From: Candidatus Bathyarchaeia archaeon
Lineage (GTDB): Archaea > Thermoproteota > Bathyarchaeia > 40CM-2-53-6
Direction: 5' to 3'
DNA length: 64,000 bases
NCBI GenBank assembly: GCA_049513715.1
Contig: JBEKVV010000001.1
Span: 192,001 to 256,000, forward strand
A program made the translations under genes and the position numbers. Below, piece by piece: positions 1 through 64,000 of this stretch. The notes below the pieces were generated by a model. That model worked only from the letters and a program-made list of their open reading frames with translations. It was not told the origin of the DNA and made no database searches. Position 1 is the first letter of the stretch. Each line of letters starts with the position of its first letter.

Positions 1-33
1 AGAAACTAAGGGACAGACAGGATGGTAGAATAA

Positions 34-918
34 ATGAATGAAATTTTGGTTGTAGATGATGACCCCGACGTCGTTAAGTCGGTTAGACTAATCTTGGAGA
101 AAACGGGATATCCCATCTTGTCCGCCCTCAACGGGGACGATGCACTGAAGGTTGTCGAAGCAGAAAGACCGGTTCTTATCATGCTCGATCTGGTTATGCC
201 TGGTAAGAGCGGGCTGGAGGTCTGCAGGATCTTGAAGTCTCAGCCGAGGTCAAAGAATATTCCCGTTATCATGTTCACCAGATCCGATCGAGATGTCGAT
301 GAGAAACTGACAAACTGGGCTGGAGCAGACGCCCACTTCAATAAGCCTGTCACGTCAGGCGACCTATTGGCAGAAGTGAACTCTTGGGTTGAAAAGGGAA
401 AGTCATGGAGATTCTCTAAACGCTTTGGAATGGAACATGACGATCTAACCGGCAAGAAAATCCTACTTGAGGTCGACCCTCGAACGGACTTCGACAAGGC
501 AATCGAGGATTTCGTATTTGAATGCAACTTTCACGGTGAAGTAACGGTTATCGTCACGACCAAGGGAAGCGCACTTCGACAAGCTCTCGAAGGCAACAAT
601 GCGGTCAAGTTCATTGACATGAATCTGGCGAATCTGACGATATTCCCGCCTATCTTGAATGAATATCCGAGGGGGCGCTTAAACATCGTCTTCGACAGTT
701 TGACGACTTTATCCATTCTCAGCGAATCGGCTTACAAGACGACTTTCAAGTTTGCCCAAAACGCACTTCAGGTGCTGGCTGACCGTAGGGTAACCGCGGT
801 CTTTCTGCTAAACCCTTCTGCCCACGAACCTCGAGATGTCGCAAGCCTAAGAGAGCTCTTCTCGAACCAACTAGTCTACGACGAACGAGGGCTAACCGCC
901 CAAAGATTCAGCAATTGA
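34..918 (+). CDS. Response regulator receiver domain fused to degenerate KaiC/RAD55-like domain
   Basis: N-terminal REC motifs ILVVDDD, LDLVMP, FNKP; C-terminal RecA-fold-like IVFDSLT and AHEPRDV..LRELF without an intact Walker A. Confidence 0.8.
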   Translation: MNEILVVDDDPDVVKSVRLILEKTGYPILSALNGDDALKVVEAERPVLIMLDLVMPGKSGLEVCRILKSQPRSKNIPVIMFTRSDRDVDEKLTNWAGADAHFNKPVTSGDLLAEVNSWVEKGKSWRFSKRFGMEHDDLTGKKILLEVDPRTDFDKAIEDFVFECNFHGEVTVIVTTKGSALRQALEGNNAVKFIDMNLANLTIFPPILNEYPRGRLNIVFDSLTTLSILSESAYKTTFKFAQNALQVLADRRVTAVFLLNPSAHEPRDVASLRELFSNQLVYDERGLTAQRFSN

Positions 919-980
919 ACTGCAAGACCAAAGATGAACGTAAACGCCGTTATCGAAGACAACTCTATGACCGTTGACAT

Positions 981-1122
981 CTAGGTGGCTACTCGCAGGG
1001 AAGGTACCAGCTGTAGCGGACCTATCAACCCCGCGGAGTAAGCATAGAAGAGGGGTGCCATAGTCACAGTGATGGCTATCAGAAACAGTGTGGCAACGAG
1101 ATACGCCTTTTCGGTTCCGCAT
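981..1122 (-). pseudogene. Frameshifted, truncated type IV pilin remnant
   Basis: Reads MRNRKGVS then, after a frameshift, VATLFLIAITVTMAPLFYAYSAGLIGPLQ; aligns with KKGIAEIVAVLLLILITVAGATILYVYSSGLLGSLQ of the pilin at 27355-27951. Confidence 0.65.
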
Positions 1123-1342
1123 AGGGTCAAGTCCAGCTTCGGCTGGGAGCTTACTGAATTGAAGTGAGGGTGGTCATCATAAAAGAAAACCGGTACAAAG
1201 GTGCCTAGCCAACGGAACGAATCCTGTGTGTGGGTCTAATGGGGTGTGGACACAGAAAATGATTAGATTCGTTGAGGTACAGGTGTCCTTGAGCTCCATA
1301 GCTGCTGCTAAGGGTGGAGGCTCTTGAAGCGTTTGGATAAAT

Positions 1343-1485
1343 CTAGGCTGCTCCGCCGGAACCCAAACTTCCCAGCAACCCAATCGAGAACACGTGGAGT
1401 AGAATGGCTGCGGCGGTCGCTATTGCAATCAGGAGTAGGGCTGCGATGATTTGTGAGACCGCCGGTTGTTGAGACGCCTCTTCAT
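1343..1485 (-). pseudogene. Frameshifted, internally deleted paralog of the major pilin
   Basis: ATG at 1485 gives MKRRLNNR, one base is missing, then AVSQIIAALLLIAIATAAAILLHVFSIGLLGSLGSGGAA*; closely matches the N-terminus of the 16290/17269 pilins and ends GGAA* like 17269. Confidence 0.8.
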
Positions 1486-1589
1486 GCCTCTCATCAGTAT
1501 GCGTTTGATTTGCATTTCCGGATAATTGGCCAGCGTAACCCGTGCTTCGCCAGTGAGGTGGCGATGGAATGTCCATGGGTCTCACATAT

Positions 1590-1886
1590 TTACGGTCCAT
1601 AAATCCTCTTGATCCCAGTTAAAATGACACATCCCATCACCGCGGAGAAGGTGGAGCTGAAAAGAATCCATACCCAGGGGTCAAGAAGCCAGAAGAGAAG
1701 TAGCAGGAGACCCCCAGCGGTGATTCGCGTTATCACGAACCCCTTCGATCCGAACCTGTTCAGGAGATAGCGCAGGACCGGGTTGACCTCACGAAACCCC
1801 TCACTCCGCCCTCGCCAAGTGACCATGGCATCGAGCAGGACCAAACTCATCGACAAGAGAAGAAGCGCTGCCGACACGATCATCAT
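1590..1886 (-). CDS. Small membrane protein, DUF5658-like
   Basis: Three hydrophobic segments; LDA..T...G..E.NP motif. Confidence 0.55.
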   Translation of the reverse strand: MMIVSAALLLLSMSLVLLDAMVTWRGRSEGFREVNPVLRYLLNRFGSKGFVITRITAGGLLLLLFWLLDPWVWILFSSTFSAVMGCVILTGIKRIYGP

Positions 1887-2543
1887 GTCATTTCATCGCG
1901 CCAGGTCTGTTCGAAACGTTTGGTTAGCGGGCTCAGAGTACTTTTGATCTGCAGAAAACGAACCCGGGAGCTTAATAGAGTGGGGACGGCTCCTCGTGAA
2001 ATGTCAAAAGTGTGGAACGCTTTACCCATCCGGGATTATGATTGACTTTGAAGCCCTGAGGCAGCACCTCAATAGCTTTGGGGACGAGAGAACAGCACAC
2101 CCATCCTGTATCAAAACGTGACCAACCCCAGAAACATGACCTACACTCTCACCGCATGACCAGGTACGAGTTCTTTGAGGTTTCTATTCCAGAACAAACC
2201 CCCGCCCATTAGGATGAGCATTTCCTCCACGACCTGAAGCAATGGGGTTGGACATACGACTACCGCAGCCAAACTTGGCTGAACTACGCCATTGCAACGC
2301 CCATTTTGTGAAGACTATCTTTTCTGTTCTGCAGAGATCTGATGCTGTATTTTCGATAGAAGAGGCGAACTATTCGGTTTACTGTTTGCCAAACTGATTG
2401 TTTATTGTCGCGAATTGACGGGTTCAGAAACTGTAGTGTTGTAATAGTCTAGGCAATGCGGATTGTGCCCACTTTTGGCTTTGTACACTGATTCGAGGGA
2501 AGGTGTTAACACATAATGGTGCTGTGTCTCTCAGAGGATTCTC

Positions 2544-3524
2544 ATGGCGTTCTGGGCGTTCCTTCCGCTAATTGCCTTGTCGGTTGTCGCTTTCCTATTG
2601 ACCTATCTACTCATGCCTTGGCTCATCGCTGCTCTGACGCGTGCTGGAATCGTGGGAGAGGACCTTCACAAGCAGGGCACTCCGAAGGTTCCGACGATGG
2701 GAGGAATCGGGATTTTTGTTGGGTTCGCTGCTGCGATGACTTTGTCGGCGGTCCTGCAATTGGATTACAGGTTGATGTTCGCAATCTTCCTGTCCGGCAC
2801 GTTGGCGCTACTGGCTGGATTAGTGGATGACCTCTTCAAGCTAGGGAAGATGACGCTTGTTGTCCTCACTTTCCTGATTAGTATGCCTGTCGTTGCGTTT
2901 CGGGCAGGGTCTACGTTGGTGTATTTGACTCCGTTTGGGCCGGCGGATTTTGGTTGGTTCTTCTGGCTTCTGGTACCCTTCGCTTTTGCGTTCTTGATGA
3001 ATGGCGTTAACATCTATGCCGGGTTCAATGGGTTGGAGGCAGGACTAGGCATCGTTTCATGTGTCTCGCTGGGAATCTGCGCTCTGATCTACGGGTCTCT
3101 GGAATCCGCGGCTGCACTGCTTGCGCTGAGCGGTTCGCTGCTTTCTTTTCTGAAGTGGAACTGGGTTCCGGCTAGGATTTTCATCGGAGGCTCAGGAACC
3201 TACCTGCTCGGAGCGGTTCTGGCGAGTAGCATAGTCGCGGGCACAATCAAAGTGGTAGGGGTCATAGCCCTCATGCCTTACATTATCAACTTCATATTGC
3301 GAGCACTCGACCGGTTCACATGGTCCGTCGGCGAAACCCTACCAGGAGATAAGGTTCGCAGCACAAAACGCAACGCTTTGTGGGCCCTGTTCATGCACAA
3401 CCATCCAACGAAGGAGCAGAACGTCGTCAGGAATTGTCTCATGGTTCAGATTTTGTTCGCATTAGGCGCCATAGCGTACGCTTACTACCATGTGAACTTC
3501 GTCATTCCACGCTTTTCGCAATAG
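2544..3524 (+). CDS. MraY/GPT family polyprenyl-phosphate N-acetylhexosamine-1-phosphate transferase (AglH-like)
   Basis: DLHK..VPTMGG, GLVDD, NGVNIYAGFNGLE motifs; about 10 TM segments. Confidence 0.85.
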   Translation: MAFWAFLPLIALSVVAFLLTYLLMPWLIAALTRAGIVGEDLHKQGTPKVPTMGGIGIFVGFAAAMTLSAVLQLDYRLMFAIFLSGTLALLAGLVDDLFKLGKMTLVVLTFLISMPVVAFRAGSTLVYLTPFGPADFGWFFWLLVPFAFAFLMNGVNIYAGFNGLEAGLGIVSCVSLGICALIYGSLESAAALLALSGSLLSFLKWNWVPARIFIGGSGTYLLGAVLASSIVAGTIKVVGVIALMPYIINFILRALDRFTWSVGETLPGDKVRSTKRNALWALFMHNHPTKEQNVVRNCLMVQILFALGAIAYAYYHVNFVIPRFSQ

Positions 3525-3602
3525 GCATTTTCGCCCACTTAGGGCAAGGTTCATCGGTAGGAGATCGCGTCCCATGTTTCAGGGATGGAGGTTGGATAGG
3601 GA

Positions 3603-3992
3603 TTGAGCGATGATAATTGGAGGCCCCGAAGGCATGTGTTCGGGTGGATTCTCGTCGCTGTTGCAATGTTGATTATTATTCCCATCTTGGTGTCTGCGGT
3701 ATTCTTCGTTCTCAAACCCGTGACCCGTGGTTTCTTTCCTTTCTTAGGGTACTACCCGTTCTTCTTCCCGTTCGGCTGGATCTTCGGATTCCTGATACTT
3801 TTCTTCCTGTTGCGATGGATTTTCTGGCCCTGGGGATGGGGTTCGCGTAGGAGGTATCGAGGTTACCGGGACGAGTACCACATACTACGCGTCAGATACG
3901 CTAGAGGAGAAATCACGAAAGACCAGTTCGATCAAATGACCCGCGACCTACAAGAATCAAACCAGAAAACACAGAAACCCACTTTATTATGA
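3603..3992 (+). CDS. SHOCT-domain membrane protein
   Basis: Two aromatic-rich TM segments then ILRVRYARGEITKDQFDQM. Confidence 0.75.
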   Translation: MSDDNWRPRRHVFGWILVAVAMLIIIPILVSAVFFVLKPVTRGFFPFLGYYPFFFPFGWIFGFLILFFLLRWIFWPWGWGSRRRYRGYRDEYHILRVRYARGEITKDQFDQMTRDLQESNQKTQKPTLL

Positions 3993-4455
3993 ATCCAGGC
4001 TGTGAATTGAAGTCACGTCTTCTGAAGGAACACGCCTGTCTGTTTTTGAGTAGACTGGAACATAGGTGAGTATCGTTTTCTTGGTCGAGAGCAATTCAAG
4101 CTTGAAGCTACCTCAGACCAAGGACTGGTCTGCGAGTTGCAGTATTGCAGCGCTAATCCGAGTTGCGGTCCTCCGTCTCCTTCCGGTATCTCTGTAGATA
4201 TATACCGAACCTGCACAATCTAGCTTGCAGCCTCGGCCATGACGCTTTGTCGGCTGTCGAGTTGGACAAACACCGCAATTCCAACTGGTCCGAGCTTGTA
4301 TATGATATTCCGGAAAACATGAATTGACTATACAGGAACTGAACCGGTCGATTGAAGATTATGAAGGTATGGCCGGCAGATACAGCACTAGTTACGTTTT
4401 CAGAATGTTTGCGCGGTAACCGATAAATCGTGACCACTGCTAGTAAGCTTGATAC

Positions 4456-5421
4456 TTGATGGAATGGCATCAATACAAGCGAAACCCGATTATGGCCTTG
4501 GGTCCACAAGGAACATGGGACGCCGCCTATGCCACATGGGCTTCCGTCGTGCAAGTCGATGGGAGCAACTGGCGAATGTATTACAGTGGTAAGAACAGAG
4601 GAAGCTGGTTGCGGGTCCCGCGACTAAGAATAGGTTTGGCGTTCAGCCGTGATGGAATGCGATGGGAGAAATACAATGGGAATCCAGTTCTCGATACTGG
4701 CAAAAGGGCCGAATGGGATTCTCTCGGTGTGTACTGTCCCGTTGTGTGGCAAGGTAGTGGCAAGTGGAATATGATTTTCACTGGACATAATCGCGGAGGA
4801 CACTATCAGATAGGATACGCTGAGAGCGACGACGGCATCTCATGGACAAAGTCGAACGACAATCCATGCTTCTGCGACCCCACGCTCGGCAAAAACCGAG
4901 CTGGGTTACCTGAAACTGAAGGTTGGGGGTTGTTACGATCCGACTCCAAGTATTCTCTTCTCTACAACACGGTGACGATTAAGCCGAGGCAGATTTTTGT
5001 GGCTGAATCTACGAATTTGATCGACTGGACGCCTCTTTCTTCTGATCCGCTGATCCCTAGTGAAGGTATGCCATCGGAGCTTGGTTACATGAAGTACTGC
5101 GCATGGCCTGCACGCGTGAAAGGGCAGTTGCTCGTCTTTGTCGCAACAAGCAATGAAGACTACTCCAAGAGTGCGCTCGGTGTATGGAAAATGAAGAGCT
5201 CTCTTGAGAACACAGAAAACGAATTTCTGGGATACTTGACCAATCCATACGAGGATTGGTGCGCCGCGGAACTCGATACGCCGTTTATCGTCGATGATAT
5301 GCTGGAATCAGATCGAGGAATCCGCATGTTCTACGGCGGCAGAGGGAGGAACAACAAGTGGTATGAAGGAACCGCTACTGCAATCCTGCGTGATCCATCA
5401 AATGCCCCATTTATCTTGTAG
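4456..5421 (+). CDS. Five-bladed beta-propeller glycosidase-like protein (GH32/43/130 type fold)
   Basis: Repeated blades IGLAFSRDGMRW..NPV, IGYAESDDGISW..NP, WD...Y.P.V. Confidence 0.7.
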   Translation: MMEWHQYKRNPIMALGPQGTWDAAYATWASVVQVDGSNWRMYYSGKNRGSWLRVPRLRIGLAFSRDGMRWEKYNGNPVLDTGKRAEWDSLGVYCPVVWQGSGKWNMIFTGHNRGGHYQIGYAESDDGISWTKSNDNPCFCDPTLGKNRAGLPETEGWGLLRSDSKYSLLYNTVTIKPRQIFVAESTNLIDWTPLSSDPLIPSEGMPSELGYMKYCAWPARVKGQLLVFVATSNEDYSKSALGVWKMKSSLENTENEFLGYLTNPYEDWCAAELDTPFIVDDMLESDRGIRMFYGGRGRNNKWYEGTATAILRDPSNAPFIL

Positions 5422-5527
5422 ACGACATGAGTTATAGCACACAGAACACAAGAAGCCCCGGAATCAAATTGCTTCATTTAGGGTGTAAATCTCAGCGGCG
5501 GAAGGACCTGTTCATTATTGAACTGCG

Positions 5528-6097
5528 GTGACTGCACAGATGAATCTCCGCAAGAAGGCATACCATCTCTTCTTGTTCCTCGACATGTCGATCCGCGCTT
5601 GGGGCCTTAGTGCCCGCAATACTCACATCGGTAAGGGAACAACCATCGGCAGAGGAACCGTGATACGTGACGGGGTGGAGATAGGAAAGAACTGCTATAT
5701 CGGGGATTTGTGCGTTTTCGAGGGCCAGACGACTGTTGGATACGAGACCTGCATAAACGCACAGTGCCACATCACGCGTTTCAGCAAAATAGGCAATAAT
5801 GTCTTCATTGCACCCTTCTTTCTGTCGACGAACGACAGCAGGATGAGTTACCATCGTAAAGGTCATGGGGAAAATCTCACCGGTGTAGTCATAGAGGACA
5901 ATGTCAGAATAGCAGGACATGTGATGACGCTGCCGCGTGTTAGAATTGGAGAAGGAGCAATCGTCGGCGCATACTCGCTTGTTACCAGGGACGTAGAGCC
6001 TCACACACTTGTGTACGGTATCCCTGCTGAAAGACATGATGATAAGAATGGCCTCTTAGGAGAGCATGTCGACCCGCATTTCACGAAGAGAGTGTGA
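5528..6097 (+). CDS. Left-handed beta-helix sugar O/N-acetyltransferase
   Basis: Hexapeptide repeats; IGEGAIVGAYSLVTRDV..YGIPA. Confidence 0.85.
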   Translation: MTAQMNLRKKAYHLFLFLDMSIRAWGLSARNTHIGKGTTIGRGTVIRDGVEIGKNCYIGDLCVFEGQTTVGYETCINAQCHITRFSKIGNNVFIAPFFLSTNDSRMSYHRKGHGENLTGVVIEDNVRIAGHVMTLPRVRIGEGAIVGAYSLVTRDVEPHTLVYGIPAERHDDKNGLLGEHVDPHFTKRV

Positions 6098-6228
6098 GAT
6101 CTGTCAGCGGTTTCAGGGTCAGCAGTACCTGTAACCGTTTCAATTCATGCAAGCTCAGTTGAAGTCGGTAGTCAGGACCTGAAGGAGGTCTGCATTGATG
6201 GAAAATGTTTTCTTAACGCTCGATTTAC

Positions 6229-7197
6229 GTGGTACAGGAGACAGCTGAGGTTCTGCTTGTTGATGTAATGATGTGGAACACTCAACCGAAAGTCACTATC
6301 GCAGTGGCAACGTATGACAGGAGCCGTCTACTTGCTGAGGCCTTGCGCAGTGTTCAAAACCAGAAGTTGGCTTCTTGGGAATGCATAGTAGTCAATGACG
6401 GCGGCGATGATGTTTCTTCTGTTGTAGCATCTCTTGGAGACGACCGCTTCAGCTACGTCAACAGCTCACACGTAGGAATGCCCAATGCTGTGAACATTGC
6501 TTTGAAAAGAAGGCGTGGCAAGTACATTGCCTATCTGGGTGATGACGATCTGTGGTACGCAAACCATCTGGAGTTGTGTGCACGTTATCTTGACGAAGAA
6601 TCTTCGATTGGGGTTGTTTACACCAAGACCGTGAAGCGGAGTTGTGTGTTGACGACCGACGGAGCACGGCAAGTTGTCGCCGATTTTGTCGATCCACTGG
6701 AAGAATTCTATCTGGACGCGCTTTCTTCTGGGGCTCCGATGCCGATAATATCTGTGGTTCATCGAAGTGATCTACTTGAGCGGGTGGGGCTGTTCAAAGA
6801 TCTGCCAATTGCAGAAGACTTGGAGTTCCTTCTGCGTCTTGCTTCAATCACTGAATTCGCGCATATACCAATAATCACCAGCGAGTACTTCGTCGACATT
6901 GGTGGAGAGAGCCGCAGTCACAAGTTGAAACGCACCAACCCGCAGTTCTACGGACATATAATGCGTTCAATTCTCAATGAGAAACCGGTTCTATACCGAC
7001 ATCGGAGGCTTAGAAGCGGTAGAGAGCTTGGATATCTTCCGGAAGGCCCAATCCTAGACAAGCTCTTCGGATCTGGAGTCTTCGCTTCTGCCCTGAAGGC
7101 ACTTTCGTACTACTACATCTATTCGCGCCGTTGGGGTTCACGAGCGGCACTCAGAAGGATGGCGCGTCGGATGCCTTCGGCGAGAAAAGATACATGA
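6229..7197 (+). CDS. Glycosyltransferase family 2
   Basis: VTIAVATYDR, VVNDGG, YLGDDD, EDLEF motifs. Confidence 0.85.
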   Translation: MVQETAEVLLVDVMMWNTQPKVTIAVATYDRSRLLAEALRSVQNQKLASWECIVVNDGGDDVSSVVASLGDDRFSYVNSSHVGMPNAVNIALKRRRGKYIAYLGDDDLWYANHLELCARYLDEESSIGVVYTKTVKRSCVLTTDGARQVVADFVDPLEEFYLDALSSGAPMPIISVVHRSDLLERVGLFKDLPIAEDLEFLLRLASITEFAHIPIITSEYFVDIGGESRSHKLKRTNPQFYGHIMRSILNEKPVLYRHRRLRSGRELGYLPEGPILDKLFGSGVFASALKALSYYYIYSRRWGSRAALRRMARRMPSARKDT

Positions 7198-7198
7198 A

Positions 7199-8362
7199 AT
7201 GGTCGCCTTGCCCGTATCGAAACTTAGGGTTGCCTTCTTTCCGGAATACTTCTACCCACATGTCGGCGGCGCTGAAACATGGACTGCGAATGTGGCAAGT
7301 TGCCTAACCACGCTTGGTCATCATGTCGAGATCTTCACTTACCGGATGCCGGCTGCAACTTATGATCAGTCGGTGTTTGGTGTTCAGGTTCATCGGATCG
7401 GGAGGCCATTCGTGATAGCGGGGTCCAGACCTTATTTCAAACGTTTTCTCATACATGCAACGGGTAGTTTTCTTGCTCTGATGAAGGGCAAGCGGTTTGA
7501 TGTTGTCATCGCCCAGTACACTCCACTTCTGCCGCTCAAGTTTGTGTCCCGAATCCGCGGGCTGCCGATTGTCGCGATCTTCCACGATGTATACGGTCTT
7601 GAGTCCAGCATTGAGCAGAAGGGCCTGTTCCGTGGGTTGATCAGATATGTTTTCGGTGACCTTCTCATCACAAGGCTCCGGTACGACGGAATCGTGGCCG
7701 TCAGTGACGCAACCGAGAGAAAGCTCAGACGTTTTCGATGCAAGACAACCCAAATCAAAGTGGTACGTAATGCCGTTGACGTCGACTTAATCGACTCAAC
7801 TGCAGCCCGGAAAATCCCGAAGCAGATCTGCTTCGTGGGCAGACTCCTGAAACACAAGCACGTGGATGATCTTCTACGGTCATTTGCTCGGGTACTGAAA
7901 CGAGAGCCAAATGCGAAGCTGATAGTGATTGGTGATGGAGACGAGAAGGGCAGACTTGTCTCTCTCGCTCAGGAACTCGGTATTGGTAGTTCAGTGAACT
8001 TCACTGGGTTTGTTGAGGATAAAGAGAAAATACGTTTGATGAAATCTTCAGAGCTTCTGGTTCTTCCATCAACTGACGAGGGTTGGGGTAATGTCATAAC
8101 CGAGGCAATTGCCTGCGGCCTAAACACAATCAGCTACGATATTCCCGCTCTCAGGGAGCAAACCCGATTTTTCCACAGCATAGTTCTCGTGCCGCCCCAC
8201 AATCTTGATGCCCTCGCCCGAGCCATAGAACACTCACTGAGCAAAGGCGATCACCATAGTGTTCTAGCGGACTCTGCCAAGGTCCGATCAGACTTTACTT
8301 GGATGAGAAGGGCCGAAGAACTGGAACAATTCCTGTATCAAGTCACAAAGGGACGCGACTAA
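7199..8362 (+). CDS. Glycosyltransferase family 4
   Basis: GGAE, FVGRL..HKH, PS.DEGWG..ITEA motifs. Confidence 0.9.
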   Translation: MVALPVSKLRVAFFPEYFYPHVGGAETWTANVASCLTTLGHHVEIFTYRMPAATYDQSVFGVQVHRIGRPFVIAGSRPYFKRFLIHATGSFLALMKGKRFDVVIAQYTPLLPLKFVSRIRGLPIVAIFHDVYGLESSIEQKGLFRGLIRYVFGDLLITRLRYDGIVAVSDATERKLRRFRCKTTQIKVVRNAVDVDLIDSTAARKIPKQICFVGRLLKHKHVDDLLRSFARVLKREPNAKLIVIGDGDEKGRLVSLAQELGIGSSVNFTGFVEDKEKIRLMKSSELLVLPSTDEGWGNVITEAIACGLNTISYDIPALREQTRFFHSIVLVPPHNLDALARAIEHSLSKGDHHSVLADSAKVRSDFTWMRRAEELEQFLYQVTKGRD

Positions 8363-8391
8363 ATGATGCACAGGGCACGTAAACGACTTCT

Positions 8392-10119
8392 TTGGGCGGA
8401 TTTGCTCGAATGCTGACCGCTCTCTCCGTCATATGGGCTGTCTTGGATTTCACCGCGCCGGGATTTGCTTGGATTCTAATCACAGGTATCGGCAAACGAC
8501 TCAGCCTATTCGGGCAGGCTGCTTTCTCCTTTCTGTTCAGCATATGTTTCCTAAGTTTCTTGACGGCGGGGTTTTCCGTTTTGACAGCCGATTACCTACT
8601 GTACGCTGGCCTTCTGCCTCTAACCTCGCTTGTGATAATCGTGGTCCATATTCTCAGAGCGGGCTTGCGCTCCTTTGAAGCGAAAATAGGAGATGGGAGT
8701 CTGCCACTCGCGGTTATCTTAGTGGTTTACTTTTTCGTAATTCTTCTGAGCTTCTGGTCTGCGCCATTCTACCCGGACACGGTAACCGTTGATCCTGCGA
8801 ATCACGCTCAATTCGTAACCGGAATACTTCAAGGGAAAGGAGCAAGCATACTGCTGAGGAGCTACTATCCCACTGGCCTCCACTTTACGGCAGCGCTCCT
8901 CGCATCCTTGATGCCGATAACAGCATTGCAGGCATTGCGTACCCTACTTTCCGTCGTGGCTTTGGCGGGTTTCATAATAGCGTACGAAACGGCTCAGGTG
9001 ATGTCTGGAAGCAAACGCTTGGCTGTTTTCGTGGCGCTTGTTGCAGCTTTCGCTATCCCAGTCGATCCAAGCCTTCTGATTTCGGTGGGTTTATATCCGA
9101 ACCTCTTGGCTGACTCGATTATTCTCATGTTGCTTTGGGCGATTCTCAGCTACTTAGCCCAACAATCTCCAAAACTGGGCGTTACGCTTGCGTTTCTGGC
9201 CCTTGCGGGTGTGTTCGATCACAGTAGTGTACTTCTCTTTCTGGGCGCCGTCTGGGTCTTCGCTCCGATCGTATACTTCCTCTTCAGGCCAAGATTCCGT
9301 GCCTACTTGGAGTCGGCTTTGTACTCGATTTCAATGCTGACTTTGTTCGCTATAATCCTCTTACCAATCTATGGAGGAAATTTAGCCCGCCTCCAAATCT
9401 ACTCTGAAATAGGGAGGCCATTGACTCTTCGCGCCTTCTCCTCCGTGTACCTCACCTTGTGGATAATCTTCCAACTGTACGCGGGCACAGTGGCCGTTGC
9501 TGCCATCGGAATCTCGATCATAGTGTTCGCGATTCGCTATCGGGGCCACCTAGGCCAATTGCTCTTGACCGCATGGACGGCTCTCCTAATGTTAGGCGCG
9601 TTCTTCACGAGCCAAGCTTGGAGGTTCGCTCTGTTCGCGCTGGTCCCAGGGTACTTGCTCGTTGGCAGCCTTATCTCCTCCTCGTCGAAACTGCCGGAGC
9701 TAACGAAAATTCCAGCAAAGAAAATCGCGCACCTAATTCCGGCAGCAGTTCTCCTCTTCCTAATTGCCGCCGGACCTTTTCCAACCCTAGTTGCAAGATC
9801 CTATAGCCCTGCGACGCGGGAGCGGCAAACCGCCATCGCTGACTCCATGCAATGGCTCAGCCAAAACGGATGCACAGACGGCGTGGTGAGCGTGGGATTG
9901 GGATCCGATTATCCATACCTACCGGCCCTGACTGGCCTTCGTTATTTCGGTGACTATGAAGAGTCAGCTGCCGCAGCATTGAATCAGTCCTCTGGACTTG
10001 GATTCCGCTGTGTTGCCGTTTCAGCCCAAGACCATTTCCTCCTAACCTACGGTTCAACTGCGGCGTTTGAACAGAAATACAGGAACAGTTTTGTCGTAAT
10101 TTTCACAATCAAACATTAG
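8392..10119 (+). CDS. Polytopic membrane protein, putative GT-C-fold glycosyltransferase, paralog 1
   Basis: Many TM helices; D..NHAQ, YPTGLHF, GLYPN..AD, H.S motifs shared with the two neighbours. Confidence 0.6.
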   Translation: MGGFARMLTALSVIWAVLDFTAPGFAWILITGIGKRLSLFGQAAFSFLFSICFLSFLTAGFSVLTADYLLYAGLLPLTSLVIIVVHILRAGLRSFEAKIGDGSLPLAVILVVYFFVILLSFWSAPFYPDTVTVDPANHAQFVTGILQGKGASILLRSYYPTGLHFTAALLASLMPITALQALRTLLSVVALAGFIIAYETAQVMSGSKRLAVFVALVAAFAIPVDPSLLISVGLYPNLLADSIILMLLWAILSYLAQQSPKLGVTLAFLALAGVFDHSSVLLFLGAVWVFAPIVYFLFRPRFRAYLESALYSISMLTLFAIILLPIYGGNLARLQIYSEIGRPLTLRAFSSVYLTLWIIFQLYAGTVAVAAIGISIIVFAIRYRGHLGQLLLTAWTALLMLGAFFTSQAWRFALFALVPGYLLVGSLISSSSKLPELTKIPAKKIAHLIPAAVLLFLIAAGPFPTLVARSYSPATRERQTAIADSMQWLSQNGCTDGVVSVGLGSDYPYLPALTGLRYFGDYEESAAAALNQSSGLGFRCVAVSAQDHFLLTYGSTAAFEQKYRNSFVVIFTIKH

Positions 10120-10133
10120 TTGAACCTCTAACT

Positions 10134-11852
10134 CTAAGCAATCGCAAAGACGGTAATCAGTTCGTTCTGGTACTTCTCTTGGAACGCGGTGTTGTTTTCG
10201 TATTGAGGGAAGTAATGGTTGTTTCTTGACGCGACGAGACAATGAAAGCCCAAGGTTGTGGATTTCTGAAGGACGTAGTCCGGTGAGCGAATATAGTCAC
10301 CCATGTACTGTACTCCCGTTAGGGCTGGAAGGTACTCGTAATCGGGCCAGAGACCTAGGCTGGCAACTCCAGTGCTACAGCTGCTGTGCTGCACCCAAAC
10401 CATTGAGTCGTAGACAGCGGACTGAAAGTTTCTGCCGGAAGGATTGAACGCTTGCGCTGCGATGCTCGGGAAGGTTCCTGAAACAATCAGAAGAAGAAAA
10501 ATCAACCCCGCAACCGTCCTTGCCACTTTCTGCAACCTCACGTCTTTCGAGGGGCCTAGTAGTCCGTGAGTATTTGCGAGCATGTATCCCACTAAGTACG
10601 ATGCGGGAAGCATCGCGAATAGGATGAACCTGTATTCTTGACCTGAGACAAACGCGCCGGGAACCATTAGAAGCAGCCAGAGGAAACCAAAAACCAACCC
10701 TAAGGTTGTTCGGAACTTCAACGCGAAGACGGCCGCGCAAATTAGTGCCACCACGTTAACTGGCCCGAGGAACGTGAATACGCTTCGAGCGAACTCGTTC
10801 AATGCTATTCCGGAAACCGAGGTTTCACCAAGAACGACGTACGAGCCAGCTAATCTCTGTAGGTTAGCGTGGAAACTGAAGAACGCCAAGAGGGCGAAGG
10901 CAGCGACGCCTACAGTAGAAAAAGCAGCAGCTTTGACATACACACGTGCTTCTCTCCGGTACAACTTGAAGACGAATGGGGCAGCAACCCAAAACACGGC
11001 CAAGAGGATCAGGAAACTTGAATGCATGAACGCTCCGCCAACGCCTAGGAACGTCAGCGTCAAACCTAGGGCCAAACTCGGTTGTTTCATGTAGCGAAAT
11101 GCGAGCCAGACAACGGTCAGCATAATCATATCCGACATTAGGTTAGGAAATGTTCCAATGCGGAATAGGTGAAGTGCGTCAGCAGGCATCGCGAATCCCG
11201 CGACCAATAGCGCGACGCCTGCAGCTTTGGCATCCCCCAGCACTTCGCGAGCTGATAGGAACAGAAGCGGCACGATTGAAAGCAGTCCCGCGGAAGCGAC
11301 AATTCTCAGGGCTTGAAGGGCGCCGATATTCCCGAGGCTCGCGATTGTTGCTGCAGCAAAGTGCAATCCAATCGGGAAATCCGATCTGAGGAGTACACTC
11401 CTACCGCCACCGGAGACGATAGCACTAGTGAACTGTGCATGGGTTAAGAGATCAGGCGCCTGCGCGGTTGGATAGTATGGCGCAGACCAGAATAGGCCAA
11501 AAATGAGGATTGCATAGACCAGAAAGGAAAAACCAAGAGCCCAAGACTGTATACTTACTGAAATTCGTGTGTTCTTCGAAAGTGTTGGGTGTCTCTTGAA
11601 TAGACACACTCCAATGACGGCTACTGCGCCTATGAGAGAAATCGCTGCTGAACTGAACAGATAGTGGACAGTCACAAAGGTCATGGCCGCAGTTACGAGA
11701 CTCAAGAAACAAATGCTCAGAACAAACGAAAGCACCACTTTTTCCAAGGAAGAGATTCGCTTGTGTAAACCGGAAGCGAGGATCCATGCGTAGCCAGGCA
11801 GAAGGAAATCGAAAGCTGCGAGGATTACTGTTGCGACTGTCGTACGATTCAC
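10134..11852 (-). CDS. Polytopic membrane protein, putative GT-C-fold glycosyltransferase, paralog 2
   Basis: D..THAQ, FPIGLHF, GTFPN..SD, MHSS; start moved to GTG 11852 to match paralogs and avoid overlap. Confidence 0.6.
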   Translation of the reverse strand: MNRTTVATVILAAFDFLLPGYAWILASGLHKRISSLEKVVLSFVLSICFLSLVTAAMTFVTVHYLFSSAAISLIGAVAVIGVCLFKRHPTLSKNTRISVSIQSWALGFSFLVYAILIFGLFWSAPYYPTAQAPDLLTHAQFTSAIVSGGGRSVLLRSDFPIGLHFAAATIASLGNIGALQALRIVASAGLLSIVPLLFLSAREVLGDAKAAGVALLVAGFAMPADALHLFRIGTFPNLMSDMIMLTVVWLAFRYMKQPSLALGLTLTFLGVGGAFMHSSFLILLAVFWVAAPFVFKLYRREARVYVKAAAFSTVGVAAFALLAFFSFHANLQRLAGSYVVLGETSVSGIALNEFARSVFTFLGPVNVVALICAAVFALKFRTTLGLVFGFLWLLLMVPGAFVSGQEYRFILFAMLPASYLVGYMLANTHGLLGPSKDVRLQKVARTVAGLIFLLLIVSGTFPSIAAQAFNPSGRNFQSAVYDSMVWVQHSSCSTGVASLGLWPDYEYLPALTGVQYMGDYIRSPDYVLQKSTTLGFHCLVASRNNHYFPQYENNTAFQEKYQNELITVFAIA

Positions 11853-11880
11853 CCAAGAGTCAGTTGAATCCCATGCTAGC

Positions 11881-13632
11881 TCAATTCCCAATGCCTTGCG
11901 CTTTGCCAATGATGAAGAATATTGCAACTTCTGTGTTTTGATAGCGCTCCTGAAAGGCTTGGTCGACTGCGAATGATGGAAAATTCGGGTTGCCTGTTTC
12001 CATGGCCAAACAGCCAAATCCCATCGATGCCGATTTCTGCAAAGCTTCTTTAGGTGTTGTATTTGCAGGCAGAGTGCCTGAATATTGAAGGCCGGTCAGG
12101 ACTTCGATATATCGGAAGTCGAGATCCAGGCCTAGGCTTGCAACGGATGAAGAACAGCGATTCTGTTCCAGCCACGTCATCGATGCGAAGACGTCTTGCT
12201 GATGGAGTCGGGTTGTTGGGTTGAAAGCGGCGGGAATCAGGGGCAGGAATCCCCCAAAAATCACCAGAATGATCAAAACTGCAGTTACCACGGCCTTTCG
12301 CCGAACGGGGTTCAAGTTGACTTTGGCCGGAAGCGGGATGTTTCCCACGAGGTTTCCCACAATAAATATCGCGGGAATCATAGAGAACAAAACGAACCGG
12401 TCAGTTTCTCCAGAGAAGAGACTCAGAATGGCGATAACGGCCAACCAGGAGGCTGCAAAAACAGGCCCAAGCGCTCGCCGTCTTCTCAAGAGGACTAGGA
12501 TGAAGCCAAGAACAACTGCGACTATGTTCAGCGGTTTGACGAAAAACACGATGTTGTAAGCGAGAGTCGCATAAACGACCGATATGCTCTGGAACAGTTG
12601 CGCTGTCGTGTTCCCGCCAATAAAGTTGGAAATCTGGTACGCATCGCGGATGCGTGCCATGTTTCCTCTTAGGAAGGGCAAGGCAACTATGGCTGCAGCA
12701 AGAATCCCGATCGTTGAATAGATGCACGCTCTGAGGTAGAGGTGTGACTCATGTTTTCTTCGTGACAGCAAGAATATGGGGAGTATAAGCCACAATGCGG
12801 CAAGGAATAACAGAAAACTAGAATGCATGAACACCCCTGCAAGCCCCATGAGCCCCAACGTTGCGGCGAGCGGCAGATTTGGTTCTTTCAAGTACAGGAA
12901 CAGCAGACAGACCGTTGCAAAGACGATGGCGTCTCCGACGATGTTAGGATAAGTCCCGATGAGAACGAAATGCATCGCGTCTACCGGGAGGACCAGAGCT
13001 CCGACAATAGTAGTCAGAGCGGCCAGATTCTTGTTTTCGAACAATGCATGCGCGGAAGAGGAAATGAAAACAAGAATACTGATCAACACAAGTGAAGCCA
13101 AGAGCCGAACCGATTGAAGCGCGTTTAATCCAAGAAGAGCCATCACGATGGCAGCGACAAAGTGAAAGCCAACCGGATAGTTGGCGTGAAGGAGTTCACT
13201 TCTCCCTTCTCCGTTAAGGATGCTCTGTGCAATCTGAGCATGAGCTAGGGAGTCTATTGCGGGCGTCGTTGGATAGTATGGGGTTGACCAAAATAGTCCC
13301 GAAAGAAATGCCACATAGATGCCTAGGCAGAGCAGAAGTGAAACTGAGAGATCGGCTCCATGGACGAACCTACCGAACCCTTGCCGTTGGAAGTAGACAA
13401 TAACCAAGATAATTGGCAGAATGGTGGCTCCCGCAATTGTGTAGAACAAGTAATTTCGCGTTAGCAGCGACAGAACAGCAGAGCTTAGGCTTAGCAGACA
13501 GATGCTGAAGATGAACGAAAACGCAATCGAGCCTAGGCCGCCAATGCGCTTGATCAACCCTGAGAGAAGCAACCACGCATAGCCTGGTAGAAGCAGTAGC
13601 AGAATTGCAATAGGTAAAGTAGCGAGAATCAT
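11881..13632 (-). CDS. Polytopic membrane protein, putative GT-C-fold glycosyltransferase, paralog 3
   Basis: D..AHAQ, YPVGFHF, GTYPN..GD, MHSS. Confidence 0.6.
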   Translation of the reverse strand: MILATLPIAILLLLLPGYAWLLLSGLIKRIGGLGSIAFSFIFSICLLSLSSAVLSLLTRNYLFYTIAGATILPIILVIVYFQRQGFGRFVHGADLSVSLLLCLGIYVAFLSGLFWSTPYYPTTPAIDSLAHAQIAQSILNGEGRSELLHANYPVGFHFVAAIVMALLGLNALQSVRLLASLVLISILVFISSSAHALFENKNLAALTTIVGALVLPVDAMHFVLIGTYPNIVGDAIVFATVCLLFLYLKEPNLPLAATLGLMGLAGVFMHSSFLLFLAALWLILPIFLLSRRKHESHLYLRACIYSTIGILAAAIVALPFLRGNMARIRDAYQISNFIGGNTTAQLFQSISVVYATLAYNIVFFVKPLNIVAVVLGFILVLLRRRRALGPVFAASWLAVIAILSLFSGETDRFVLFSMIPAIFIVGNLVGNIPLPAKVNLNPVRRKAVVTAVLIILVIFGGFLPLIPAAFNPTTRLHQQDVFASMTWLEQNRCSSSVASLGLDLDFRYIEVLTGLQYSGTLPANTTPKEALQKSASMGFGCLAMETGNPNFPSFAVDQAFQERYQNTEVAIFFIIGKAQGIGN

Positions 13633-13679
13633 TTTCAGGCCTCTTCAGCTCAATTCATTGGAATTGAGCCTCTCCGCGA

Positions 13680-14375
13680 TTAGTGCGCAATTGCTGTGAG
13701 ACCGAGTCTCCTGAGAATCGCAGTGTTATCGTTTTTCTTGATGGCCAAATGCGTGACTGCAAGCAACACGAACAGTCCGACAATTCGACCTTCAAATGCC
13801 AACAGGAGCCCTACATCACCAAACTGCTCCGCTTGGAGAAGAAAGCCAAGTTGTTCAACAAGTAAGAGCGCGTATCCAACGGTTACGAATCCTCCACTTG
13901 CCTTCTGTGTAAAAGCCCAATTCCGCGCCGTCTCGTAGACCAAGTAGACGACCGCTACTGCCATCACTCCACGAAGCGAAAGATTCATGCTTAATGGGAC
14001 CGCATTGAGTGCCCCCAAATTCTCAAAGCTCAAGGCGTAACCAAGCACCAGGATTGTCACGATGCTCGGGATAGCCAGTTCGATCGGATAAGATTCGCCC
14101 ACGAATTTCAATCGAGTTCGGCGCGCGTAGGTTAAAGCTATGAAGAGTAGCCCGTATGTCTGCAGGAGGAGGAACATAGCGTCGATAACGAGCCCGCCGC
14201 CGATGAACTGGAGCGTGTTTACTGCGAAGGCGATTGTCATGAGACTGAAGCCGGCTGGGATTCCAAGCAAATAGGAGACATGTGACTCTTTGCAGGGTTT
14301 CACTGTCGACTGAAGCAGACTGGCCGCAACTAACGCTGAGATCAATTGAACAGCTAGGATAAGCGCAGAGGCCAT
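13680..14375 (-). CDS. Putative 7TM membrane protein, paralog A
   Basis: About 7 hydrophobic segments; YLLGIPAGFSL, LTY.RR, RIVGLF shared with 15190-15870. Confidence 0.65.
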   Translation of the reverse strand: MASALILAVQLISALVAASLLQSTVKPCKESHVSYLLGIPAGFSLMTIAFAVNTLQFIGGGLVIDAMFLLLQTYGLLFIALTYARRTRLKFVGESYPIELAIPSIVTILVLGYALSFENLGALNAVPLSMNLSLRGVMAVAVVYLVYETARNWAFTQKASGGFVTVGYALLLVEQLGFLLQAEQFGDVGLLLAFEGRIVGLFVLLAVTHLAIKKNDNTAILRRLGLTAIAH

Positions 14376-14426
14376 GTTAACAGCACGGTACCGAGGTTTG
14401 AGTGCAGGTATCTTATCTTAATATCT

Positions 14427-15035
14427 GTGGTTTTCCGGATGAGGTTCATCGACCATGCATTTGCCATCACGGTGATGGTCTTCCTTTTGGGTGCCTTTGT
14501 AGGAGCAACATTGATTGTTTTCTCGTCGACTTTCAGAGAGTTCAGCCTTACGGTACTGCGGACTAGAATGTTGTCTCCAATGCAAACTGTGGCCCATCTC
14601 GGAGACGTTGCAGTATTCGTGGCGGTCTTCGTAAACAACTTGATTCCGACGGTCCTCTCATTCGCATACCCACTTGCGATTGCCGAGATTAATTGGACGC
14701 CCCCGCTGAGTAGGCATAGACTTCTTTTCTTCCTAAGTGCTTACACGTTTATCGCTGCTTTCCTAATTGGGTTCTTTTCCCTTGGAGCTCCACTGGCTAC
14801 TGGATGGGTTCTTGGCGGAACGAACCTCTTTCTCTCCTTGATTTCCGGAGCTCGCATTCACGGGCCGCTTGAATTCGGGTTCGTGCTACTGTGTATTGCG
14901 GAACCGCTGAGGATCTCTTGGGACCCAACGGATCGGGGAACTCTTGTGAAGCTGGTTGATGATCGTACGCTATTGTTTGTTTCGATTGCGGGGCTTTTTG
15001 TAGCTGCTGCAATTGAGGTTTTTCTTGGAATATGA
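14427..15035 (+). CDS. SpoIIM-like membrane protein
   Basis: VFVNN, HGPLE, AAAIE motifs. Confidence 0.6.
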   Translation: MVFRMRFIDHAFAITVMVFLLGAFVGATLIVFSSTFREFSLTVLRTRMLSPMQTVAHLGDVAVFVAVFVNNLIPTVLSFAYPLAIAEINWTPPLSRHRLLFFLSAYTFIAAFLIGFFSLGAPLATGWVLGGTNLFLSLISGARIHGPLEFGFVLLCIAEPLRISWDPTDRGTLVKLVDDRTLLFVSIAGLFVAAAIEVFLGI

Positions 15036-15189
15036 TCTGCGAATTTCATGCTCTGCGGTGTACGGTATCAGCGAGACAAGCAGCAGCGGGGTCCGAACTT
15101 CTGAAATATCCGCACCCTACGAATAGGTTCGGTTGTAGCCAGTATTTGATACTCTTGCGGACAAATTTAATTGATGATGAGCGTGGAGA

Positions 15190-15870
15190 GTGAGCTCCAT
15201 GGCCTATTCCCTACCGTTGCTTTTCTTCTTCGCTTGCGGGCTCCTTTCTGCATCGCTATCGTTCAGTATTGCGTACCTGATGTTCAAATCCTGGCAACTG
15301 GTTCGACTGGACTACTTGTTAGGGTTTCCAGCCGGTTTCAGCCTTCTGGCCTTGGCCTTTGTAATAGGTGACATGGCCTATGCTTTTCCTTTGGCAAGCA
15401 TTTGGAATTGGGCTAGTCTGCTTCTCGGCAGTTGGGGATTCGCATTTTTGGTGGTGACGTACTTTCGCAGGTACGGTCCAGCGGAGACGGACGAGTCACG
15501 TTCAACTGAGTTAGCATTCGGGGTAGTCGGAGTTTCCACGTTCGCTTCTCTCGGGTTCATCCTCCTTTTGTCCTCCGCGCTTCCGGATTATCTGGGCGCA
15601 GAATTGGTTTTCCGGGTAATCAACCTCGTTCTTTTGGGGTACATCATACTCAGCCTTAACCGGGCGTTGAAGGCTGAAGTTGAACTCAGCGCTGTGGTTT
15701 TAGGTTTCACATTCCTCGCAATCGAACAATCGAGTCTGTTCCTCCACACCTTGGACCGCGCGTTCGTCTGGTCGGTTATTTTCGCGCAACTGGTGAGAAT
15801 TGCGGGACTTTTCATATTGACGGTTTTCCTTGTGAGAGGATTTCAAAGTCCCGAGAGGAAGGGGACCTAG
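15190..15870 (+). CDS. Putative 7TM membrane protein, paralog B
   Basis: YLLGFPAGFSL, VTYFRR, RIAGLF; abuts the wHTH gene. Confidence 0.65.
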   Translation: MSSMAYSLPLLFFFACGLLSASLSFSIAYLMFKSWQLVRLDYLLGFPAGFSLLALAFVIGDMAYAFPLASIWNWASLLLGSWGFAFLVVTYFRRYGPAETDESRSTELAFGVVGVSTFASLGFILLLSSALPDYLGAELVFRVINLVLLGYIILSLNRALKAEVELSAVVLGFTFLAIEQSSLFLHTLDRAFVWSVIFAQLVRIAGLFILTVFLVRGFQSPERKGT

Positions 15871-15871
15871 C

Positions 15872-16153
15872 TTGCAGGAAGAGTTCAGGAAACTCCGCCG
15901 GCGTGAGCGCTCCCAAATCTTCTATGACATCTTAAACTCGATAATTGAGCAGGAATCGGAATCTCACCCGAAGATTACGAGGGTTCAAAATGACGTTCGC
16001 CTTCCGTCAGATCGGCTACGCGCGCACCTGCGTGAGATGAATGCCCTTGAGCTCGTGAAGTACGGGAAGACTTTGGCTAGCACGGAGAAGGGTAGGGCGT
16101 TTGTGGTTGAGTTTGGGAAGGTGGTTGAGGTTCTGCGTCAATTTGGGCTTTAG
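15872..16153 (+). CDS. Small archaeal winged-HTH transcriptional regulator
   Basis: RRRERSQIFYDIL..ITRV...RL..HL...TEKGRAF pattern. Confidence 0.8.
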   Translation: MQEEFRKLRRRERSQIFYDILNSIIEQESESHPKITRVQNDVRLPSDRLRAHLREMNALELVKYGKTLASTEKGRAFVVEFGKVVEVLRQFGL

Positions 16154-16740
16154 TATGCCGTATGGTATTGGCGTGTTAATGTTTATGTCCCCTCACTAAA
16201 GGTACGTTAGTTACGTGTTCCCTTTTATTTCGACTTAACTAGCTCTTCTCGTCAAATCCAGCTAATGTCTAAGCATATGGAGGTGAATTTTGATAATGTA
16301 TGTTATGAATAGGCACTTTAACAATCGTGCGGTTTCACAGGTCATCGCAGCGCTGCTCCTGATAGCAATAGCAGTCGCCGCAGCCATCTTGCTGTACGTG
16401 TTCGCCATTGGATTACTCGGTAGCCTCGGGTCTAGTGGTGGTCAACAAACGAAGGAGCAATTGATCATGGAAGCGTATAGCTTCCCCTCAACTGCCGGTG
16501 TCCTTACAATGCAAGTGAGAAACGTTGGTTCGGCGACAGTCAACGTTGGAGGGTCTGACTTCTTCATCAACGGCGTCAAAGGTACTTTAGGTGGAGTATG
16601 TGCTTCGATGACTGCGATGACAGTGGGTGGGTCATGTCAAGCCACCGTAACGTTGGCCAGTTATGCCAGTCTTTCGTCTGGTGCAGCGTATCCGTTGAAG
16701 ATTGTCACGCCTGACGGTGGAGTCTTCTCGTACTCAGTAA
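16086..16740 (+). repeat. 655-bp direct repeat, copy 1 (wHTH 3' end, pilin upstream region, pilin)
   Basis: No differences seen versus 17065-17719 (offset 979). Confidence 0.95.
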
Positions 16741-16760
16741 CCTACGGAGGCAGTAGCTAA
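16290..16760 (+). CDS. Type IV pilin, probable major pilin, copy 1
   Basis: Class III signal NNRA|VSQVIAALLLIAI; GGAGGTGA SD upstream. Confidence 0.9.
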   Translation: MIMYVMNRHFNNRAVSQVIAALLLIAIAVAAAILLYVFAIGLLGSLGSSGGQQTKEQLIMEAYSFPSTAGVLTMQVRNVGSATVNVGGSDFFINGVKGTLGGVCASMTAMTVGGSCQATVTLASYASLSSGAAYPLKIVTPDGGVFSYSVTYGGSS

Positions 16761-16770
16761 GAACTTCAAC

Positions 16771-16802
16771 GCGGGCAACACTTGCCCGCCCTACCCGTTT
16801 TT
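16771..16802 (+). terminator. Hairpin plus T-run after pilin copy 1
   Basis: GCGGGCAA-cac-TTGCCCGC followed by TTTTT. Confidence 0.5.
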
Positions 16803-16857
16803 CCGGTACAACCTTCCCAAGTTTCCTCAGTGACCCATCACATTACTGTAGAGAAAG

Positions 16858-17132
16858 TTGTGTTCAAGAAAATCCATGCTAAAGGCTAGGAAAGTTGAAG
16901 AGTGGCTGAAAACTCAGATGCAGGTGTCCGCGTCATTGTTGGGTTCTCTTGATACGAATTTTTTTGAGAACATATCCTGTAACCGGGTTGACCTCACGAA
17001 AGCTCGTCTCGATCCTTTACTCGCAATCATTGTATCGACTTGATTAGGCTCGCTGGAGGTGGAAAGAAGGGTAGGGCGTTTGTGGTTGAGTTTGGGAAGG
17101 TGGTTGAGGTTCTGCGTCAATTTGGGCTTTAG
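16858..17132 (+). pseudogene. Degenerate or chimeric wHTH upstream of pilin copy 2
   Basis: NRVDLTKARLDPLLAIIVS in one frame, then LIRL..KKGRAFVVEFGKVVEVLRQFGL* (from the repeat) in another. Confidence 0.4.
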
Positions 17133-17719
17133 TATGCCGTATGGTATTGGCGTGTTAATGTTTATGTCCCCTCACTAAAGGTACGTTAGTTACGTGTTCC
17201 CTTTTATTTCGACTTAACTAGCTCTTCTCGTCAAATCCAGCTAATGTCTAAGCATATGGAGGTGAATTTTGATAATGTATGTTATGAATAGGCACTTTAA
17301 CAATCGTGCGGTTTCACAGGTCATCGCAGCGCTGCTCCTGATAGCAATAGCAGTCGCCGCAGCCATCTTGCTGTACGTGTTCGCCATTGGATTACTCGGT
17401 AGCCTCGGGTCTAGTGGTGGTCAACAAACGAAGGAGCAATTGATCATGGAAGCGTATAGCTTCCCCTCAACTGCCGGTGTCCTTACAATGCAAGTGAGAA
17501 ACGTTGGTTCGGCGACAGTCAACGTTGGAGGGTCTGACTTCTTCATCAACGGCGTCAAAGGTACTTTAGGTGGAGTATGTGCTTCGATGACTGCGATGAC
17601 AGTGGGTGGGTCATGTCAAGCCACCGTAACGTTGGCCAGTTATGCCAGTCTTTCGTCTGGTGCAGCGTATCCGTTGAAGATTGTCACGCCTGACGGTGGA
17701 GTCTTCTCGTACTCAGTAA
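17065..17719 (+). repeat. 655-bp direct repeat, copy 2
   Basis: Matches 16086-16740. Confidence 0.95.
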
Positions 17720-17739
17720 TATACGGAGGAGCCGCCTAG
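17269..17739 (+). CDS. Type IV pilin, probable major pilin, copy 2
   Basis: Same as copy 1 except the C-terminus (IYGGAA vs TYGGSS). Confidence 0.9.
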   Translation: MIMYVMNRHFNNRAVSQVIAALLLIAIAVAAAILLYVFAIGLLGSLGSSGGQQTKEQLIMEAYSFPSTAGVLTMQVRNVGSATVNVGGSDFFINGVKGTLGGVCASMTAMTVGGSCQATVTLASYASLSSGAAYPLKIVTPDGGVFSYSVIYGGAA

Positions 17740-17963
17740 AACAGCACACCTCCTCCCTCCGCTTTTTTCTCTTCATCTATTTGCCAGGCAATCCTGCACC
17801 GTTTTCATACTCCTGAGGTAAAATGATTGGGTTTTGGAATTATCCCATCCACATTTCGGCCGCAAATGCGAACCTCATCATCAAGCTGCCAACTGGCATG
17901 AAGATTCACCCGCCTAACACGCGCAGGTTCAACTTTCTGTGTGTGAATCATGGCCGTTCCGGA

Positions 17964-18467
17964 TCAGGAACATGAGGTTCCGGGGAGGGTTTCGTTTTCA
18001 AAAACGTAGAGGTCACCGTTGAAGTGCATGGTTGGGTTGAATTGATTGGTAGGCCATTTTGATGGTTGAAGTAGCGTTCCTTTCACTTGCAGGCAAGTTC
18101 CGTTGCTAAAAGGCAGTTGTGACGGGCTGTCGCAGTAGTCTAGGGAAAATGCGCCACAATAGAAGACTAGTCGGATGGTTCCATTTTTGGAGGTTAGGTA
18201 GAAAACCGCTTCGTCGGGTGCCATGCATGGCGGGAATGCGTTCCGGCATAGCGGTGTAGCCTCAACGTACTGGTAGAGGCCATGGTAAGTGGCTCCGAGG
18301 TATCCTTGGTAAGTGGCCGTGGGGGAGTGCGTGGATGCCTCCCCGACACCCGGCACACCGGGCACGATGCCTCCTGACATCGCAGCTGAAATCAGGCCTG
18401 TGGATGCAGCTGCAACGAGCAGGATGGAGATTATCGTTAGGTAGGTTCTTCTTTTGTTGGGGCGCAT
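17964..18467 (-). CDS. Secreted or membrane-anchored Cys-containing hypothetical protein
   Basis: Basic N-terminus plus hydrophobic helix; six Cys. Confidence 0.6.
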   Translation of the reverse strand: MRPNKRRTYLTIISILLVAAASTGLISAAMSGGIVPGVPGVGEASTHSPTATYQGYLGATYHGLYQYVEATPLCRNAFPPCMAPDEAVFYLTSKNGTIRLVFYCGAFSLDYCDSPSQLPFSNGTCLQVKGTLLQPSKWPTNQFNPTMHFNGDLYVFENETLPGTSCS

Positions 18468-18780
18468 GAAGCGACACTTTGATTTGCACTGCAGTTCTCA
18501 GGCTTGGTGCTAGTTTAGCACGGGGATGTTTCTTATCCAGTTCCCAATTTGGCTGGGAATGCTTTTGTGGTTTTCTCTCAAAACGTTTTCACCCACAACA
18601 AGTTTCTTTTAGGCAGGTGCAAATGGGAAACAATAAAGGTGGACAACGCGCCTTCCAATCCGTCAACTACGTGTGTCACTTCCCCAGTCTTGCCGGAGTG
18701 ACAACATGTTAATGTCAAGTGTAGTATCCCCAATGGGGTTATGTGGTCAGTCCACACGAGAGCCCACGAGTCGGCCTAAT

Positions 18781-19011
18781 ATGGCAGATCGAAATTCAAA
18801 CCAACAGAAGATCATGCAAGTTCTAGCGGGAACCAAAATCCCGATGGATGTTGAGAACGTCAGGGAACAAACGGGGCTCAAGAACTGGGAATCCACAAAA
18901 TCGATCCTCCTTGAGATGGTCCTGCAAGGAACGATTCTCGGCCAGAGGACGACGAGGGGTTGGATTTTCTGGGTTAACCCAACAGCCATGCGAAACAAGC
19001 GGAGGATTTGA
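18781..19011 (+). CDS. Small wHTH-like protein coupled to the pilus ATPase
   Basis: KIMQVL..PMDVENVREQTGL.NWESTKSILLEM...GWIFW; stop overlaps the ATPase start. Confidence 0.6.
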   Translation: MADRNSNQQKIMQVLAGTKIPMDVENVREQTGLKNWESTKSILLEMVLQGTILGQRTTRGWIFWVNPTAMRNKRRI

Positions 19012-20657
19012 CAACGGCAAAGATGGATACGATCCGTGACAAGCTAACATCAGTTGCCAGCATACCCGGTAAACTCTCGAAAAGTGCACACGGGAAATCA
19101 AGCAAGAGTAATGGCTCAGGAGAGTCACAGGCCGTCGTGGTTTTGGAGAAGCCCGGAGTGGGAACCACTCAGGTTCCCTCGAGCTTCAAAGAGGTTTCAC
19201 CGCTCATCGAGCCCTACGCGTACGCTGCGATCACTCATGACCCAAACACTGGCGGCATGCTCTACTACCTCATAGAACCAACCCTCCTAGACGAGGACAG
19301 GGCGCTGTACAAGAAGATCAGTATTTTCCTGGTCGAGGAGCTTGATGTCGACGTTCGCAAGATTCCAACGAAACAGGACGCAGAGAAAATTCTCAGGTTG
19401 AAAGTCAACGAAATCGTGAAGACCTACAAGATCAAGGTCGAGGAGGAGGTACTCGACAAACTAATGTACTTCTTGGCGCGGGACTTCATCTACCTCGGCA
19501 AGATTGAACCACTGATGAAAGATCACATGATCGAGGACATCAGCTGCGATGGACCGAACGTGCCAATTTACATCTGGCACCGCCAATACGAATCAATGCC
19601 GACAAACATCATCTTTGACGACCCGAAGGAATTGGACAACTTCATAGTCAAGCTTGCATACCTCAGTGGCAAACACGTCTCGATAGCTTCACCCATGGTG
19701 GATGGAGGACTGGCGGACGGTAGCAGAATCCAACTCACCTACGCAAAGGAAGTGACTAGGCACGGAAGCACCTTCTCAATTAGGCGTTTCAGGGCCGACC
19801 CGATGACGATCACTGACTTAATAACCTTCAACACGATAAACTCGGAGATGGGCGCCTACTTCTGGTACACCGTCGAGAAAAAGGCGTGTACCCTGATCAC
19901 TGGGGGAACGGCTTCCGGCAAAACAACCCTACTCAACTGCATATCCATGTACATACTACCAGACGATAAGATCGTGACGATTGAAGATACCCCCGAGTTG
20001 AACATACCGCACAAGAACTGGATTTCCGCAATCGCAAGAGTCGGTTTCGGCGCCGCCGGCAGCACTGCTGAGATAACACTCTTCGACTTGTTGAAGGCTG
20101 CTATGCGGCAGAGGCCGGACTACATAATCGTTGGCGAGGTCAGGGGGGAAGAAGCATTCACACTCTTCCAAGCTATGGCCACGGGCCACGGCGGCCTATC
20201 CAGCCTGCACGGAGACTCTGTATTGGCTGCTATTCGAAGACTCGAGTCAGCTCCACTGAACATACCACGGACACTGTTGCCGACACTCAACCTCATCGGA
20301 ATCCAACAACGAATGAAAGTTGGGGGCAAGCCAGTTCGAAGACTCATTCATCTCGCTGAAGTCCTCGGTATCGATCCGAGCTCAGGTGAACTTGACCTGA
20401 ACGACGTTTACCGCTGGGACCCAAGAACGGATTCGTTCACTTTCTCAGGACGGAGCCACATGATTGAAAGGTTGGCCGAACGTTCGGGAACGGCATTAAG
20501 TGCTGTTCAAGAGGAGCTTCGCCACAGAAAAACAGTGCTCGATTACATGGTCAAGAACAAGATTCGCAGGTACACCGACGTCGGGGGCCTGATCAGAGAC
20601 TACTACGCTGACCCACACAAAGTGTATGAGAAAGCTAGGTTGGGTTTGTTGAGCTAA
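19008..20657 (+). CDS. Type IV pilus assembly ATPase (FlaI/TadA/VirB11 family)
   Basis: Walker A GGTASGKT, TIEDTPE, RQRPDYIIVGEVRG, ATGHG. Confidence 0.95.
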   Translation: MTTAKMDTIRDKLTSVASIPGKLSKSAHGKSSKSNGSGESQAVVVLEKPGVGTTQVPSSFKEVSPLIEPYAYAAITHDPNTGGMLYYLIEPTLLDEDRALYKKISIFLVEELDVDVRKIPTKQDAEKILRLKVNEIVKTYKIKVEEEVLDKLMYFLARDFIYLGKIEPLMKDHMIEDISCDGPNVPIYIWHRQYESMPTNIIFDDPKELDNFIVKLAYLSGKHVSIASPMVDGGLADGSRIQLTYAKEVTRHGSTFSIRRFRADPMTITDLITFNTINSEMGAYFWYTVEKKACTLITGGTASGKTTLLNCISMYILPDDKIVTIEDTPELNIPHKNWISAIARVGFGAAGSTAEITLFDLLKAAMRQRPDYIIVGEVRGEEAFTLFQAMATGHGGLSSLHGDSVLAAIRRLESAPLNIPRTLLPTLNLIGIQQRMKVGGKPVRRLIHLAEVLGIDPSSGELDLNDVYRWDPRTDSFTFSGRSHMIERLAERSGTALSAVQEELRHRKTVLDYMVKNKIRRYTDVGGLIRDYYADPHKVYEKARLGLLS

Positions 20658-20658
20658 T

Positions 20659-21573
20659 TTGAAGACACCTAAACAGGCCGTTGAGAAGCAGTCGTCTGTG
20701 CTGAGGGCCCCATGGCTTCTCGCATACCGGTACTTGGGGGTTCGACTCCAGAGATTTCTGCCTTATTTCGAGGATCTCAGTGTCTCGATGCAAAAGGGAG
20801 CTTTCAAAATCAGCATACAATCCTACCTCAGTTTGATGGTACTAATCTCAGGCGTGTCACTTATCGTAAGTTCTATCATCGTTGGGGGCTTGGCATTATA
20901 CGCCGGCGCTCAGATTCTGTTGGCGATTCTGTTCGGTTTCGGCGCCGGGCTGCTATTCGGTGTCGCGGTCTTTGCAATCCTGTACGGCCTACCTTCCCTG
21001 CTCGCGATAAGTCGCAGAAGAAGGATGAACAACGAACTCCCCTACGTAGCCACTCACATGTCAATCCTGGCCTCAGCAGGAATTCCACCAACGCGAATGT
21101 TCAAACTGCTCGAAGATTCTCGTACGACGCCTGAGGTCGCCTCAGACTCAAACGAGATTGTCCGCGATGTGGAGGTTCTGGGAAACGACATCATGACAGC
21201 GCTGGAACTCGAAAGGGCGCGTTCGCCTTCAACGGTTTTCGGGGACATGCTCGAAGGATTGGTTGCGACAATCAGGTCCGGAGGGAACATGAAGAGTTAC
21301 CTGCAAGATGCCACACACACCATTATGGATTTGAAGAGAATCGCGTCGAAGCAGTTAATTGAATCTCTTGCAACCTTCGCCGAGATTTACATATCTATTC
21401 TGATAGTTTTCCCATTGCTCATGATCGTCATGTTCTCAGTAATGTCTTTGATTGGAGGCGGAATAGGCGGCTTGTCTGTCACGGTGATGATGTCCTTCAT
21501 CACCTACGCAATCATCCCAGTCTGCGCTGTGGCGGTCATCGTGATGCTTGACTCGTTAGTCGGTGAGGATTGA
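20659..21573 (+). CDS. Pilus membrane platform protein (TadC/FlaJ, T2SSF domain)
   Basis: ELPY..MSILASAG, G.DI.TALE..SPS, IRSGG. Confidence 0.9.
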   Translation: MKTPKQAVEKQSSVLRAPWLLAYRYLGVRLQRFLPYFEDLSVSMQKGAFKISIQSYLSLMVLISGVSLIVSSIIVGGLALYAGAQILLAILFGFGAGLLFGVAVFAILYGLPSLLAISRRRRMNNELPYVATHMSILASAGIPPTRMFKLLEDSRTTPEVASDSNEIVRDVEVLGNDIMTALELERARSPSTVFGDMLEGLVATIRSGGNMKSYLQDATHTIMDLKRIASKQLIESLATFAEIYISILIVFPLLMIVMFSVMSLIGGGIGGLSVTVMMSFITYAIIPVCAVAVIVMLDSLVGED

Positions 21574-22457
21574 AGATGCCGAAAATTGACCCCAAGGAGA
21601 AGGTGCTCGTCGCGATCGTTTCGATCGCTTTGGGCGTAACCGTGACAGTCTCAGGCCTTGTAGCCGCATTCATACTTAGGTTCCAGAATCTGCCACTCGA
21701 ATGGGATCAATTAGTGGTTCTGGGGCTGATTATTGGGATCTTCCCGCCTGCGGTCGTCGAGTACTTGGACTTAAGATGGCAACGCGGCATCGACAAGAAT
21801 ATTCCAAGGCTCGTTCGCGAGATTGCCGAAGCAGGAAAGACTGGTTTGACGCTCACCAGGGCGATCGAAGTCTCCGCTGACAGAGATTATGGGCCTCTGA
21901 CACCTGAACTGAGACAATTGATCATCCAGCTATCGTGGGGCAGCAGCCTTGAGGAAGCGTTGCGCTCCTTCGCCAAAAGAGCTCGAACGAGACTGGCGAA
22001 CAGAACCGCGGATTTGATAGCGGAAGTTGCACGGTCAGGCGGCGACACCAAAGAAATAATGGAACAGCTGAACAGGCACATAGGGGAGCTCCAAAGCATC
22101 GACGGGGAAAGATATGCCCAGATGAGGCCATACGCCGCGGTCGTCTACATTGCGTTCGGTGTATTCCTTTTCACCGACATAATGCTGATACGCTCATTCT
22201 TCACACAGATCGTCTATTTGCAAAAGTCCATCCTCAGCACTCCTGGGGGAGGTGGAAGCGTTTTCGGCGGAGTATCTGGAGTTGATATCAATTTGCTTCA
22301 GAAGATCTTCTTCCATGCCGCCGTGATTCAAGCACTCTTCGGGGGCCTGATCGCAGGGAAGATGAGTGAAGGCAAACTTGGAGCAGGCCTCAAACACGCA
22401 CTAATACTCCTTGTAATCGGGTTCCTGGGCTTCTTCATATTCGTTTGGAAGGCGTGA
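21570..22457 (+). CDS. Second pilus membrane platform protein (TadC/FlaJ)
   Basis: IP.LVREIAE..GL, YGPLT.EL, SGG, GLIAGKMSEG..AGLKH. Confidence 0.9.
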   Translation: MKMPKIDPKEKVLVAIVSIALGVTVTVSGLVAAFILRFQNLPLEWDQLVVLGLIIGIFPPAVVEYLDLRWQRGIDKNIPRLVREIAEAGKTGLTLTRAIEVSADRDYGPLTPELRQLIIQLSWGSSLEEALRSFAKRARTRLANRTADLIAEVARSGGDTKEIMEQLNRHIGELQSIDGERYAQMRPYAAVVYIAFGVFLFTDIMLIRSFFTQIVYLQKSILSTPGGGGSVFGGVSGVDINLLQKIFFHAAVIQALFGGLIAGKMSEGKLGAGLKHALILLVIGFLGFFIFVWKA

Positions 22458-22473
22458 AGTTGGAGGAAAAGAA

Positions 22474-22962
22474 ATGAGATTTCGTAGATTGAAACGGACT
22501 CTTGGTGTCAGCACCGTTATAGCGAACATGATGATGATCGTGATCGTACTATCGCTAGCCGCAATCCTAGTAGCATGGACTGGCACGACGTATGGCGCAT
22601 TCAGTTCAGGCACTCAGCTCTACTACAACCAAAGACAGCAAGCGCTCCAAGAAAGATTCGTAATAGAACTCGTTGCCTTCAACAATACAAGCGGCAACCA
22701 GATCATCATTTTCGTTCGAAACGTTGGATCGATTGACATCCAATTGGCTGCCATCTACATCAACGGTAATCTACAATCCTCGTTCAAAACCCCCTCGGTC
22801 GCCACTGGTTACTGCACGGTGCTACCAGTCCGCTTGGGAGTGCAACAAATGTGTATATTCAACATGACATATAGCACCACATGGACCTCCGGCACAATCT
22901 TCACCATCGTCGTAGCAACCGCAAGAGGCAACCAAGCAACGGCTAACGCTCGAGGACCATGA
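22474..22962 (+). CDS. Type IV pilin (minor)
   Basis: Class III signal RTLG|VSTVIA; VRNVG..IYING; TARGN. Confidence 0.85.
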   Translation: MRFRRLKRTLGVSTVIANMMMIVIVLSLAAILVAWTGTTYGAFSSGTQLYYNQRQQALQERFVIELVAFNNTSGNQIIIFVRNVGSIDIQLAAIYINGNLQSSFKTPSVATGYCTVLPVRLGVQQMCIFNMTYSTTWTSGTIFTIVVATARGNQATANARGP

Positions 22963-23035
22963 AGAGGTTATGGGCGTGGGAACAGAATCCTTACGTGTTT
23001 ACGACGCACTCTATTGTCGGGGGAGTGTGTCCTAG

Positions 23036-24340
23036 TTGCGGAAACTTTGGTTTCGACGAAAAGCTGTAAGCACAATCATTGGCGGAATCATAGTCCTCGG
23101 TTTGTTCCTGACAGCTCTCCTCTCCATGGTTCTTGTGAGTCAACAATACGACCAGTATCAAACTCAGGTAAACAAGATGTCCCAGTTTGGCATTAACCGG
23201 CTTTCTGAATATCTAGTAGCCAACTCCCCTGGCCTAACAAGTATAACGTCTAATGCTCTTATCCCTGGTTGGGCGGTCGCGGGCAGTTGCGGGGTCGGCG
23301 GGCAATACAACTGCTACAATATGACCGTGAGCAACTTGGGGGGCGTTGGTGTTCAGATCGTAAGGATCTACATAAATTCAACAGGGTCAGGTTGCACATC
23401 CCTCTGCGTACTCAACCCAACGGCTTCAATCACCTCCTACGCATTCAACCAAGCAAACCAGTTCGTTAACCGAGGTGAAACCAGCCATGCAGTAATCCTG
23501 GCGTTGCCTAGCGCCGTTGCCCTGCCAAATCCGACGCAACCTGCGTTTCCCATGAACGCTATCTTCATTGCTACAAGCATGGGGAATGTCTTCTCATTTC
23601 AATGGCCATTTCAAGTTCAGGTTTTCGGTCAAAGCCAATCAGCATACTCCCAAGGAATAATGAAAGTCGCATACCAGGGAACTTTCGATAGCAAAAACGA
23701 GGCGGGGCCAGTGGCCGCTGGCAGCGGGGGCAGTGGCACTGTGGCACAAGGATATTGCCACCAAGAATCCGTGCAATCGTATCCGGCCCCGACCGGCTAT
23801 GCGGAGAAACTCACAGTGAGTGGACTTAGCGATAACAATTTGTGGTTTGTCAACCCATGGATCACAGCCGGAAGCGGTAGTAGCAAGTCAATTCTGGACT
23901 CCGCCTACCACGGCGGAACAACCCTCTACTTTTATGTCATTGTGATAAACACTGGGGACGCGGCCTACAGTCCCAACGCTGGCACGATAGATCTAACCTG
24001 GTTCGCTTCCAATCACATTGACGGTAGCCTCTTTGGTGTCTACTACAATGGCAAATTCTATTCTGGTTCTACATCGCCGAGTATCAATAGTATCAGTATC
24101 GCAGCAGGCGCGTTCTACTACGCAATATTCAAGATCGACTATTCGTCGTCCACCAACCCCTCAATATTTATGCTGAATAACCCGCCGACCCGTTCGGTCA
24201 TGTTCTGGGGTGCTGCGTCAATCACAAACGTAGGAACGTCGGGAACTAGTGCTGAAGATGAGAGTTTCTTTTCCGGCACAATCCTTTCCTCCGGATTATG
24301 GATCCGATACGAGGCACCGTCCGGGAGTCCGTGTGCGTAA
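23036..24340 (+). CDS. Large pilin-like adhesin, paralog 1
   Basis: Class III signal RRKA|VSTIIG; Ser/Thr/Asn-rich beta domain. Confidence 0.8.
   Translation: MRKLWFRRKAVSTIIGGIIVLGLFLTALLSMVLVSQQYDQYQTQVNKMSQFGINRLSEYLVANSPGLTSITSNALIPGWAVAGSCGVGGQYNCYNMTVSNLGGVGVQIVRIYINSTGSGCTSLCVLNPTASITSYAFNQANQFVNRGETSHAVILALPSAVALPNPTQPAFPMNAIFIATSMGNVFSFQWPFQVQVFGQSQSAYSQGIMKVAYQGTFDSKNEAGPVAAGSGGSGTVAQGYCHQESVQSYPAPTGYAEKLTVSGLSDNNLWFVNPWITAGSGSSKSILDSAYHGGTTLYFYVIVINTGDAAYSPNAGTIDLTWFASNHIDGSLFGVYYNGKFYSGSTSPSINSISIAAGAFYYAIFKIDYSSSTNPSIFMLNNPPTRSVMFWGAASITNVGTSGTSAEDESFFSGTILSSGLWIRYEAPSGSPCA
23311..23454 (+). repeat. 144-bp block shared by the three adhesins, copy 1
   Basis: Same as 25961-26104; one mismatch to 24658-24801. 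Confidence 0.95.
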
Positions 24341-24379
24341 CTTGGATATAGCGTTCGGGACTTACGCTAGGAGGTTACT

Positions 24380-25630
24380 GTGATGCTTAGACTCCTAATC
24401 TTCCGATTTCGCCGACGCCGCGCGGTTAGTACTATGATTGGCGGGGTGATAATACTGTCGCTCCTACTAACCGCGCTTGGGACGATGGTCTTTGTTTCAC
24501 AGCAATACGACCAGTACCAACAATCGGCCAACAAGATGGGTCAATACGATAGTCAACAGTTGTCAGAGAATCTCGTTTTCAACTCTCCTGGCCTGACGTC
24601 TCTGACATCTAATGCTGCTGTCCCCGGTTGGGGGATTTGCACGAGCACCACCTACATCTGCTACAATATGACCGTGAGCAACTTGGGGGGCGTTGGTGTT
24701 CAGATCGTAAGGATCTACATAAATTCAACAGGGTCAGGTTGCACATCCCTCTGCGTACTCAACCCAACGTCTTCAATCACCTCCTACGCATTCAACCAAG
24801 CGAACAGCTACCTCAACCAGGGAGAAGTAAATCACTGGTTGGTCCTAGCGTTGCCCCGCGCCGTTGCTTTACCGAACCCGAACCCCGCGTTTCCACAGAA
24901 CACGATCCTCGTCGCTACGACTAGAGGAAACGTGTTTTCATTTCAATGGCCATATCAAATTCAAATTTTCGGTCAGAGTGGCTCAGCATTCTCGTCTGGA
25001 TTATTGAAAGTCGCATATCAACCAATAGGAACCTCTGGAGGTTACGATAGCATCCATGATTACAAAAACGCGTCTGGCCATACCCCTACCACCACATATT
25101 GTCATAATGAGCCATTGCAAAGCTACCCGGCAGCGTCTAATTACGCGGAAAAACTCACAGGAATAACTGGAGTCAAAGACAGTAATACATTGTATTTCGT
25201 GAATCCTTGGGTCACAAAAGCAATTCTGATGTCCACATGCACCGAGAGTTGTAGCGGTAGCGCTACAACGCAGATGTATATCTATGCAGTTGTGATGAAC
25301 ACGTTCAAAACAGCGTATACCGTTAATAATGGAACAATAGATCTAATGTGGTATAGTACGAATCACCTCGACGGGATTCTTTATGGTTTGTACTACCAAG
25401 GACATTTCTACCCAACCGGTAGCCTGCCAAGCATTGCACCCGGTACGAGTTACTACGCGATATACCAAATGAATGAAATGCAACTAGCCTACCCACCACC
25501 ACGTTCCCCGATAGCAGACAATTCGGTAATGTTCTGGGGTGGTGCGTCACTCTCAACTACTTCTAAGAACGAGACCTACTTTTCGGGCACAATCCTTGCT
25601 TCCGGATTTTGGATGCGAGCTTCATGCTGA
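24380..25630 (+). CDS. Large pilin-like adhesin, paralog 2
   Basis: Class III signal RRRA|VSTMIG. Confidence 0.8.
   Translation: MMLRLLIFRFRRRRAVSTMIGGVIILSLLLTALGTMVFVSQQYDQYQQSANKMGQYDSQQLSENLVFNSPGLTSLTSNAAVPGWGICTSTTYICYNMTVSNLGGVGVQIVRIYINSTGSGCTSLCVLNPTSSITSYAFNQANSYLNQGEVNHWLVLALPRAVALPNPNPAFPQNTILVATTRGNVFSFQWPYQIQIFGQSGSAFSSGLLKVAYQPIGTSGGYDSIHDYKNASGHTPTTTYCHNEPLQSYPAASNYAEKLTGITGVKDSNTLYFVNPWVTKAILMSTCTESCSGSATTQMYIYAVVMNTFKTAYTVNNGTIDLMWYSTNHLDGILYGLYYQGHFYPTGSLPSIAPGTSYYAIYQMNEMQLAYPPPRSPIADNSVMFWGGASLSTTSKNETYFSGTILASGFWMRASC
24608..24855 (+). repeat. 248-bp block shared by adhesins 2 and 3 (contains the 144-bp block)
   Basis: Matches 25911-26158 with one mismatch. Confidence 0.9.
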
Positions 25631-25682
25631 GGAGTTGTGCACAGCTTGGATGTAGCTATTGGTATTCAAAAACGAGGTCACC

Positions 25683-27029
25683 GTGATGTTTAGGTTTCTA
25701 ATTTTCAGATTTAGCGGTCGGCGTGCAGTTAGTACTATGATTGGCGGGGTGATAATACTGTCGCTCCTACTAACCGCGCTTGGGACGATGGTCTTTGTTT
25801 CACAGCAATACGACCAGTACCAACAATCGGTCAACAAGATGGTTCAGTATGGAGATAAGCAGCAGTTAGAGAATTTAGTAGCTAACTCTCCTGGGCTAAC
25901 GCCTGTAGCGTCTAATGCTGCTGTCCCCGGTTGGGGGATTTGCACGAGCACCACCTACATCTGCTACAATATGACCGTGAGCAACTTGGGGGGCGTTGGT
26001 GTTCAGATCGTAAGGATCTACATAAATTCAACAGGGTCAGGTTGCACATCCCTCTGCGTACTCAACCCAACGGCTTCAATCACCTCCTACGCATTCAACC
26101 AAGCGAACAGCTACCTCAACCAGGGAGAAGTAAATCACTGGTTGGTCCTAGCGTTGCCTAAGGCCAAGCTGTTGCCAAGCTATACATTTTCTACGCCCCC
26201 AAACACGATCCTTATCGTTACGAGTCGTGGAAACGTGTTCGCTTTCCAATGGCCATTTCAAATTCTAATGGGCGGTCAGAGTCAATCAGCATTTTCCGCT
26301 GGAATAATGAAGATCGCATATCAGTATATACAGGGATCTGCGTATCCAACTTGTACTACTACAAATCCTCCTCTATGTTACGATAGCAAAAACGAGCCGG
26401 GACCAGTGGCCGCTGGCAGTGGGGGTTCTGTCACTAGTGCATACTGCCACCAGGAGCCCGCGCAAGCATATCAGGCTGGGCCAACTTACGCGGAAAAACT
26501 TACAGTGAGTGGACTTACCGATAACAATTTGTGGTTTGTCAGCCCATGGGTCACTCAGTCAATTTTCACTAGCGCACAAACTAATGGCAATGCTCCTTCT
26601 GGTCATCTAACTTGGCCATCCAACTTAACAACGCTCTATATCTACGTGAATATTACAAACGTAGGGAACACACCCTTTGCCATCAACGGAGGTTCGATAG
26701 ATCTAACTTGGTACAGTTTCAATTGGCTCACAGCAAATCTTATTGGCTATTACCAAGGTGCACCTCCGGGAACGTTCTACCCGACAGGTACAACGCACAC
26801 CGTTGCTGCGGGTCAGAGTTTCTACGGAATATTCAAAGTCATTTCCTTATGTCTAGGAAAGTCGGACTGTTCACCATCCTCCTCCTCCACGGGCACTTGG
26901 CCCCCACCAACCGGTCAGTCAGTCATGTTTCTTGGTTCCGCGTCATTAACAAGCAGTACCACGAACTCGACTTTCATTGCGGGTGTGGCTCTTACGTCTG
27001 GATTATGGATACGATATTCCTGCTCCTAG
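25683..27029 (+). CDS. Large pilin-like adhesin, paralog 3
   Basis: Class III signal GRRA|VSTMIG; start placed by homology to paralog 2 (GAGGT SD, GTG ATG). Confidence 0.8.
   Translation: MMFRFLIFRFSGRRAVSTMIGGVIILSLLLTALGTMVFVSQQYDQYQQSVNKMVQYGDKQQLENLVANSPGLTPVASNAAVPGWGICTSTTYICYNMTVSNLGGVGVQIVRIYINSTGSGCTSLCVLNPTASITSYAFNQANSYLNQGEVNHWLVLALPKAKLLPSYTFSTPPNTILIVTSRGNVFAFQWPFQILMGGQSQSAFSAGIMKIAYQYIQGSAYPTCTTTNPPLCYDSKNEPGPVAAGSGGSVTSAYCHQEPAQAYQAGPTYAEKLTVSGLTDNNLWFVSPWVTQSIFTSAQTNGNAPSGHLTWPSNLTTLYIYVNITNVGNTPFAINGGSIDLTWYSFNWLTANLIGYYQGAPPGTFYPTGTTHTVAAGQSFYGIFKVISLCLGKSDCSPSSSSTGTWPPPTGQSVMFLGSASLTSSTTNSTFIAGVALTSGLWIRYSCS
25911..26158 (+). repeat. 248-bp block, adhesin 3 copy
   Basis: Matches 24608-24855. 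Confidence 0.9.
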
Positions 27030-27354
27030 AGCCTCGCAAGATCTTCAGAGAGAGCAGGCTGGCACCCACACGAACGTGTCATGGCCACGTTGGATTTAGG
27101 ATCCGAAGCAGTTTAGGATTCGTTAGAGTATATTGGGCAAGAGCAAGGGGCGGTGAAAGGCTATTCCTGCTGGGAGGAAGGTTATTGAGGACACCTATTC
27201 TTTAGGGGACTTCAACCGGCTTTTCCACAAGTACTACGCTTGTCTCTACTACTGCTCCACGGCTAGAACGAGGCGGTTCAGCTTTTGGGAAGGGCTAGAT
27301 GTGAAAAGTCTCTGAGGGGGTTCCTGATGAAACTGCGGGTCGAACTGGACGAAA

Positions 27355-27951
27355 TCAATACGTGCCTGTACTTAGGCCGGCTACGAGGGAATAGGAGAAG
27401 ACCGAGCCGTCAGCCGTGACCACCTTCACGGAGTATGCGACACCACTAATGATGGTTTGAGTAACTCCCGTGTTGGGTATGGTAAGGATTGCTGTGCATG
27501 AGGATGGGCCTAGGGGGAGGAGGCCGCTCGCGGTGGTGTAGGTAGGTATGCCTGTCACCGTTGAATAAGCAAAGGTGGTTTGGCTTATTGTGTAGGCGGC
27601 GCAGGTGCCAGTGATGGGTTGTGTGATCTTCACGCCTGCGACGAAGAATTCGGATAGGACGGCGACTCCTGACCCCACGTTTCGCAGATTAAGACAAAGC
27701 GTGTGCAGTGTCTTATCGTAGCACTGTGAGTTCGTAGCAACCCCAGCAGCAGTCGTAGAGCTCCAGTCGTAGTACTCCACCGAGATCATTTGCGAGTATG
27801 GTTTCTGCGGCTGGGCGCCTTGAAGGGACCCCAGTAAACCTGAGGAGTAGACGTACAAGATGGTGGCTCCAGCGACGGTTATCAGGATCAAGAGCAGAAC
27901 GGCGACGATTTCTGCTATGCCTTTCTTCGCACGCCTAAACTTAACGATCAA
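27355..27951 (-). CDS. Type IV pilin
   Basis: Class III signal KKG|IAEIVAVLLLILITV; LRNVG; VKVVTADGSVFSY like the major pilin. Confidence 0.9.
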   Translation of the reverse strand: MIVKFRRAKKGIAEIVAVLLLILITVAGATILYVYSSGLLGSLQGAQPQKPYSQMISVEYYDWSSTTAAGVATNSQCYDKTLHTLCLNLRNVGSGVAVLSEFFVAGVKITQPITGTCAAYTISQTTFAYSTVTGIPTYTTASGLLPLGPSSCTAILTIPNTGVTQTIISGVAYSVKVVTADGSVFSYSLVAGLSTGTY

Positions 27952-27966
27952 TCATGTTACCTCATT

Positions 27967-28980
27967 CTATTGTGCGATGTCTTTGAAAGCCCCTAGGCTT
28001 AGAAGTGTTGTTGTGGCCTCTTTCAAGGAAGCGGCCTCAACCAAAACCAATCTCAGATTCCGGGCCAGCGCTTTGGCATCACTGTCAACACCTGGAATCG
28101 CGAGTAGATAACTCTCGGAAGGTTTTGCGTCCTTCACCTTCGCCGCGAAGATGCGTACTGCGTCCGAGCTGATCGCCGATTCGGAAGTGACTACGTCGAT
28201 TGCAATGGTTTTGCTTCCTCCCCAACGACCGCTTCGGGCTGTCGTGACTACGTCGAAGCTTTGAGCTTGGCCTGATTTGCCTGGTAAGCTCCCTGGTGCT
28301 TGAGCCGTCAGTCCCATGTCCTCAAGCGTTGTCAAGACTTCGGAGTATAGGAGTACCTCTCGCCTTATCTCACCTAACAAGTCCGGGTTCAATCTGTATT
28401 GGTAGACGGGTACGAGGCGCGTTCTGTCTGTTGCGAATTGATGTCGCTTAGCCCTACAGAAGTGTGCGCTGGATGGCATGTTGAATGATTCGGTGCAGTT
28501 GGCGCATTTGTACCATGCTCCCACCGCTCTGTATTCGACGCCGAAGTTGTGAAGGACAGTCTGGCATTTGGGGCAGATCAATTGGTCCCCTTTCCTGAAG
28601 GTCTCATCATCGGCCACTTTGCCGCATTTGAGATGCTCGAAGAGGTAGCTGCGGGCAATGTTATAGCTGTAACATTTTGGGCAGACGTACCGCGTGCTCA
28701 CTTGGGCTGATCCACACTCGGGGCAAGCTGGCATCTTGTCCACCATGTCGGCGACGAGCACTTTGGCTTCGAGCATTGTGGAGAGGAGGGCTAGTGTTGC
28801 ATCGGGGCCTAACGCTTCGAGTTGTGGGTATCGTAGTTCGTCGGTTGGGGTTATCTCAGGGGTGATTGGGGTTCGGGGGCTTCGAATCAGGAATTGGAGT
28901 ATCTTCCTCGCTTTCGGGTCAGAGTAGATTTCCTTGTTTACGACGCTTGGCCTGGAGTCTAGGCGAGTCGTCAAAGTCAT
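27967..28980 (-). CDS. TackOD1-like multi-CxxC Zn-binding protein with C-terminal REase-fold domain
   Basis: CPECGS, CPKC, EHLKCG, CPKC, CANC; then GKSG..SFDVV..IAIDV. Confidence 0.7.
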   Translation of the reverse strand: MTLTTRLDSRPSVVNKEIYSDPKARKILQFLIRSPRTPITPEITPTDELRYPQLEALGPDATLALLSTMLEAKVLVADMVDKMPACPECGSAQVSTRYVCPKCYSYNIARSYLFEHLKCGKVADDETFRKGDQLICPKCQTVLHNFGVEYRAVGAWYKCANCTESFNMPSSAHFCRAKRHQFATDRTRLVPVYQYRLNPDLLGEIRREVLLYSEVLTTLEDMGLTAQAPGSLPGKSGQAQSFDVVTTARSGRWGGSKTIAIDVVTSESAISSDAVRIFAAKVKDAKPSESYLLAIPGVDSDAKALARNLRLVLVEAASLKEATTTLLSLGAFKDIAQ

Positions 28981-29735
28981 TACTGCTGTTCCCTGAAGAT
29001 GGGTTCCTGTGGTTTAACCTCGAAGCCTTCCGGTGAGATCCGGTACGCCACGATCTTCTTGTTGACTCTTACTCCACGCATCTTCTGGATCTCCAATGCG
29101 GGGTAGGTCTTGTCCTTCTCGCGGAAGGTGTGAAGAAGGAGGCTTCCCTGTGCGAGGATCGTTTCTGGGCCGAACGTGTCAACGAACGAGCTGTCGTGCT
29201 CGGTTAACACGAGTGTTGTGAGTTCAAGTTCTGAGAGGGCTCTGTAGAATTGAAGCAGCTTGAACCTGAATTCGGATTCGGACCTGTAGGCTCCTGCGAT
29301 CGAGACCAACGAATCTATGACACATCTTTTTGCAGCAACCCTCTTCCTGGCATTTGCTATGACTCCGATTAATCCGTCCAAGTCGAATTTCTCCGTTCCC
29401 ATGATGCCTCCTCGGATTTTCAGTTCTCCGCCTGGTTCCTCCTGCTGGGGGGAAGCGTCAACCAAGACAAGTTTCCCTTGACTTTCCAGGTCGAACATGT
29501 TCCAGTTGAATCTGATCATGTTGTTCGCGAAAGAGTAGGTCGGTTCTTCAAGCGAAACGTATACCCCATTCTCCGCGTACTGTGTGGCTCCGCGGTAGAG
29601 GAACTGGCCTCCCATTATTGTCTTGCCAGCGCCCGGGGCTCCAATCACCGCGTGCACATAGTTACGGGGTAACCCGCCTTCAAGAGCCTCATCTAGGCCA
29701 GTGATTCCAGTCTTAGCTTTTGAAATCTCACTCAA
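28980..29735 (-). CDS. KaiC/RAD55-like ATPase
   Basis: TGITGLD..GGLP, GAPGAGKT, SLEE, VIDS, KMRG. Confidence 0.9.
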   Translation of the reverse strand: MSEISKAKTGITGLDEALEGGLPRNYVHAVIGAPGAGKTIMGGQFLYRGATQYAENGVYVSLEEPTYSFANNMIRFNWNMFDLESQGKLVLVDASPQQEEPGGELKIRGGIMGTEKFDLDGLIGVIANARKRVAAKRCVIDSLVSIAGAYRSESEFRFKLLQFYRALSELELTTLVLTEHDSSFVDTFGPETILAQGSLLLHTFREKDKTYPALEIQKMRGVRVNKKIVAYRISPEGFEVKPQEPIFREQQ

Positions 29736-29787
29736 GAATCATCGCACCGTATTGAAGTTGCACCATGCTCATTAGAATTCCGATGAT

Positions 29788-31317
29788 TCAGTTGTACTCC
29801 ACTCTCAGCCGCTTCGAGGTGTTTGGTCGGATTTGAGCAACGATTGCGTGGTAGAATTTTGGAGAGGAGATTAAGGCTTCTCCGTTCCCAAGCGAAGGCA
29901 GCAGGGACCAGAGCGAATCGGGAACATTACCTGTCGAGGTCCTTAACACTCGAATGTTTGGTTCGGAGCTGATTCTGTGCATGAATCTGGTGTTACATAA
30001 CTCGACAAGTTCGGAGGGAACGAGGGCTGGTTGTTGCGAGACGAACCCTAAACCTATGCCCCTCTTCCTGCCTTGCCGCGCCATTTCAGTCAGCATCGTG
30101 CAGGTAGCGGTCATGGTCTTCATCTTGGCTTTGCTCAAGAAAGTGTGAACTTCCTCCATGAAGATCAGAATTGGTGCAGATTCAATGTATCGGGTCTTGT
30201 AGGTGAAGATCTCTTTCAGGAGGTGCGCCATGCAAATGTTGCGAACGATGTCTGATGATTCACTCAAATCAACGACAGATATCCTGCCGGGCACCAAGAA
30301 GTTTTCGGGAGGAATCTTATCGAAGATTTCGCCGGCCTGGTGGGCGTCCAGTATTCCGGCGCGGTGGGCGAGTGAGAGTTTCGTGTACAGTCCCATATGG
30401 GCTTCTGCCACAACCTCGGGAAGAGAGGCTTTGTCGATTTGTGCGTCAATTCTTTTCTTCAAGACGTTCAGGACGGCGCCAATCTCGTAGGGTTGGAAAC
30501 TTCCACTGATCTCTTTCGCCTTTCTGGCAATGTCAAACATGTAGACCCGTTCGAACGGCGACAGTCCTAAGACTTCGCAGAAAATCTCCAAATCAATGTC
30601 AGCGAATGGCACTCCAAACTTCTTCGCTTCCAAGTTGCGGCTTCTGTTAGGTGCGGGCACGTAAACTTGGAAGTTCTTTACGCCCTGGGGTTCCTTTTTG
30701 AATTCTCGCAGAATTGGTAGGAGGGCGTCAGTTGGTTCGTTCATGCCCACATATTCGCCTTCGATGTCGAAGATGAGAACGGCACGATTTGATTTGGTGG
30801 CTTCCTCAGCGATCACTTGAAGGGTGTTTGATTTTCCACCGCCGGTCGTTCCGAAAATTCCAATATGCCTAGTCAGGCTGCTTGGTTCTATAGCGACTTC
30901 CACCTCTTTCTGGCCGAGAAGGCGTCCGAGTTTGAATTCGCCGACTGCGCCAACGTAAGCCTGTACTTGCGATGGGTCCAACGTGGTGACTGGGGTTCCG
31001 GGGTTTGGTCTCGTCTGGACCGCGGTCTTGTGGTCACCGACGAGAAGCGAGGTTAGCTCGATCAAGTAGTACGCTCCGGGGTTCTTCGTGAAGAACGGTC
31101 CGTCGAGAATGCGACCTACGAAGGTCGTATCGGAGGCCGCCTCTCCAATTCGAACGTACACACCGCGATGCGGATCAGAATTTTGTGACATCATGAAACA
31201 AGTGATGCCTTGATGGGGCACGGTTCTTGCGTTTGCTATTTCTACGTCATCGTACGTGACATATCCAATGTGACCCTGAGATTTTTTCCGCTCTTCCACT
31301 ACACTGACCAATCTCAT
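29788..31317 (-). CDS. HerA/FtsK-superfamily ATPase
   Basis: RHIGIFGTTGGGKS, FDIEGEY, MEEVH, RQGRKRG, SQQP. Confidence 0.9.
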   Translation of the reverse strand: MRLVSVVEERKKSQGHIGYVTYDDVEIANARTVPHQGITCFMMSQNSDPHRGVYVRIGEAASDTTFVGRILDGPFFTKNPGAYYLIELTSLLVGDHKTAVQTRPNPGTPVTTLDPSQVQAYVGAVGEFKLGRLLGQKEVEVAIEPSSLTRHIGIFGTTGGGKSNTLQVIAEEATKSNRAVLIFDIEGEYVGMNEPTDALLPILREFKKEPQGVKNFQVYVPAPNRSRNLEAKKFGVPFADIDLEIFCEVLGLSPFERVYMFDIARKAKEISGSFQPYEIGAVLNVLKKRIDAQIDKASLPEVVAEAHMGLYTKLSLAHRAGILDAHQAGEIFDKIPPENFLVPGRISVVDLSESSDIVRNICMAHLLKEIFTYKTRYIESAPILIFMEEVHTFLSKAKMKTMTATCTMLTEMARQGRKRGIGLGFVSQQPALVPSELVELCNTRFMHRISSEPNIRVLRTSTGNVPDSLWSLLPSLGNGEALISSPKFYHAIVAQIRPNTSKRLRVEYN

Positions 31318-31343
31318 GCTTCCCTCTATTCAGAGCCGTTCAT

Positions 31344-32513
31344 CTAGGCGCGCACCGCAATCTCCAAAACCTTTCCTGCAACTTCAACAGGGGTCACGCC
31401 CTCTGCCACTTGAATATTGTGTAACGCAGCTATCTCACTGGCTCGTTTCGAGAGGCGCGGAATCGCCGCTAGAACCACAACTGTAGGGTTAGTTTCGAGT
31501 TTCTTAACATAGAGTTCTAAGACTGGTTCTACGTCCACCTCTGACTCGCTCTGAGAGATATCGATTGCAATGGTTTTCATGTCCTTGTGGACCAGCACCG
31601 CGAAGGACACCTCTTCAGAGGTGCCGGCCATGGCACCGGGGCTCCTGACGTCGAAGCCCTTCTCACCGAGGACTCGCCTCAACGCATCAACTCCGAGGAA
31701 GCGGCGTGCATCTCCCAATGCTTCCTTTGTCATGCTGTACGCAAACACGTCTACGATCATCGCTTTCGGAAGATCAAAATCAAGACTGCATTTGCGACAG
31801 TAGTAGCTTTGAGATGGGTCTTCGAAATGTGCATGGCAAATGTTACAGGAGCACACTACGCCGATCAGGCGATACTCCTTCTCGTTCTCGAGCAGTTTCT
31901 TGCAGGTAGGACAAATTAGGCTTTTTCCTACGCGAAATGCGGTTTCTTGATGGATTGTGCCGCACGCAAGATGTTCAATCATTCGGCTTATTGAGATCTC
32001 CATGGATCCGCATTGAGTGCATTTGAATCGCGAGTAGAGATTCGATGGGGTTGCGCAACGCGGGCAGTAGAGGACCCTCTCGAAGAGGCTTTCAGCTACG
32101 ATTCGGATATCAGCCATTCGTTGAAGCAGGGGCCGTTCGACGAGCATAATGTTGTCTCCGCTGGCGTCTCCAACGGCGTATCGGGGGAGACGGTCTGTTC
32201 CAAACTCAGGTTCAAGCATCTTTCCGCCAGTCCGAATGAAGTGGCTAATGACCGGCTGGACCTGTGGGTCATTGTAGGTTCGCAGGCGAAGTCTCCTTGC
32301 CACAGATTCGTCTTTTCTAGCCATCTCGTAGGCTACAGACTCAGCCCTGCGGATTCGCTCATTCAGTTGCCTCGAAAGCACTTCGAATTTATCCCGGTCT
32401 AATTTACGGTCTGCAAATTGCTTCTCAAGGTTGGCAAGTTCACTAGTCAAATCGTCGTGTTCTGTCAGCGGGTCCTTTGCTGGCTCTGCGGGTGCCATTA
32501 TAGACATGCTCAT
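31344..32513 (-). CDS. Second TackOD1-like Zn-binding protein with N-terminal coiled coil and degenerate REase fold
   Basis: CPRC, CTQCGS, EHLACG, CPTC, CNIC, CRKC; KTIAIDI. Confidence 0.7.
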   Translation of the reverse strand: MSMSIMAPAEPAKDPLTEHDDLTSELANLEKQFADRKLDRDKFEVLSRQLNERIRRAESVAYEMARKDESVARRLRLRTYNDPQVQPVISHFIRTGGKMLEPEFGTDRLPRYAVGDASGDNIMLVERPLLQRMADIRIVAESLFERVLYCPRCATPSNLYSRFKCTQCGSMEISISRMIEHLACGTIHQETAFRVGKSLICPTCKKLLENEKEYRLIGVVCSCNICHAHFEDPSQSYYCRKCSLDFDLPKAMIVDVFAYSMTKEALGDARRFLGVDALRRVLGEKGFDVRSPGAMAGTSEEVSFAVLVHKDMKTIAIDISQSESEVDVEPVLELYVKKLETNPTVVVLAAIPRLSKRASEIAALHNIQVAEGVTPVEVAGKVLEIAVRA

Positions 32514-32584
32514 TGTTCTGCGAATCGTTTGGAGAAGCCAAATATAACTGGTCCTATCGCCTTCTCTGTGTTAAGGTCTTGTCT

Positions 32585-34630
32585 GTGAAACATGGTAAGG
32601 TCATTCTGCTTTCAATTGCCATGTTCATTACCTTGACCGTCATTTCATTCCCGCGATCAGCAGCTCAAACAATTTCGCCCGAACTCACAACTGACCAAGC
32701 CATTTACCCATTATGGCACATTGGGGGTACCGTCACAATTACTGCCTCGAAACTGATCACGAACCAGACCTACTATCTTTGGTTGCAACGGCCAAACCAA
32801 GAAAGCACCCTCTATGCGACGATCAGGGGCATAAGTGGGGCCACTAGCATTTCGCTCCCGATCGCGGCCACAGATCCCTCAGGCACATATCTAATCAGTC
32901 TTTCAACATCAAGCCTTACCGACACGAGGTCAGCGGTTATCCATGTCGGTATCTTCGGAACAGACGCTAGGAGCTACGAACGCACTGAAAAGATCGTAAT
33001 CTCCGGAGGCGGGTTTGCGGCCAATTCAACTATCTCCATTGGCCTTGCGGCCGCGGGCCAGACCGTGAATGGTTTCCCACAGAACATCAGATCCCAATCG
33101 GATGGCGGATTCAGCTACACACTCAAGCTTCCGCCCTCAGCGAACCTTGGGGTCCTTGCAGTGAGCGCTGAGGGGTCTAATTACGACAATCACGGCCTGA
33201 CGAGTACCGCTAGTACCACTGTGAATGTTAATCCAACTTCAATCAGGATCAGCCGGGGGACACCGCCCCCTGCCACCGTTGAGAGAACGGCTAAGGTGTC
33301 CGTGTCATATCTGCTCACGTATCCGGATGGCTCAGGTGTCACTACCGCCTCGGCGGGCTCATCGGTTAGCGTCCTAAGAGAGTCTGATAGGACGGTTGTC
33401 GGCGCGGTGCCACTGCAATTGTCCAACAGTTCCGGTACTTGGAGCGCAGTTTGGGTGCCTCCGCCCAACGCCACCCTCACAGCCTACCAGTTCGAGTTGG
33501 CGGCCACGAGTTTCAGCGACTCCTACGGTAACCTGGGGCAAGGGCCTGCTGTGGATTCCGCCAGTTTCGCGGTAGGAAAGGCAAATGGTGGTCTTTCCTA
33601 TCCGGCGAATTCTACACTCGAACGAGCCCAGGACGCAAACGTGGTGATCACAGCCCAGTATCACGACGGGTCCAATTTTGAAAACGTTACCTCGGCCAGT
33701 GGCGAAGTTATCGATGTCGAAGAGGTTAGTCACACGCTTGCATTCAACAAGACATTGAACGCGTTGAGCGGGCAACTGAATGTTCCCGTCAACGCCACCC
33801 TCGGCAAGTGGCGGATTACTGGTACCTTCACTGATCTTTATGGCAACACAGCTTCAGGGGAGGTTGTGATTCAAATAGTGAAGGCAAACTTGAAGTTCGC
33901 AGTCAACGTGCCTCCATCAGAAAGAACGACAATGATGAACGTCACCGCCAGAATATCATACCCTGACGGAACAACCGTCAATCCTGGCTTGGTCCCAGCT
34001 GGGTTTAACGTGACAATCTCAAATGGCAATTTCACTTGGACCTCAAGAATGATCTTTGACGACACGAGCGCGAGATGGACCGCAGGATACCTAATTCCAA
34101 TCAACGCAACTGTCGGGGATTACTCAGTTGGAATGGTCGTTCTAGACATTTATGGCAACGGCGGTGGATCCAACACAACCGCAAGTGTGGTCCCTGCAAG
34201 GTTCACGATCACGGCGCCTCAAGCCAGTGCGAAAGTCACCCCTGGACAAATCGTTGACATATCGATCTCTGTGCTGTACCCGAATGGTTCCTCTTTGACT
34301 ACCCGCGGCGGACGAGTACTTGCTTCATTCACCAACTCGTCAGGGACTTACATTTTACAGATGATATTCAACGCCGGCGATGATACCTGGCATGAATACT
34401 TCACCGCACCAGACCCTGGACTAAGTTTCGGCAAAACCATACCTTTCTCATTCTCCGCCACTGATCAGTTCGGAAACTCAGGTGCCGCAGCGAACGCCTA
34501 CGAGCTAGACGTCGGCGCGGGCATTGGATCATTGATCTTGGCGAGTGTGATAGGGGCACTGGTGCCAATCGCTTTGCTTAGCTGGGCGATAGTTACGATT
34601 TCAAAACGGCGCCGAAAACACAAACCGTAG
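32585..34630 (+). CDS. Membrane-anchored Ig-like repeat surface glycoprotein
   Basis: Signal peptide from GTG 32585; repeated YPDG / D.YGN motifs; many N-X-S/T; C-terminal TM plus KRRRK. Confidence 0.75.
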   Translation: MKHGKVILLSIAMFITLTVISFPRSAAQTISPELTTDQAIYPLWHIGGTVTITASKLITNQTYYLWLQRPNQESTLYATIRGISGATSISLPIAATDPSGTYLISLSTSSLTDTRSAVIHVGIFGTDARSYERTEKIVISGGGFAANSTISIGLAAAGQTVNGFPQNIRSQSDGGFSYTLKLPPSANLGVLAVSAEGSNYDNHGLTSTASTTVNVNPTSIRISRGTPPPATVERTAKVSVSYLLTYPDGSGVTTASAGSSVSVLRESDRTVVGAVPLQLSNSSGTWSAVWVPPPNATLTAYQFELAATSFSDSYGNLGQGPAVDSASFAVGKANGGLSYPANSTLERAQDANVVITAQYHDGSNFENVTSASGEVIDVEEVSHTLAFNKTLNALSGQLNVPVNATLGKWRITGTFTDLYGNTASGEVVIQIVKANLKFAVNVPPSERTTMMNVTARISYPDGTTVNPGLVPAGFNVTISNGNFTWTSRMIFDDTSARWTAGYLIPINATVGDYSVGMVVLDIYGNGGGSNTTASVVPARFTITAPQASAKVTPGQIVDISISVLYPNGSSLTTRGGRVLASFTNSSGTYILQMIFNAGDDTWHEYFTAPDPGLSFGKTIPFSFSATDQFGNSGAAANAYELDVGAGIGSLILASVIGALVPIALLSWAIVTISKRRRKHKP

Positions 34631-34649
34631 CATCATGTTGGGCAGTAGT

Positions 34650-35441
34650 TCAGTGAGCAGCCTTCAACAAAACTGTCGAAAACACAACGTCCCCAAAAAT
34701 CAACGTAATTACCAAACCTATGAGGATGAAGAGTAACATCGGAAGCCCTGGCGTAACCCAAACTTCCCCTTGGAAGCCTAGCCTGGAAAGCGATTCTGCG
34801 AATTTTGAGACCAACTGATCCCGGTCGATTTCGGCGTCGAAAAAGAACTTGAAGGAACGCTTCGTCGCGCCATCGGGGATCTCCTCCATCGGATAAAGAT
34901 AGAAAGTTGAGCGAAGCGTGGATACACTAGCACGGTAGCCAGTGAAGAACGCCATCAGTTTCCTCCACTTCGACTCCTCCTCTAAGCCATCAAACATGTT
35001 CCGTTTGTCCCTAATGTAGGTTAGAGAATTCCGCAACCCAAACCAAACCGCAACTGACGCAGAGCAAATGTAACCCATGATCATGACAGTAACGGGGAAG
35101 AATGGATGCGGATATCCCAACAAGGACTGGAAGCTTCTTGGCGCCAGAGGAAGGGTGAGACCGAGACAAATGATCGCTTTCGCGTCAGCACCTCCGAAGA
35201 GGCCAAAGTAGAATATTGCCAATGCAAGAATCGTTGCGACCGCGATCGATATGGCGGTAACAATTAGCGCTGAAGGGTCTAGGATTAAGCGAGAGGCGGT
35301 CAGTGCTGCTCCTATGCTGCCGTAGACCAACCAAACCTTATCGTTCACTTCACGCGTCCTGAGGTCAAACACCGAGCTCAGAACGTAGAAGAAGAGTGTA
35401 ACAAGAATCGCGGCGTACTCGGAGAGTTGCAAGGGATCCAT
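34650..35441 (-). CDS. pibD: Prepilin/prearchaellin peptidase (A24, PibD/FlaK family)
   Basis: DLRTREV.D, GGADAK, VWVTPGLP. Confidence 0.9.
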   Translation of the reverse strand: MDPLQLSEYAAILVTLFFYVLSSVFDLRTREVNDKVWLVYGSIGAALTASRLILDPSALIVTAISIAVATILALAIFYFGLFGGADAKAIICLGLTLPLAPRSFQSLLGYPHPFFPVTVMIMGYICSASVAVWFGLRNSLTYIRDKRNMFDGLEEESKWRKLMAFFTGYRASVSTLRSTFYLYPMEEIPDGATKRSFKFFFDAEIDRDQLVSKFAESLSRLGFQGEVWVTPGLPMLLFILIGLVITLIFGDVVFSTVLLKAAH

Positions 35442-35777
35442 TGATAGTACCGGCGAACTGGTTGAGAATGGGTCTCAGTCCAGTAGGAAGAATAGCTTTT
35501 CGATACGTACCCTGAAATCGGACCACTTCTTGGTTGAGGTCATCGCGATTCAACAAGCTGAATTGGAAACCGAGGCAGAACTTGAGCAACTTTGACTACC
35601 TCAACTTAGGGTTCTGAGTGCTCGGCTATCTTTGTAACCGTGCTAATGTTTTATACGCTTAGGCAATGATTCGTGATACGCCTAGCGGAGCTAATGTAAG
35701 GGGTGTGAGCACTCTTCAGCAGAACCAAGCAAGCCACCTGTTTCAAGAAGGTTGCGGAGGCGCTTTGTCTCCTTGCT

Positions 35778-38700
35778 TTGATCCTTTCTGGCATTCTCGC
35801 CCCGTTACCTCACGTGGGCTTGCTTCGGCCCGTTCAGGCGCAGGCGCCACCTAACTCTGCTGCCGCCTCTCCGACTAAGTTCTGGGGACCGTTTGTAACG
35901 TCAACAGGTGATGTGGAAATTGACGTGAATCGCAGGGGAATCGCGGTCCGTGTGGAAGTTCCGAGAGAGTTCCTCAACAATGTAGCTGGCGGCGAGAATG
36001 ATACTCATTTCATACAGAGCGACATAAGAAATGACTATTACTACTACAGCACCGTCGACGAAGCGAAGCATTGGAGCCATGAAGAGAATCGAACTGTAAG
36101 TCAGGCACCGTGCTACAAACCAAACTTCGGAATCTACGACCCGAATGCACCATGGTGTGTGGAAATATGGAATTACCTGAATGGAACGTTCCTTAACTTC
36201 ACTGCCCCCCGATTCGTTAGGTTCAAGGGTTTGAACGCGCCGCCAATCGCAGGAATCTACAATGTCACTCTCTTCGTAGCCAACCACACAAATAGCCTCA
36301 ATTTGCCAGACTTCATTCACGCTTGGAACACGACGTTCTTCGTTCCCGTTAGCATGAGCGACAATCCAGGAAGCATCAGCGGAACAATATGCGACGACGA
36401 CACCTCGGGCTGTTCCACCATACTTGCTAAAGGAGTAGTTTTGGCGAAGAACACGGCCGGGCAGGTAGTAGCCCGAGGCTTCGTGAATCAGACGACTGGA
36501 GCCTTCAACGTTCCGGGTCTAGCGCCGGGGACTTATCAGGTTCAGGCTTCCGCGGGTTTGTTTAATGGTGTAGCGTATTCCCTATCAGATCCCATCTCGG
36601 TTCCAGTGTCAGGAGGCCACAACGGCTCCCCAGGGTCCATCCATCTGCATCGGGCACCGCAAGTGTGTGGCAAGATAACTTATGAGAACGATAATCCTAT
36701 ACCTGTTCCGATTTTGCATTCGCTCTCTGATCACCCATATCTAACGAAGATCGGCGTTAAAGCAGACAGTTACAAACTCAACATAACCGTTGAGGGCTAT
36801 GACCCTTCAGGTCACACATTTCGCAACATGACAACTTCCCTGGACCAAGCTAGCGATAACTTCATCCTCATCACCGGTCTTGGAGAGATGTATTTTGGTG
36901 GCGATCCATACGGCACGGAGTTCGCGGGTCTGCCTCCTGTAAGCTCCGGGAGTTACCAGATGAGTCTCAGATTCAGCATTACAGGGTATTTGCAGAAGTT
37001 CACAGAGACTGTTACTGTCTCAGTCGCCGCTGGAAGAACCTTCCCACTGCAATGCAACAACCCCAACCCTAATCCTGTGGTGATGCTCTCTGCTGGGGTG
37101 ATAACTGCGGACATTCAGTTCTTCAACCTAGCCGTCCCTGAAACACCTGCTCAGGCCGAGATTTCGACCGACTTATCCTCACCCTCAGGGAGCCTCTTCG
37201 GCGGTAACATTCTGGTTCAAGCCTACGATCACTCAGGTGCTCTTCGTGGGGTGACGGTGGTTAATGGAACAGCCAACGGGATAACCACATACAAGGATGT
37301 GACTTCTCTACGGCTGTACATTATTGGTTTCAGTGAGTTCTACTACCGGACTTTGAGCGGTCCCTGGGGAGAGGAAGACTCTGGGTTATCTGGTGATCTC
37401 TCGGGTTACACTTTGAATGTTCGCATTCGCGGTTACAACCAAACAACAAACCCCATCATAAGCCTTCCAGCGGGGGGAAACGCTACTGCAGCAATTCGAA
37501 TGACGAGGGGAGGTGCGATTTCTGTTGACGTGTTCTCGTTCGACAATCGCCCCGGAACAAGGGCGGCTCAGGCCGCGCAGGAGTTCAGGTTTCTGAACCT
37601 CGCGATACCCGTCGCAGCCAGAGTGTACTTTTACGATCAGAGCGGCGTGAGCGTGGGCTACGTTGAACGGTTCATGGTCATCAAGTCGGCAAGCAATCCG
37701 CTGGGCGTAAACAGCAAATCCTTCAATGTTGTCTTCACAGGAATGAATTGGGGTCTTAAGGAGATCTGGTACTACAACGACCTTCCCACCTTTCTTGGGG
37801 ATGAAACTTACACCATCAAAGCATACACCCTAGGCTACGTGCAGCAAAAGGAAATAGCCATCTTCGTTGGTCAAGCAGGCGTCGGCACGGCAGCAGTAAC
37901 TCTCTTCATCGGAAACGAGGTCGCCATCACAGCGCCGATATATCTGCAGCCAGTTCTCTTCGGCCAGGTCTCGGAGCATGCTCACGCAATAGGTGAGGCT
38001 TTTTCAGATTCAGGATTAGCGGGGGCCGAAACCGATAACGTCACCGCAGGTACCAAGACGCTGGGGTTCACTCTGTTCGGTTTCGGCGCCATGGAAGTGA
38101 ACGCTACATTTCCCTTCGAAGGTCAGGGACATTTCTTCTACGTAGACTCAACCGGACAAAGGCACTTTGATTACGGCCTCGACGTTGGATCATATACCGC
38201 CCAAATACCTGAGTTCGGCTTCAACGTGCATCTTACGCAACTAACCGCCTCCACGACAACGTTCACAGACCTCTTCTTGGAATCCGGCGTCCTCATATCG
38301 ATGATCACCATGGCGAAAGTCTTCGAGAACGAGAACCTGCCTCACCCCATCGCGGGTTGGGTGGCGGGGAGTGCCGGGAGCGAGGTAATGCCGCTGTCTT
38401 GGGTACGTGTCGATGCGTTCAATGGATCATTTGATCGTTCCGTTCCAACCTTGGACGGGGTATATGATGGTCCAGGGGCATTGTTTCTGCCCGCTGGGCT
38501 CTACAATATCACGTTCTCTGTCCCATTTTACAAGACAAGTGGGGTGACGGTGAATTTCCCAGTAGACTGGGCTGGTAGCTATCCACTGCTGCCGCCGGAC
38601 GGATATCTCTGCCCAATCAACAATGCCGGTCTACCTTGCGATCCGCCCTTGGAAATATCCGGATCACCCGCTGGGGGGAGTTCATCGCCCGGCGTTCTTG

Positions 38701-39071
38701 TGCTGACTTCACAGCTGAACCTGCGCAAGGACTCGTACAGCAGCGTCAGTTACTTTTGGTCCGCATCCCAAGGCAGGTTGAATGCAACCAGCGGTCGCGC
38801 TGTCCTCTGGACCCGCACAAACCAAACCGAGGGCAACGTCACAATTTATGCTAGCGCACTGGTCAACACGGGTTCAGGTCCTACTCTGCTCTTCTCAGCA
38901 GAGTATACGCCCACCGACCAAGCAATCCCAGAGTTCCACGCATCTCCCTCAACCCTAATGGCTGCCATTCTCCTTTCATTAGCAGTCTTGGTCGTCAACC
39001 GCAAAACTCGGAACGAACTACCAAGATCACGAAAGTCCGCGCTCCCCAGAAAGAACAATCGGAAAATGTAA
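35778..39071 (+). CDS. Large secreted surface protein with PEF-CTERM-like sorting signal
   Basis: Beta-sandwich motifs (GAFNVPGLAPGTY); C-terminal IPEF, TM helix, basic tail; true start uncertain. Confidence 0.75.
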   Translation: MILSGILAPLPHVGLLRPVQAQAPPNSAAASPTKFWGPFVTSTGDVEIDVNRRGIAVRVEVPREFLNNVAGGENDTHFIQSDIRNDYYYYSTVDEAKHWSHEENRTVSQAPCYKPNFGIYDPNAPWCVEIWNYLNGTFLNFTAPRFVRFKGLNAPPIAGIYNVTLFVANHTNSLNLPDFIHAWNTTFFVPVSMSDNPGSISGTICDDDTSGCSTILAKGVVLAKNTAGQVVARGFVNQTTGAFNVPGLAPGTYQVQASAGLFNGVAYSLSDPISVPVSGGHNGSPGSIHLHRAPQVCGKITYENDNPIPVPILHSLSDHPYLTKIGVKADSYKLNITVEGYDPSGHTFRNMTTSLDQASDNFILITGLGEMYFGGDPYGTEFAGLPPVSSGSYQMSLRFSITGYLQKFTETVTVSVAAGRTFPLQCNNPNPNPVVMLSAGVITADIQFFNLAVPETPAQAEISTDLSSPSGSLFGGNILVQAYDHSGALRGVTVVNGTANGITTYKDVTSLRLYIIGFSEFYYRTLSGPWGEEDSGLSGDLSGYTLNVRIRGYNQTTNPIISLPAGGNATAAIRMTRGGAISVDVFSFDNRPGTRAAQAAQEFRFLNLAIPVAARVYFYDQSGVSVGYVERFMVIKSASNPLGVNSKSFNVVFTGMNWGLKEIWYYNDLPTFLGDETYTIKAYTLGYVQQKEIAIFVGQAGVGTAAVTLFIGNEVAITAPIYLQPVLFGQVSEHAHAIGEAFSDSGLAGAETDNVTAGTKTLGFTLFGFGAMEVNATFPFEGQGHFFYVDSTGQRHFDYGLDVGSYTAQIPEFGFNVHLTQLTASTTTFTDLFLESGVLISMITMAKVFENENLPHPIAGWVAGSAGSEVMPLSWVRVDAFNGSFDRSVPTLDGVYDGPGALFLPAGLYNITFSVPFYKTSGVTVNFPVDWAGSYPLLPPDGYLCPINNAGLPCDPPLEISGSPAGGSSSPGVLVLTSQLNLRKDSYSSVSYFWSASQGRLNATSGRAVLWTRTNQTEGNVTIYASALVNTGSGPTLLFSAEYTPTDQAIPEFHASPSTLMAAILLSLAVLVVNRKTRNELPRSRKSALPRKNNRKM

Positions 39072-39336
39072 CCTCAGCTTCGCGGCGCGCGTGACGCGTT
39101 ATTGAGAAATGCGGATTCATTTACCCGTGCCCTCCGGGAAGTATTGACTCGAAGCAACACTTTTCAGCTCGTTTCTGACACTGGACCGAAAGGTCTCAGG
39201 GAACACTAGGGTTATTCCAAATTTAACCTAAGTTAAATGCTTGAGTAGGCCTTGGAGAAAGTAAGTGAAGTACAAGAACGCCAGAACGGTTCAACGCTAA
39301 TCACACAAAAACCAATCACAAAGCAGGCTGAATGAC

Positions 39337-39552
39337 TTGACTCTTAAAATCAAACCCGTAATGCTGAAGCAGTCCGTCTACTTCAGAGTGCCAAACGACA
39401 TTGCAGACCTCATCGGCATCGAACCCCAAGCAGACGTAACCATGACACTAGAAGATCAAGAGGACAATTTCCTCCTGATTTACTCAGTCAAGAAATCACC
39501 AATTCTGAGGGATCCGCGAAGACCCGAGCAACTCGCCGCTGGCCCCCCCTGA
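39337..39552 (+). CDS. AbrB/SpoVT-like small DNA-binding protein
   Basis: SVYFRVPNDIADLIGI pattern. Confidence 0.65.
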   Translation: MTLKIKPVMLKQSVYFRVPNDIADLIGIEPQADVTMTLEDQEDNFLLIYSVKKSPILRDPRRPEQLAAGPP

Positions 39553-39586
39553 GAGCCAAACGAACGATGAGTCCTGAAGATCAGGA

Positions 39587-40215
39587 ATGAGTCATATTTC
39601 GAAATATGACCATCAAGCAGCCACATCCCAAGTGACCATCGCAGGACTGGACGAAGCTCTAGGGGAGAACATACATCCCAGCCAGAACGTACTCCTCCTC
39701 GGCCCTCCTCCCAGCGGCAAATTCACACTAGCCATCCAATTCCTGGCCTCAGGACTAAGAGCCCGCGAATGTGCGCTCCTGGTCACAACCGCAGACACCC
39801 CTAGTGCGATTAAGAAAAGAGTGAGAGCCACGGGGTGGAATCTGGAAGGGTATGAGAAGCAAGGCGAGCTCATGTATGTCACCTGCCACCGCACCGACGG
39901 CACAGCAGCGGGCGTCACGGCCAGCACAGAAAGAGAAAACCTAGAAAATACACTTGTGAAGATCTCCAGCATAATCTCAGGCTTCCAAGGGCAAGGACGA
40001 AAACTCAGGTTTGTCTTCGACAACCTCACAACATTACTCGACCACAACGGCTTCCGAAACGTGGCCATGTTTCGGCACCAATTGATGGGCATCTGAAAGC
40101 AGCTGAGGCAACCAGCATATTCATACTAGAAGGCGGAGTCCACGATGAAGAAGTTACGCGAGTACTGCGGTCAGTGTGCGACGGCGTACTCGAGCTGAAT
40201 CGTGAGAGCAAGTAA
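39587..40215 (+). pseudogene. Frameshifted KaiC/RAD55-like ATPase
   Basis: IAGLDE, GPPPSGK, VFDNL; homology continues after a frameshift near 40090 as HLKAAEATSIFILEGGVHDEEV..VCDGVLEL*. Confidence 0.75.
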
Positions 40216-40529
40216 CATTCAAAGTGCTCTCGGCATAGGCGCGCAAATGCGCCACTTCGTACTGATCTCCAACGACCCAAAACGAGCAACCAACTCATTC
40301 ACCGACATTCCCCCTTGCCCCAGTGGAGTTGTGAAAAGCAGAGGGTGGCTCCTGCAGAGATCCTCGTTGACGGTTCCTCCCCGGATAATCCCACATGTAT
40401 ATCCGCATTGCAAGGGCACGTACCACGAGCACACATTGACGCATGTTTAGAGCAAGAAGGCTCTTCAGGCCTTTATGCAAGGTACCACATGCCTACACAG
40501 GTTCTTCAAACGGTCGAGTGGAATAGTAA

Positions 40530-41354
40530 TTGGCAGTTAACGACAGGGAGGCTGCAGTCCTTCAACGCTTAGGGCTCACCGAGTACGAATCACGCATTTA
40601 CCTCGTTCTAGTGAAAATGGGCCCGATCAAAGCTAGCGAGGTCAGTTTCTTCGGGCGGGTTCCACGCACAAAGACCTATGGTGCAATCAAGGAGCTTGAA
40701 AGGAAAGGATTGCTGAAAACTGTGCCGGGCAAACCTGAGGTGTACTCGCCTGCTTCACCGAACGACGTGCTAATGCCCCTGGTGACAAAGCTGAACCGCG
40801 AAGTGAGAGACTCGGAAGGTGTAGTTCAATCACTCAGCGTAACATTCGAATCTAGCAAATACGTAAGGCGCGATGTTCCGAGGGAAGCGGGTGAATTCTG
40901 GCAGATCAATGGGCGCCAAAGTGTCCTCGAAAAACTGAACCAAATCCTCAGGGATGCCAAGACCTCAATTTCCATGTCCACGAGCGCCATGGGGTTGATC
41001 CGCGCATACAAATCTCAAGCCGAAATCCTCGAAGTAGCAAAGACACATGGCGTCGCCGTCCGCTTGCTCGCCCCCATAACCACGGAAAATGCGGGGGTTG
41101 CTCAGCAAATAGCTGAGGTCATCGAGCTCAAGCGATTAGAGAAACCCTTCAGCAACAACTTCGCGTCCGTAGACAGCCGAGAACTCGTCGTAATAGAGAG
41201 CAAACCCGATGACCTGAGAACCGACAGAGGGTCGGATTTGGCAATCTGGACAACGAACAAGCTCCTGATCGAGTTGCACGAGCAATTCTTCGAAAGGATC
41301 TGGAGCACAGTCCCCACCCTAGAGTTCCCGAAGAAATCCAGGAACGCTGGATGA
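40530..41354 (+). CDS. TrmB family transcriptional regulator
   Basis: LGLTEYESRIY..VPRTKTY..LERKGL; C-terminal effector domain. Confidence 0.9.
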   Translation: MAVNDREAAVLQRLGLTEYESRIYLVLVKMGPIKASEVSFFGRVPRTKTYGAIKELERKGLLKTVPGKPEVYSPASPNDVLMPLVTKLNREVRDSEGVVQSLSVTFESSKYVRRDVPREAGEFWQINGRQSVLEKLNQILRDAKTSISMSTSAMGLIRAYKSQAEILEVAKTHGVAVRLLAPITTENAGVAQQIAEVIELKRLEKPFSNNFASVDSRELVVIESKPDDLRTDRGSDLAIWTTNKLLIELHEQFFERIWSTVPTLEFPKKSRNAG

Positions 41355-41524
41355 TCGGGCCATTCTCACTTGACGTTCAGGTGCCGTTAACTGCACTGGG
41401 GCGACGGTCGGACTACTACAGGAGCCATTGAAATCCGGAACCAGCGCAGAGGCGGCAAGGAGGATCAGCGACCGTCCCAACAAGAGCTATTAGCAGGACG
41501 AGTACTCTGGTACCCGAGTGAAGC

Positions 41525-41785
41525 ATGGCACAAATCAAGATTCTGGCTTCTCAGGACACTATTGAGAAATTCAAGAGGATAGTCCTTGCCAAACATGGCA
41601 AACTCGAGCTTAGCGCAGAAGGAGAAGAAGCGCTAAGGCTCTACATCAAACGATACGAGCGGCTACTGGGCGGGCTTTGCGCTCCAGACGAAGATCCACT
41701 TACCAAAATTTGTGGAATAGGGCGTTCCTTGCGCCGGCACAACGTGCTCAGGGACCTCGAAAAACTTGAGTCCGGAGAACTTTGA
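41525..41785 (+). CDS. Putative antitoxin (VapB-like)
   Basis: Small protein overlapping the PIN gene; DPL.K..G tail. Confidence 0.7.
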   Translation: MAQIKILASQDTIEKFKRIVLAKHGKLELSAEGEEALRLYIKRYERLLGGLCAPDEDPLTKICGIGRSLRRHNVLRDLEKLESGEL

Positions 41786-42213
41786 TTTTTATCGATACAA
41801 CGGTCTGGGTCGGCGACGCTGACCTGAACGATGACTTCCATGAGTCATCTCACCGAATCATGGAGTCTGTGAGGACTGGGAAGACGCCTCTTGGTCTCGT
41901 TTCTGACTTTATCATTGACGAATTGGTCACACTTCTTGGTAAGCGCAAAGGTTTCGGTGCAGGGCACGCGAAAGAAACAGGCATGGCTATCCTGCACTCT
42001 CCTCGCATCTTCACAGTTTTCGTCGATGACAGCATTCTGAAAGAAGCGCTGGCGATATATCCGACTTTCAATGGCAAATTGAGCTTAACCGATGTTGTCA
42101 CGACAGTAGTCATGAAGAGGTACGCGGTCAACAATGTCTTCTCACACGACTCTGATTTCGATGCCGTGAAAGGCGTTCGGCGCCTAACTTCTGTCCAGAA
42201 AATTGAGAGATAA
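41782..42213 (+). CDS. vapC: PIN-domain toxin VapC
   Basis: IFIDTT, IIDE, LSLTD, FSHDSDFD. Confidence 0.9.
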   Translation: MIFIDTTVWVGDADLNDDFHESSHRIMESVRTGKTPLGLVSDFIIDELVTLLGKRKGFGAGHAKETGMAILHSPRIFTVFVDDSILKEALAIYPTFNGKLSLTDVVTTVVMKRYAVNNVFSHDSDFDAVKGVRRLTSVQKIER

Positions 42214-42247
42214 GAAGACGCTGCATCGTTCGGACGCCCTTGCATGG

Positions 42248-42268
42248 TGGTCGTAACCCACCCTCTGT
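42248..42268 (+). repeat. 21-nt copy of the RNase P RNA 3' end
   Basis: TGGTCGTAACCCACCCTCTGT vs 43853-43873 (20/21). Confidence 0.75.
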
Positions 42269-42463
42269 CTGGTCACAACGGACGGCCTAAGAAACCGGTT
42301 TGTTGAGAAATACGAGTGTGCCGCGCTCAACACCAAAGCTAATCTAGCGTTTCGATGAACGTTAAGGCTATCTGTTGGGTCTGCATTTACAGTTACTCGA
42401 GTCAGACCCTTGACTTACCGAATGTCTGTAGGTTGTTGGGGATAGGCTCGGAAAGGCATCTGG

Positions 42464-43726
42464 TTGCACCTAGTCATCTACCGACTTCTCATTGTCGGGT
42501 TGCTTGTGATTTCGATGGTCTTCGCTGTTCCAAGCGCCCATGCCCAAACTTGCGGTTTCGGGATCCTAGGCGTTGACTCTCCGGTTACGTTGGCAACGAA
42601 TCAGAGTTTCGAGATTGATACTAAAGTGTCGGTTGATTGCGATTCAACGAAAGATTTTGTGGTTGTTGTGGTCGACGTTGAAGAACTTCCCTCGAACATC
42701 GTTCTTTCAACTACAGCCCATCTGTTCCCGCTTGAAACATTTGCTGGGTTGTCCGGGGTTGCGAATGCGACTTCGCACTGGTCTGCGAATGCGACTCTGC
42801 ACAACCAGTTAACCGCACCATCAATAGCGAGTTCATGGACTTTGCAAGTGCTAGGGTTCCTATACTTCGAAAACACTGGTGCTGCGGGCAGCGCACAGCA
42901 GAGCCCATTCACAATACAAGTCGGACAAGTACAGCCAACTGTGCGATGGGCGAATATTTCCTTGATTCAAAACGGTGGATTCGAGGATGGCATGGCAAAT
43001 TGGCAGGAGACGCAAGGTGTGGGCCGTTACGCGATCTCTCACAAAACGGTGCATGCAGGCGGTTCGTCTTTGTGGATGTATATGCCCCTTCCGCCCATTC
43101 CGCCAACTTCATCAGGCCCGGGGCCAAGCATGACTGTCACTCAAACAAACACGGTAACGATGTTGCGTGGGCTCTATGTTGAGGCGTGGGCAGACGGATT
43201 AGTACGGCTGCGAGTCAAGTTCGCGGGACTTATGGTAGACTACGATTTCGGCCAGGGATCGACCACTATGAGCATAGGTTGCGGAGGCTGCGCGTACGGC
43301 GTGAATGGTGTTGCTGTGGTCCGAGTGGGGTTGGCAGACTCTGGTTGTAACGGAGTGTGGTGTTCCCTAGAACGCAATGTCACTTCGGACGTTCAACCCT
43401 TCTTGACGATATCGCGGTACGCTTCGATCTTCAACCTTGCTCACCCTGTGCAAGTTACGCTCTCCGTTTTCCTTCATCAGTTCCTACCAGTGTGGCATGT
43501 CAGCTATGTTGATGACATTCAATTGTTCGCCTACGTTCCGCAAACGGCGCAACTACAGTCGCCACGAGAAACAACCTCCGCAGTTACGGTGGGCAGGACA
43601 CCCACAGCCTTCGGTCATCTTCCATCTCCCCAGACTAGACCAGACGGATTGAAACTAGACGTTTCCGTTGGTGGGTTTTATCTGGAATCTCCTACGGCTA
43701 AGCACTTACCAAAATCTGTGGAATAG
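42464..43726 (+). CDS. Secreted protein with possible carbohydrate-binding-type domain
   Basis: Signal peptide ending AHA|Q; LIQNGGFEDG..W and YVDDI motifs. Confidence 0.65.
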   Translation: MHLVIYRLLIVGLLVISMVFAVPSAHAQTCGFGILGVDSPVTLATNQSFEIDTKVSVDCDSTKDFVVVVVDVEELPSNIVLSTTAHLFPLETFAGLSGVANATSHWSANATLHNQLTAPSIASSWTLQVLGFLYFENTGAAGSAQQSPFTIQVGQVQPTVRWANISLIQNGGFEDGMANWQETQGVGRYAISHKTVHAGGSSLWMYMPLPPIPPTSSGPGPSMTVTQTNTVTMLRGLYVEAWADGLVRLRVKFAGLMVDYDFGQGSTTMSIGCGGCAYGVNGVAVVRVGLADSGCNGVWCSLERNVTSDVQPFLTISRYASIFNLAHPVQVTLSVFLHQFLPVWHVSYVDDIQLFAYVPQTAQLQSPRETTSAVTVGRTPTAFGHLPSPQTRPDGLKLDVSVGGFYLESPTAKHLPKSVE

Positions 43727-43810
43727 CATGTTCCTCGGGCCGACACATTGTGCTCAAAGACCTCGGAAAATTAGAGGAGGACTTTGATCTTCATCGTTGC
43801 TGCGGTTTGG
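43703..43810 (+). pseudogene. Degenerate copy of the antitoxin/vapC junction
   Basis: Aligns with 41697-41808 (CACTTACCAAAAT.TGTGGAATAG..GTGCTCA..GACCTCG..ACTTTGAT.TT.ATCG). Confidence 0.75.
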
Positions 43811-43839
43811 TTTCGGCCGGGGTTATCCTCTTGGGTGAT

Positions 43840-44148
43840 GGGTTGTGCGTGTTGGTCGTAACCCACCTTCTGTTTTAGGCGACATTCATCTAATCGGGAT
43901 ACCCGCGCCTCAGGCGGAGGTTCACAGGCGCCTATTATCCCTTTCACGGCGTGTGTAGGCCTTTCACCCTTACCGCTAGCCTCCTCAACGCAAGCGCATC
44001 ATAGTCCACGACTAGCGGAGGTCCGTTTCTGCGCCTTAACCCAGCCTCTCAGCTGGCACCTCGCAGTGCCACGCTTCCGCCACGTGGGTGGAGTTTCCTC
44101 AAGCCCCATACACATAGGGCCCGGAGTCGCCCACCAACTCGCCAACCC
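43840..44148 (-). ncRNA. rnpB: RNase P RNA
   Basis: Minus strand GAGGAAACTCCACCC ... GCAGAAA ... AACAGAAGGTGGGTTA (P4 halves); complementary termini; ends approximate. Confidence 0.92.
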
Positions 44149-44511
44149 AACACATATGCACGCCACAGTGATACACAAGTGTTACGCTCCTCGAGGGAGT
44201 TCAAACGTGTCGTTCCTCAGCTAAATTTCTAATACAATGTAGCCTTTAACTGCCCTGAAGATTCCCTTGCAATAAAACAATCACTTCGTTGACTCACCAG
44301 AAGGCGGCCTGTGAACTTTCGTCGTCGCGATTCAAGGATTCGTAAACATGAATTATCTTTGCGAGGTTTCTGGCGTCCCCAATGCAGCTGGCATTGTCTT
44401 GGAGTTCACTTGTCATTTTCAGTGCATCAAAAGAATCCGAGTAACCTGAAAGGACCGTTCGTCTTGTTCACGAAAAGAAAGAAAAGGAGGAGCGGGCGGT
44501 GTTCGGGCGAA

Positions 44512-45054
44512 CTACTTCGAGCGTAGGACGATCAGGTATCCGATTCCACCACAGAAGAACCCGATTAGGCCAAGCCCGAGGAATACGGCGATTGGGTTCG
44601 AGTAGTATTGCAATATGCCGACATGTACCTGCCCTGTGCTCCAACCCATCCCACCAAAATTCTTTGGCTGCATTGCCGCGCCGCCGAGATATCCTCCAAC
44701 CATTGCTAGGATTGCTGCGCCAGCAACGCCAACGTTACCGAGCACCAGGTGTATCCATGAGAGCGCCTTGGCGATGCCCTTGTACACTTTGCCTTGGACA
44801 GTTTCAATGAAGAAGTAGAATAGGGATGTTACGGCCGTGGCGAGTACTCCGACGATGAGATAGGTGAGGTATCCGACAGTGAACCATGTGCCTGCTTCAC
44901 CGCCAGCGATGACTCTTGAGGCGGAAACCTGCAGTATACCGATTTGGTCGCCGAAGCCTCCCAAGAAGGTGATCACTGCTGCGATTGCGCCTTGGGCTAT
45001 AGCTGCGTAGAGGAAGAGTGCTGCCATTTTGCTTGTTTTTCCTTTAAGTTCCAT
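44512..45054 (-). CDS. Four-TM hypothetical membrane protein
   Basis: Start at MELKGK; hydrophobic helices with WIHLVLGNVG. Confidence 0.65.
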   Translation of the reverse strand: MELKGKTSKMAALFLYAAIAQGAIAAVITFLGGFGDQIGILQVSASRVIAGGEAGTWFTVGYLTYLIVGVLATAVTSLFYFFIETVQGKVYKGIAKALSWIHLVLGNVGVAGAAILAMVGGYLGGAAMQPKNFGGMGWSTGQVHVGILQYYSNPIAVFLGLGLIGFFCGGIGYLIVLRSK

Positions 45055-45422
45055 TGTCAAATCAACCGGCGGTAAATACCGGGCAACCGAATATAAGTGA
45101 AATGTATAGTTTGCATATAGACAATTTACGAGACAGTCAAACCAAAAAACCAAACCAAAACGAAGTAACACGTTCTCCCCACAAAGTTACGCCCCCACCC
45201 CCTTCCCACTCGAAATAATTGGAGGGCGCGGGGCCAGAAGAATATCAGAAAACCTATCGGAGTTCTCGTTTCAGTTTGCGGTCCTGCGCCTAATCAACCC
45301 GTACGCGAATATCATGGAAACCGCCAAGACCGGGAGGCCCAACGGATACTCAGGATTCGATCCTTTTCACGGGTTCATTTAATACACCGAAAATCTAAGC
45401 CACCCGAAGCTGGGTTTGTTGG

Positions 45423-46028
45423 TTGGGGTACTTTCAATGGGGAACGAGAAGGGCTCTTCCGCTTTCATCCCCGACCATCATTTTGATCCTGCTCAACTGC
45501 GTGGTCTACGTCTTCCTCGTTCTAGGCGGTGACCCTGCCTACAATTTCCTCGCCCTCTCAGGCAACGCTTTCTACCAAGCGCACGCTTACTGGCAACTCC
45601 TAACCTCAATGTTCGTACACTTCGGAATTCTGCACATCGCCTTCAACATGTACGGCCTCTACTACTTCGGGCGGATTAACGAAAACGAATTCTCAACACC
45701 TCAATACCTCGCCATCTATTTCGGGTCCGGCCTCATCGGGAACATCGCATCCCTTTTTCTGCTTGCACCGGACACGCTTTCCGGTGGGGCCTCCGGAGCT
45801 ATCTTCGGGCTTCTGGGTTCATACGTGGTCATTGAGAGACGGGCTCGCCGCATGGGTATGGCGTTAGGCTACGCAGCCTTCATCTTGATCATAAGCGCCC
45901 TGAGCGGCCCGGACGTAAACAACTTCGCTCATCTGGCCGGATTGTTGGGAGGTCTAGCGCTCGGACTAATGTTCGCGCCAAAGCGTGCAATGGGGGGATA
46001 TAATATTGGCTACACCTACACAACCTAG
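45423..46028 (+). CDS. Rhomboid family intramembrane serine protease
   Basis: WQLLTSMFVH..HIAFNM, GASG, AHLAG. Confidence 0.92.
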   Translation: MGYFQWGTRRALPLSSPTIILILLNCVVYVFLVLGGDPAYNFLALSGNAFYQAHAYWQLLTSMFVHFGILHIAFNMYGLYYFGRINENEFSTPQYLAIYFGSGLIGNIASLFLLAPDTLSGGASGAIFGLLGSYVVIERRARRMGMALGYAAFILIISALSGPDVNNFAHLAGLLGGLALGLMFAPKRAMGGYNIGYTYTT

Positions 46029-46053
46029 AATGCATGTGCCAATCCTAGTTGAA

Positions 46054-47712
46054 CTAGTCTAGCATGGGCATCTTGATTTGCTTCTCTCTGGCAACCTTTT
46101 TTGATGCGTCATAGCCCGCATCCGCGTGCCTAACAACGCCCAATCCTGGGTCAGTAGTTAGGACTCGTTGCGCTCGTATCTCCATTTCACGCGAACCATC
46201 TAGGACCAGGCACATGCCAGCGTGAATGCTGTAACCGATTCCTACACCGCCACCGTGGTGCACTGAAACCCACGTTGCTCCAGCAACAGCATTCAACAAC
46301 GCGTTAAGGATTGGCCAGTCCGCCACCGCATCCGATCCATCTTTCATGTTCTCAGTCTCCCGCCGCGGCGAAGCCACGCTGCCTGTGTCCAAGTGGTCGC
46401 GGCCCACCCAAATTGGCCCAGACAATTGCCCAGATGCGACCATATCGTTCACTATCTTGCCGAATCGGGCCCGTTCCCCGTAACCCAGCCAACAGACCCG
46501 TGCTGGTAGGCCTTGGAACTTCACCTGGGCACGAGCCTTTTCGATCCAACGGACGAGGTCCTTGTTGTAGCCAAACTCTTTCACTATCATCTCGTCGATC
46601 TTGAAAATGTCCGACGGTTCTCCCACAAGTGATGCCCACCTGAAGGGTCCCCGCCCTTCACAAAACATTGGGCGTATGTACTCGGGCACGAAGCTTTGAA
46701 ACGCGAAGGCCTCTTTCAACCCAGCGTCGAAGGCTTGTTGTCGTATGTTGTTTCCATACTCGAAAGCAACCGCGCCACGTTCCATCATTTGAATCATGGC
46801 TTTGACGTGAACCTTCATACTCTCCTTCGCTCGACGCAAGTATTCTTGCGGTTCGTTCTTACGGAGTTGATCTGCCTCGTCGAGGCTTAGACCCGCGGGG
46901 TAGTATCCTCGCAACGGGTCGTGAGCCGAAGTCTGATCCGTCACAATATCCGGTGTGATTCCGCGCCTCACCAACTCGGGGTGTATCTCAGCTGCATTAG
47001 CGAGTAAACCTACACTCAGGCTTTGCTTGGACTCTTTCGCAGCGATCACCATCCGCATGGCTTCGTCCAAATCATCCGTCCACTTCTCAACGAAACCATG
47101 TTTCAGCCGACGCTCAATAGCAGCCTTGTTAACTTCTACAACCAGCGCGACTCCATCGTTCATGGTTACGGCGAGTGGCTGCGCGCCCCCCATTTCACCG
47201 AGCCCGGCCGTCAGAGTAATCCGCCCTTTGAGCGTGCCGTTGAAATGTTTCTTGGCCACTGAGGCCAGGGTTTCATAGGTGCCTTGAAGTATCCCTTGGG
47301 TGCCAATGTAAGCCCAGGATCCCGCGGTCATTTGCCCATACATTATGAGGCCTTTCTGCTCCAGCTCGTAGAAATAGTCCCAGGTAGCCCACTTGGGAAC
47401 AAGCATCGCATTCGAAATGAGCACCCTCGGAGCCCATTCATGAGTTTCGAAGACCGCGACCGGTTTGCCGCTTTGTATCAGAAGAGTCTCATTCGGTTTC
47501 AATTCCTCCAGGGTTTGCGTGATCTTCTCAAAGCATTCCCACGAACGAGCAGCCTTTCCGGTTCCTCCGTATACGATCAGGTTCTCTGGGTCCTTCGCCA
47601 CCTCTGGGTCGAGGACATTGTGAAGCATCCTGTAAGCGCCCTCAATCTGCCAATTGGCGCAATGAAGCTTCTTCCCCGCCACAGCGGCAGCCGAGGGTTT
47701 GAATTTCAACAA
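46054..47712 (-). CDS. hutU: Urocanate hydratase
   Basis: [35 protein letters not shown]. Confidence 0.97.
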
Positions 47713-47761
47713 ATGTGATCACTCAGTACTTCGTGAATCTCGCGATTTTAACCTTCAGCAA

Positions 47762-49036
47762 CTATACTACAAGAGTCCTATCTTTCACGACGATCTTTCC
47801 ATTTTTGACCACAGTGCTGATCTGGTTCATTCCTATGCGGTAGGCGAGAAATTTGTAGTCGGGAGCTTCGAATATTGCGATGTCCGCCTTCTTACCCGGC
47901 TCAATGCTGCCAATCTCGTGCCCTCTTCGAACTGAGTGTGCAGCATTGATTGTTGCCGCCGTAATCGCTTCAGCGGGGGTCATTTTGAGTTTGTAGCATG
48001 CGAGTGCGAGCACCAATTGGTAGTTCTCAAGCCAACAACTAGGGCTAAGGTCACTGCCCAGCGCAACTGCGACTCCTTCAGAAATCATTCGCCTCGCGTC
48101 AGCGTATCGGTCCAGCATCAACGTTAACGGCGCAGCTGGCAGAAGGGTCGCAATCACGCCTGCCTGCGCCATTCGCTGAATGCCCCGCTCAGAGGCATAG
48201 AGCAGATGGTCGGCTGACACGGCCCCAAGCGTCGCCGCGAGTTCAGCGCCCCCAAGCGGGTAGAGCTCGTCGGCATGAATTCTTGCAAGCAACCCCGCGC
48301 GTTGACCTGCCTCCAGAATCGTACGTGATGCTTCGATTTCAAAGACGTTTTTCTCGCAGAATACATCGCAGAACTCTGCGAGTTTTCTTTTCGCTATTTC
48401 TTTTACCCATTCTTGGGCAACCTCGGTGACGAAATCTGGCACCTTTCCTTCATACTCTGGAGGAACGGCGTGTGCGCCGAGGAACGTGGGAACTAGCGTT
48501 AGCGGCCCTTTGCCATTCAGCTCATCGATCACTTCCAACGATTTGATTTCATCATTCAAGGTGAGGCCATAACCGCTTTTGGCCTCAATGGTCGTTGTTC
48601 CATGAAGCAATAAGTTGCGGCTCCTTTGCAAGCAGATCTGCAGAAGTTGACTCTTGCTTGCACCACGAGTATCGCGAACCGTTCTAAGGATTCCACCTCC
48701 CTTCTGCAGAATTTCCAGGTAACCCGCTCCTTTGATTTTCAACTCAAGCTCATTCTCTCGAGATCCTGCAAATACGAAATGTGTGTGCGCGTCGATGAGG
48801 CCTGGTGTTACAACCTTTGCGGATGCATCGATTCGCTCATGGGCCGAGTATTCGCCACCTATCTCGCTCGACTTCCCAACGGCCGCAATGTTTTCGCCTT
48901 TGATTGCGACGGCGCCGTCTTCAATGATAGCGAGCTCTTGCATCTCTTCACCAGTTGCTGGCCGCTGACTGTGGCCTCGCGAGGTCACGAGTTGTTGTGC
49001 GTGTTCGATAATCAGGTCGACTTCCGTCTTGGGCAA
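47762..49036 (-). CDS. hutI: Imidazolonepropionase
   Basis: DAHTH, GGGI..TV, EAKSGYGL, AHAVP, DVFCE, HADE. Confidence 0.95.
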   Translation of the reverse strand: MPKTEVDLIIEHAQQLVTSRGHSQRPATGEEMQELAIIEDGAVAIKGENIAAVGKSSEIGGEYSAHERIDASAKVVTPGLIDAHTHFVFAGSRENELELKIKGAGYLEILQKGGGILRTVRDTRGASKSQLLQICLQRSRNLLLHGTTTIEAKSGYGLTLNDEIKSLEVIDELNGKGPLTLVPTFLGAHAVPPEYEGKVPDFVTEVAQEWVKEIAKRKLAEFCDVFCEKNVFEIEASRTILEAGQRAGLLARIHADELYPLGGAELAATLGAVSADHLLYASERGIQRMAQAGVIATLLPAAPLTLMLDRYADARRMISEGVAVALGSDLSPSCWLENYQLVLALACYKLKMTPAEAITAATINAAHSVRRGHEIGSIEPGKKADIAIFEAPDYKFLAYRIGMNQISTVVKNGKIVVKDRTLVV

Positions 49037-49343
49037 GTTGTTTACCTCAATTTCCTTTGGAGCGCTTGAAGATTTGTCCGAATTGTCTTGATTTAGTGAT
49101 TTGGCGCTGTTCCGCCTTTGTTTGACATCACCATGTTTATATTGGCGCCGAGGGCGTATTCATGATTTGTTAACACATCATTTCGATGGATTAACTCCCG
49201 CGATTACCCGGCGGCGGCGTCAACTTGACAAGCAGGGCTAGTGCCCTCGAATGAAATGTTGACCTCCAACTGCGGGAACAAAGATGAAGGCCTGAACAAA
49301 CTTGGGCACTCACGGCGTCCATGATAAGTTTAGGTCCAAGATT

Positions 49344-49378
49344 GGCTTGCAGTCACTCTGCCAAATTCCAGTCCGTTC
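49344..49378 (+). other. 5' arm of 16S pre-rRNA processing stem with BHB
   Basis: Pairs with 51004-51041; TGCC/GGCA helix with AAA and AAT bulges. Confidence 0.85.
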
Positions 49379-49440
49379 AATTTCCTTGAAATTGAATGCG
49401 GTCTCAATTCCAAAATCGTCCTAGCTAACACAACTTGCCA

Positions 49441-50989
<1,549 letters not shown>

Positions 50990-51130
50990 TAGTAATATCC
51001 GTGGAACGGACTGGAAGGCAAATGAATAGTGACTGCAAGCCTAGTTGCGTACCGATCATGCAGCTTCTAAGCTGAAGCTCAGAAGCGAAGGGTATAGTGG
51101 TCGTTCATTGAACCGAACGATCATGATGAA

Positions 51131-51172
51131 CACCGTGCATAGGCCTAGAACGTTAAACGAGTGTGGGTTCCA
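51131..51172 (+). other. 5' arm of 23S pre-rRNA processing stem with BHB
   Basis: Pairs with 54234-54277; CGTT/GGCG helix with AAA and TAA bulges. Confidence 0.85.
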
Positions 51173-51178
51173 AAGTAA

Positions 51179-54226
<3,048 letters not shown>

Positions 54227-54452
54227 TGAAAACTGGATTCACACTCGGGCGTAATTCGAATAGGCCTATGCACGGTGAACACCACAACCACCGTTATTTT
54301 TTCGGCCATTTACCCGTAAGATGACGGGACGATGGGTCGCTGAACCGGCTGATTTCTGCACTGTTTTTCTTGTTGGGACTGGTTTTGGGTTTGTCGAATG
54401 GGATTCCGACGGAAGCTACTACATACGTCACTTGCCGTTGCTGGGTCTTGAG

Positions 54453-55598
54453 TTACCTGCGGGGCCGCTCAATGGCCGCGCGTCCGTTCCTCTTGACAAG
54501 CAACTTCTTGGGCGCGCGAAGGCGTCGGAGTTCAGTGAGGCACCGGCTTAGGTCGAATGTCCATCCCTCTTCATCGTCGAACAGTTCATAGGATATTGTC
54601 TGTGTCTCCCGAGCGGAGAAGTCCAACCTAACCGAAGAGAAATCGTTGAGCATTCTCGCTTTGGCCATCTCGGAGAAGAAATCGAACATGCTTAAGAGCT
54701 GAGATTGGAGAATGGTCGTTCGCACAATGAGAGTGTTTTTGCGGAGAACCTTCGAGAAGCCTATAATGAAGAATAGGTCGTCTATGAGAGAGACTAACTT
54801 GTTTAGCGACGATTCACTTGTGAACTCGAGCATGATCTCATGGTACGCTGAGACCTCCGGAGGGTAGGGATGGACGTCAAGCGCGAAGCTGCCGATTATC
54901 CCGTTTGGAATCAGCCTCTTATCATAGCGGTATTTTGCGCCGGGGAGAGTCATCTCAAGCATCGAGGCAAGGTCCGTGTATCTCCTTCGGCCATTCTTCT
55001 CAAGTTCCTTTACAATAAGCAGGTCTTTCCTGTCAGCGAGATTGGGATAGCCGTCAGGGTCTGATATAGTTCGTTGAGGTTTGATCTTCTTGAGGGTGTT
55101 GAACCATCGTTCCCATGGAATCGTCCATTGATTTGCGGCGGGATTGTAGTATTTGAAGTTAGGAAAGTTCGGTTGCTGTTCTCCGGTCTGAATGATTTCG
55201 AAGCGAGTGATCAATCCTAGTCTGAGGACGGATCGCAGATACTCTTTGAACTCATCAAGAAACTTGACGGGGACGGCGTGAACTGAGTGGTGTGTGAATG
55301 CGCCTTCGCAGCGGTTGATTGACCACCACCAGTTGGGTATCTTGAGAGCCGCCTCCGCGCGATCCTCATAGCCTGATCTTGCGGTGACCAAGACTACTAG
55401 CCTTGTCATGCCGAACCTCGATATGTTGGGAATCAAGTAAGCAACACGCCGAGAACGGGCTTCAAGTTTTGCCACGCGATGGTACACCGAGGTGAATGGA
55501 ATATTGGTCCGTCTGGACACTTCTAGGAGGTTCCTCGGGCCGTATTTCCACATGGCGGAGAGTATCTTGATGTTTGTTCGGTCGAGTTGCTTCGCCAT
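54453..55598 (-). CDS. Tandem (double) Lrp/AsnC-like wHTH regulator
   Basis: Two HTH units LDRTNIKILSAM..VYHRVAKL and DRKDLLIVKELEKNGR..AKYRY; start at MAKQLD. Confidence 0.8.
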   Translation of the reverse strand: MAKQLDRTNIKILSAMWKYGPRNLLEVSRRTNIPFTSVYHRVAKLEARSRRVAYLIPNISRFGMTRLVVLVTARSGYEDRAEAALKIPNWWWSINRCEGAFTHHSVHAVPVKFLDEFKEYLRSVLRLGLITRFEIIQTGEQQPNFPNFKYYNPAANQWTIPWERWFNTLKKIKPQRTISDPDGYPNLADRKDLLIVKELEKNGRRRYTDLASMLEMTLPGAKYRYDKRLIPNGIIGSFALDVHPYPPEVSAYHEIMLEFTSESSLNKLVSLIDDLFFIIGFSKVLRKNTLIVRTTILQSQLLSMFDFFSEMAKARMLNDFSSVRLDFSARETQTISYELFDDEEGWTFDLSRCLTELRRLRAPKKLLVKRNGRAAIERPRR

Positions 55599-55739
55599 CT
55601 CTCTGACTGGTTTGACGGTGTCCGTGATGTGCACGGTTTCTGTCTGCAATGCAAACAACTGCGATTAGTACTGCTACCTGAGTTTATTATTCTTATCAAA
55701 AAATATGAAATGGGAGTTTTGCTTCGAGGGTTAACAGGC

Positions 55740-55871
55740 TTACAGTAGAATGGCTGCGATTATGTTGTGAGTGCCTCCTCCGCCCGGGTCGCCCGCACTG
55801 ACGTGAGTAAGGGTCAGCGCTACGGTCAGTAGAACGGACGCGGCAAGGGCGAGGAACATGAACTTGTTCAT
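55740..55871 (-). CDS. 43-aa putative secreted peptide (below the ORF-track cutoff)
   Basis: GGAGGTGA SD; MNKFMFLALAASVLLTVALTLTHVSA|GDPGGGGTHNIIAAILL*. Confidence 0.75.
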   Translation of the reverse strand: MNKFMFLALAASVLLTVALTLTHVSAGDPGGGGTHNIIAAILL

Positions 55872-55987
55872 GCTTGGATTCACCTCCCGTATATGAAGCA
55901 ATGTCAAGGTACTTAGTTTTTTACAAGAACAGGTTAAAGAGCAGGTAATCGATTTCCCACCGAGCGTGGGAGTGCGCAGAGTCAGTT

Positions 55988-56224
55988 TTGTGCGATCATT
56001 GCGAGGCCTTAGAGAAGACGTTGGTTCCTCTTCTGGGAGCCAAGACGACCGAGATTATTCTTGGGAGAGTGAAGCGAGAATTGCACAGCGATTTGGCTGT
56101 GGAGGTTAGATTCAACCGCAAAATTCCGGATGTTGGGCTTGGCCGGATTGAACCGGGGACGCGGCGACCTCTTCTAGCCGGTCAAATCAGAAGGGGTAGC
56201 AGAATGAATCGTAATTCTAAATAG
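55988..56224 (+). CDS. Small hypothetical protein
   Basis: Fills the gap before coxM; CxxC then an amphipathic helix; could be spurious. Confidence 0.35.
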   Translation: MCDHCEALEKTLVPLLGAKTTEIILGRVKRELHSDLAVEVRFNRKIPDVGLGRIEPGTRRPLLAGQIRRGSRMNRNSK

Positions 56225-56275
56225 TGCAGAGGCAGCTGGCTTTTACGAGCTGTCGGAATTGAAGGGTTCTGTTCT

Positions 56276-57151
56276 GTGATTCCCCCACGTTTTGATTACG
56301 TCGCGCCGCGTGAGTTGGCCGAAGCTGTCGACTTTCTTGAAAAGCATGGCGATTATGCAAAGATCCTCGCTGGAGGACACAGCCTCATTCCTTTGCTGCG
56401 TTTCAGATTTGCAAGCCCCAAGTATCTGGTGGATATCAACGGCATTTCCGATCTCGAGTACATGCGCGAATCTGATGGCCACCTGCATATTGGGCCCCTC
56501 ACTCGCTATGTAGATGTCGAGAGCTCGAAGTTAATTCAGTCGAAATATGCGGCACTGTCGGATGCGGCTGGGCATATTGCTGATCCACTGGTTAGGAACA
56601 TGGGCACGGTTGGGGGCAACGTTTGCCATAGTGACCCAGCGAACGACCTGCCCGCGGTCATGTTGGCTCTCGGAGCCTCAATCATTGCAGTTGGTCGTGC
56701 TGGTGAACGTGTCATCCCCGCTGAAGAGTTCTTCGTGGACACTTTCCAGACTGCACTGAAGCCAACCGAACTCCTCAAGGAGATTCTGGTACCGATTCCT
56801 CCTGCACGCACGGGGAACGCTTACCTCAAGTTGGAGAGAGGAGCGGGCGACTTCCCCGTGGTCGGCGTCGCAGCCCAAGTAAGACTTGATGAACAGGGCA
56901 GCTGCGAAGCCGTTGGGCTAGGTTTGACAGCGGCCGCTCCCAAGGTGCTCAAACCCAAACGTGCGGAGACCTTTCTCGAAGGTAAGAGGCTCAGTGAGAA
57001 GGAGATTCAAGAGGCAGCGTCTCTTGCGGCTCAAGACGCACAACCAGTATCCGACATACGCGGTCCAGCAGAATACAAACGAGAAATGGTCCAGGTTTTG
57101 GCGTTTCGAGCCTTGCAGCAGGCTCTAGAGCGAGCACGAGGAGGGGCCTGA
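56276..57151 (+). CDS. Xanthine dehydrogenase family FAD subunit (CoxM/CutM-like)
   Basis: [34 protein letters not shown]. Confidence 0.93.
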
Positions 57152-57153
57152 AC

Positions 57154-57651
57154 ATGTCTCTGCACCACATCGTTGTGACGGTGAATGGAGAGAAGCGCGA
57201 AGCCGAAGTAGACTCGCGCCTGCTTCTGGTGCATTTCCTCAGAGAGACGCTGGGGCTTACGGGCACACACATTGGTTGCGATACAAGTAACTGCGGCGCA
57301 TGTGCAGTGATAATGGATGGCAAAGCAGTCAAGTCCTGCACGATTCTCGCCGTGCAGGCAGATGGGAAGGAGCTACTCACTGTTGAGGGGTTAGCGAAGA
57401 ATGGAAAGCTCCACCCCGTGCAGGAGGGCTTCCTGAAGAAGCACGGTCTTCAATGCGGTTTCTGCACGCCAGGAATGCTCATGACATCGTACTGGCTTCT
57501 TCAAAAGAACCCGAATCCAACGGAAGCGGAAATTCAAAGGGGAATTTCCGGAAACCTCTGCCGATGCACAGGTTACGTCAAAATTGTCGAGGCAATCCAA
57601 TACGCGTCGCAGAAGATGAGGGAGAGCAATGCACAAGTTCAAACCAAATGA
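57154..57651 (+). CDS. Xanthine dehydrogenase family 2Fe-2S subunit (CoxS/CutS-like)
   Basis: [27 protein letters not shown]. Confidence 0.95.
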
Positions 57652-57702
57652 CGGATATCAAGACCGTTCTGTCACACAAAGAAACTTGGCGGGTGGTTAT
57701 CC

Positions 57703-59730
57703 ATGAGCGACAACTTGCGTCGCCTTGTCGAAGGTCGAGGACAGTTCGTGGACGATTTGCATCTCCCGAACATGCTCCACCTAAAGCTGGTGCGAAGTCC
57801 CTATGCTCGGGCGCGGGTTGCGAAAGTGAAAGGAGGAATAAACGGTTCCGAAGTCAAGTTTGATTTGGTGTCGGTAGGCGAAGGCGCGTCCGATGAGACC
57901 CAGACCGTTGCTTACCCTGTCCTCGCGTCGGATTACGTTAACTATGCCGGACAACCTGTCGCTGCCGTATTCGCAGAGGATCTCTACAAGGCAACGGACA
58001 AGATAGAAGAGGTGGAAGTTGAGTATGAACCACTGAAGCCTGTCGTTGATCCGGAAGAGGCTTTGCGCTCTGAGCCAATTCATCCCGGCACAAAATCCAA
58101 CATCATCAGCAGTGTTCAACTTGGCAAGGATTTCCGTGTCCCAAATGCCTACGTGGAGCTTGAAGAGGAATTTGCGAACGAGAGGATAATTACCGACCCA
58201 CTAGAACCCCGCGGACTCGTCGCGCATTTCGACGGATCGAGACTAACCGTGTGGGCGTCGACTCAGTCTGTTCACAGTTGGAAAGAAGGCATCTGTGATT
58301 GCATGGGTCTATCCGCTGACAAGGTGAGGGTTATCCAGTTGGACACTGGAGGAGCATTCGGCAGCAAGAGCAGTCTCTACCCTGAGTACGTGGTCGCCTG
58401 CTACCTCTCAATGAAGACGCGAAGACCTGTGAAATGGATCGAGACTCGTTCCGAGCATTTGTTGGTTACCCATCAGGGCAGAGGCACTAGAGCCAAAATG
58501 AGAATCTTCGCAGATAGAACTGGCGTCGTGTATGGCTTGAAGGGGGACTTGCTTGTAGATGCGGGAGCATATCCTGTGGGGATGGGAGCCTTCGCGCCTG
58601 GTTGGATAGGATTCCAGGTGACTGGACCATACACTTTCTCCCATGCCCTTGTCAACGCGAAGTCCGTGTACACAAACAAAGTTCCTTTGGGGCCGTATAG
58701 GGGAGCTGGAAGGCCTGAGGCAGCATTCTTCATTGAAAGGATGATGGACCTGCTAGCCGACGAACTTGGCATGGACCCTGTTGAGGTCAGACTCAAGAAC
58801 GTCAGTGGCGAACCATTCGTTTCGCCGCTCGGCCTGAGAACTGAACCATTCAAGCCGTTCCTTGAATCCGCCGCGCGCGAACTAGATTATCAAAACAGAG
58901 CACGAAAAGGAGCCGTGGGCTTCTCATGTTTCGTACTGATCCCTGCGATTCAACCTGGAGAATCGGCACGAGTGGCGATTGCGAAAGGGAAGGTCAAGGT
59001 TTGGATGGGTGGCTGCGCGCACGGTCAGGGTCATGATATCCTAGCGAAGGTGCTTGTAAGTGAGGAGTTGGGTGTTCCAGAAGCTTGCATTGAAGTTGAG
59101 AAGGGTGACACCGACCAATTGAGCGAAGGTGTTGGAACTTGGGGCAGCAGAACCACCATCGTGGGAGGAGGGGCCCTTGTTCAGGCTTGCCGAAAAATCA
59201 AGGATGAGGCCAAAAAGGCACTAGGGGACTACAGCTCTGATGCCTTGCTCGATCATGAGTTTGATGCTGAAGTCTTCTTCTCCCGGCGTGAACCGCTGAA
59301 CTCATTCGGAGCGAACTTGGTATCTGCATCCGCGGGCGAATTCGGTGTAATACGAATTGATGAGTGCATGGCTTACTACGACGCCGGGCGAGTTCTTAAT
59401 CCGGCAATGGTTGAGAGTCAGATAATAGGCGGCTCCGCACAAGCGATCGGGCAGGTGCTGTATGAAGAAGCCAAATATGATGAAGATGGCCAGCTGCTCG
59501 CAGCCACTATGGCAGAAGCAGGAATGCCAAAGGCCCAACACATGCCCAGGTTCACAATCAAACTGGCAACCAACACTTCGTCCCCCAACCAACCAAGAGG
59601 AGTCGGAGAAAGCCCAACAATGGGCGTCCCACCCGCCGCCGTCAGGGCTATTGAGAAATTGACCCGTAGGAAACTCACAGAGACACCAATTCGACCAGAG
59701 GACATTTCATCCAAGAAACTTGCGAAATGA
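57703..59730 (+). CDS. Xanthine dehydrogenase family molybdopterin subunit (CoxL/CutL-like, not form I)
   Basis: GGAFGSK, PYRGAGRPE, HGQGH, GTWGSR, RGVGE. Confidence 0.9.
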   Translation: MSDNLRRLVEGRGQFVDDLHLPNMLHLKLVRSPYARARVAKVKGGINGSEVKFDLVSVGEGASDETQTVAYPVLASDYVNYAGQPVAAVFAEDLYKATDKIEEVEVEYEPLKPVVDPEEALRSEPIHPGTKSNIISSVQLGKDFRVPNAYVELEEEFANERIITDPLEPRGLVAHFDGSRLTVWASTQSVHSWKEGICDCMGLSADKVRVIQLDTGGAFGSKSSLYPEYVVACYLSMKTRRPVKWIETRSEHLLVTHQGRGTRAKMRIFADRTGVVYGLKGDLLVDAGAYPVGMGAFAPGWIGFQVTGPYTFSHALVNAKSVYTNKVPLGPYRGAGRPEAAFFIERMMDLLADELGMDPVEVRLKNVSGEPFVSPLGLRTEPFKPFLESAARELDYQNRARKGAVGFSCFVLIPAIQPGESARVAIAKGKVKVWMGGCAHGQGHDILAKVLVSEELGVPEACIEVEKGDTDQLSEGVGTWGSRTTIVGGGALVQACRKIKDEAKKALGDYSSDALLDHEFDAEVFFSRREPLNSFGANLVSASAGEFGVIRIDECMAYYDAGRVLNPAMVESQIIGGSAQAIGQVLYEEAKYDEDGQLLAATMAEAGMPKAQHMPRFTIKLATNTSSPNQPRGVGESPTMGVPPAAVRAIEKLTRRKLTETPIRPEDISSKKLAK

Positions 59731-59757
59731 ACTAGCAGAGTCACAGTGGGCACGCTA

Positions 59758-59849
59758 TGGTGGGCCTGGCCGGATTTGAACCGGCGACCCCACGATCTCT
59801 GAGCAGCTGATATCAGTCGTGTGCTCCAACCATGCTGAGCTACAGGCCC
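59758..59849 (-). tRNA. tRNA-Ile(GAT) with 14-nt intron at 37/38 (59797-59810), encoded CCA
   Basis: Cloverleaf GGGCCTG/CAGGCCC; CACGA-CT-GAT-A|intron|A-TCGTG; GGTTCAAATCC. Confidence 0.95.
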
Positions 59850-60003
59850 GTTCGCTGGTCGGTGGTGGTGTTTTCGCTTTAAGCATTTGTCGGGTGCAAG
59901 GTATTCGGGCTGATTGGGTCTTGATTGCGTCGTAGTATATTCCAACTATAGAAATCATGCGTCACTATAATTAGCATATACATAGTGGTTCAAGTGCATA
60001 CTG

Positions 60004-60570
60004 GTGACGCGACAAGTGCATGAGGTAAGATTTCACGGAAGAGCAGGGCAGGGCATCCTAACGGCCAGCCGACTGCTCGCTCAAGCAGCGATTTTTGATG
60101 GCAAGTACGCGCAAGCGTTTCCCGACTTCGGGCCCGAAAGACTGGGCTCACCGGTTCAGGCGTTCTGCCGAATCGACGACCAACCCATAGAGATCAGAAG
60201 CCAAGTGTACACGCCAAACGCGGTCGCCGTCTTTGAGCAAAGCCTCCTGAACCTCGTTCCAGTGACGAATGGCATGGTATGTAAGGGCAATTTCGTTGTG
60301 AACGCCACAGACGCAGCGACGCCTGCTGTTAAGAAGTTGAGTGATGAATCAAAAACAGCTCCATACGTCATTGACGCATCGCGCATCGCAATGGAACTGA
60401 TTGGCTCGCCTACGGTGAGCACAATCATGCTGGGGGCTCTGGCGAGTGCATCAGGTTTTGTCAGCATTGATGCCTTAGAATCGGTTGTCAAACAGAGGTT
60501 TCACGGTAACATGGGAGAAGTGAACGCGAAAATGGTCAGAATGGGATTCAAAGAGGTGCGCCAAGCATGA
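60004..60570 (+). CDS. porG: Pyruvate/2-oxoacid:ferredoxin oxidoreductase gamma subunit
   Basis: RFHGRAGQG, FGPERLGSP. Confidence 0.92.
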   Translation: MTRQVHEVRFHGRAGQGILTASRLLAQAAIFDGKYAQAFPDFGPERLGSPVQAFCRIDDQPIEIRSQVYTPNAVAVFEQSLLNLVPVTNGMVCKGNFVVNATDAATPAVKKLSDESKTAPYVIDASRIAMELIGSPTVSTIMLGALASASGFVSIDALESVVKQRFHGNMGEVNAKMVRMGFKEVRQA

Positions 60571-60848
60571 GCGCAACTAAACCTGGTTGGCGCCAACTCA
60601 CAAGAGGCGCTGTCGTGACCCAACCGAGCTCGGCGAGAGAATTCAAGACAGGGAGCTGGCGCACCCAGAAACCCGTCCTAAATGAGGCCAAATGCACGAA
60701 TTGCTTATTCTGTTGGATCTGGTGCCCCGAACCCGCAATCGTACGAGGACCCAAGAAAGTCTCCTTCGACTACGATTACTGCAAAGGATGCGGCATTTGC
60801 GCAGTCGAATGTCCCGTTCACGCAATAGCGATGGAGGAGGAGCACTGA
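60567..60848 (+). CDS. porD: Pyruvate/2-oxoacid:ferredoxin oxidoreductase delta subunit
   Basis: TGSWR; two 4Fe-4S motifs; YCKGCGIC..CP. Confidence 0.93.
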   Translation: MSATKPGWRQLTRGAVVTQPSSAREFKTGSWRTQKPVLNEAKCTNCLFCWIWCPEPAIVRGPKKVSFDYDYCKGCGICAVECPVHAIAMEEEH

Positions 60849-60851
60849 AAG

Positions 60852-62042
60852 ATGATGAAACCTCAGAAAGTAGAACTCGTGCCGATGAGTGGGTCGGAAG
60901 CCGTCGCCAAAGCGGTAATACAATCGAACGTGGACTTCACTTCCGCCTACCCGATCACCCCCCAGACCATAATTGTCGAGCGGCTTAGCGATCTCGTAGC
61001 AACCGGAGAGACCAAAACAAGTTTCGTAAACGTAGAATCAGAGCATTCCGCGTTGTCAGCATGCGTAGGGGCAAGCCTAGCTGGAGGGCGAGTTTTTACA
61101 GCTACTTCAAGCCAAGGGTTAGCTTTGATGCACGAAGTCCTGTACCTTACTTCAGGCCTCAGGTGCCCGATTGTTATGGCCGTCGCCAACCGCGCCCTCT
61201 CGGCGCCGATTAGCATCCATGGCGACCACTCAGACATGATGGGTTCTAGAGATTCCGGTTGGGTACAACTGTACGTTGAAAACGCGCAAGAGGCCTACGA
61301 TTGGATTATGCTTGCCTACAGGATTGCTGAGGATGAGCGTGTGGCGTTGCCATTCACCGTGAATATGGACGGCTACGTGATCACACATTCGGTTGAGGCA
61401 ATGTCCCTGATTGACGACGAGACAGCGCACAAATACCTGCCACCGAGACAACCGCTCCTGAAACTAGACCCACAAAAACCCGTCACGTTCGGAACGCTAA
61501 CGCTACCCGACTACTACTTCGAGTTCAAGCGCCAGCAGGAAGAGGGAATGCGGAACGTGCCAGCTGCCTTCGCGGACGCCACAAAGGAATTCGCGGACCT
61601 TACTGGCAGACGATACGAACGTTTGGTTCCATTCGAACTTGAGGACGCAAAAGTCGCAGTCGTCTCGCTCGGAAGTGCCTCGGGAACTGTGAGGTGGGTA
61701 GCGAGAAACCTTAGGAAGAAGGGCCTACCGGTGGGTGCGTTGAAAATCGCACTCTATCGCCCGTTTCCACATGAGGAGGTTGGGAAGATGCTTGAGAACA
61801 TTGACGTCGTGATTGTGTTGGAGCGCGCACTTAGTCCGGGTTCACATTGCGGGCCACTTGGAAGCGACGTAGTCTGCTCACTTTACAACCGCTCGGCGCA
61901 GCCGCAAGTGTTAGACATAGTCGCCGGCTTAGGTGGCCGCGATTTGTCGCCAGATAGCATCGAAAAGATCTTCCGAACCGGACTGGAGGCTACATCTAGG
62001 CCTACTGGTCTTGAGATGGAGTTTGCAGGAGTGCGTGATTAG
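60852..62042 (+). CDS. porA: Pyruvate/2-oxoacid:ferredoxin oxidoreductase alpha subunit
   Basis: AYPITPQT, ESEHSA, TATSSQGL, GLGGRD. Confidence 0.95.
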   Translation: MMKPQKVELVPMSGSEAVAKAVIQSNVDFTSAYPITPQTIIVERLSDLVATGETKTSFVNVESEHSALSACVGASLAGGRVFTATSSQGLALMHEVLYLTSGLRCPIVMAVANRALSAPISIHGDHSDMMGSRDSGWVQLYVENAQEAYDWIMLAYRIAEDERVALPFTVNMDGYVITHSVEAMSLIDDETAHKYLPPRQPLLKLDPQKPVTFGTLTLPDYYFEFKRQQEEGMRNVPAAFADATKEFADLTGRRYERLVPFELEDAKVAVVSLGSASGTVRWVARNLRKKGLPVGALKIALYRPFPHEEVGKMLENIDVVIVLERALSPGSHCGPLGSDVVCSLYNRSAQPQVLDIVAGLGGRDLSPDSIEKIFRTGLEATSRPTGLEMEFAGVRD

Positions 62043-62044
62043 AA

Positions 62045-63016
62045 ATGGCCACTTTAAAGGAACTCCAGGTACAGGAACTGCTCGGACCTGGCCACAGGCT
62101 TTGCGCCGGGTGCGGAGGCGCAATCACCGCACGCATGACCCTCAAAGCAATCAAACGACCCATGGTCGTAGTGAACGCCACGGGCTGCTTGGAAGTAGCA
62201 ACAACCATCTACCCATACACCGCCTGGGGCGTCCCATGGGTACACGGCCTATTCGAAAACAACTCCGCAATAGCAAGCGGCATCGAAACCATCCTGAAAG
62301 CCAAGAACGGCGGAAAATTGGACACCGACATTATCGTATTCGGCGGTGACGGAGGAACATTCGACATCGGCCTACAGGCCCTATCAGGGGCTTTCGAAAG
62401 AAGGCACGACTTCGTGTACGTGTGCTATGACAACGAGGCTTACATGAACACGGGGATACAACGCTCGGGTGCAACTCCTGAGGGAGCTTGGACCACCACA
62501 ACCCCAGTAGGTGCTGCGTCGCCAGGGAAAGTGGGGCCGAAGAAGGATCTGATCGCAATCAGCCTCGCGCACCACATCGACTACGCCGCCACCGCATCTA
62601 CTGCCTATTGGAATGATTTCATCACCAAAGTTCAGAAGGCAGCTGCGGTTGAAGGACCAGCGTTGATTCACGCGATCTCCCCTTGCCCGTTGGGTTGGCG
62701 GTTCAAAACCGAGCAGACGATTCAAATGGGTAAGTTGGCGGTGCAGACTCGTTACTTCCCACTGTACGAAGTTGAGAAGGGGAAGTACAAGCTCAGCGTC
62801 AACCCGCACCAAGAGCCGTTGGAAAAGTTCCTCAAAATGCAAGGACGCTTCAACCACCTCTTCAAACCAGAATATGCGGGTGAACTTGAGGCGTTAAGGA
62901 ACCAAGTTGACCAGAAATGGAATGCACTACAGGAGCTCTGCCAGGGAAGGCATCCCACATGGAACGGCTCCAATATTACAACTCGTCCCACTCCAACCCC
63001 TACTGCGGCGAACTAA
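62045..63016 (+). CDS. porB: Pyruvate/2-oxoacid:ferredoxin oxidoreductase beta subunit
   Basis: GHRLCAGCG, GGDGG, DNEAYMNTGIQRS, PCP.GW. Confidence 0.95.
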   Translation: MATLKELQVQELLGPGHRLCAGCGGAITARMTLKAIKRPMVVVNATGCLEVATTIYPYTAWGVPWVHGLFENNSAIASGIETILKAKNGGKLDTDIIVFGGDGGTFDIGLQALSGAFERRHDFVYVCYDNEAYMNTGIQRSGATPEGAWTTTTPVGAASPGKVGPKKDLIAISLAHHIDYAATASTAYWNDFITKVQKAAAVEGPALIHAISPCPLGWRFKTEQTIQMGKLAVQTRYFPLYEVEKGKYKLSVNPHQEPLEKFLKMQGRFNHLFKPEYAGELEALRNQVDQKWNALQELCQGRHPTWNGSNITTRPTPTPTAAN

Positions 63017-63033
63017 CGCCAAGGAGGTGAGAC

Positions 63034-63168
63034 GTGGTGAAGACGGTTGGAAGATGTGCTGAATGCCGGGACTGCTACGGAAGCGATTGCACCCCGTGCA
63101 CGATCTGCGGAGCGACCCCATACGACGCCTGCATGCACTGCCCGCCAAGCCTAATACTCGGCGGTTAG
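63034..63168 (+). CDS. 44-aa Cys-rich microprotein (below the ORF-track cutoff)
   Basis: AGGAGGTGA SD; MVKTVGRCAECRDCYGSDCTPCTICGATPYDACMHCPPSLILGG*. Confidence 0.7.
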   Translation: MVKTVGRCAECRDCYGSDCTPCTICGATPYDACMHCPPSLILGG

Positions 63169-63249
63169 ACTGACCCCTCGTTAAGACAAGCGCGTAAGTC
63201 GGCAAGTCCAAGCTGGTTCTCGTTTCTGGTTAGCTGGCTCTCTCGAATA

Positions 63250-63262
63250 AACCGTTTAAATC
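63250..63262 (+). promoter_or_regulatory. TATA box for tRNA-Ala
   Basis: TTTAAA about 27-32 nt upstream of the tRNA 5' end. Confidence 0.55.
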
Positions 63263-63286
63263 AGGGCGGGTTTTCTTAGGCCGCGA

Positions 63287-63404
63287 GGGCCGGTAGTTCA
63301 GCCTGGTATACCCCAAGAATCATCAAGGGCCAAAGAACGCCCGGTTCGCATAAGTTCCAAGAAAAACCGGGAGGCCGCGGGTTCAAATCCCGCCCGGTCC
63401 ACCA
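63287..63404 (+). tRNA. tRNA-Ala(CGC) with two introns (D-arm 63310-63334; 37/38 63351-63365), encoded CCA
   Basis: GGGCCGG/CCGGTCC with G3:U70; CCCGG-TT-CGC-A|..|A-CCGGG; intron removal restores CAGCCTGGTATGAAC. Confidence 0.92.
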
Positions 63405-64000
63405 AATTCTCGAAGCCTGTCACTTAACCTCGTGCGATTCTTGTACAATCCGCGAGTCAAATATCATGAAAGACGAAACCTAGACTCTTGTCTTGTTCAG
63501 CTATGTCGGCGTCTGGGGCTAACGAATGGAATAATCTGCTTCCAAATCTCGACAGGGGAAGAAGTGTGGAATCAATCCTTCGATCAAGCAGACGCACCAC
63601 GCATACACAGTGAGCCCCTTCGACCCCACCATCCCTGCCCGTGAATAGCATGTGCTAGGCACCTTTTTTCTGGGCCGTCTTACCGCGCATGCGCGAGTGC
63701 TTGATTCAATGTGTGGTGTGCTTTTGTGGGGAAAACATGTCACTCATCCCTAACTCCAGTGGAGAAAATGTCGGTATGACGCTGGGATGAGGCTTGTTAA
63801 TGATGAATGGTTTGGGGTGTTCGACTGCAAAATTAGCATCCAAAATCCGCAGAACAAGCTCTCGTGGCTGTGGGGGGGGGCCACTAATGGCTCCGGATCA
63901 AGCGAAACCGGTTGAAAAAGCTCTGGAGTTCCCACCCCGCAAAGGTCTTGAGAATGATTAGCATAACCTAGCTTAGGGGAGACATTGCCGTTTCTTTCCC

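Follow-up and report, generated by a model that had tools for sequence, protein, structure and literature searches.

The window (the whole 64,000-nucleotide stretch of Bathyarchaeia DNA that was analysed) contains a very small gene and a larger one in tandem on the minus strand. The small gene (55740..55871) runs from an ATG at 55871 to a stop codon at 55742-55740, and its 43 codons encode MNKFMFLALAASVLLTVALTLTHVSAGDPGGGGTHNIIAAILL. A Shine-Dalgarno sequence, GGAGGTGA (55880..55887, minus strand), lies 8 nt ahead of the ATG. The larger gene (54453..55649, minus strand) encodes a tandem Lrp/AsnC regulator of 398 amino acids if translation begins at the TTG at 55649, or of 381 amino acids if it begins at the ATG at 55598. 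The TTG seems the more likely start, because the database call for this protein (P0063) has 398 amino acids and the N-terminal extension is conserved in orthologues. With this start, the gap between the stop codon of the peptide gene and the regulator is about 90 nt. On the plus strand, divergent from the peptide gene, is a gene for a small C-D-H-C protein of 78 amino acids (55988..56224). The intergenic DNA that flanks the peptide gene is at 55650-55739 and 55872-55987. The original prediction was of a 43-codon ORF with a Shine-Dalgarno sequence, on the minus strand, just ahead of a gene in the same orientation for a protein built from two Lrp/AsnC-like units. The frame, the stop codon, and GGAGGTGA were all located as predicted, and the large protein has two AsnC-type HTH stretches.

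By itself, the peptide ORF is within chance, because 5.5 kb contain 67 ORFs of at least 30 amino acids. Nevertheless, it is a real, conserved gene, judging from sequence comparisons: its relatives form 62 clusters in a protein database (30 representatives at 50% identity), they differ by in-frame insertions and repeats, the core is under purifying selection, and a promoter-like box is conserved ahead of it. Specifically, pN/pS is about 0.1-0.35 for the predicted core and 0.5-0.9 for the signal. In the closest pair (L014 and L067), the core has two synonymous changes and no non-synonymous ones. Purifying selection is thus strongest on the C-terminal core and not on the hydrophobic segment. Relatives of the peptide are labelled "hypothetical protein" in at least two NCBI metagenome-assembled genomes. 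Neither the peptide nor the C-x-H-C protein had a significant match to a family in Pfam or NCBIfam, and the scores from a search of the ESM Atlas (0.80-0.81) were no better than chance.

The precursor has the features of a Sec-type signal peptide in residues 1-26 (MNK, a hydrophobic core, and V-S-A), followed by a predicted mature core of 17 amino acids, GDPGGGGTHNIIAAILL (residues 27-43). Across the family, the signal begins with M-S/N-K/R-F-K, continues with 17-20 hydrophobic residues, and has small residues at -3 and -1. The cores are 15-17 amino acids long and follow the pattern G-D-x-x-GGG-(x)-H-x-I-I-x-A-L-L. In all 32 single-core sequences, V24, A26, G27, G31, G32, and H35 are invariant, and so is the putative cleavage motif V-x-A|G, with V at -3 and A at -1. 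This motif suggests cleavage after V-x-A. The Sec-type signal of the original prediction is supported. The core has diversified between lineages: the run of glycines can be as short as 3 or as long as 7 residues, 8 of the 22 more distant members that we fetched lack the histidine, and two clusters have a proline directly ahead of it. Some relatives have more than one core, and the number ranges from 1 to 4 across the family, with repeated flanking spacers. The tandem cores point to proteolytic release. Other kinds of signal were rejected on inspection of the sequences: the basic residues are not followed by G/A where a class III (pilin-type) signal would have it, there is no [GAS]-C lipobox (lipoproteins), and the tail is too short for PGF-CTERM.

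The peptide gene is probably its own transcription unit. A BRE/TATA promoter-like box, CTTGTAAAAAACTAAG, lies at 55912..55927 (minus strand), and at the conserved position of this box, -50 to -56 from the start codon, TTGTAAA(T/A)AA is present in all eight co-oriented loci. Shine-Dalgarno sequences precede the peptide gene in eight other co-oriented loci (six of the GGAGGTGA or GGAGGTGAG type and two of a weaker type, GTGGTGA). Between the peptide and regulator genes, a T-rich stretch is followed by an A/T-rich, TATA-like box of the regulator gene, GATAAGAATAATAAAC (55682..55710, minus strand). The same order, oligo-T and then TATA-like box, was seen in all nine loci compared. The run of six T's at 55703-55698 is likely to be an archaeal terminator of the peptide gene. 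K-mer conservation across the loci revealed no conserved palindrome or regulator-binding site, only the TATA-like box and the Shine-Dalgarno sequence. We also considered whether the ORF might be a leader peptide (attenuation). We rejected this because a promoter-like box and an oligo-T stop belong to the peptide gene itself; also, in one clade the peptide gene is divergent, with another gene in between.

The regulator is a double Lrp protein with two intact HTH domains and is predicted to bind DNA. It is a covalent pseudo-dimer, with two units (each HTH plus RAM) fused in one chain: unit 1 is encoded by approximately 55598-55059 and unit 2 by approximately 55058-54507, both on the minus strand. 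AsnC-type HTH domains were found in two stretches (residues 5-47 and 189-227; E = 1.1e-10), and all 24 family members examined matched PF13404 and PF13412, with two copies per chain. An AlphaFold2 model (pLDDT 91.6) has two HTH plus beta-alpha-beta-beta-alpha-beta modules. When the family profile was compared to sequences in the PDB, it matched PH0061, PH0140, LrpA, ST1022, and FL11, across the HTH and RAM parts of both halves, which bears out the claim that the protein is built of two Lrp/AsnC-like units. The RAM family in Pfam (PF01037) was not matched by any of the 24 members, because their RAM parts are too diverged. Searches of Pfam, PDB profiles, and folds found no TPR domain. Database sources name this family "DNA-binding Lrp family transcriptional regulator"; it has 517 clusters, and genomes encode up to 3-4 paralogues.

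To see how the two genes are distributed, we used a class-wide search of 401 Bathyarchaeia genomes, of which 23 are from the peptide-bearing genus and 378 are not. (Multi-core loci were searched for with a degenerate DNA pattern.) The peptide is present in 12 genomes, at one locus each, and all 12 are from this one genus of soil and peat Bathyarchaeia; that is 12 of its 23 genomes, and 0 of the 378 others. A 13th copy is partial and lies at a contig end. In all 12 loci, the peptide gene adjoins a regulator homologue, although these represent few independent events because the genomes are kin within one genus. The regulators concerned form one subgroup of the tandem Lrp/AsnC family. The pairing is kept across at least three genomic contexts: an rRNA/Cox context (the locus in the window), a methyltransferase/thioesterase/MFS context, and a Nik/Opp-type operon with inverted orientation.

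The expectation that homologous regulators would have a small secreted ORF beside them held for only part of the family. The link is complete in the 12 peptide-bearing genomes, but about half of the homologous regulators have no peptide and instead have a small cytoplasmic C-x-H-C protein upstream. In 10 peptide-less loci, the C-x-H-C gene is co-oriented and directly upstream of the regulator, and in the window and three other loci (L002, L005, and L016) it is divergent. The C-D-H-C protein in the window is similar to the homologue from locus L010 (E = 8e-10), and it is probably a third member of the cassette. Even beside regulators of the same clades, the peptide gene can be lost: one genome (G011) retains an 18-codon remnant only, and three loci (L007, L008, and L063) have no peptide gene beside the regulator. 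No peptide gene was found in G018 (98% complete) or G021 (95% complete), which have sister regulators. A small SAM methyltransferase gene adjoins peptide-less loci as well, and neighbours are variable.

The linkage by itself is compatible with either gene acting on the other. Because a promoter and an oligo-T stop belong to the peptide gene itself, simple local regulation explains the linkage as well. We favour a reading, to which we give a probability of roughly one half, in which an exported and processed peptide is under local control by the double-Lrp protein and acts outside the cell. The Sec system would export the precursor, and signal peptidase would cut after V-x-A. This would release a peptide of 15-17 residues that starts with G-D, continues with a run of glycines and, in most cases, a histidine, and ends in the hydrophobic sequence I-I-x-A-L-L. 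In the relatives with 2-4 cores, a further protease would free several copies. By analogy with Lrp/FFRP regulators, the double-Lrp protein most likely binds the short intergenic regions and, depending on a small ligand inside the cell, sets how strongly the peptide gene is transcribed. The peptide would then act extracellularly, perhaps as a signal, as a membrane-active peptide, or by binding metal. The peptide gene and the tandem regulator, often with the C-x-H-C protein, form a heritable, genus-restricted cassette. Although export, cleavage, control by the regulator, and an extracellular role are all inferred, the peptide is a credible candidate for archaeal peptide signalling.

One alternative is that the N-terminal stretch is an uncleaved anchor and that the short tail outside modulates a partner in the membrane, for example a transporter or sensor. 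With its 17-20 residues, the hydrophobic stretch could span a membrane, and there are genes for MFS transporters near many of the loci. But MFS genes also flank a peptide-less locus (L039), and the invariant V-x-A|G-D, which matches the requirement of signal peptidase, is hard to explain for an anchor. Furthermore, constraint is greatest on the tail and not on the hydrophobic segment, and 1-4 tandem tails with repeated spacers fit released units better. We consider an anchor to be unlikely.

Another possibility is a loop like those of RRNPP systems: the released peptide would accumulate outside, re-enter the cell (perhaps via an Opp-type ABC importer), bind the tandem Lrp protein, and switch transcription. 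Strict linkage to a regulator, a Sec-type propeptide with its conserved part at the C terminus, diversification of the core between lineages, and the narrow, genus-level distribution all favour this, as do the tandem duplicated cores, which resemble those of Phr propeptides as described in PMC11343458. In one clade, the peptide gene is even directly upstream of an importer of the Opp/Dpp/Nik family. However, that adjacency is limited to one narrow clade (the substrate-binding proteins are 83-100% identical), and no peptide gene was found in the two nearly complete genomes mentioned above, which have sister regulators. The ligands in the RAM domains of the solved Lrp/AsnC structures among our PDB matches are amino acids (L-Ile, Gln, Leu, and Phe), and a term search of a review of Lrp (PMC2995911) found no passage on peptide ligands. 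Also, just 4 of 381 positions set peptide-linked regulators apart as a group from peptide-less ones, and the differences there are conservative, which argues against a receptor pocket that was remodelled for the peptide. A complex prediction for two copies of the L003 regulator with a 32-residue, two-core mature region scored 0.00, as compared to a mark of 0.32, but had no controls and weighs on neither side. Overall, such a loop seems improbable. In its fullest form, a Sec-exported, multi-copy pro-pheromone would yield a peptide of about 15 amino acids that controls the expression of its own gene by way of the adjacent doubled Lrp/AsnC protein, either by binding at the RAM interface or after uptake by an Opp-family importer. 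It is doubtful, at present, that the locus represents the first cassette for cell-to-cell signalling by peptides from archaea, a functional RRNPP analogue on an unrelated receptor fold. (None of the papers listed by full-text literature searches describes peptide-based communication in archaea; a related search gave only work on archaeal RiPPs.)

Gly-Gly-His-type sequences are classical binders of nickel and copper, so the glycine run and histidine might capture extracellular Ni(II) or Cu(II), and a NikABCDE-like importer might then receive the complex. All 10 genome copies and all 32 single-core sequences have G-G-(G)-H. The peptide gene of the G010/G006 clade, like that of 12 metagenome loci, adjoins genes for SBP_bac_5, two permeases, and two ATPases, and NikR follows this importer wherever the contig reaches that far. 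The best NCBIfam hits of the substrate-binding protein and permease are to NikA and NikB types, below the cut-off. We think that such a role in metal handling is quite improbable. The absence of the histidine from 8 of the 22 distant members weakens it, and so do the proline directly before the histidine in two clusters and the variable length of the glycine run. Moreover, an oligo-T stop of the peptide gene precedes the gene for the substrate-binding protein, NikR is on another contig in the genome of the window, and an aid to metal uptake would be expected in more than one genus.

Finally, it is very hard to believe that the large protein is a siroheme decarboxylase of the AhbAB/NirDL type and that the small ORF is unrelated to regulation. 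NirDL (4ch7 and 4czc) does provide the best two Foldseek matches, which are the only tandem Lrp-fold chains among the matches listed, and it fits over the whole length of the regulator (TM 0.52), but with an rmsd of 12 Å and 10-11% identity. In contrast, the halves of the regulator fit Lrp regulators with an rmsd of 3.1-3.5 Å and 17-23% identity, and AhbA/B ranks 45th. A profile search of PDB sequences found at least 20 Lrp/AsnC regulators and no NirDL or AhbAB. None of the 24 family members match AsnC_trans_reg2 (PF17805), and neither does anything in this genome, while control genomes do have matches. Along with HemB/C/D, the genome has HemE, HemH, and a HemQ-like protein, which implies that heme is made by the coproporphyrin route and that no siroheme decarboxylase is needed. 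The 3-4 paralogues in some genomes also count against such an enzyme. The original prediction named this identity as one that would undo it; sequence, fold, and genome context all contradict it.

Local control of an exported, processed peptide thus remains our preferred reading, and the locus offers a concrete pair: a 17-residue peptide and a 398-residue regulator, with two short intergenic regions. Should the peptide turn out to have no signalling role, it still represents a family of exported mini-peptides, as yet without a name and with differing numbers of cores, in abundant soil and peat Bathyarchaeia, and the analysis defines a large family (517 clusters) of covalently doubled Lrp regulators with small partner genes.

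As for known systems, both halves of the regulator align across HTH and RAM with archaeal Lrp/AsnC proteins (FL11/PH1519, PH0061, PH0140, LrpA, and ST1022), and each modelled half fits them at the rmsd given above. Unlike in those proteins, the two units are in one chain, and the RAM parts are beyond the reach of PF01037. The regulator shares a tandem Lrp-fold architecture with NirDL/AhbAB, its best whole-length structural match, but both of its HTHs are of the DNA-binding AsnC type, there is no match to the sequence family, and the pathway context is absent. Cyanobactin and yeast alpha-factor precursors are multi-core ribosomal peptide precursors, and like them, the multi-core members have one leader, repeated identical cores, and repeated flanking cleavage contexts. 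But no modifying enzyme, dedicated protease, or exporter is conserved beside the peptide gene (its neighbours vary), and it has a Sec signal in place of a RiPP leader. As in the RRNPP(A) and Rgg-SHP systems of Bacillota (Rap-Phr, PlcR-PapR, and AimR-AimP), a tiny gene for an exported propeptide lies beside a cytoplasmic transcription factor, the active part is C-terminal, and the peptides are lineage-restricted and diversify between lineages. Some RRNPP propeptides also carry tandem copies of the pheromone (PMC11343458). The differences are that the host is an archaeon, the putative receptor is a doubled Lrp/AsnC protein (HTH plus RAM) and not a TPR protein, the peptide gene lies upstream and has a promoter and a stop of its own, the peptide is missing from half of the regulator family, and uptake and binding are hypothetical.

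On the minus strand, a 43-codon ORF runs from an ATG at 55871 to 55740 (product MNKFMFLALAASVLLTVALTLTHVSAGDPGGGGTHNIIAAILL), and a Shine-Dalgarno-type site, GGAGGTGA, lies 8 nt upstream of the ATG. By itself this ORF is unremarkable because 67 ORFs encoding 30 aa or more are present in the surrounding 5.5 kb. Related genomes also have an ORF of this type upstream of their regulator genes, as we found by tblastn and by scanning orthologous loci in six frames. A profile search of 5.8 billion proteins identified relatives in 62 clusters (37-85 aa), all of them "hypothetical" or nameless, and a filter-free search of 1.84 billion representatives with the peptide HMM gave 30 matches at E <= 0.001. 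(Two of these are long proteins that align solely over the glycine run.) No curated family matched the peptide. Among six single-core genes, pN/pS (Nei-Gojobori) is about 0.1-0.35 in the core versus 0.5-0.9 in the signal region, with synonymous sites close to saturation for the core values; in the closest gene pair, the core has two synonymous changes and no non-synonymous ones. Also, a TTGTAAA(T/A)AA box lies at -50 to -56 from the peptide start in all 8 co-oriented loci, and a GGAGGTGA-type site precedes the start in 6 of 8 other loci (the remaining two have a weaker GTGGTGA). The peptide stop is followed by an oligo-T run, an A/T-rich box, and then the regulator gene. The homologues, the purifying selection on the core, and the shared box and Shine-Dalgarno sites bear out the original prediction that this ORF is a gene: judged by sequence comparison, it is real and conserved.

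We then examined the peptide itself. V24, A26, G27, G31, G32, and H35 are invariant in the 32 sequences with a single core, whose pattern is V-x-A|G, a nearly invariant D, and then G-G, H, and I-I. On the N-terminal side of V-x-A, a hydrophobic stretch of 17-20 residues follows a basic n-region (M-S/N-K/R-F-K). These features agree with the Sec-type signal that had been predicted, which would be cleaved after V-x-A to leave G-D-x-x-G-G-G-(x)-H-x-I-I-x-A-L-L. Some family members have two cores, with GDGTGGGGHGIAKALL occurring twice, and others have one to four cores of the form R|GGGGGGHIISALLN, with AMTPLR spacers between them. The short context before each core repeats as well (for example, HVRHAFM|GD and RVRHASL|GD in the database protein P0016), and the number of cores varies from 1 to 4 between close relatives. 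Repeated cores and contexts form the pattern of precursors that would be cleaved into several identical peptides. At two loci (L025:502-1449 and L030:505-1452, both on the minus strand), the peptide gene has a gene for an HtrA-like Trypsin_2-PDZ protease some 1.2 kb upstream. (The family is Pfam-confirmed for L025; L030 has the equivalent ORF, by position.) This protease could be the processing enzyme. We saw no such gene at the other scanned loci.

Of the 23 genomes in the window's genus, 12 have a match to the peptide profile, each at a single locus. Across the class Bathyarchaeia, 12 of 401 sampled genomes matched, and the search found nothing in the 378 genomes outside the genus. Comparing coordinates with the regulator matches, we found a regulator homologue beside all 12 peptide loci, as the predicted adjacency would have it, and these loci are kin, not 12 independent events. 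In 10 of them, the peptide gene is co-oriented and 125-164 nt upstream of the aligned regulator start; in the other two (genomes G010 and G006), it is divergent and about 0.8 kb off, with a 184-aa gene between. A 13th copy, in G009, is truncated at a contig end, beside a regulator. The peptide gene has also been lost within the peptide clades: three loci (L007, L008, and L063) are without it, and in G011 (L012 640-990) a decayed gene retains the promoter-like box, the Shine-Dalgarno site, and the start. What remains of the frame is 18 codons (MSSICLAAGDGGGGGSGN); a deletion has removed the hydrophobic segment, and the tail is gone.

The pairing is kept in three surroundings. In the window, a 16S-23S rRNA operon lies downstream of the regulator, and on the other strand, upstream of the peptide gene, are a 78-aa ORF and then a CoxM/S/L-like cluster. 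This cluster (56276-59730, plus strand) comprises three genes for a molybdenum hydroxylase of the CO-dehydrogenase/xanthine-dehydrogenase type, identified from Pfam and translations. (The FAD subunit is Pfam-confirmed; the [2Fe-2S]-like small subunit and the 675-aa large subunit are assigned from translations only.) The second surrounding has methyltransferase, thioesterase, and MFS genes, and in the third the cassette is inverted beside a Nik/Opp-type operon. The window also has an archaeal RNase P RNA (43847-44142) and two tRNA matches (59761-59849, minus strand, 89 nt; 63287-63401, plus strand, 115 nt), which probably contain introns because they are longer than a plain tRNA.

In a maximum-likelihood tree of 34 regulators, the clades with peptide-bearing members are set apart from an 11-row clade (support 85/73). 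The peptide label requires 2 changes on this tree, which 0 of 500 shuffles equalled. The original prediction expected a small secreted ORF beside homologous regulators. This holds in the peptide clades, apart from the losses noted above, but 10 of the 11 rows in the sister clade instead have a co-oriented gene of 55-85 aa with a C-(D/E)-H-C motif directly upstream, in the peptide's place. A homologous C-D-H-C gene is divergent from the peptide gene at four loci (L001, which is the window's, L002, L005, and L016). The window's copy is the 78-aa ORF (55988-56224, plus strand; E=8e-10 to the homologue at L010), which starts with C-D-H-C and has the conserved motif L..L.G.K....I..R...ELH. By these similarities it is a member of a conserved small-protein family, for which Pfam and NCBIfam have no entry. 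It is weakly similar (E=0.01) to the 184-aa XylR_N-like protein of the G010 clade.

What might the peptide do? The facts most likely fit a peptide that would be locally regulated, exported, and processed. A true archaeal signalling loop, in which the adjacent regulator senses the peptide, seems unlikely, although the two genes adjoin, the precursor is a Sec propeptide whose predicted active part is C-terminal, the core varies from lineage to lineage, the distribution is narrow, and an Opp-family importer adjoins in one clade. Tandem cores are also reported for the Phr propeptides of RRNPPA systems (PMC11343458). But at conserved positions, peptide-linked and peptide-less regulators can hardly be told apart: only 4 of 381 positions distinguish 11 peptide-linked from 10 C-x-H-C-linked regulators, and all four differences are conservative. 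Good-quality genomes also retain sister regulators without any peptide gene, and the ligands in solved Lrp complexes among the matches listed are all amino acids. Term searches of a review of archaeal Lrp proteins (PMC2995911) turned up nothing relevant on peptide ligands or fused forms.

A minor rival to local control with export and processing is that the peptide binds nickel or copper and is linked to a Nik-type importer. A glycine run with a histidine, as in the core, is a classical Ni/Cu binder. After the multi-core gene in G010, G006, and 12 metagenome loci come genes for an SBP_bac_5 protein, a pair of permeases, and a pair of oligo_HPY ATPases, and then NikR wherever the contig reaches that far. 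(At L074, G010:C354:3000-12400, and L076-L087, the multi-core gene lies between the regulator operon and this importer.) For the SBP and the permease, the best-scoring models are of the NikA/NikB type, although these scores are below cut-off. However, this clade is narrow (SBP identity 83-100%), the peptide gene ends in a T-rich stop of its own, NikR is on a different contig in the window's genome, and the histidine is missing in 8 of 22 more distant family members.

As for the regulator, its gene probably starts at TTG 55649, about 90 nt downstream of the peptide gene and co-oriented with it on the minus strand. The resulting product is as long as the database gene call P0063 (398 aa), and the extra N-terminal residues are kept in orthologues. 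Strong orthologues (E <= 3e-96) are present in 20 of the 22 other genomes in the genus, often as 2-4 paralogues, and the window's genome has a second copy (43% identity). In a domain search, residues 5-47 and 189-227 of the shorter, 381-aa form each matched an AsnC-type HTH. All 24 members of the regulator alignment match HTH_AsnC-type, and none match AsnC_trans_reg2. With both halves (HTH + RAM), their profile matches the solved Lrp/AsnC regulators PH0061, PH0140, LrpA, LrpC, ST1022, FL11, and AsnC; among solved-structure sequences, it matched no NirDL or AhbAB. In the AlphaFold2 model from this alignment (pLDDT 91.6), an HTH plus beta-alpha-beta-beta-alpha-beta module occurs twice. The top Foldseek match is NirDL (4ch7; TM 0.52, rmsd 12 A, 11% identity), because no other match listed has two Lrp folds fused in one chain. 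Taken separately, the halves align to Lrp regulators with rmsd 3.1-3.5 A at 17-23% identity; AhbA/B appear at rank 45. PF17805 has no match in the window's genome; control genomes were positive. The regulator is a fused double form of the Lrp/AsnC family, built from two such units as had been claimed, and the enzyme reading named as the refuting alternative (a siroheme decarboxylase of the AhbAB/NirDL type) fails on profile, family, half-by-half fold, and genome heme-route evidence.

At L071 (G016:C1:1346950-1351312), a frameshift falls in the linker joining the two Lrp units of the tandem regulator and breaks the gene into ORFs encoding 248 and 202 aa, both containing HTH + RAM. Either an assembly error or a naturally split form could account for this; the adjoining peptide gene is intact.

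In the window's genome, at L088 (G000:C6:74000-93000), hemC, hemD, hemB, a HemQ-like gene, hemE, and hemH are consecutive, preceded by a radical SAM/SPASM gene (TIGR04053). HemC, HemB, HemE, and HemH score above their NCBIfam cut-offs, HemD and the HemQ-like protein below theirs. This tetrapyrrole cluster encodes heme synthesis of the coproporphyrin type, an unusual route in archaea, and the genome is rated 8.8% contaminated, which puts some doubt on the contig's origin.

Literature searches on archaeal Lrp, quorum sensing, RiPP precursors, RRNPP, and nickelophores brought up no paper on archaeal peptide signalling or on this peptide family. The peptide-regulator pair is not a member of the RRNPP family because it lacks the TPR receptor that is the family's hallmark. 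As functional analogues, the RRNPP and Rgg-SHP cassettes come closest.
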